This document shows, in pieces, positions 1 to 34,415 of a stretch of 34,415 nucleotides of DNA; position 1 is the first letter of the stretch, and each line of letters opens with the position of its first letter. A program made the position numbers and the translations under genes. The DNA is from a virus (taxonomy: Duplodnaviria > Heunggongvirae > Uroviricota > Caudoviricetes): the IMG/VR virus record IMGVR_UViG_2740892426_000006. The stretch is one strand, 5' to 3'. The notes under the pieces were generated by a model that ran no database searches, had not been told where the DNA came from, and saw only the letters and a list, made by a program, of their open reading frames with translations.

Positions 1-1164
1 TTACGCCTTCTTTATATCCTCCATAATTCCACAGTGGGACATATTTGGGACATTATCACCAAAAATGTCGTCTATTTTCCTTGCATGCTCTGTCAAATGA
101 TTAGGCGCAAGGTGAGCATACCTACGAATCATTTCTATGGACTCCCATCCGCCCATTTCCTGAAGCACAGATAATGGGACGCCTGACTGGATCAGCCAGC
201 TTGCCCAGGTGTGTCTGAGGTCATGGAAACGGAAATCTTCAATTCCTGCACGACGACAAGCTGATAGCCATGATGTCTTGCTGTCGATGCGCATCTTCCT
301 GACCGCAGGCGTTGATGTTCCATCTGCTCGCTTAGCCGCCTTGGTATGTACAAACACCCATTTGTGATGCTTGCCTATTTGATCACGCAACACTTTACAG
401 GCGGTATCGTTCAGCGCCACACCAATGGCGCGGTTTGATTTGCTCTCTTCTGGATTCACCCAGGCAACTCGTCGCTGCATGTCGATTTGTTGCCATTCCA
501 GATTTATGATGTTCGACTTTCTCAGACCAGTTGCCAGCGCAAACTTGACGACAGATTTCAGTGGTTCGGGGCACTCATCAATAAGGCGTTTTGCTTCCTC
601 CTTTTCCAGCCATCTGACTCGCTTGTTTCTGACCGCTGGTATCTTGATGACAGGCGCTTTTTCCAGCCACTTCCAGTCGCGTTCTGCAGCACGGAGAATG
701 GCCTTTATCATGGCAAGATGCTTTGCCTTTGTCTGAGTTGATACTGGCTTTGGTTCATAAACAGGCGGTTCTTTACCTTTCCTGATGGCGGCCTGAACTT
801 TCTGTTTCCATATTTCTTTCGTCTTTCTGTTATGCATTCTGCTTACAGCAGAGTAAATCTTTGCCTCCGAGATATCTTTAAGCCTTATACCCTCAAAATG
901 TTCAAGCCAGAACTCAATCCGGCTTTTATCTGAATCGAGAGATTTTTTATCAGCTTTTTCCTCAAGCCATCTTAGGCAGGCCTCTTCAAAAGTGACATCA
1001 GGTAAATCCCCTAGCTTTTCTACTCGCCAGAGTTCTGCTTTTCGCTTGTCGTGCAACTCCTGAGCTTGCCGCTTGTCCTTTGTGCCAAGAGATTCCTTAA
1101 TTCGTTTCCCGCCCGGGAGCGAATACGAGGCATACCATATTTCATTTCTGCGGAAGAGTGACAT
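1..1164 (-). CDS. int: tyrosine-type site-specific integrase
   Basis: 387-aa ORF; C-terminal HDLRHTWAS and RRYAHL motifs typical of the tyrosine recombinase catalytic region; stop codon is at the window edge (1-3). Confidence 0.9.
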
Positions 1165-1391
1165 TTTCTTTCCTCTGTTATGCCATCACCCGCGCTCACC
1201 TGGACAGTATGCAGCGGAGACTGAAGCGCCGCAATGCAAGCTTGCCGTGTTGTGAGGTAAGGAGATTTTGGCTTGGTTGGATCTTTACGTGTTGCCTGTA
1301 GGCGGCCTGTTCGTATCCAGTTGGTGGCGGTTGGTCTGGATATCTTAAGAAACTGACAGGCCTCATCGAGTGTGAGGCTGTATGGCTCCAT
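1020..1391 (-). CDS. xis: excisionase-like HTH protein (start chosen at internal ATG; 3' end overlaps int by 145 nt)
   Basis: In-frame ATG at 1389-1391 overlaps the stop of the upstream gene (TAATG coupling). N-terminus [26 protein letters not shown] looks like an Xis/AlpA-type HTH. The C-terminal tail is read in an alternate frame of the int 5' end. Confidence 0.5.
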
Positions 1392-1696
1392 TATTTCACC
1401 TCTTGCTGTGTCATTGTTGAAAAATGGATACCAGCTCGTTGCTGCCAGACGATCCAACCGAGAGTCATATCCCATGCCATGTATTCGTTATCGCCGTTTT
1501 TTACTCTCCGACGATCTACTAAGTCACCGAAACGCTTTTCCATGAATAATTCATAGGCTTCGCGTTCATCTGGCTCTACTTCCAGAGATACGAGTGCGAT
1601 TTCATAAGCACGGCGCTCAATATCGTCTCGAACCTCTAGGCTGCTGATTCGTTCTTTGATTTCTTTAATCAGTTCTTTATTGGTAAATGTGGTCAT
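1391..1696 (-). CDS. hypothetical early-left protein, 101 aa (YfdT-sized)
   Basis: ORF with ATGA start/stop overlap to the upstream gene at 1696; acidic helical composition. Size and position match my recollection of KplE1 yfdT. Confidence 0.45.
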   Translation of the reverse strand: MTTFTNKELIKEIKERISSLEVRDDIERRAYEIALVSLEVEPDEREAYELFMEKRFGDLVDRRRVKNGDNEYMAWDMTLGWIVWQQRAGIHFSTMTQQEVK

Positions 1697-2058
1697 TATG
1701 CTCCAGCCTCCGGTGCTTTTGGCATTACTGCCCAGTGAGTGATATTGACGTTTTCAAGGTCCCCGACCTGAAATGTCCACTGCCATTCTCCGGTTTCTTT
1801 TTGTCCCCAGGTGTACCAGAGAGAACGCCAGCCAATCAGCCAGCCTTCTCCATTAGCATCAAATAACAGAACACTTTCATTTGCTGGTGGCAGTTCAGCT
1901 GACACTGGTATTATTTTGTTTTCCAGTGCCGCACATTTAGCTTCAAGCGCGTCGAATTTACGTAACAGGTACTCAGCATTTGTTTCGTTCACTTTCAGAT
2001 CTCGCGGTACACATTTCCCGCGAAGAAACCCTTCCATTTCGAAAACATTCATGCGCAT
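1696..2058 (-). CDS. hypothetical early-left protein, 120 aa (YfdS-sized)
   Basis: ORF translationally coupled to the downstream gene; no recognisable motif. Confidence 0.45.
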   Translation of the reverse strand: MRMNVFEMEGFLRGKCVPRDLKVNETNAEYLLRKFDALEAKCAALENKIIPVSAELPPANESVLLFDANGEGWLIGWRSLWYTWGQKETGEWQWTFQVGDLENVNITHWAVMPKAPEAGA

Positions 2059-2066
2059 TTGCGTAA

Positions 2067-2585
2067 CTACGATAAATCGTTAAAACGTTCCATAAACATC
2101 CCGTAGGCATGACCCGGTGCCAGTGGAATCACGTTGAACATCTCTGTTGCCGGGATGCCTTCCAGTACAGGCCAGAAAGAGCCATCATCAAGCCCGAGAT
2201 CGCGGCGTTCGGTTGCCAGCATGATGAGATCGGCATATTTCACGGGTGTACTCATAACTGGGGGTAACCCGTATTTCTCACGGATTACGGCGTCTATTTT
2301 TTCTTCCATCCGTTTATAGTCAGGAAGAAGGCGTTTCAGTGGTGCGGGAATGTCCTGGCAATACGCTTCTGTTGCATCATGCATTAACGCTTCAAAAGCA
2401 AATTCCTGCGGCACCAGCTGGCTGCAAAGAACCGCATGTTGGGCGACGCTGTAGAAGTGCGAAAGATGACCGGCAAAGCGACAGATATTTGAAAGGGAAA
2501 CCGCGATATCGTTAATATCGATGTCGTCTTTATTTATCTTGTCATAATAAAAATGCTTCCCGGAAAAAGTTTTAATAAATGACAT
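2067..2585 (-). CDS. HD-domain phosphohydrolase (YfdR-like)
   Basis: His residues in NICRFAGHLSH and the LMHDATEAY motif fit an HD metal-dependent phosphohydrolase. Start taken at the MSFIKT ATG, which follows a GGAGA Shine-Dalgarno; the track ORF extends 9 codons further. Confidence 0.65.
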   Translation of the reverse strand: MSFIKTFSGKHFYYDKINKDDIDINDIAVSLSNICRFAGHLSHFYSVAQHAVLCSQLVPQEFAFEALMHDATEAYCQDIPAPLKRLLPDYKRMEEKIDAVIREKYGLPPVMSTPVKYADLIMLATERRDLGLDDGSFWPVLEGIPATEMFNVIPLAPGHAYGMFMERFNDLS

Positions 2586-2712
2586 TTTGTTCTCCACGTA
2601 TATGCACTGCACCGCGCTGAATTCTGGTAAAAGGAAGCCCTCACCATCCGGTGATTATTGAGTTAATTACGTTTCCATAAATGCCCCCGCAGGGGCATTT
2701 GCAGTAATGAAA

Positions 2713-3537
2713 TCAGGCGGTGAAAGTACCAATAAAGGTTTCTACTTTGCTGTCTTTGAATTTCTCAACAAGCAGATCACGAAATTCGTTAGCCATTTCT
2801 TCCTGCACCGCTTCCAGCTGAATAATGCGCAGAACCAGTACAGGACGATCGCCAGTGATAATGCTGAGGCGTAATTTAAACGGACGTTCTTTCAGACCTT
2901 CAAACGGAACGCATTTAAATTCAAATGCCACTGGCATAATGTCTTTGGTCTTCGCTTCGACAGACTCCATCAGGGAGCGTTTGCCGCTGAAGTCATTATC
3001 TTCAAAATCAGCGGTCTGGTTTGCTTCAATCGTGATTTTACGGACTGCCGCAGCCGCTTTTGTTGCTTGAATGGCGTCACCATTAGCATCAAAGCCCACA
3101 AGGTAGTCGGCCCAGTCTTCGATCCATTCTGCCAGTGACTTCTGGGAGTTACGCTCGCCGTTAACAGACAACAGAGCAGAGAACGGTGCTGTCTTTTTCA
3201 GTTTGAGAGTGGCAGTGTTATCTGCGTGACCTGGCTCATCAATAGTACCCAGGTTAAGCACACTGACGGCACGCATATTATCGGCATCGATAAAGCAGCG
3301 GGTGCCTTCATCTGCAAGATCTTTAGAATAACGGGTAAAATCATCGATGCTGGCAGTGGAAAGTGCACCACGGAAACGGAAGCGATTTAAATTAAATTTT
3401 TCCAGATCATGAATGCGGAAATTCTCAGGCAATGCCACAGCATCGGCACCAATCTTACTGATAATTTCATTAACACTCTGAGCAGAAATAAGGGCATGGA
3501 TTTGATTAATTGCGGTTGCGTCTAAGTTCTGAGACAT
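2713..3537 (-). CDS. conserved phage protein, 274 aa (YfdQ-like)
   Basis: Long clean ORF with a GAGGA-like Shine-Dalgarno; length and neighbourhood match my recollection of E. coli CPS-53 YfdQ. Confidence 0.55.
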
Positions 3538-3602
3538 AATAAGTCCTCACTATATAAAGATATTCAGTGATGAGATAAATAATCAGTTTATTACGAACGA
3601 TA

Positions 3603-3965
3603 TTAACGACCTGCTGCGCGGAGTTTTCCGTCAGGTTCACCGGCAAGAGTCAGTAATTGTCCCTGGTCTTCCTGCAGAATAGTCAGGCGACCACCGCGAT
3701 TGACATACATCGGCGTTTCGGTGGTGTCTTCTTCGGAAATTTTCCCGCGGTTAGTTGGGCGAACATATGAGAGTTTGTGTTTGATTTTCACACGGTTCTC
3801 ATCAAACGGTTCGATTTCCAGATTGAGTGAGACCTTCCCTTTGGTTTTCGTGTTCATCACACCGGAAGCGACCTCACTGAGAACTGCGCCGATTTTGGTT
3901 TCAAATACGCCGCCGTCCAGCTCCCCGATAAATGCCTGCACATCAGTACTGCGTTCGCTAGCCAT
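3603..3965 (-). CDS. hypothetical early-left protein, 120 aa (YfdP-sized)
   Basis: Start set at the ATG (3963-3965) preceded by GAGGAG. The track ORF extends upstream into low-complexity sequence that I treat as non-coding. Confidence 0.5.
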   Translation of the reverse strand: MASERSTDVQAFIGELDGGVFETKIGAVLSEVASGVMNTKTKGKVSLNLEIEPFDENRVKIKHKLSYVRPTNRGKISEEDTTETPMYVNRGGRLTILQEDQGQLLTLAGEPDGKLRAAGR

Positions 3966-4435
3966 TTTGCTGCTCCTCATCATATCGACCCTGCAAGGTC
4001 GGTTGGTTTCTCCACAAAACAGAGAAGAACACCTGCGGTGGCAGCCGCCCGGATGGATTGGGTTATGAGCCCGTCGTCCGGTGATGCTCTTCTCTGTTTT
4101 GCAAAAAAGGACGGTACCAGCCGGAAGCAAGGGTACAAACTGGTACCGCCAGGACTACACACAGCATAAAGTTGTGGTGCCGGGTGCCTCCCGGTGCCTG
4201 GCGAAGGTTGCACACCAGGCGGGTGGGTATCCACAGAAGGTCGACTGTCAGCCTCAACCTTAACCCGCGTGCGCTGAGCCGCATTCACCACAACGCTAAG
4301 GATTCTCTCTGGTTGAAAATACTTAGCTGTTATGTGCCTGCTTTTAGCCACATCAGGCGAGGTGGACCTGGTTATTCCCCAACAACAAGGATTCGGTTAA
4401 TCTGGATATCCCCAACAACAATAAGAGTATTCAAT

Positions 4436-4951
4436 GTGATCGCTGAATTAACGGCAGCAATGACGGCTATTCGTGAAACAGCCCAGATTGCAAAACTAAT
4501 GAACGAGGCAAAAACTCAAGCTGAAGTAAATGCGGCTATTGGTGAGCTGAACTCAAAGCTTGCGTCTATTCAGCGCGAATGCGTGTCTCTCGTTGAACTG
4601 GTGGGCTCTTATCAAGAAATAAATGCTTCTCTCAAAGCTAAAATTGCAGAATTCGAAAACTTTGAGGCTCAGACGGAAGGCTATATCCTTAACCAACTTG
4701 AGTCGGGTACTTTTGTATACTCGAAGGAGGTAATCGTGAACGGTGGCAGCATAACCATGCATCTTTGCCCAAAATGTTTTGGACAAAAGATAGTATCGAT
4801 ACTTCAACCATTCCCGGTTAGCGAAGATGAGCTTTTTCATAAAAGCAGGTGCCTCCACTGTGAAAATAAGTTTCTGATGAATAAAAATCCGGATTACGTA
4901 TCGCCTCCATCCATTGAGGAGTTGTCCAGAAAACTTAACGGCAATCTGTAG
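4436..4951 (+). CDS. coiled-coil protein with C-terminal CxxC-x24-CxxC zinc ribbon, unknown function
   Basis: GTG at 4436 (AAGAG 8 nt upstream) or ATG at 4460. About 80 aa of A/E/K/L-rich predicted coiled coil, then HLCPKCFGQ...RCLHCENKF. Followed by a terminator. The track ORF upstream of 4436 is R-rich low complexity. Confidence 0.5.
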   Translation: MIAELTAAMTAIRETAQIAKLMNEAKTQAEVNAAIGELNSKLASIQRECVSLVELVGSYQEINASLKAKIAEFENFEAQTEGYILNQLESGTFVYSKEVIVNGGSITMHLCPKCFGQKIVSILQPFPVSEDELFHKSRCLHCENKFLMNKNPDYVSPPSIEELSRKLNGNL

Positions 4952-4990
4952 ATTACTACTGTTGTGGATATCCAGATTGTTAAAGAGCTA

Positions 4991-5013
4991 AGCGTCCTGT
5001 AGGGCGCTTTTTT
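4991..5013 (+). terminator. rho-independent terminator after the 4436-4951 ORF
   Basis: Hairpin agcgtcc-tgta-gggcgct followed by a run of six T. Confidence 0.5.
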
Positions 5014-5096
5014 GTTGCTAACGAATCATCCTGGACTTCATATGCCCCAGGCGGCTACTTCGTGGGCGTCCTGCCTGTTCGTTATCTTTGATATAA

Positions 5097-5125
5097 AATC
5101 TAACTTAACTTAGTTATTATGGCAA
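5097..5125 (-). promoter_or_regulatory. candidate leftward promoter (pL-like) with embedded operator-like palindrome
   Basis: On the minus strand: TTGCCA, 17-nt spacer, TAGATT. The spacer contains CTAACTTAACTTAG, which resembles the palindromes in the cI-cro intergenic region. Confidence 0.3.
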
Positions 5126-5178
5126 GAGAAAACACCAAACTTTTCTTAGTTCGGTGCCTTAGTTAGAGAAGAGAGGTC

Positions 5179-5805
5179 TTAGAGTTCGTATTGAACTCCT
5201 TTGACTACACCAATGATAAGGCAATTACCATTGATAGGGATGTTGGGATACCGAGGATTTAATGGCACTAAAAACTTTTGAGGGCCATCGATGACTAATT
5301 TTTTTACTGTAGCTTCGTTTGTTCCATCAAGTCGAGCGATGACTATTTTTCCATGACGAGGTTCTGCATCTGGATCTACAATCACTGTTGCGCCTTCTGG
5401 TATTGTTGGGAGGCCATTAGGGTTAGTCATGGAGTCACCTTTAACCTCTAATGCAAATGAGTTATCACCAATCTTTAATGATGTATCTACCCACTTGTCC
5501 ACTTCACTAAACACTTCTGCTGCCCTGCACTCAGTAAACTGCCCAGCCTGAACCCACGATATTACAGGAACTCTGCGCATGTTTGTGACGAGTTTGCCTT
5601 CAAACTCAGCACCATAAAGAATGTAATCTATTGACGTATTGAAGAACTTCGCTAATTTCGAAAGTGCCTCCCCACCAGGGGTATTGATGTCTTTCTCCCA
5701 GTACCCCACAGCAACGTCGCTTACTCCACAAAATTTACCCAATTCTTTCTGGGACGTTCCGGTAACTCTTCTCAGAGCTTTTATACGCTGACCAACCGTT
5801 TCCAT
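5179..5805 (-). CDS. cI: CI-type prophage repressor (HTH plus LexA-like S24 autopeptidase domain)
   Basis: 208 aa; N-terminal HTH (SQKELGKFCGVSDVAVGYWE); C-terminal S24-like region with GDSM motif and a downstream K; divergent from cro. Confidence 0.85.
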   Translation of the reverse strand: METVGQRIKALRRVTGTSQKELGKFCGVSDVAVGYWEKDINTPGGEALSKLAKFFNTSIDYILYGAEFEGKLVTNMRRVPVISWVQAGQFTECRAAEVFSEVDKWVDTSLKIGDNSFALEVKGDSMTNPNGLPTIPEGATVIVDPDAEPRHGKIVIARLDGTNEATVKKLVIDGPQKFLVPLNPRYPNIPINGNCLIIGVVKGVQYEL

Positions 5806-5825
5806 AGGAGCACCATTTCTTGAAT

Positions 5826-5890
5826 TGCTAAGTAATCTTAGTTTTTATTGACCAAAGATAGATTTGTAATTAGCATCTAATAAAAATTAG
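5826..5890. promoter_or_regulatory. operator/promoter region between cI and cro (oR, pRM, pR)
   Basis: Three palindromes built from TTAG/CTAA half-sites: CTAAGtaatCTTAG (5828-5841), ATTAGcatCTAAT (5869-5881), CTAATaaaaATTAG (5877-5890). Confidence 0.45.
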
Positions 5891-5902
5891 CTTGGAGGGC
5901 GT

Positions 5903-6103
5903 ATGACAACTGACGATATCGAAAGCTACTTCGGCAGTATTGAGAAAGTTGCTGCTTTTTTCGGCATAACAACTGAAGCCGTTTATCAGTGGCGAAACCG
6001 TCCGGGCCAGTTAATTCCAAAAGGACGTGCAGCAGAAGCTGCATATAGAACTTGCGGACGGTTGCCATTTAAACCTGAGCTTTATGAAAAATCTAATGGA
6101 TAA
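5903..6103 (+). CDS. cro: Cro-like small HTH regulator
   Basis: 66 aa, GGAGGG Shine-Dalgarno, divergent from cI; the segment FGITTEAVYQWRN resembles a Cro-type HTH. Confidence 0.65.
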   Translation: MTTDDIESYFGSIEKVAAFFGITTEAVYQWRNRPGQLIPKGRAAEAAYRTCGRLPFKPELYEKSNG

Positions 6104-6692
6104 ATCGATTAACAGAAACCACAGAACGATGAGGCTAACCGTGGGTAAGCATCACTGGAAAGTAGAAAAACAGCCTGAGTGGTACGTGAAAGCTGTCAGA
6201 AAAACTATCGCAGCGTTGCCGGGTGGTTACGCTGAAGCAGCTGACTGGCTGGATGTAACAGAAAACGCATTATTTAACCGCCTTCGTGCCGATGGCGATC
6301 AGATTTTCCCGCTGGGATGGGCAATGATTTTGCAACGTGCTGGTGGAACTCACTTCATTGCTGACGCTGTGGCGCAGTCTGCAAATGGCGTCTTTGTGTC
6401 TCTTCCTGACGTCGAGGATGTGGACAACGCCGATATTAACCAGCGCCTGCTGGAAGTCATTGAACAGATTGGCAGTTATTCCAGACAGATTCGTTCGGCA
6501 ATCGAAGACGGTGTGGTGGAACCGCATGAGAAGACAGCAATTAACGACGAGCTGTATCTCTCAATTTCGAAGCTGCAGGAGCATGCAGCACTGGTCTACA
6601 AAATCTTTTGCATTTCAGAAAGTAATGACGCCCGCGAGTGTGCAGCTCCGGGCGCCGTGGCGTGTCGTGACTGTGGAGAAACTAACGCATGA
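6084..6692 (+). CDS. CII-like phage regulatory protein (start uncertain)
   Basis: ORF immediately after and overlapping the cro 3' end. Candidate starts at 6084, 6096, 6129 or GTG 6141. The position is that of lambdoid cII; family assignment is from memory only. Confidence 0.45.
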
Positions 6693-7027
6693 ACAGTTTA
6701 ACAACACACTACCGTCGCTCGCAACTGATTGCGCTTCCTGTACCGGGTGGAAAAGCGAAGGTGGAGTATTGCTATGCAGTAAATGTACCAGGTGGCAGGG
6801 TAATTGTAACCCACAGCTTTGCAGAGTGGGCTGTGGGTGATTTTAACCGGCAAAAGGAGACAGTCCTTTGCGACAAGTTAACCGCTGGTTCAAAGATCAC
6901 TACGGAGTACCCGTCAGAGTCATTCGTTGGGAGCCGGAAACACAACGGGTTATCTACCTCCGCGAAGGCTATGAGCATGAATGCTTCAGTCCGCTCGAAC
7001 AGTTTCGTCGTAAATTCAGGGAAATAG
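6689..7027 (+). CDS. hypothetical protein, 112 aa
   Basis: ATGA start/stop overlap with the preceding gene; ends 10 nt before the O-like start. Overlapping ORFs exist in two other frames, so this call is weak. Confidence 0.3.
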
Positions 7028-7036
7028 AGGTCGGTC

Positions 7037-7978
7037 ATGAGCACTAAATTAACCGGCTATGTATGGGATGGTTGCGCAGCGTCAGGCATGAAATTATCCA
7101 GCGTGGCAATTATGGCACGCCTGGCTGATTTCAGTAATGACGAAGGTGTGTGCTGGCCATCAATTGAAACCATTGCCCGCCAGATTGGCGCGGGGATGAG
7201 TACCGTCAGAACGGCTATCGCACGGCTGGAAGCAGAAGGCTGGTTAACGCGTAAGGCGCGTCGCCAGGGTAACCGCAATGCGTCGAATGTTTATCAGCTT
7301 AACGTTGCGAAGCTTCAGGCTGCGGCTTTTTCTCAACTGTCAGATTCTGACCCGTCAAAATCTGACGCATCAAAATCTGACCCGTCAAAATTTGATGCGT
7401 CGAAATCTGGCAAAAAAGCGGGTTTTCACCCGTCAGAATCTGGCGGGGATCCGTCAGTAAAATCAAAACATGATCCGTCAGATAAAAAAACTTCTCGTCC
7501 GGACGCTTCGCAACCGGACACGCAGAAGGCTGAACAGGATTTTTTAACTCGCCATCCTGATGCGGTTGTATTCAGCCCTAAAAAGCGCCAGTGGGGGACG
7601 CAGGATGATTTGACCTGCGCACAGTGGCTCTGGAAAAAAATCATCGCCCTGTACGAGCATGCCGCCGAATGTGACGGCGAGGTGGTTCGTCCCAAAGAAC
7701 CGAACTGGACAGCCTGGGCAAACGAAATTCGCCTGATGTGTGTGCAGGATGGTCGTACTCATAAACAAATCTGCGAGATGTACAGCCGCGTCAGTCGCGA
7801 TCCGTTCTGGTGCCGTAACGTGCTCAGCCCGTCGAAGCTGCGGGAAAAATGGGATGAGCTTTCCCTGCGCTTATCGCCGTCCGTCAGCACGTACACCGAA
7901 AAACGCGAGGACCCGTACTTCAAAGCCAGTTACGACAACGTGGACTACAGCCAGATCCCGGCAGGATTCAGGGGGTGA
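7037..7978 (+). CDS. replication initiation protein (O-like), N-terminal HTH, internal repeat linker
   Basis: GAGGT Shine-Dalgarno; N-terminal segment CWPSIETIARQIGAGMSTVRTAIARLEAEGWL is HTH-like; a 5-aa repeat linker (SDPSK/SDASK) is encoded by the DNA iterons. Confidence 0.7.
   Translation: MSTKLTGYVWDGCAASGMKLSSVAIMARLADFSNDEGVCWPSIETIARQIGAGMSTVRTAIARLEAEGWLTRKARRQGNRNASNVYQLNVAKLQAAAFSQLSDSDPSKSDASKSDPSKFDASKSGKKAGFHPSESGGDPSVKSKHDPSDKKTSRPDASQPDTQKAEQDFLTRHPDAVVFSPKKRQWGTQDDLTCAQWLWKKIIALYEHAAECDGEVVRPKEPNWTAWANEIRLMCVQDGRTHKQICEMYSRVSRDPFWCRNVLSPSKLREKWDELSLRLSPSVSTYTEKREDPYFKASYDNVDYSQIPAGFRG
7346..7420. repeat. iteron array (five tandem 15-bp units) inside the O-like gene; candidate origin of replication
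   Basis: tctgacccgtcaaaa / tctgacgcatcaaaa / tctgacccgtcaaaa / tttgatgcgtcgaaa / tctggcaaaaaagcg; further ccgtcaga copies and an A-rich tract (gataaaaaaa) extend to about 7490. Confidence 0.5.
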
Positions 7979-7980
7979 GC

Positions 7981-8469
7981 ATGAGTCTTTTGAATGACGT
8001 TCAGAAATTCATTGAAGCCCATCCGGGCTGTACTTCCGGAGACATTGCGGATGCTTTTGCAGGTTACTCACGGCAGCGCGTTCTGCAGTCAGCAAGCAAG
8101 TTACGTCAGAGTGGGCGTGTGGCTCACCGTTGTGAAGGGGATACACGCAGACATTTCCCGCGCCTGACTGAGAGAGCGCAGGAGGCGGAACCGCAACCAG
8201 TTCGTGAAACCAGACCTGTGCGCAATTTCTATGTCGGCACTAACGACCCGCGGGAGATTTTGTGCCTGACCCGCCAGGCTGAAGAACTGGAGTCCAGGGG
8301 CTTATACCGTCGTGCTGCAACGGTGTGGATGGCGGCATTCCGTGAAAGCCACTCCCAGCCAGAACGAAACAATTTTCTGGCGCGTCGTGAGCAGTGTTTA
8401 CGGAAAAGCAGCAAGCGCGCTGTATCGGGTGATGAGTGGTATCTGTCAGGGAATTACGTGGGGGCGTAA
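7981..8469 (+). CDS. winged-helix protein with PerC/ANR-like C-terminal motif
   Basis: ATG at 7981 after AGGGGG. The C-terminal segment LESRGLYRRAATVWMAAF resembles my recollection of the PerC-family signature; not aligned. Confidence 0.4.
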   Translation: MSLLNDVQKFIEAHPGCTSGDIADAFAGYSRQRVLQSASKLRQSGRVAHRCEGDTRRHFPRLTERAQEAEPQPVRETRPVRNFYVGTNDPREILCLTRQAEELESRGLYRRAATVWMAAFRESHSQPERNNFLARREQCLRKSSKRAVSGDEWYLSGNYVGA

Positions 8470-8795
8470 TGACGACGTTAACTCAATGCCAGCAGCAGGT
8501 GCTGGATATGCTGATTTCTTATCAGAAAGAGCGTGGCTTTCCGCCAACCAATCAGGAGGTGGCAACCATGCTGGGATACCGTTCAGTGAATGCAGCGGTG
8601 GAGCATCTTCGCGCACTGGAGAAAAAAGGCGTCATCACGATAAAGCGTGGCGTGGCCCGGGGGATAACGCTTCATACCGCGGTGAAGGACGACGACAGCG
8701 AGGCGGTCGGGATTATCCGCGCACTGCTTGCCGGTGAGGAAAACGCAAGGCTGCGTGCAACCCACTGGTTACATGAGAGGGGCCTGAAAGTATGA
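8469..8795 (+). CDS. LexA N-terminal DNA-binding-domain-like protein without a peptidase domain
   Basis: MTTLTQCQQQVLDMLISYQKERGFPPTNQEVATMLGYRSVNAAVEHLRALEKKGVI parallels the E. coli LexA N-terminus; only 108 aa, so no S24 domain. TAATG coupling with the upstream gene. Confidence 0.6.
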   Translation: MTTLTQCQQQVLDMLISYQKERGFPPTNQEVATMLGYRSVNAAVEHLRALEKKGVITIKRGVARGITLHTAVKDDDSEAVGIIRALLAGEENARLRATHWLHERGLKV

Positions 8796-9181
8796 AGCTG
8801 ATCCTGCCTTTTCCGCCCAGCGTGAACACGTACTGGCGACACCCCAACAAAGGGGCGTTTGCAGGTAAGAGCCTGATAAGCGCGGCGGGGCGCAAATTCC
8901 AGAGCGCGGCGTGTGCAGCAATAGTTGAGCAGTTACGTCGTCTGCCAAAACCAACGTCGGCACCTGCTTCAGTGGAGATCGTGTTGTTTCCTCCGGATAA
9001 CCGGATCCGCGATCTGGACAACTATAACAAGGCGCTGTTTGACGCCCTGACCCACGCGGGTGTGTGGGAAGACGACAGCCAGGTGAAAAGAATGCTGGTG
9101 GAGTGGGGACCGGTTATCCCGGAAGGGAAGGTCGAGATCACTATCAGTAAGTACGAGAAAACGGCGGGTGCAGCCGCCTGA
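8792..9181 (+). CDS. rusA: RusA-type Holliday junction resolvase
   Basis: 129 aa; N-terminus MKLILPFPPSVNTYWR and the DLDNYNKALFDAL segment match RusA from memory; ATGA coupling. Confidence 0.85.
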   Translation: MKLILPFPPSVNTYWRHPNKGAFAGKSLISAAGRKFQSAACAAIVEQLRRLPKPTSAPASVEIVLFPPDNRIRDLDNYNKALFDALTHAGVWEDDSQVKRMLVEWGPVIPEGKVEITISKYEKTAGAAA

Positions 9182-9200
9182 TCAAGAGGAGAAACGAAGT

Positions 9201-10010
9201 ATGAATAATCTGATGGTCATTGATGGTATTGAAGTTCGTCGTGATGCTTATGGGCGTTACAGCCTGAACGATCTGCATCGCGCAGCAGTAGCATCTGGTG
9301 CAAATGCCAGAACCAAGGAGCCGGGAAAGTTTCTTTCCAGCCAACAAACTGTTGAGCTTGTTCATGAATTGACCAACACCCAGAATTTGGGTGTTGACCC
9401 GGTGAGTGTGATTCATGGGGGAAATGAACGGGGAACTTATGTCTGCAAGGAACTGGTGTATGCCTATGCAATGTGGATCAGCCCGTCATTCCATCTGAAG
9501 GTGATCCGCACTTTCGACATGGTAACCAGCGCACCGGAAAAATTATCCGGGCAGGCTGCTGACAAGATGCAGGCTGGCGTGATTCTGCTGGACTTTATGC
9601 GCCGGGAGTTAAATCTGTCTAACTCATCAGTGCTTGGTGCCTGTCAGAAACTTCAGGAGGCTGTTGGCTTACCGAATCTGGCACCGCGCTATGCCATTGA
9701 TGCTCCTGCTGATGCACACGATGGCTCAAGTCGCCCGACACTGTCACTGAGTGCACTGCTGAAACAGTATGGTATACGCCTGACGGCTAATCAGGCATAT
9801 CACCAGATGGTGAAACTGGGGATCGTCGAGCAGCGCGAACGATACAGCCGTACCGCGATTAACAACATCAAAAAATTCTGGTCGCTGACAGCGAAAGGTT
9901 GCATGTTCGGCAAGAACATCACCAGTCCCGCAAATCCGCGCGAGACGCAGCCGCATTTCTTCGAATCCCGATTCCCTGAGCTGTTAAAGCTGCTCGATAC
10001 CGTTCATTGA
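9201..10010 (+). CDS. KilA-N domain protein (antirepressor-like)
   Basis: ATG at 9201 after AAGAGGAG; the N-terminal 100 aa look KilA-N-like. Confidence 0.6.
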   Translation: MNNLMVIDGIEVRRDAYGRYSLNDLHRAAVASGANARTKEPGKFLSSQQTVELVHELTNTQNLGVDPVSVIHGGNERGTYVCKELVYAYAMWISPSFHLKVIRTFDMVTSAPEKLSGQAADKMQAGVILLDFMRRELNLSNSSVLGACQKLQEAVGLPNLAPRYAIDAPADAHDGSSRPTLSLSALLKQYGIRLTANQAYHQMVKLGIVEQRERYSRTAINNIKKFWSLTAKGCMFGKNITSPANPRETQPHFFESRFPELLKLLDTVH

Positions 10011-10011
10011 G

Positions 10012-11007
10012 GTGACCGTGAGAGCACTACTGACCCCTGAAATTGCCCCGCGTATGGGGATCGTATTGTTCAGGCCAGGTTCAGAGCTGATGCCCCTGTT
10101 TATGCAGGGGCGTGTCCTGCTGGAGCCTGAGCCGGAGCGTTATTCATCTTTCGCCAGTGGTGCCGTTCCGGCGGCATCACAACCGCTGGCGGATGATCCT
10201 GCCGTTCGGGCCGTGTTCCGCAATGAGGCAGTGATCCGTCGTGCTGGTGGCGTGGAATGTCTTGAAAGCTGGTTACTTCGTGAAAAAGGCTGCCAGTGGC
10301 CTCATTCCGACTGGCACAGCGAGAACATGACCACAATGCGACACGCTCCGGGTGCAATCCGTCTGTGCTGGCACTGCGATAACCAGCTGCGCGATCAGTT
10401 CACGGAACGGCTGGAATCAATGGCAACGGATAACTGTGCCCGCTGGGTGTTGTCTGTTGTGCGTCGGGATCTCGGTTTTGATGACAGTCACGTTGTGACA
10501 ATGCCGGAACTGTGCTGGTGGCTGATTCGTAATGATCTGGCGGATGCCTTACCGGAAAGTGCAGCCCGTAAGGCACTGAGATTACCGAAGCCTGTTGTGC
10601 CGTCTGTTACCCGGGAAAGTGACCTTGTGCCTTCGGTTCCTGCCACCAGCATCATCCAGGATAAGGCGAAAAAGGTGCTGGCGCTGAAAGTGGATCCGGA
10701 GTCGCCGGAGTCTTTTATGTTACGCCCAAAACGTCGCCGCTGGGTTAATGAAAAGTACACGCGCTGGGTTAAGACACAGCCGTGTGCATGTTGTGGAAAG
10801 CCTGCTGATGATCCCCACCACCTGATAGGCCATGGTCAGGGTGGAATGGGTACAAAAGCGCATGACCTCTTTGTGTTGCCTTTGTGCAGAAAGCATCACG
10901 ACGAGCTGCATGCGGATACCGTGGCATTTGAAGAGATGTATGGCTCCCAGCTGGAGCTGATATTTCGTTTTATCGATCATGCGCTGGCAATAGGCGTACT
11001 GGCGTAA
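10012..11007 (+). CDS. nin-region protein with C-terminal HNH-like Cys/His motif (DUF968/YdfU-like)
   Basis: 331 aa; C-terminal CACCGKPADDPHHLIGHGQ...CRKHHDELH; sits immediately upstream of Q, as ydfU does in the Qin prophage. Confidence 0.55.
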   Translation: MTVRALLTPEIAPRMGIVLFRPGSELMPLFMQGRVLLEPEPERYSSFASGAVPAASQPLADDPAVRAVFRNEAVIRRAGGVECLESWLLREKGCQWPHSDWHSENMTTMRHAPGAIRLCWHCDNQLRDQFTERLESMATDNCARWVLSVVRRDLGFDDSHVVTMPELCWWLIRNDLADALPESAARKALRLPKPVVPSVTRESDLVPSVPATSIIQDKAKKVLALKVDPESPESFMLRPKRRRWVNEKYTRWVKTQPCACCGKPADDPHHLIGHGQGGMGTKAHDLFVLPLCRKHHDELHADTVAFEEMYGSQLELIFRFIDHALAIGVLA

Positions 11008-11020
11008 GTGGAGAACGAGC

Positions 11021-11773
11021 ATGAACCTTGAAGCCTTACCAAAATATTACTCCCCAAAATCTCCAAAATTGAGCGATGACGCACCGGCGACAGGCTCAGG
11101 TGGTTTAACGATTACGGATGTGATGGCTGCGCAGGGGATGGTGCAGTCGAAAGCACCGCTTGGGTTTGCCTTATTCCTGGCAAAAGTTGGTGTTCAGGAT
11201 CCTCAGTTTGCGATTGAAGGTCTGCTCAATTACGCGATGGCAATGGATAACCCGACATTGAACAAATTGAGTGAAGAAACCCGGTTACAGATCATCCCTT
11301 ACCTTGTGAGTTTTGCCTTTGCTGATTATTCCAGGTCTGCGGCAAGTAAGGCTCGCTGTGAGCATTGTGCTGGTACTGGATTTCATAGTGTATTGCGCGA
11401 AGTGGTGAAACACTCCAGAAGCGGGGAATCTGTTATCAAGGAAGAGTGGGTGAAGGAATTATGTCAGCATTGCCATGGTAAGGGAGAAGTCAGCACGGCT
11501 TGCAGAGGGTGTAAGGGTAAAGGCATTGTCCTGGATGAAAAAAGAACCCGGCTTCATGGCGCGCCTGTTTATAAGATTTGTGGGCGTTGCAATGGAAACC
11601 GGTTTAGTCGTTTACCGACCACACTGGCACGACGTCATGTCCAGAAGCTGGTACCAGACCTGACTGATTATCAGTGGTACAAAGGATATGCAGACGTCAT
11701 TGATAAACTGGTAACAAAGTGCTGGCAGGAAGAAGCATTCGCTGAAGCACAATTGAGAAAGGTGACGAGATAA
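11021..11773 (+). CDS. Q: late-gene antiterminator Q (QuuQ-type, 250 aa)
   Basis: 250 aa with Cys/His clusters (CEHCAGTG, CQHCHGKG, CRGCKGKG, CGRCNG); followed by a promoter/terminator module. Confidence 0.7.
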   Translation: MNLEALPKYYSPKSPKLSDDAPATGSGGLTITDVMAAQGMVQSKAPLGFALFLAKVGVQDPQFAIEGLLNYAMAMDNPTLNKLSEETRLQIIPYLVSFAFADYSRSAASKARCEHCAGTGFHSVLREVVKHSRSGESVIKEEWVKELCQHCHGKGEVSTACRGCKGKGIVLDEKRTRLHGAPVYKICGRCNGNRFSRLPTTLARRHVQKLVPDLTDYQWYKGYADVIDKLVTKCWQEEAFAEAQLRKVTR

Positions 11774-11802
11774 GTGATTTTCACCGAAGATGGCGACATG
11801 AT

Positions 11803-11838
11803 GCTTGCATTTCTCAAAAAATATGGATAAGATTTTCC
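11803..11838 (+). promoter_or_regulatory. candidate late promoter pR' (with qut)
   Basis: TTGCAT, 17-nt spacer, TAAGAT, directly downstream of Q; a short leader runs to the terminator at 11879-11910. Confidence 0.3.
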
Positions 11839-11878
11839 CAACGATGGGATTTGTATGTCTACCGTTGATGAGTCCAAG

Positions 11879-11910
11879 AACCCGCCGCCGAGCGGGTTAA
11901 ATTATTTTTT
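11879..11910 (+). terminator. rho-independent terminator (tR'-like)
   Basis: Stem aacccgc/gcgggtt with loop cgccga, then aaattatttttt. Confidence 0.55.
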
Positions 11911-11927
11911 CTTACACGGGGATATGG

Positions 11928-12458
11928 ATGTTATACCGAGATCTTTTGCCTATTTTCTCAGAAAGACCCATATTTAAAGCTCCTGAGGCTGAAAGAATAC
12001 TTCGTGAGCAATATTCTATCGCCGCCCCCACTCCTGTAATTCAGGAGATTTATTATGGATTGGCAGGTTATGACAGATTTCAGGAGCTTTATGGGGATCT
12101 TAATATTGACCAAATCGAATGGAAATTGATTGAACTTCCCACTAAAAATTTTTTAACTATCGGGGATAATGCTACTTACCCTGATTTTTTGCATGAGGTC
12201 GTTGAAGATTTCACAACCCGTAAAGGCGATGTATTTATGGATGATGAAATAAAAGCGCATTGGTGTAATTTTGGCACATGGTGTGAACCTCCATTTTTTA
12301 TAGATCGAGCTTTGCTGAAAAGTAATACAACAGGGCTTCATTTAATGGAAGGGCATACAAGAGTTGGAACCCTGTTAGGGGCAGTTAAGTATAACTTCGT
12401 TAAGCTTGCTAATACTCATAAAATTTATTATGCGCAAGCAAAAGAATGTATTAAATAA
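11928..12458 (+). CDS. AT-rich moron protein, 176 aa, unknown function
   Basis: Clean ORF immediately after tR'; markedly lower GC than its flanks; followed by a terminator. Confidence 0.5.
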   Translation: MLYRDLLPIFSERPIFKAPEAERILREQYSIAAPTPVIQEIYYGLAGYDRFQELYGDLNIDQIEWKLIELPTKNFLTIGDNATYPDFLHEVVEDFTTRKGDVFMDDEIKAHWCNFGTWCEPPFFIDRALLKSNTTGLHLMEGHTRVGTLLGAVKYNFVKLANTHKIYYAQAKECIK

Positions 12459-12495
12459 GTTGAGTGAAATTACTGTTTTTTTTTTAACAATACTT

Positions 12496-12517
12496 ACCGC
12501 GTTCTCGCGGTTTTTTT
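12496..12517 (+). terminator. rho-independent terminator after the moron
   Basis: accgcg-ttct-cgcggt followed by a run of seven T. Confidence 0.5.
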
Positions 12518-12640
12518 ATAAATTAAACATTGGTGCAGTACGGTAAACACGCTGGTGGTCGTGAATACTGACTTTTTATCTTGCTGGCTTTTTAGACAAG
12601 AGTTATTGGTATGTCATGTTAACCATGAAGGTAAAAAGAC

Positions 12641-12835
12641 ATGCTAAAACAGCAAGATATGACAGAAACGGCGAAAGTTGTTTTTAATGAATTAAACGGC
12701 AAACCGGCAACAGTCGGGGAGATAGCACAAAACACATACCTTTCACGCGAACGCTGTCAGTTAATACTGACCCAGCTGGTTATGGCGGGGCTGGCAGATT
12801 ACCAGTTCGGCTGTTACAGACGCCTTCAGCAATGA
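12641..12835 (+). CDS. small winged-helix-like protein, 64 aa
   Basis: AAGG 9 nt upstream of the ATG; helical, HTH-like composition; upstream of the methyltransferase. Confidence 0.4.
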   Translation: MLKQQDMTETAKVVFNELNGKPATVGEIAQNTYLSRERCQLILTQLVMAGLADYQFGCYRRLQQ

Positions 12836-12984
12836 AGGGCTTTTAATTTGTGAAAATGGGCGGCTGGTGGGTGTTGGTAGCACCTGCCAGCCATTCGCTC
12901 ATGCTTACTGGTCACAAGCGAACCATGGCCCACTGCTTTAGCGCAAAAGCAGAGTGAGCCTACCAGAGTTACGCTTACTGATCC

Positions 12985-14046
12985 ATGAAAAACACTGTAA
13001 AAATAAACAGTATTGATTTAATCAACGCTGATTGCCTGCATTTTATTCAGTCCCTGCCTGATGATTCCATTGACCTGATTGTTACCGATCCGCCTTACTT
13101 CAAGGTGAAACCCAACGGTTGGGACAATCAGTGGAAAGGGGACGAAGATTACCTTAAGTGGCTGGACCACTGTCTGGCCCAGTTCTGGCGGGTGTTGAAA
13201 CCTGCCGGAAGCCTTTACCTGTTCTGTGGGCATCGCCTGGCATCTGATATTGAGATCATGATGCGTGAACGTTTCAACGTGCTTAACCATATCATCTGGG
13301 CGAAGCCGTCCGGACGTTGGAATGGGTGTAATAAAGAAAGTCTGCGCGCATATTTTCCTGCCACAGAGCGCGTTCTGTTTGCTGAACATTACCGGGGGCC
13401 ATATCGCGGCAAAAGTGACGGCTATGTGGCAAAAGAAAGGGAACTCAAACAGCACATAATGGCACCGCTGATATCGTATTTCAGGGATGCTCGTGCCGAA
13501 CTGGGTATAACGGCAAAACAAATTGCCGAAGCCACAGGTAAGAAAAATATGGTTTCCCACTGGTTTGGTGCCAGTCAGTGGCAGTTGCCGAATGAGGCTG
13601 ACTACCGGAAGTTACAGGCACTGTTTTCCCGTATAGCGGCAGAGAAGTTTCAGGAACAACAACTGGAACAACCACACCACCAGTTGGTGGCATCTTATGA
13701 TTCACTGAATCGCAAATATTCTGAATTGCTGGATGAGTTTAAATCTCTCCGGCGCTATTTCTCCGTATCAGTCTCCGTGCCTTATACCGATGTCTGGATG
13801 CATAAACCCGTTCAGTTCTACCCGGGTAAACATCCGTGTGAGAAACCGGCGGATATGCTCAGGCAAATAATCAATGCCAGTAGTCGACCCGGCGATCTGG
13901 TTGCTGATTTCTTTATGGGATCCGGTTCCACAATAAAAGCAGCAATGGCGCTGGGGCGTCGGGCGTTAGGTGTTGAGCTTGAGACAGAGCGGTTTAATCA
14001 GACCATCCAGGAAATCAGTATGTTATCAGCAAATACAATTTTGTGA
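12985..14046 (+). CDS. orphan DNA methyltransferase (N6-adenine/N4-cytosine class; motif IV precedes motif I)
   Basis: DLIVTDPPY (motif IV) near the N-terminus and FFMGSGST (AdoMet-binding motif I) near the C-terminus; no restriction endonuclease gene adjacent. Confidence 0.8.
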   Translation: MKNTVKINSIDLINADCLHFIQSLPDDSIDLIVTDPPYFKVKPNGWDNQWKGDEDYLKWLDHCLAQFWRVLKPAGSLYLFCGHRLASDIEIMMRERFNVLNHIIWAKPSGRWNGCNKESLRAYFPATERVLFAEHYRGPYRGKSDGYVAKERELKQHIMAPLISYFRDARAELGITAKQIAEATGKKNMVSHWFGASQWQLPNEADYRKLQALFSRIAAEKFQEQQLEQPHHQLVASYDSLNRKYSELLDEFKSLRRYFSVSVSVPYTDVWMHKPVQFYPGKHPCEKPADMLRQIINASSRPGDLVADFFMGSGSTIKAAMALGRRALGVELETERFNQTIQEISMLSANTIL

Positions 14047-14288
14047 ATTAATTCAATTATTGGTGGGATGTCTGTGCCGTATAATGATTACAGATACAGT
14101 GTATCCTGCAATGCAGCAGGGCTGATGTGGTGGGTTGTACATAGCCTGCAAAGGATTGGCTTCATTAATTCATCGTTGATACAAGCGAGTCACGGTTGAC
14201 CACGCCAACGGCTCATCGGTAAAAATCCGACACCGTGTCTTCTTAACTCACTTATTGTTTCCACCCATGTTTTTGGATACCTGCTGTA

Positions 14289-14326
14289 GCTGTCAGATTA
14301 GCGCGATAATCTGACAGCTTTTTTTT
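14289..14326 (+). terminator. strong rho-independent terminator
   Basis: Perfect 12-bp stem gctgtcagatta/taatctgacagc with loop gcgcga, then eight T. Confidence 0.6.
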
Positions 14327-14617
14327 ACAACGAATCCTTCTGATCTGCTTTCGCGGGGCTTTTTTGTATCCGCTCCATGCCCGGCGTATAAGCGGAGGTT
14401 GGTCAGTTTTCTAAAAATTGAAATACCTCACAATTCAGCCAGTTAATGGTTGTTTGTCTGGCGAAGAGTTTGTAAATAAAAAAACGCATGGTGAATCCCC
14501 CTAAGCGGCGGGGCGAATCAGCAGTCAGTTCTGGGATAATCGCGGGTTCGTATGCTGATGCCGGACTCACCGGGAGGCACCCGGCACCATGCATCATGGT
14601 CATCCCCTTGTATGATA

Positions 14618-14642
14618 CCCCTCTCCGGAGGGGTATTTTTTG
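14618..14642 (+). terminator. rho-independent terminator
   Basis: cccctc-tccg-gagggg hairpin followed by tattttttgg. Confidence 0.45.
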
Positions 14643-15073
14643 GATAAAAAAGCCCGCGCTGGGAGGCACGGGCGGCAAGGAATAAAACGTGAAGAAATTT
14701 TCACAGGCGCATAATAATCCGATGTTGCCAGATTTTGCAACTGCATCATCTGGTTATTATGTGAGCTGGAAAATCAGATTCTGTATGGACTGAAGCCATG
14801 CTGTTATTTAGGGCCAAAGAGCTGGCTTTTTCCCGCCTTCTCTCCAGTAACGATTAATGAGAAAAGAATGAAATGCTTTTCCTGGGGAGGAGGGCAGTAG
14901 AAAAAAGAACCCGCCAGCAAAAATATGGGGGATGAACAGCTTTTGCTACTCAGGTTGCTGGCGGGTATGGTTCTTCATGAAATAAGAATGTTACGCGGTA
15001 TTTTTAATGAAAATGATAATTATTGTCAATTGGTTGTGCGTATTTTTTCATACATGACTGGTAAAGGTGATTC

Positions 15074-15106
15074 AGGCCATCAGAGTTTTGCTGATGGCCT
15101 TTTTTC
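15074..15106 (+). terminator. rho-independent terminator just upstream of the holin (second tR'-like element)
   Basis: 10-bp stem aggccatcag/ctgatggcct with loop agttttg, then ttttt. Confidence 0.55.
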
Positions 15107-15138
15107 TTTCCGGTAGCACAGGTCTGTTGGGGCGGGAT

Positions 15139-15354
15139 ATGTATCAGATGGAAAAAATATCAACAGGCATTGCCTACGGCACCTCCGCAGGCAGTGCTGG
15201 CTACTGGTTTTTACAATGGCTTGATCAGGTTAGTCCGTCTCAGTGGGCTGCGATTGGTGTACTGGGAAGTCTGGTTCTGGGCTTTCTGACTTATCTGACG
15301 AATCTGTACTTCAAAATCAGAGAAGACAGAAGAAAGGCTGCGAGAGGAGAGTAA
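15139..15354 (+). CDS. S: phage 21-type class II holin (pinholin) with dual-start motif
   Basis: 71 aa [71 protein letters not shown]; Met1 and Met4 mirror the S21-71/S21-68 dual starts; two TM segments. Confidence 0.8.
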
Positions 15355-15358
15355 TATA

Positions 15359-15703
15359 ATGGTCCAAAACTATGAAATGATTGTGAAAGGGATCCGCAAT
15401 TTTGAGAATAAAGTTACGGTAACTTTAGCATTACAGGACAAAGAACGCTTTGACGGTGAAATTTTTGACCTGGACATCTCGCTGGACCGTGTTGAAGGTG
15501 CCGCGCTGGAGTTTTATGAGGCAGCAGCCAGAAGGAGCATCAGACAGGTCTTCCTGGATGTTGCTGCCGGGTTATGTGGAGGGGATGAGCAGTCGCCGGA
15601 AAAGCGCCCCATAATTTTAGAGGCGCAGAGTGTGTGGATAACCTACAAAGGAAAACTGCCGGGAAGAATTACTGGTTCACTGAAGACTCCGCCGAAATGG
15701 TAA
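15359..15703 (+). CDS. hypothetical protein between holin and endolysin (YdfR-position)
   Basis: ATG 4 nt after the holin stop with a GAGAGGAGAG Shine-Dalgarno; occupies the slot of ydfR in Qin-type lysis cassettes as I recall them. Confidence 0.45.
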   Translation: MVQNYEMIVKGIRNFENKVTVTLALQDKERFDGEIFDLDISLDRVEGAALEFYEAAARRSIRQVFLDVAAGLCGGDEQSPEKRPIILEAQSVWITYKGKLPGRITGSLKTPPKW

Positions 15704-15941
15704 TTTCACCAGCATATTTTTCCTCCAGTAATACCGCCAGCCACTTGAAAGAATTTTGTTGTTGCTGGGACCATTTGGGATTGATTGATTCAAGCTGGAG
15801 CGATGCCAGTGTTGGTTGCATTTGTTCCTTGGGAATTGAGAATGCCAGATATGAAAATGCGACAGCAAGGGCATTTACATCATCCCGAAGCCTGGAAATG
15901 CAGTCGAGCAACTCCTGTAGAGAAATGGTGCTATTGTCCAT
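15669..15941 (-). CDS. hypothetical protein, 90 aa, convergent with the preceding gene
   Basis: ATG at 15939-15941 preceded by AGAGAGGA with 6-nt spacing; amphipathic helical composition; its 3' end overlaps the preceding gene by 35 nt. Confidence 0.4.
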   Translation of the reverse strand: MDNSTISLQELLDCISRLRDDVNALAVAFSYLAFSIPKEQMQPTLASLQLESINPKWSQQQQNSFKWLAVLLEEKYAGEITISAESSVNQ

Positions 15942-16046
15942 AAACAATCCTCTCTATTGTATTTAACTATTCCTTGCCTGATTCAACAGGCCGGGACAGA
16001 TAAACATATCCAGGGTTCAGAAACCGATAAATCCTGATAAATATCC

Positions 16047-16580
16047 ATGAACGCAAAAATCAGATACAGCCTGTCGGCTACTGTACTAGTGCTGATTGGT
16101 GCAGGCGCGTCTGCTCCTCAAATACTTGACCAGTTTCTGGACGAAAAAGAAGGTAACCACACAACGGCATACCGTGATGGTTCCGGCATCTGGACCATCT
16201 GTCGGGGTGCCACGATGGTGGATGGAAAACCCGTTTTTCCCGGTATGAAACTGTCGAAGGAAAAATGCGACCAGGTTAACGCCATTGAACGTGATAAGGC
16301 GCTGGCATGGGTGGAACGTAATATTAAAGTACCACTGACCGAACCACAAAAAGCGGGTATCGCGTCATTTTGCCCCTATAACATTGGCCCCGGTAAGTGT
16401 TTCCCGTCGACGTTTTATAAGCGGCTTAATGCCGGTGATCGTAAAGGTGCCTGTGAGTCGATTCGCTGGTGGATTAAGGACGGTGGGCGTGATTGCCGCA
16501 CTCGTTCAAATAACTGCTACGGACAGGTTATTCGTCGTGACCAGGAAAGCGCATTAGCCTGTTGGGGGATAGATCAGTGA
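16047..16580 (+). CDS. R: SAR endolysin (T4-lysozyme-like muramidase with N-terminal signal-anchor-release segment)
   Basis: 177 aa; N-terminal hydrophobic Gly/Ala-rich segment [15 protein letters not shown]; E..D..T catalytic spacing in [16 protein letters not shown]. Confidence 0.8.
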
Positions 16581-16668
16581 GAAGAGTAGCCGCGATTATC
16601 TCCGCTCTGGTTATCTGCATCATCGTCTGCCTGTCTTGGGCTGTTAATCATTACCGTGATAACGCCAT

Positions 16669-16747
16669 TACCTACAAAGCCCTGCGCGACAAAAATGCCA
16701 GAGAACTATACCTACAAAGCCCTGCGCGACAAAAATGCCAGAGAACT
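16669..16747. repeat. 39-bp perfect tandem duplication with 1-nt spacer inside Rz
   Basis: tacctacaaagccctgcgcgacaaaaatgccagagaact occurs at 16669-16707 and 16709-16747, separated by a single a. Confidence 0.9.
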
Positions 16748-16836
16748 GAAGCTGGCGAACGCGGCAATTACTGACATGCAGATGCGTCAGCGTGATGTTG
16801 CTGCGCTCGATGCAAAATACACGAAGGAGTTAGCTG

Positions 16837-17019
16837 ATGCGAAAGCTGAAAATGATGCTTTGCGTGATGATGTTGCCGCTGGTCGTCGTCGGTTGCACAT
16901 CAAAGCAGTCTGTCAGTCAGTGCGTGAAGCCACCACCGCCTCCGGCGTGGATAATGCAGCCTCCCCCCGACTGGCAGACACCGCTGAACGGGATTATTTC
17001 ACCCTCAGAGAGAGGCTGA
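16837..17019 (+). CDS. Rz1: Rz1 o-spanin lipoprotein, embedded in the +1 frame of Rz
   Basis: 60 aa with lipobox LVVVGC and a PPPPP tract; near-identical to lambda Rz1 from memory. Confidence 0.85.
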
Positions 17020-17109
17020 TCACTATGCAAAAACAACTGGAAGGAACCCAGAAGTATATTAATGAGCAGTGCAGATAGAGTTGCTCATATCGATGGGCAA
17101 CTCATGCAA

Positions 17110-17403
17110 TTATTTTGAGCAATACACCCGCGCTTCCTGCGGAGTATAAATGCCAAAAGTGATGAAACCGAGCAATCCATTTACGAATGTTTGCTGGGTT
17201 TCTGTTTTAACCACATTTTCTGCACCACCACAAATTTTTGCTGCATCGACAGTTTTCTTCTGCCCAATTCCCGAAACGAAGAAATGATGGGTGATGGTTT
17301 CCTTTGGTGTTACTGCTGTAGGTTTGTTTCCAACAGTAAACGTCTGTTGAGCACATCCTGTAATAAGCATTGCCAGAGCGGCAGAAAACAACATTTTTTT
17401 CAT
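17110..17403 (-). CDS. bor: Bor lipoprotein (serum-resistance protein)
   Basis: 97 aa from MKKML with lipobox LITGC; near-identical to lambda Bor from memory. Confidence 0.85.
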   Translation of the reverse strand: MKKMLFSAALAMLITGCAQQTFTVGNKPTAVTPKETITHHFFVSGIGQKKTVDAAKICGGAENVVKTETQQTFVNGLLGFITFGIYTPQEARVYCSK

Positions 17404-17883
17404 CTTATTATCCTGCATTGTTAAAAACGGCAGAATCCTATGTGACAACAATTAAACGATAGTTAAATGGATTGATGAAAATTAAAACTACACAGGTGAG
17501 CTCAGACGATTGGAGGGAGTTGGGGACACTCAGAATCCTGTGGAATGAAATAAACCGGTCTATCCGTCCATTACCCTTTTAGCTGCGCTGTATCGTCGCC
17601 GTATTCCCGCATTAACCATGACCGTAGCCCGACGGGGAATTCCTTCTGCGTGAGTGTGCGGGAATAATTAAAAACGATGCACACCGGGTTTTTACCGCGT
17701 TAATGATTCGCGGATTTATCCCGGTGCGATGGTGGAAGAAACCGGAAGCTGTATTACAGAAAGTGCTACTACTGTATCCCGATGCGATGTATGTAATGTG
17801 AGTCAGATAATGGCACAGGATGTGGTGATGTGGCAGTCTGGAACACAGGATATATTGTCAGAATAAGACCCGTAGGAATAAAA

Positions 17884-18210
17884 ATGAAAAGACGCCTTTT
17901 ACTACTTTTTCTGTTATCTGTCCTAGCAGTGGGATGCTCGCAGCAAAAAGCTGATGAGCCCCGGCAATTAGTGACGGTGTATCCACGATATCCGGAATAT
18001 GCTGCAGCAAATTATATCAAGGGGCTGGTTGAGGTTAAGTTCGATATTGGTGCTGATGGGACTGTGACACGGATCGTTTTTCTCCGCTCAGAGCCTCATA
18101 ATTTGTTTCGTGATGAAGTGGTGAAGGCCATGGCGAAATGGCGATTTGAAAAGAATCGTCCCTGTCAGGGAGTGAAGAGACAATTTATCTTTACGCCGTC
18201 ACGTCCCTGA
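17884..18210 (+). CDS. lipoprotein with TonB C-terminal-like domain
   Basis: Signal peptide with lipobox LAVGC; the segment YPEYAAANYIKGLVEVKFDIGADGTVTRIVFL...AMAKWRF fits a TonB C-terminal fold pattern. Confidence 0.55.
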   Translation: MKRRLLLLFLLSVLAVGCSQQKADEPRQLVTVYPRYPEYAAANYIKGLVEVKFDIGADGTVTRIVFLRSEPHNLFRDEVVKAMAKWRFEKNRPCQGVKRQFIFTPSRP

Positions 18211-18332
18211 TGCTTCCAGGTAGAGAGGGGCTGGAAGCAGGAGAAAAATGAAAGAGCCAGCGGTTATATTTTTGTCATGGCTGACGAGGAATGATGGAAG
18301 AAGGCGTTGTATGCCACACAACGCCTCACTGT

Positions 18333-18512
18333 TCATTTCTTCTTTTTCTCTAGTGGAACCCGATGAATAAGAGTTGCACTGGTTTCCGATGAGATGGCGA
18401 TATACTCGGGCAAAGTATGCTGGCAGTTTTCCAACTGGTCAAAAATACCTGCTCTCGTCTGTTGCAATGCCTGCAGCATGCGGCGGCAATGCGCCTTGCT
18501 TTTGCTAACCAT
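18333..18512 (-). CDS. small hypothetical protein, 59 aa
   Basis: ATG preceded by GAGGAAGG; the longer track ORF upstream is P/S/H-rich low complexity. Confidence 0.3.
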   Translation of the reverse strand: MVSKSKAHCRRMLQALQQTRAGIFDQLENCQHTLPEYIAISSETSATLIHRVPLEKKKK

Positions 18513-18573
18513 CTTTCCTTCCTCTATCAGTCGCTGCGTGAACTCATCATGGAATACCAAGTAAATGCGGATG

Positions 18574-18825
18574 TTATCGGTTTTGGCTACGCAGCATAGT
18601 ACAAAACGGACAGGTGCATCCCGGGACGGGGGAGGCGTCACATGTCCCTGTGATGGTTGTTCCGGGTAATGCACTGTGTGGGGCATAAAAATGTCCGATA
18701 ATTTTACTTTCTACCGCAGTTAGTTGATTCGTTGGTCCTGGTAGCACATTGGGCGAGGATTTAAATGCCAGGCAACTGAAGGATGATGTTGCAAGGGAGA
18801 TAGCGAGAATATTTCTGATTTTCAT
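18574..18825 (-). CDS. small secreted cysteine-rich protein, 83 aa
   Basis: N-terminal signal peptide MKIRNILAISLATSSFSCLA; mature part ends in CDASPVPGCTCPFC. Confidence 0.4.
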   Translation of the reverse strand: MKIRNILAISLATSSFSCLAFKSSPNVLPGPTNQLTAVESKIIGHFYAPHSALPGTTITGTCDASPVPGCTCPFCTMLRSQNR

Positions 18826-18974
18826 TTGATGATGCCTCTGTGTGAAATGACGGTAAACGACGCACTTGTGCCGGCACATAATAGCAAGCACCATAATAGA
18901 TCAGATTCGATTCTTGCTGTAAGTGATAATTATTCTCGTTTTTCGGGTCCTTTCCGGCGATCCAACAGGCTACG

Positions 18975-19163
18975 GGGCGGCGACCTCGCGGGTTTTCGCT
19001 ATTTATGAAAATTTTCCGGTTTAAGGCGTTTCCGTTCTTCTTCGTCGTAACTTAATGTTTCTATTTAAAATACCCCCTGAAAAGAAAGGAAACGACAGGT
19101 GCTGAAAACGAACTTTTGGGCCTTTGTCGTTTCCTTTCTCTGTTTTTGGCCGTGGAATGAACA
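18975..19163. other. cos: cos site: cosN cohesive-end sequence GGGCGGCGACCT (18975-18986) followed by cosB
   Basis: Matches the lambda left-end sequence GGGCGGCGACCTCGCGGGTTTTCGCTATTTATGAAAATTTTCCGG... as I recall it; directly upstream of Nu1. Confidence 0.85.
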
Positions 19164-19683
19164 ATGGAAGTCAACAAAAAGCAGCTGGCTGACATTTTCG
19201 GTGCGAGTATCCGTACCATTCAGAACTGGCAGGAACAGGGAATGCCCGTTCTGCGAGGCGGTGGCAAGGGTAATGAGGTGCTTTATGACTCTGCCGCCGT
19301 TATAAAATGGTATGCCGAAAGGGATGCTGAAATTGAGAACGAAAAGCTGCGCCGGGAGGTTGAAGAACTGCGCCAGGCCAGCGAGGCAGATCTCCAGCCA
19401 GGGACTATTGAGTACGAACGCCATCGACTTACGCGTGCGCAGGCCGACGCACAGGAACTGAAGAATGCCAGAGACTCAGCTGAAGTGGTGGAAACCGCAT
19501 TCTGTACTTTCGTGCTGTCGCGGATCGCAGGTGAAATTGCCAGTATTCTCGACGGGATCCCCCTGTCGGTGCAGCGGCGTTTTCCGGAACTGGAAAACCG
19601 ACATGTTGATTTCCTGAAACGGGATATCATCAAAGCCATGAACAAAGCAGCCGCGCTGGATGAACTGATACCGGGGTTGCTGA

Positions 19684-19709
<26 letters not shown>
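19164..19709 (+). CDS. Nu1: terminase small subunit
   Basis: 181 aa starting MEVNKKQLADIFGASIRTIQNWQEQGMPV; lambda Nu1-like. Confidence 0.95.
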
Positions 19710-23390
<3,681 letters not shown>

Positions 23391-23410
<20 letters not shown>

Positions 23411-24710
23411 TCTCCCGCATATTGCCAGCATGGCTTTTAATGAGCCGCTGATGCTTGAACCCGCCTATGCGCGGGTTTTCTTTTGTGCGCTTGCAGGCCA
23501 GCTTGGGATCAGCCGCCTGACGGATGCGGTGTCCGGCGACAGCCTGACTGCCCAGGAGGCACTCGCGACGCTGGCATTATCCGGTGATGATGACGGACCA
23601 CGACAGGCCCGCAGTTATCAGGTCATGAACGGCATCGCCGTGCTGCCGGTGTCCGGCACGCTGGTCAGCCGGACGCGGGCGCTGCAGCCGTACTCGGGGA
23701 TGACCGGTTACAACGGCATTATCGCCCGTCTGCAACAGGCTGCCAGCGATCCGATGGTGGACGGCATTCTGCTCGATATGGACACGCCCGGCGGGATGGT
23801 GGCGGGGGCATTTGACTGCGCTGACATCATCGCCCGTGTGCGTGACATAAAACCGGTATGGGCGCTTGCCAACGACATGAACTGCAGTGCAGGTCAGTTG
23901 CTTGCCAGTGCCGCCTCCCGGCGTCTGGTCACGCAGACCGCCCGGACAGGCTCCATCGGCGTCATGATGGCTCACAGTAATTACGGTGCTGCGCTGGAGA
24001 AACAGGGTGTGGAAATCACGCTGATTTACAGCGGCAGCCATAAGGTGGATGGCAACCCCTACAGCCATCTTCCGGATGACGTCCGGGAGACACTGCAGTA
24101 CCGGATGGACGCAACCCGCCGGATGTTTGCGCAGAAGGTGTCGGCATATACCGGCCTGTCCGTGCAGGCTGTGCTGGATACCGAGGCTGCAGTGTACAGC
24201 GGTCAGGAGGCCATTGATGCCGGACTGGCTGATGAACTTGTTAACAGCACCGATGCGATCACCGTCATGCGTGATGCACTGGATGCACGTAAATCCCGTC
24301 TCTCAGGAGGGCGAATGACCAAAGAGACTCAATCAACAACTGTTTCAGCCACTGCTTCGCAGGCTGACGTTACTGACGTGGTGCCAGCGACGGAGGGCGA
24401 AAACGCCAGCGCGGCGCAGCCGGACGTGAACGCGCAGATCACCGCAGCGGTTGCGGCAGAAAACAGCCGCATTATGGGGATCCTCAACTGTGAGGAGGCT
24501 CACGGACGCGAAGAACAGGCACGCGTGCTGGCAGAAACCCCCGGTATGACCGTGGAAACGGCCCGCCGCATTCTGGCCGCAGCACCACAGAGTGCACAGG
24601 CGCGCAGTGACACTGCGCTGGATCGTCTGATGCAGGGTGCCCCGGCACCGCTGGCTGCAGGTAACCCGGCATCTGATGCCGTTAACGATTTGCTGAACAC
24701 ACCAGTGTAA
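23391..24710 (+). CDS. C: capsid assembly protease C
   Basis: GTG start after GAGGAGAAGA; 439 aa; lambda gpC-like. Confidence 0.9.
24316..24710 (+). CDS. Nu3: scaffolding protein Nu3 (in-frame internal start within C)
   Basis: Internal ATG (MTKETQSTT...) preceded by GGAGGG, same frame and stop as C, as in lambda. Confidence 0.6.
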
Positions 24711-24719
24711 GGGATGTTT

Positions 24720-25052
24720 ATGACGAGCAAAGAAACCTTTACCCATTACCAGCCGCTGGGCAACAGTGACCCGGCTCATACCGCAACCGCGCCCGGCGGA
24801 TTGAGTGCGAAAGCGCCTGCAATGACCCCGCTGATGCTGGACACCGCCACCCGTAAGCTGGTTGCGTGGGATGGCACCACCGACGGTGCTGCCGTTGGCA
24901 TTCTGGCGGTTGCTGCTGACCAGACCAGCACCACGCTGACGTTCTACAAGTCCGGCACGTTCCGTTATGAGGATGTGCTCTGGCCGGAGGCTGCCAGCGA
25001 TGAGACGAAAAAACGGACCGCGTTTGCCGGAACGGCAATCAGCATCGTTTAA
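24720..25052 (+). CDS. D: head decoration protein
   Basis: 110 aa starting [27 protein letters not shown]; lambda gpD-like. Confidence 0.9.
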
Positions 25053-25107
25053 CCTTACCCTTCATCACTAAAGGCCGCCTGTGCGGCTTTTTTTACGGGA
25101 TTTTTTT

Positions 25108-26133
25108 ATGTCGATGTACACAACCGCCCAGCTGCTGGCGGCAAATGAGCAGAAATTTAAGTTTGATCCGCTGTTTCTGCGTCTCTTTTTCCGTGAGAGC
25201 TATCCCTTCACCACGGAGAAAGTCTATCTCTCACAAATTCCGGGACTGGTAAACATGGCGCTGTACGTTTCGCCGATTGTTTCCGGTGAGGTTATCCGCT
25301 CCCGTGGCGGCTCCACCTCTGAATTTACGCCGGGATATGTCAAACCCAAGCATGAAGTGAATCCGCAGATGACCCTGCGTCGCCTGCCGGATGAAGATCC
25401 ACAGAATCTGGCGGACCCGGCTTACCGCCGCCGTCGCATCATCCTGCAGAACATGCGAGACGAAGAGCTGGCCATTGCTCAGGTCGAAGAGATGCAGGCA
25501 GTTTCTGCCGTGCTTAAGGGCAAATACACCATGACCGGTGAAGCCTTCGATCCGGTTGAAGTGGATATGGGCCGCAGTGTGGCGAACAACATCACGCAGT
25601 CCGGCGGTACGGAGTGGAGCAAGCGTGACAAGTCCACGTATGACCCGACCGACGATATCGAAGCCTACGCGCTGAACGCCAGCGGTGTGGTGAATATCAT
25701 CGTGTTTGATCCGAAAGGCTGGGCGCTGTTCCGTTCCTTCAAAGCCGTCAAGGAGAAGCTGGATACCCGTCGCGGCTCTCATTCCGAGCTGGAGACAGCG
25801 GTAAAAGACCTGGGCGAAGCGGTGTCCTATAAGGGGATGTATGGCGATACGGCGATCGTCGTGTATTCCGGACAGTACGTGGAAAACGACGTCAAAAAGA
25901 ACTTCCTTCCGGACAACACGATGGTGCTGGGGAACACTCAGGCACGCGGTCTGCGCACCTATGGCTGCATTCAGGATGCGGACGCACAGCGCGAAGGTAT
26001 TAACGCCTCTGCCCGCTACCCGAAAAACTGGGTGACCACCGGCGATCCGGCGCGTGAGTTCACCATGATTCAGTCAGCACCGCTGATGCTGCTGGCTGAC
26101 CCTGATGCGTTCGTGTCCGTACAACTGGCGTAA
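25108..26133 (+). CDS. E: major capsid protein
   Basis: 341 aa starting MSMYTTAQLLAANEQKFKFDPLFLRLFFRESYPF; lambda gpE-like. Confidence 0.95.
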   Translation: MSMYTTAQLLAANEQKFKFDPLFLRLFFRESYPFTTEKVYLSQIPGLVNMALYVSPIVSGEVIRSRGGSTSEFTPGYVKPKHEVNPQMTLRRLPDEDPQNLADPAYRRRRIILQNMRDEELAIAQVEEMQAVSAVLKGKYTMTGEAFDPVEVDMGRSVANNITQSGGTEWSKRDKSTYDPTDDIEAYALNASGVVNIIVFDPKGWALFRSFKAVKEKLDTRRGSHSELETAVKDLGEAVSYKGMYGDTAIVVYSGQYVENDVKKNFLPDNTMVLGNTQARGLRTYGCIQDADAQREGINASARYPKNWVTTGDPAREFTMIQSAPLMLLADPDAFVSVQLA

Positions 26134-26174
26134 TCATGGCCCTTCGGGGCCATTTTCTCTCTGTGGAGGAGTCC

Positions 26175-26570
26175 ATGACGAAAGATGAACTGATTGCCCG
26201 TCTTCAGGTGCTGGGTGAGCAACTGAACCGTGATGTCAGCCTGACGGGGACGAAAGAAGAACTGGCACTCCGTGTGGCAGAGCTGGAAGAGGAGCTTGAT
26301 GACACGGATGACGCTGCCGGTCAGGACACATCTGTCAGACCGGAAAATGCGCTGACCGGACATGAAAATGAGGTTGTATCAGCGCAGCCGGATACCGTGA
26401 CTGATACGGCTGATCTGGTCACGGTTGTGGCACTGGTGACGCTGCATACTGATGCACTTCACGCCACGCGGGATGAGGCTGTGGCATTTGTGCTGCCGGG
26501 AACGGCGTTCCGTGTCTCTGCCGGTGTGGCAGCTGAAATGACAGAGCGCGGCCTGGCCAGAATGCAATAA
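26175..26570 (+). CDS. FI: DNA-packaging protein FI
   Basis: Start at MTKDELIARLQ; lambda FI-like. Confidence 0.85.
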   Translation: MTKDELIARLQVLGEQLNRDVSLTGTKEELALRVAELEEELDDTDDAAGQDTSVRPENALTGHENEVVSAQPDTVTDTADLVTVVALVTLHTDALHATRDEAVAFVLPGTAFRVSAGVAAEMTERGLARMQ

Positions 26571-26581
26571 CGGGAGGCGCT

Positions 26582-26956
26582 GTGGCTGATTTCGATAACC
26601 TGTTCGATGCTGCCATTGCCTGCGCCGATGAAACGATACGCGGGTACATGGGAACGTCAGCCACCATGACATCCGGTGAGCAGTCCGGTGCTGTGATACG
26701 TGGTGTTTTTGATGACCCTGAAAATATCAGCTATGCCGGACAGGGCGTGCGCGTTGAAGGCTCCAGCCCGTCCCTGTTTGTCCGGACTGATGATGTGCGG
26801 CAGCTGCGGCGCGGCGACACGCTGACCATCGGTGAGGAAAACTTCTGGATAGACCGGATTTCGCCGGATGATGGCGGAAGCTGTCATCTCTGGCTTGGGC
26901 GGGGCGTACCGCCTGCCGTTAACCGTCGCCGCTGGAAGGGGGATGTATGGCCATAA
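26582..26956 (+). CDS. FII: head completion protein FII
   Basis: GTG start after GGGAGG; MADFDNLFDAAIA...; lambda FII-like. Confidence 0.85.
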   Translation: MADFDNLFDAAIACADETIRGYMGTSATMTSGEQSGAVIRGVFDDPENISYAGQGVRVEGSSPSLFVRTDDVRQLRRGDTLTIGEENFWIDRISPDDGGSCHLWLGRGVPPAVNRRRWKGDVWP

Positions 26957-27525
26957 AAGGTCTTGAGCAGGCCGTTGAAAACCTCAGCCGTATCAGCAGA
27001 ACGGCGGTGCCCGGTGCCGCCGCAATGGCCATTAACCGCGTTGCTTCATCCGCGATATCGCAGTCGGTGTCACAGGTTGCCCGTGAGACAAAGGTACGCC
27101 GGAAACTGGTAAAGGAAAGGGCCAGGCTGAAAAGGGCCACGGTCAAAAATCCGCAGGCCAGAATCAAGGTTAACCGGGGGGATTTGCCCGTAATCAGGCT
27201 GGGTAATGCGCGGGTTGTCCTTTCGCGCCGCAGGCGTCGTAAAAAGGGGCAGCGTTCATCCCTGAAAGGTGGCGGCAGCGTGCTTGTGGTGGGTAACCGT
27301 CGTATTCCCGGCGCGTTTATTCAGCAACTGAAAAATGGCCGGTGGCATGTTATGCAGCGTGTGGCCGGGAAAAACCGTTACCCCATTGATGTGGTGAAAA
27401 TCCCGATGGCGGTGCCGCTTACCACGGCGTTTAAACAGAATATTGAACGGATACGGCGTGAACGTCTTCCGAAAGAGCTGGGCTATGCGCTGCAGCATCA
27501 ACTGAGAATGGTAATAAAGCGATGA
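26947..27525 (+). CDS. Z: tail completion protein Z
   Basis: 192 aa; lambda gpZ-like. Confidence 0.9.
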   Translation: MAIKGLEQAVENLSRISRTAVPGAAAMAINRVASSAISQSVSQVARETKVRRKLVKERARLKRATVKNPQARIKVNRGDLPVIRLGNARVVLSRRRRRKKGQRSSLKGGGSVLVVGNRRIPGAFIQQLKNGRWHVMQRVAGKNRYPIDVVKIPMAVPLTTAFKQNIERIRRERLPKELGYALQHQLRMVIKR

Positions 27526-27917
27526 AACATACTGAACTCCGTGCAGCCGTACTGGATGCACTGGAGAAGCATGACACCGGGGCGACGCTTTTTGATGGTC
27601 GCCCCGCTGTTTTTGATGAGGCGGATTTTCCGGCAATTGCCGTTTATCTCACCGGCGCTGAATACACGGGCGAAGAGCTGGACAGTGATACCTGGCAGGC
27701 GGAGCTGCATATTGAAGTTTTCCTGCCTGCTCAGGTGCCGGATTCAGAGCTGGATTCGTGGATGGAGTCCCGGATTTATCCGGTGATGAGCGATGTCCCG
27801 GCACTGTCAGATTTGATCACCAGTATGGTGGCCAGTGGCTATGACTACCGGCGCGACGATGATGCGGGCCTGTGGAGTTCAGCCGATCTGACTTATGTCA
27901 TTACCTATGAAATGTGA
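27522..27917 (+). CDS. U: tail terminator protein U
   Basis: 131 aa; ATGA coupling; lambda gpU-like. Confidence 0.9.
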
Positions 27918-27924
27918 GGACGAT

Positions 27925-28665
27925 ATGCCTGTACCAAATCCAGTAATGCCGGTGAAAGGGGCCGGGACCACACTGTGGGTTTATAAGGGGAACGGTGACC
28001 CTTATGCGAACCCGCTTTCAGACGTTGACTGGTCGCGTCTGGCTAAAGTTAAAGACCTGACGCCCGGCGAACTGACCGCTGAGTCCTATGACGACAGCTA
28101 TCTCGATGATGAAGATGCGGACTGGACTGCGACCGGGCAGGGGCAGAAATCTGCCGGAGATACCAGCTTCACGCTGGCGTGGATGCCCGGAGAGCAGGGG
28201 CAGCAGGCGCTGCTGGCGTGGTTTAATGAAGGGGATACCCGTGCCTATAAAATCCGCTTCCCGAACGGCACGGTCGATGTGTTCCGCGGCTGGGTCAGCA
28301 GTATCGGTAAGGCGGTGACGGCGAAGGAAGTGATCACCCGCACGGTGAAAGTCACCAACGTGGGACGTCCGTCGATGGCAGAAGATCGCAGCACGGTAAC
28401 AGCGGCAACCGGCATGACCGTGACGCCTGCCAGCACTTCGGTGGTGAAAGGGCAGAGCACCACGCTGACCGTGGCATTCCAGCCGGAAGGCGCAACCGAC
28501 AAGAGCTTCCGTGCGGTGTCTGCGGATAAAACAAAAGCCACCGTGTCGGTCAGTGGTATGACCATCACCGTGAAAGGTGTTGCTGCAGGCAAGGTCAACA
28601 TTCCGGTTGTATCCGGTAATGGTGAACTTGCTGTGGTTGCAGAAATCACCGTCACCGACAGTTAA
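27925..28665 (+). CDS. V: major tail tube protein V
   Basis: 246 aa from MPVPNP with a C-terminal Ig-like region; lambda gpV-like. Confidence 0.9.
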
Positions 28666-28680
28666 TCCGGAGAGTCAGCG

Positions 28681-29103
28681 ATGTTCCTGAAAACCGAATC
28701 ATTTGAATATAACGGTGTGAGCGTCACGCTTTCTGAACTGTCAGCCCTGCAGCGAATTGAGCATCTCGCCCTGCTGAAACGACAGGCAGAACAGGCGGGA
28801 TCCAGTCTCAATCGACAGGTGAGCGTGGAAGATCTCGTCAGAACCGGTGCTTTTCTGGTGGCGATGTCCCTGTGGCATAGCCATCCGCAGAAGACAAAGA
28901 TGCCGTCCATGAATGAAGCCGTTAAACAAATTGAGCAGGAAGTGCTTACCACCTGGCCCACAGAGGCAATTGCTCAGGCTGAAAATGTGGTAATGCGTCT
29001 GTCCGGTATGTCTGAGTTTGTTGTGAATGATGCACCTGAACAGGCAGATGACGCCGGGCCAGCAGAGCCTGTTTCTGCGGGAAAGTGTTCGACGGTGAGC
29101 TGA
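28681..29103 (+). CDS. G: tail assembly chaperone G
   Basis: 140 aa; lambda gpG-like. Confidence 0.9.
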   Translation: MFLKTESFEYNGVSVTLSELSALQRIEHLALLKRQAEQAGSSLNRQVSVEDLVRTGAFLVAMSLWHSHPQKTKMPSMNEAVKQIEQEVLTTWPTEAIAQAENVVMRLSGMSEFVVNDAPEQADDAGPAEPVSAGKCSTVS

Positions 29104-29519
29104 GTTTTGCCCTGAAACTGGCGCGTGAGATGGGGCGACCCGACTGGCGCGCCATGCTTGCCGGGATGTCATCCACGGAGTATGCCGACTGGCACCGCTT
29201 TTACAGTACCCATTATTTTCATGATGTTCTGCTGGATATGCACTTTTCCGGGCTGACGTACACCGTACTCAGCCTGTTTTTCAGCGATCCGGATATGCAT
29301 CCGCTGGATTTCAGTCTGCTGAACCGGCGCGAGGCTGACGAAGAGCCTGAAGATGATGTGCTGATGCAGAAAGCGGCAGGGCTTGCCGGAGGCGTCCGCT
29401 TTGGCCCGGACGGGAATGAAGTTATCCCCGCTTCCCCGGATGTGGCGGACATGACGGAGGATGACGTAATGCTGATGACAGTATCAGAAGGGATCGCAGG
29501 AGGAGTCCGGTATGGCTGA
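28681..29519 (+). CDS. GT: G-T fusion tail assembly chaperone produced by -1 programmed ribosomal frameshift
   Basis: Slippery heptamer G GGA AAG at 29079-29085 in the G frame; the -1 frame is open to 29519 and encodes a lambda gpT-like sequence (FDGELSFALKLAREMGRPDW...). Confidence 0.75.
29079..29085 (+). promoter_or_regulatory. -1 ribosomal frameshift slippery site (GGGAAAG)
   Basis: X XXY YYZ heptamer in the zero frame of G, 18 nt before the G stop; the canonical lambda G-T site. Confidence 0.7.
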
Positions 29520-32073
29520 ACCGGTAGGCGATCTGGTCGTTGATTTGAGTCTGGATGCGGCCAGATTTGACGAGCAGATGGCCAGAGTCAGGCGTCATTT
29601 TTCCGGTACGGAAAGTGATGCGAAAAAAACAGCGGCAGTCGTTGAACAGTCGCTGAGCCGACAGGCGCTGGCTGCACAGAAAGCGGGGATTTCCGTCGGG
29701 CAGTATAAAGCCGCCATGCGTATGCTGCCTGCACAGTTCACCGACGTGGCCACGCAGCTTGCAGGCGGGCAAAGTCCGTGGCTGATCCTGCTGCAACAGG
29801 GGGGGCAGGTGAAGGACTCCTTCGGCGGGATGATCCCCATGTTCAGGGGGCTTGCCGGTGCGATCACCCTGCCGATGGTGGGGGCCACCTCGCTGGCGGT
29901 GGCGACCGGTGCGCTGGCGTATGCCTGGTATCAGGGCAACTCAACCCTGTCCGATTTCAACAAAACGCTGGTCCTTTCCGGCAATCAGGCGGGACTGACG
30001 GCAGATCGTATGCTGGTCCTGTCCAGAGCCGGGCAGGCGGCAGGGCTGACGTTTAACCAGACCAGCGAGTCACTCAGCGCACTGGTTAAGGCGGGGGTAA
30101 GCGGTGAGGCTCAGATTGCGTCCATCAGCCAGAGTGTGGCGCGTTTCTCCTCTGCATCCGGCGTGGAGGTGGACAAGGTCGCTGAAGCCTTCGGGAAGCT
30201 GACCACAGACCCGACGTCGGGGCTGACGGCGATGGCACGCCAGTTCCATAACGTGACGGCGGAGCAGATTGCGTATGTTGCTCAGTTGCAGCGTTCCGGC
30301 GATGAAGCCGGGGCATTGCAGGCGGCGAACGAGGCCGCAACGAAAGGGTTTGATGACCAGACCCGCCGCCTGAAAGAGAACATGGGCACGCTGGAGACCT
30401 GGGCAGACAGGACTGCGCGGGCCTTCAAATCCATGTGGGATGCGGTGCTGGATATTGGTCGTCCTGATACCGCGCAGGAGATGCTGATTAAGGCAGAGGC
30501 TGCGTTTAAGAAAGCAGACGACATCTGGAATCTGCGCAAGGATGATTATTTTGTTAACGATGAAGCGCGGGCGCGTTACTGGGATGATCGTGAAAAGGCC
30601 CGTCTTGCGCTTGAAGCCGCCCGAAAGAAGGCTGAGCAGCAGACTCAACAGGACAAAAATGCGCAGCAGCAGAGCGATACCGAAGCGTCACGGCTGAAAT
30701 ATACCGAAGAGGCGCAGAAGGCTTACGAACGGCTGCAGACGCCGCTGGAGAAATATACCGCCCGTCAGGAAGAACTGAACAAGGCACTGAAAGACGGGAA
30801 AATCCTGCAGGCGGATTACAACACGCTGATGGCGGCGGCGAAAAAGGATTATGAAGCGACGCTGAAAAAGCCGAAACAGTCCGGCGTGAAGGTGTCTGCG
30901 GGCGATCGTCAGGAAGACAGTGCTCATGCTGCCCTGCTGACGCTTCAGGCAGAACTCCGGACGCTGGAGAAGCATGCCGGAGCGAATGAGAAAATCAGCC
31001 AGCAGCGCCGGGATTTGTGGAAGGCAGAAAGTCAGTTCGCGGTACTGGAGGAGGCGGCACAACGTCGCCAGCTGTCCGCACAGGAGAAATCCCTGCTGGC
31101 GCATAAAGATGAGACGCTGGAATACAAACGCCAGCTGGCTGCACTTGGCGACAAGGTTACGTATCAGGAGCGCCTGAACGCGCTGGCGCAGCAGGCGGAT
31201 AAATTCGCACAGCAGCAACGGGCAAAACGGGCCGCCATTGATGCGAAAAGCCGGGGGCTGACTGACCGGCAGGCAGAACGGGAAGCCACGGAACAGCGCC
31301 TGAAGGAACAGTATGGCGATAATCCGCTGGCGCTGAATAACGTCATGTCAGAGCAGAAAAAGACCTGGGCGGCTGAAGACCAGCTTCGCGGGAGCTGGAT
31401 GGCAGGCCTGAAGTCCGGCTGGAGTGAGTGGGAAGAGAGCGCCACGGACAGTATGTCGCAGGTAAAAAGTGCAGCCACGCAGACCTTTGATGGTATTGCA
31501 CAGAATATGGCAGCGATGCTGACCGGCAGTGAGCAGAACTGGCGCAGCTTCACCCGTTCCGTGCTGTCCATGATGACAGAAATTCTGCTTAAGCAGGCAA
31601 TGGTGGGGATTGTCGGGAGTATCGGCAGCGCCATTGGCGGGGCTGTTGGTGGCGGCGCATCCGCGTCAGGCGGTACAGCCATTCAGGCCGCTGCGGCGAA
31701 ATTCCATTTTGCAACCGGAGGATTCACAGGAACCGGCGGCAAATATGAGCCAGCGGGGATTGTTCACCGTGGTGAATTTGTCTTCACGAAGGAGGCAACC
31801 AGCCGGATTGGCGTGGGGAATCTCTACCGGCTGATGCGCGGCTATGCCACCGGTGGTTATGTCGGTACACCGGGCAGTCTGGCTGACAGCCGGTCGCAGG
31901 CGTCCGGGACGTTTGAGCAGAATAACCATGTGGTGATTAACAACGACGGCACGAACGGGCAGATAGGTCCGGCTGCTCTGAAGGCGGTGTATGACATGGC
32001 CCGCAAGGGTGCCCGTGATGAAATTCAGACACAGATGCGTGATGGTGGCCTGTTCTCCGGAGGTGGACGATGA
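29512..32073 (+). CDS. H: tail tape measure protein
   Basis: 853 aa; lambda gpH-like. Confidence 0.95.
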   Translation: MAEPVGDLVVDLSLDAARFDEQMARVRRHFSGTESDAKKTAAVVEQSLSRQALAAQKAGISVGQYKAAMRMLPAQFTDVATQLAGGQSPWLILLQQGGQVKDSFGGMIPMFRGLAGAITLPMVGATSLAVATGALAYAWYQGNSTLSDFNKTLVLSGNQAGLTADRMLVLSRAGQAAGLTFNQTSESLSALVKAGVSGEAQIASISQSVARFSSASGVEVDKVAEAFGKLTTDPTSGLTAMARQFHNVTAEQIAYVAQLQRSGDEAGALQAANEAATKGFDDQTRRLKENMGTLETWADRTARAFKSMWDAVLDIGRPDTAQEMLIKAEAAFKKADDIWNLRKDDYFVNDEARARYWDDREKARLALEAARKKAEQQTQQDKNAQQQSDTEASRLKYTEEAQKAYERLQTPLEKYTARQEELNKALKDGKILQADYNTLMAAAKKDYEATLKKPKQSGVKVSAGDRQEDSAHAALLTLQAELRTLEKHAGANEKISQQRRDLWKAESQFAVLEEAAQRRQLSAQEKSLLAHKDETLEYKRQLAALGDKVTYQERLNALAQQADKFAQQQRAKRAAIDAKSRGLTDRQAEREATEQRLKEQYGDNPLALNNVMSEQKKTWAAEDQLRGSWMAGLKSGWSEWEESATDSMSQVKSAATQTFDGIAQNMAAMLTGSEQNWRSFTRSVLSMMTEILLKQAMVGIVGSIGSAIGGAVGGGASASGGTAIQAAAAKFHFATGGFTGTGGKYEPAGIVHRGEFVFTKEATSRIGVGNLYRLMRGYATGGYVGTPGSLADSRSQASGTFEQNNHVVINNDGTNGQIGPAALKAVYDMARKGARDEIQTQMRDGGLFSGGGR

Positions 32074-32399
32074 AAACCTTCCGCTGGAAAGTGAAACCCG
32101 GTATGGATGTGGCTTCGGCCCCTTCTGTAAGAAAGGTGCGCTTTGGTGATGGCTATTCCCAGCGAGCGCCTGCCGGGCTGAATGCCAACCTGAAAACGTA
32201 CAGCGTGACGCTTTCTGTCCCCCGTGAGGAGGCCACGGTACTGGAGTCGTTTCTGGAAGAGCACGGGGGCTGGAAATCCTTTCTGTGGACGCCGCCTTAT
32301 GAGTGGCGGCAGATAAAGGTGACCTGCGCAAAATGGTCGTCGCGGGTCAGTATGCTGCGTGTTGAGTTCAGCGCAGAGTTTGAACAGGTGGTGAACTGA
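32070..32399 (+). CDS. M: tail tip protein M
   Basis: 109 aa; ATGA coupling to H. Confidence 0.9.
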   Translation: MKTFRWKVKPGMDVASAPSVRKVRFGDGYSQRAPAGLNANLKTYSVTLSVPREEATVLESFLEEHGGWKSFLWTPPYEWRQIKVTCAKWSSRVSMLRVEFSAEFEQVVN

Positions 32400-33097
32400 T
32401 GCAGGATATCCGGCAGGAAACACTGAATGAATGCACCCGTGCGGAGCAGTCGGCCAGCGTGGTGCTCTGGGAAATCGACCTGACAGAGGTCGGTGGAGAA
32501 CGTTATTTTTTCTGTAATGAGCAGAACGAAAAAGGTGAGCCGGTCACCTGGCAGGGGCGACAGTATCAGCCGTATCCCATTCAGGGGAGCGGTTTTGAAC
32601 TGAATGGCAAAGGCACCAGTACGCGCCCCACGCTGACGGTTTCTAACCTGTACGGTATGGTCACCGGGATGGCGGAAGATCTGCAGAGTCTGGTCGGCGG
32701 AACGGTGGTCCGGCGTAAGGTTTACGCCCGTTTTCTGGATGCGGTGAACTTCGTCAACGGAAACAGTGACGCCGATCCGGAGCAGGAGGTGATCAGCCGC
32801 TGGCGCATCGAGCAGTGCAGCGAACTGAGCGCGGTGAGTGCCTCCTTTGTACTGTCCACGCCGACGGAAACGGATGGCGCTGTTTTTCCGGGACGTATCA
32901 TGCTGGCCAACACCTGCACCTGGACCTATCGCGGTGACGAGTGCGGTTATAGCGGTCCGGCTGTCGCGGATGAATATGACCAGCCAACGTCCGATATCAC
33001 GAAGGATAAATGCAGCAAATGCCTGAGCGGTTGTAAGTTCCGCAATAACGTCGGCAACTTTGGCGGCTTCCTTTCCATTAACAAACTTTCGCAGTAA
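32399..33097 (+). CDS. L: tail tip protein L
   Basis: 232 aa; TGATG coupling to M; C-terminal Cys cluster. Confidence 0.9.
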   Translation: MQDIRQETLNECTRAEQSASVVLWEIDLTEVGGERYFFCNEQNEKGEPVTWQGRQYQPYPIQGSGFELNGKGTSTRPTLTVSNLYGMVTGMAEDLQSLVGGTVVRRKVYARFLDAVNFVNGNSDADPEQEVISRWRIEQCSELSAVSASFVLSTPTETDGAVFPGRIMLANTCTWTYRGDECGYSGPAVADEYDQPTSDITKDKCSKCLSGCKFRNNVGNFGGFLSINKLSQ

Positions 33098-33102
33098 ATC
33101 CC

Positions 33103-33846
33103 ATGACACAGACAGAATCAGCGATTCTGGCGCACGCCCGGCGATGTGCGCCAGCGGAGTCGTGCGGCTTTGTGGTAAGCACGCCGGAGGGGGAAAGATA
33201 TTTCCCCTGCGTGAATATCTCCGGTGAGCCGGAGGCGTATTTCCGTATGTCGCCGGAAGACTGGCTGCAGGCAGAAATGCAGGGTGAGATTGTGGCGCTG
33301 GTCCACAGCCACCCCGGTGGTCTGCCCTGGCTGAGTGAGGCCGACCGGCGGCTGCAGGTGCAGAGTGATTTGCCGTGGTGGCTGGTCTGCCGGGGGACGA
33401 TTCATAAGTTCCGCTGTGTGCCGCATCTCACCGGGCGGCGCTTTGAGCACGGTGTGACGGACTGTTACACACTGTTCCGGGATGCTTATCATCTGGCGGG
33501 GATTGAGATGCCGGACTTTCATCGTGAGGATGACTGGTGGCGTAACGGCCAGAATCTCTATCTGGATAATCTGGAGGCGACGGGGCTGTATCAGGTGCCG
33601 TTGTCAGCGGCACAGCCGGGCGATGTGCTGCTGTGCTGTTTTGGTTCATCGGTGCCGAATCACGCCGCAATTTACTGCGGCGACGGCGAGCTGCTGCACC
33701 ATATTCCTGAACAACTGAGCAAACGAGAGAGGTACACCGACAAATGGCAGCGACGCACACACTCCCTCTGGCGTCACCGGGCATGGCGCGCATCTGCCTT
33801 TACGGGGATTTACAACGATTTGGTCGCCGCATCGACCTTCGTGTGA
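33103..33846 (+). CDS. K: tail tip assembly protein K (long form including the N-terminal JAMM/MPN-like region)
   Basis: 247-aa ORF containing an HSHPGG motif; as I recall, the classical lambda annotation starts at an internal Met and gives 199 aa. Confidence 0.85.
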   Translation: MTQTESAILAHARRCAPAESCGFVVSTPEGERYFPCVNISGEPEAYFRMSPEDWLQAEMQGEIVALVHSHPGGLPWLSEADRRLQVQSDLPWWLVCRGTIHKFRCVPHLTGRRFEHGVTDCYTLFRDAYHLAGIEMPDFHREDDWWRNGQNLYLDNLEATGLYQVPLSAAQPGDVLLCCFGSSVPNHAAIYCGDGELLHHIPEQLSKRERYTDKWQRRTHSLWRHRAWRASAFTGIYNDLVAASTFV

Positions 33847-34415
33847 AAACGGGGGCTGAAGCCATCCGGGCACTGGCCACACAGCTCCCGGCGTTTCGTC
33901 AGAAACTGAGCGACGGCTGGTATCAGGTACGGATTGCCGGGCGGGACGTCAGCACGTCCGGGTTAACGGCGCAGTTACATGAGACTCTGCCTGATGGCGC
34001 TGTGATTCATATTGTTCCCAGAGTCGCCGGGGCCAAGTCAGGTGGCGTATTCCAGATTGTCCTGGGGGCTGCCGCCATTGCCGGATCATTCTTTACCGCC
34101 GGAGCCACCCTTGCAGCATGGGGGGCAGCCATTGGGGCCGGTGGTATGACCGGCATCCTGTTTTCTCTCGGTGCCAGTATGGTGCTCGGTGGTGTGGCGC
34201 AGATGCTGGCACCGAAAGCCAGAACTCCCCGTACACAGACAACGGATAACGGTAAGCAGAACACCTATTTCTCCTCACTGGATAACATGGTTGCCCAGGG
34301 CAATGTTCTGCCTGTTCTGTACGGGGAAATGCGCGTGGGGTCACGCGTGGTTTCTCAGGAGATCAGCACGGCAGACGAAGGGGACGGTGGTCAGGTTGTG
34401 GTGATTGGTCGCTGA
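33744..34415 (+). CDS. I: tail tip assembly protein I
   Basis: 223 aa; stop codon is exactly at the window end; lambda gpI-like. Confidence 0.9.
   Translation: MAATHTLPLASPGMARICLYGDLQRFGRRIDLRVKTGAEAIRALATQLPAFRQKLSDGWYQVRIAGRDVSTSGLTAQLHETLPDGAVIHIVPRVAGAKSGGVFQIVLGAAAIAGSFFTAGATLAAWGAAIGAGGMTGILFSLGASMVLGGVAQMLAPKARTPRTQTTDNGKQNTYFSSLDNMVAQGNVLPVLYGEMRVGSRVVSQEISTADEGDGGQVVVIGR

Follow-up and report, generated by a model that had tools for sequence, protein, structure and literature searches.

A mostly unannotated gene for a small, predicted exported four-cysteine protein beside the cos site of a phage 21-like prophage

Judged from its homologues and its pattern of substitution, a leftward reading frame that lies next to the packaging site in a phage 21-like prophage, here termed ORF83, is a genuine protein-coding gene that has gone mostly unannotated. 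The window, by which we mean the whole stretch of 34,415 nucleotides analysed, carries this prophage, and the features of its cos-proximal part are collected in Table 1. As to what the gene does, the reading we favour, to which we give a little less than an even chance, is that it specifies a periplasmic Cys4 protein induced by metal starvation, probably metal-binding, and supplied by the phage as an accessory gene or moron rather than as a toxin.

Table 1. Features of the cos-proximal region, in window coordinates
Feature	Position	Strand	Basis or remark
bor/iss serum-resistance lipoprotein gene	17110..17403	minus	RefSeq 'increased serum survival lipoprotein Iss', equivalent position; same lysogenic-conversion region
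TonB_C-only lipoprotein gene	17884..18210	plus	Pfam TonB_C 7e-13, TIGR01352; convergent moron, outside the ORF83-ORF59 unit
Hairpin, bidirectional terminator-like	18302..18326		Between convergent units; closes the ORF83-ORF59 unit
ORF59, including stop	18333..18512	minus	Possible second cistron; phrog_4843, function unknown
ORF59 strong Shine-Dalgarno region AGAGGAAGGAAAG	18513-18525	minus	Read from sequence
ORF83 CDS, including stop	18574..18825	minus	Translation, homologues, dN/dS, 73/73 intact
Signature G-x-C-x3-P-x2-G-C-x-C-x-[FYWL]-C-x2-L-R, residues 60-79	18589..18648	minus	(Near-)invariant columns of a 28-sequence alignment
Signal peptide, residues 1-20 MKIRNILAISLATSSFSCLA	18766..18825	minus	Predicted SPase I cut after A20
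ORF83 Shine-Dalgarno AGAGG	18835-18839	minus	9 nt 5' of the ATG, read from sequence
Fur-type operator TGATAATTATTCTCG	18924..18938		12/14 against the 7-1-7 consensus TGATAATnATTATCA
cosQ GGGTCCT	18945-18951	plus	Phage 21 annotation carried over by alignment
cosN cohesive end GGGCGGCGACCT	18975-18986	plus	Alignment with phage 21, lambda and DLP12

ORF83 is a conserved gene

The open frame, which extends on the minus strand from 18574 to 18894, amounts to 106 aa if counted from its first ATG, but all homologues begin at the same MK, that of the ATG at 18825, which is the conserved start. The Shine-Dalgarno sequence upstream of this start is partly shared with a 72% identical homologue from another E. 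coli prophage (L007), which keeps AGG at identical spacing. Thus defined, the precursor is 83 aa long and its predicted mature form, beginning at F21, 63 aa; the sequence reads MKIRNILAISLATSSFSCLA up to the cleavage point and FKSS...GTCDASPVPGCTCPFCTMLRSQNR beyond it.

Homologues of about 83 aa, at 25-77% identity, are spread across Enterobacterales. Twenty-two reach down to 55% identity; those at 55-77% occur in Salmonella, Klebsiella, Citrobacter and Buttiauxella, and those reaching down to 25% in Serratia, Enterobacter and others. A search of 1.84 billion proteins returned 30 cluster representatives at E<=1e-3, most of them of about 80-85 aa, together with fusion or frameshift forms and three long repeat proteins. 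On this survey the family is an uncharacterised one, found here in Enterobacterales only.

Pairwise comparison with six homologues from five genera gave pN values of 0.11-0.31 against pS values of 0.47-0.89, and a dN/dS of 0.10-0.24 at saturated synonymous sites; the differences fall mainly in third codon positions (for example 24/10/49), a pattern that by these measures exceeds chance. The frame is intact in every one of 73 IMG/VR viral contigs. It is carried by phage 21 and by 1223 of 5426 complete E. coli genomes (~22%), the pathogenic lineages CFT073, IHE3034 and APEC O78 being among its bearers. Among phage records, 88 match the queried region, most of them in its cos-proximal part only, and seven of these carry the gene.

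Annotation has nevertheless passed the gene by. In the two RefSeq records inspected, PGAP makes no call for conserved ORF83 and calls in error an antisense 60-aa ORF (WP_000881608.1), which is truncated in 24 of the 73 loci, that is, in a third of copies. Every family member in the databases is labelled 'hypothetical protein'. ORF83 gave no match to Pfam, NCBIfam, PHROGs or PADLOC, nor did a profile search of PDB sequences; a literature search found no paper naming the protein, and the family is absent from the main text of a 2026 preprint on the K. pneumoniae Zur regulon.

The product is predicted to be exported and ends in a four-cysteine module

The preliminary description had pointed to an 83-aa ORF with a signal peptide and a four-cysteine C-terminus, lying next to cos. 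All of this is borne out: the frame is there and is supported as a gene by its homologues and dN/dS, and cosQ, in a cos region that aligns with those of phage 21, lambda and DLP12, is 120 bp away. The signal peptide combines a basic n-region (K2, R4), a hydrophobic core of 15 residues and an A-x-A-type site, C-L-A/F. In an alignment of 28 diverse family members A20-F21 is invariant and position -3 is occupied by C, A, S or V; on a rule-based reading the -3/-1 rule is satisfied in 28 of 28. Sec-dependent export with cleavage by SPase I is predicted on this basis. Reading S-F-S-C18 as a lipobox was considered and rejected, because C18 is limited to the close clade and gives way to A, V, S or other residues elsewhere in the family, whereas A20-F21 stays invariant.

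The mature part contains four invariant cysteines, C62, C70, C72 and C75, spaced C-x7/8-C-x-C-x2-C, and the residue that follows the first Cys varies (P, A or S). When metagenomes were scanned with a degenerate DNA motif narrower than the signature of Table 1, allowing [ASTP] after the first Cys and only F or Y before the last, 41 stretches matched and all 41 were family members. AlphaFold2 gave no confident fold, with pLDDT 48 from 12 sequences and 59 from 28, and two short helices only, one of which, at residues 73-82, begins at low confidence inside C72-P-F-C75.

That helix bears on one possible role for the cysteines, that of a small periplasmic thiol-disulfide redox protein using C-P-F-C, a CxxC at a helix start, and needed when metal starvation upsets envelope folding. 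The CPxC spacing does resemble the active sites of Dsb and Grx proteins (CPHC, CPYC), and the low-confidence helix starts within the motif. Nevertheless we consider this role quite improbable: a mature protein of ~63 aa has no room for a thioredoxin fold, the position following the first Cys is variable, all four cysteines rather than the CxxC alone are invariant, and HMM searches revealed no similarity to redox families.

Relatives stand behind predicted Zur operators and beside metal transporters

To score operators upstream of the relatives we took the Zur consensus from PMC4219657 and PMC2706843, in its gamma-proteobacterial form, AATGTTATAnTATAACATT, overlapping the core promoter. By this in silico measure relatives in seven lineages have perfect or near-perfect Zur operators. 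The match is 12/12 (TGTTATnnnATAACA) 5' of the Buttiauxella, K. pneumoniae and P0041-type genes, 11/12 in the P0042-type lineage, and 10/12 both in Serratia, where the box is conserved, and in Citrobacter, where it lies inside the spacer of the predicted promoter. In S. arizonae and S. diarizonae a perfect box stands 5' of pliG, and the family gene follows 94 nt after pliG. On manual reading the operator overlaps the likely core promoter in the chromosomal relatives, and a second Zur box, before the azt operon adjoining a family gene, provides an internal control. No qualifying operator was found within 300 nt of the genes of the K. variicola type, the Salmonella ICE type, Enterobacter or the Klebsiella plasmid, the last having only a decayed 10/14 Fur-like match. 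The chromosomal members of the family are thus predicted, from these operator matches, to be genes of the Zur regulon.

The neighbours of several relatives are metal transporters. The K. pneumoniae copy, itself unannotated and flanked by an FAD oxidoreductase gene and aztD, adjoins AztD (PDB 6cmk, E 3e-282) and AztC (5w56, 2e-115), in an island that also contains pyrC2 and hemB2 paralogues. The P0042-type copy adjoins an azt-like arrangement of a ~435-aa periplasmic protein, a ZnuA-like solute-binding protein (SBP), a permease and an ATPase, a layout judged by ORF starts only. In Enterobacter 62 nt separate the family gene from the end of an upstream gene for a Cd/Zn-type P1B ATPase, and in Serratia an operon with a NikA/CntA-like SBP, an ABC importer, is divergent from it. 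The window itself contains no azt genes. The surroundings of the Klebsiella plasmid copy (zigA, COG0523, a Fur-family repressor) were considered as strong zinc evidence and then down-weighted: remnants of a cos and of a Fur box, both decayed, immediately precede the gene and mark that copy as a transplanted prophage fragment, and its adjacency to the plasmid's zinc island may be accidental.

A Fur-type operator adjoins cos

The window copy is differently placed. Its best Zur match is 8/12, and the operator found in front of it, 6 nt from cosQ and 99-113 nt 5' of the ORF83 ATG, is of the Fur type rather than the Zur type (scan with shuffles, p=0.003), one half-site being degenerate. Perfect 7-1-7 Fur boxes occupy the same position in lambda, in DLP12 and in the prophage with the 72% homologue. 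The box is accordingly a general trait of the lambdoid cos block, whatever gene stands to its left, and has therefore not been selected specifically for ORF83. Fur sites have been reported in K-12 upstream of nohA, by gel shift, and of nohB, as a strong predicted site (PMC2189734); such sites have been known since 2000-2007, and PMC2189734 states no physiological role for them. From its position the operator may bring the window copy of ORF83 under Fur control.

A consensus scan for promoters yielded a single site for ORF83, which overlaps the start codon. Manual candidates, an extended -10 TGCTATTAT among them, do not recur in the 72% homologue, and for that reason we claim no promoter; no convincing conserved -35/-10 pair could be placed relative to the Fur box. 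An Rfam scan of positions 16500-19300 gave nothing credible.

ORF83 has the bearing of a moron: it is oriented against the late operon, it is bounded by a terminator-like hairpin and its presence among phages is patchy, and carriage as a moron is the best reading of these features. The right end of phage 21 maps to position 18974, and between cos and the lysis cassette ORF83 has as neighbours ORF59, the TonB_C lipoprotein gene (annotated 'TonB family protein' in RefSeq) and bor. It shares this slot with known lambdoid right-end morons, namely bor/iss and the DUF3950 ORF of ylcI/ynfO type in lambda, DLP12 and Qin; like them it is leftward against the late operon, closed by a hairpin, variable among phages with the same cos, and placed directly behind the same cos-adjacent Fur operator. 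It differs from them in being a predicted exported Cys4 protein with chromosomal, Zur-linked relatives, and is unrelated in sequence to Bor, to YlcI and to every lambda ORF. The preliminary description had said that its view of a secreted peptide would fall if the frame proved homologous to a lambda right-end ORF with an established non-secreted role. No homology to a known ORF of that end was found: the leftward ORF of lambda at this place is an unrelated DUF3950/YlcI-like one.

A possible role in metal starvation

In the mechanism we favour, Sec would export the ORF83 product and signal peptidase I would cut it after A20, freeing a periplasmic protein of ~63 residues whose C-terminal module, G-x-C-x7-C-x-C-P-x-C-x2-L-R, holds the four cysteines. 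The Cys4 site, possibly together with the conserved E39 and H50, would serve in the periplasm as a ligand for Zn(II) or some other thiophilic metal, and the protein would buffer the metal or pass it to uptake systems. One branch of the family has been taken up by lambdoid phages as a moron pointing leftward directly inside cosQ, where it stands behind the conserved lambdoid Fur operator; the prophage copy would be expressed in the lysogen under metal (iron) scarcity, and would help the lysogen against the nutritional immunity of its host. That the gene is a metal-starvation helper is suggested by the Zur switches and zinc-uptake neighbours of its relatives; metal binding and any effect on fitness are inferred.

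Zur control by itself is not proof of metal handling, because PliG is Zur-regulated and yet a lysozyme inhibitor, pliG being a proven Zur target in E. coli (PMC4219657). An alternative can be built on this example: ORF83 would make a disulfide-stabilised protection factor of the periplasm or envelope that handles no metal and is co-regulated with metal starvation only because such starvation marks the host environment. It could block an enzyme of a host or competitor, in the way that PliG blocks g-type lysozyme, or modulate a receptor in the outer membrane. Several observations are in keeping with such a factor, which in either guise we think unlikely. Besides the regulation of pliG itself and the position of the family gene downstream of it in two salmonellae, the window copy is found among the envelope-protection morons bor/iss and the TonB_C lipoprotein gene, and some lineages of the family have no metal context. 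Four invariant cysteines in an oxidising compartment would also suit two structural disulfides; periplasmic cysteines are usually oxidised by DsbA, which favours this arrangement over Zn(Cys)4.

What speaks against a protection factor is that independent lineages repeatedly have metal transporters as neighbours of the family gene (azt, with one case confirmed and one apparent; the P1B ATPase; the NikA/CntA-like ABC system), and the absence of similarity to known inhibitor families. The spacing C-x-C-P-x-C, moreover, is one commonly seen in metal knuckles and metallothionein-like sites. PliG and the ORF83 family are alike in being small proteins with Sec export signals, and a Salmonella PliG is prophage-encoded (Gifsy-1; PDB 4dy5), but PliG has neither sequence similarity to ORF83 nor a Cys4 motif.

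The metal-handling reading in turn invites comparison with ZinT and with AztD, the metallochaperone of AztABCD (PMC6689063), which are periplasmic as ORF83 is predicted to be. As with periplasmic zinc handlers of Zur regulons, ORF83 homologues are found with a Zur operator of their own and beside aztDCBA, an adjacency confirmed by the PDB matches in one lineage and indicated in a second by an operon that is laid out alike. The differences are considerable: ~63 aa compared with ~200-400 aa, no sequence similarity, candidate ligands that are Cys and not His, and, for the window copy, a box of Fur type. A wider proposal, possible though rather doubtful, is that ORF83 founds a hitherto unrecognised family of tiny periplasmic Cys4 metal handlers in the enterobacterial zinc-starvation response, acting as a miniature zinc chaperone or buffer with ZnuABC, AztABCD or other importers, and that lambdoid phages captured the gene and exchanged its Zur control for the Fur operator at cos.

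If these ideas are right, a small part of enterobacterial zinc acquisition that had been missing, beside aztABCD in Klebsiella, would have come to light, and phages would be seen to shift a metal-starvation gene from the Zur to the Fur regulon by means of a conserved operator at cos. The right ends of phage 21 and lambda would gain a functional reading, and roughly one E. coli strain in five, CFT073 and ExPEC/APEC lineages included, would carry a phage-delivered aid against nutritional immunity.

Cysteine spacing and context argue against a toxin

The preliminary description had framed the peptide as a possible toxin, bacteriocin-like factor or signalling peptide, loosely reminiscent of heat-stable enterotoxins in its cysteine spacing, and had proposed HMM searches. 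With these, ORF83 matched neither ST nor STb nor any further Pfam model at E<=1, and the framing finds no support: the leader is of the Sec type, and the relatives are found in a context of Zur and metal transport. The idea has its attractions. Like STa, STb and EAST1, the ORF83 product is small, predicted to be Sec-exported, cysteine-rich and encoded on a mobile element, here a prophage of pathogenic E. coli lineages. The cysteine counts and spacings do not agree, however. STa has six cysteines in the form CCxxCCxxxCxxC and STb four as C-x10-C-x14-C-x11-C, and those of ORF83 and EAST1 also differ; the mature part of ORF83 is besides far longer than STa. No bacteriocin or other toxin HMM matched at E<=1 either.

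For a bacteriocin one would look to a double-glycine leader, in place of which ORF83 has one of Sec/SPase I type. No immunity, exporter or maturation ORF is evident beside it, as judged from the window's ORF list and a search with the TonB_C neighbour, nor does any such Pfam family appear in those homologue loci for which domains were precomputed. Homologues in the core chromosome of Serratia from soil and plants, and of Klebsiella, adjoin housekeeping metal loci, and the chromosomal homologues of non-pathogens have metal-homeostasis contexts. A secreted toxin, bacteriocin or signalling peptide, enterotoxin-like or otherwise, is consequently a very improbable product of this gene.

ORF59 may be part of the ORF83 transcript

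On the same strand as ORF83 there is indeed, as the preliminary description noted, a 59-aa ORF with a strong Shine-Dalgarno sequence. As a companion gene it stands in part: it shares a terminator-bounded unit with ORF83, but evolutionary evidence of coding is wanting. We give an even chance to the alternative that ORF59 is a 3' untranslated portion of the ORF83 transcript, and that both its database entry (WP_021525754.1/phrog_4843) and the antisense WP_000881608.1 are artefacts of gene calling, as the frequent truncation of the latter would suggest. Homologues of ORF59 are near-identical only and all belong to the phage 21-type module of E. coli, apart from labels (one source name in the cluster is from Klebsiella, and one RefSeq entry reads Enterobacteriaceae); a tblastn search of phages with the extended frame returned the same seven phage 21-type records only. 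Divergent loci have DUF3950 or bor downstream of ORF83 instead. ORF59 has no similarity to the YlcI-type protein of lambda and DLP12 and, phrog_4843 excepted, matches no family, PDB entry or defence system.

Its polymorphisms in the 73 IMG/VR loci are distributed 3/3/3 over codon positions, with 2 synonymous and 7 non-synonymous, and no signal of selection is seen, in a set whose ~1-2% divergence deprives such tests of power, both on ORF59 and on the antisense ORFs. Three of the 73 loci have the frame disrupted. In favour of a gene are the 70 loci in which it is intact and the very strong Shine-Dalgarno sequence at ideal spacing.

Whether coding or not, ORF59 probably shares the transcript of ORF83, because no terminator separates the two, the interval between them being without RNA structure (z +0.5), and a hairpin follows ORF59. 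This hairpin folds at -18.8 kcal/mol (z -3.5) on the minus strand and at -21.8 kcal/mol (z -3.3) on the plus strand.

Setting and annotation of the two ORFs

The prophage is lambdoid, of phage 21 type, in host E. coli; E. coli chromosomes match its 18200-19160 segment at 100% identity, and phage 21, ev017, Perceval and three PhiR phages do so at 98-99%. Translation bears out the preliminary description of an 83-aa ORF (ORF83) and, downstream on the same strand, a 59-aa ORF (ORF59), and also their place beside cos: the local order is Rz/Rz1, bor/iss, the gene of a lipoprotein with a TonB C-terminal domain (TonB_C), ORF59 and ORF83 on the minus strand directly preceding cosQ, the cohesive end, Nu1 and the large terminase. 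An in-frame ATG at 18894 would yield a 106-aa version of ORF83; we prefer the shorter form because its initial MK is the start of all homologues and an AGAGG stands 9 nt upstream.

Features of the prophage cos region and Zur-type operator matches upstream of ORF83 relatives
Feature	Position	Strand	Details
Rz/Rz1	16656-17078
bor/iss	17110-17403	minus
Lipoprotein gene	17884-18210	plus	TonB C-terminal domain alone
ORF59	18333-18512	minus	preceded by AGAGGAAGGAAAG
ORF83	18574-18825	minus	83 aa; AGAGG 9 nt upstream of start
cosQ	18945-18951
Cohesive end	18975-18986
Nu1	19164-19709		followed by large terminase
Zur-type match, Buttiauxella	-36 from ATG		perfect palindrome
Zur-type match, K. pneumoniae chromosome	-107 from ATG		perfect palindrome
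Zur-type match, P0041-type lineage	-91 from ATG		AATGTTATTTTATAACATT, 17/18
Zur-type match, P0042-type lineage	-71 from ATG		11/12
Zur-type match, all Serratia variants	-42 from ATG		10/12, conserved
Zur-type match, Citrobacter	-36 from ATG		10/12, fills predicted -35/-10 spacer

In both of the E. coli RefSeq records that we inspected, PGAP calls neither ORF; a 60-aa plus-strand ORF antisense to ORF59 (18417-18599, WP_000881608.1) is called instead. Over the same stretch the curated phage 21 record has two plus-strand ORFs, and that of PhiR47_2 a 117-aa minus-strand ORF. The antisense ORF preferred by PGAP (WP_000881608.1/WP_000881610.1) is truncated or interrupted by an early stop codon in 24 of 73 related loci, and is very probably spurious.

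ORF83 encodes a conserved, exported four-cysteine protein

All 73 IMG/VR loci have an intact ORF83. Of 5426 complete E. coli genomes, 1223 carry it, CFT073 among them, as do seven of 50,697 phage records, one being that of phage 21 (42535-42783). Among 5.8 billion proteins searched were 22 relatives; those of about 83 aa, at 55-77% identity, come from Salmonella (salamae, arizonae, diarizonae, indica), Klebsiella, Citrobacter and other E. coli prophages, and searching one genome per species added a Buttiauxella homologue. Searching 1.84 billion cluster representatives with a profile gave 30 matches, the majority of 80-85 aa and the remainder either fused or frameshifted, apart from three long repeat proteins; the named members (Enterobacter, Klebsiella, Salmonella, Serratia) are without exception labelled "hypothetical protein". 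When a degenerate DNA form of the C-terminal motif was used as query, all 41 metagenome stretches matched proved to encode family members. When seven sequences from five genera were aligned by codon, pN was 0.11-0.31 against a pS of 0.47-0.89, and dN/dS was 0.10-0.24 where dS is unsaturated, the differences falling mostly at third codon positions (e.g. 24/10/49). ORF83 is thus a real and widespread gene without a characterised relative. Some E. coli variants in the databases (P0003, P0006, P0027) have a frameshift that leads into the overlapping 117-aa frame, or form a 161-aa fusion with ORF59, through either sequencing errors or occasional pseudogenisation; neither form occurs in the 73 IMG/VR loci.

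The signal peptide and four cysteines originally noted are borne out by the 28-sequence family alignment, in which A20, F21, C62, C70, C72 and C75 are invariant and M1, K2, G60, P66, G69, L78 and R79 nearly so. As a Sec/SPase I signal the leader is of textbook form, with C, A, S or V at -3 and always A at -1. C18 resembles a lipobox cysteine in the E. coli clade but is not conserved across the wider family, and a lipoprotein reading was therefore rejected. The product, on this evidence a conserved exported protein with four cysteines, would have a mature form of about 63 aa, with a weakly conserved segment, E-x2-I-x3-FY-x2-H, and the family signature G-x-C-x3-P-x2-G-C-x-C-[PAS]-[FYWL]-C-x2-L-R. 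AlphaFold, run with 12 and then with 28 sequences (pLDDT 48 and 59), returned only low-confidence helices, at 32-47 and 73-82. Suggestions that it might be a toxin, bacteriocin or peptide resembling heat-stable enterotoxin found no positive evidence. ORF83 has no match in Pfam, NCBIfam, PHROGs, PADLOC or PDB sequences.

Two low-complexity, eukaryote-looking proteins of about 610-630 aa in the representative library (P0045, P0047) contain four to five tandem copies of P-[IL]-P-G-C-N-C-P-K-C-T-x-L-R-N, strikingly similar to the C-terminal signature but without its first cysteine; no Pfam domain covers this repeat.

Relatives lie behind predicted Zur operators and beside metal transporters

In gamma-proteobacteria the Zur box reads GAAATGTTATAnTATAACATTTC; the Fur box is AATGATAATnATTATCATT (PMC4219657, PMC2706843). 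In scans of the 300 nt preceding each family gene, scored against shuffles, relatives in seven lineages were found to have predicted Zur operators. Besides those tabulated, S. arizonae and S. diarizonae have a perfect Zur box, TGTTATAGTATAACA, 35 nt upstream of the gene for PliG (PDB 4dy3, E 8e-58), a Zur target by experiment in E. coli (PMC4219657), and the ORF83 family gene follows pliG by 94 nt on the same strand. As an internal control, 10 kb of K. pneumoniae contains a single further Zur box, before the neighbouring metal ABC operon. Read by eye, the boxes fall across plausible -10 or spacer regions; Zur sites overlapping -10 have been demonstrated experimentally in Yersinia pestis (PMC2706843). 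No operator was found within 300 nt upstream of the K. variicola-type, Salmonella ICE-type and Enterobacter copies, the first two of which are in mobile-element contexts.

In several lineages the neighbours include transporters of zinc or thiophilic metals. The K. pneumoniae copy adjoins aztDCBA, with matches to AztD (6cmk, E 3e-282) and AztC (5w56, E 2e-115), and its island also holds extra dihydroorotase and porphobilinogen-synthase paralogues, a gene class known from other Zur regulons. The P0042-type copy adjoins an operon that, judged by its ORF starts alone, has an aztDCBA-like layout (~435-aa periplasmic protein, ZnuA-like binding protein, permease, ATPase). In Enterobacter a Cd/Zn-type P1B ATPase gene ends 62 nt before the copy, the Serratia copy is divergent from a TIGR04028 (NikA/CntA-like) ABC importer, and that of Citrobacter adjoins fecIRA. 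On about 64 Klebsiella conjugative plasmids a homologue, annotated in none of the listed records, sits in a zinc island that also carries zigA, a second COG0523 GTPase and a repressor of the Fur family. Ahead of it (NZ_CP024459.1, ~6800-7000) a lambdoid cos and a Fur box can still be recognised, although both have decayed; it is therefore a transplanted prophage right-end fragment, and we do not count this adjacency as independent evidence.

The two Salmonella loci (3450-6200) run Zur box, pliG, ORF83 homologue, bor-like lipoprotein and omptin protease. This cluster looks like a compact islet for envelope defence and nutritional immunity, and is probably a prophage remnant.

A Fur-type box adjoins cos

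Six nt from cosQ lies TGATAATTATTCTCG (18924-18938), a 12/14 match to the Fur 7-1-7 consensus (p 0.003, shuffle scan) with one degenerate half-site. The E. coli prophage with a 72% homologue of ORF83 has a perfect box, TGATAATAATTATCA, at the equivalent position, and lambda (TGATAATCATTATCA, last ~60 nt of NC_001416) and K-12 DLP12 (TGATAATTATTATCA, ~2630-2650 of that locus) have perfect boxes too, exactly as far (6 nt) to the left of cosQ; by alignment the box is a general lambdoid feature. The phage copies of ORF83 lie behind a putative Fur box whose K-12 prophage counterparts are probably reported Fur sites: strong sites are recorded upstream of nohB of DLP12 (predicted, 25.3 bits) and nohA of Qin (22.3 bits, confirmed by gel shift) (PMC2189734). 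These published sites may be the cos-adjacent boxes, really controlling the leftward gene.

Homology among these phages stops immediately left of the box, and the leftward gene varies: lambda and DLP12 have a DUF3950/YlcI-type ORF, the prophage with the 72% homologue has that homologue and then DUF3950, and here ORF83 and then ORF59 follow. The box is thus part of a conserved cos block with varied cargo behind it, which makes Fur control of ORF83 plausible. It falls short of demonstrating it, since one half-site is degenerate, the box is there whatever the cargo, and a conserved ORF83 promoter could not be placed by consensus scan, manual reading or comparison with the 72% homologue.

The lambda gene behind the box is a 64-aa DUF3950/YlcI-like ORF (MSTKNRTRR...), unannotated in NC_001416. 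A second Fur-like box, TGATAATTATTGTCA (15014-15028, 13/14), lies about 40-100 nt upstream of a holin-like ORF (15067-15354), where a late promoter would be expected.

A possible role in metal starvation

ORF83 is of known kinds, a probable lambdoid moron (phage cargo gene) and a predicted Zur/Fur-linked periplasmic protein, and its family has apparently been transferred from Zur to Fur control; we found no mention of the family, its four-cysteine signature or this transfer in the literature. The C-x-C-P-x-C spacing resembles metal knuckles and metallothioneins. We propose that the prophage copy would be induced by metal starvation, its four cysteines enabling the product to bind a thiophilic metal, Zn(II) or another, and to buffer it or hand it on to importers. 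As the main rival we see an envelope-protection factor that is stabilised by disulfides and has nothing to do with metal, for which PliG, Zur-regulated yet a lysozyme inhibitor, is the parallel. The metal-starvation hypothesis is cheap to test.

ORF59 and the convergent lipoprotein gene

ORF59 matches a function-unknown entry, phrog_4843, and has a RefSeq entry, WP_021525754.1. Its homologues are all near-identical and all within the phage 21-type module (E. coli by phage records), with Klebsiella as one source name in the cluster; divergent loci have DUF3950 or bor in its place. ORF59 and ORF83 occur together in the 73 IMG/VR contigs, with ORF59 disrupted at three of these loci. Its nine SNPs (3/3/3 by codon position; two synonymous, seven non-synonymous) give a selection test little power at only 1-2% divergence. 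No hairpin separates the two ORFs (z +0.5), and a stable one (18302-18326; -18.8 kcal/mol, z -3.5) follows ORF59, facing the convergent TonB_C gene; ORF59 is therefore probably on the ORF83 transcript, translated or not.

The convergent gene is a separate moron encoding 108 aa with the lipobox LAVGC. Its placement in PHROGs under "Rz-like spanin" (phrog_1267) looks mistaken; its product might interfere with TonB-dependent phage or colicin uptake, or with TonB-dependent receptors.
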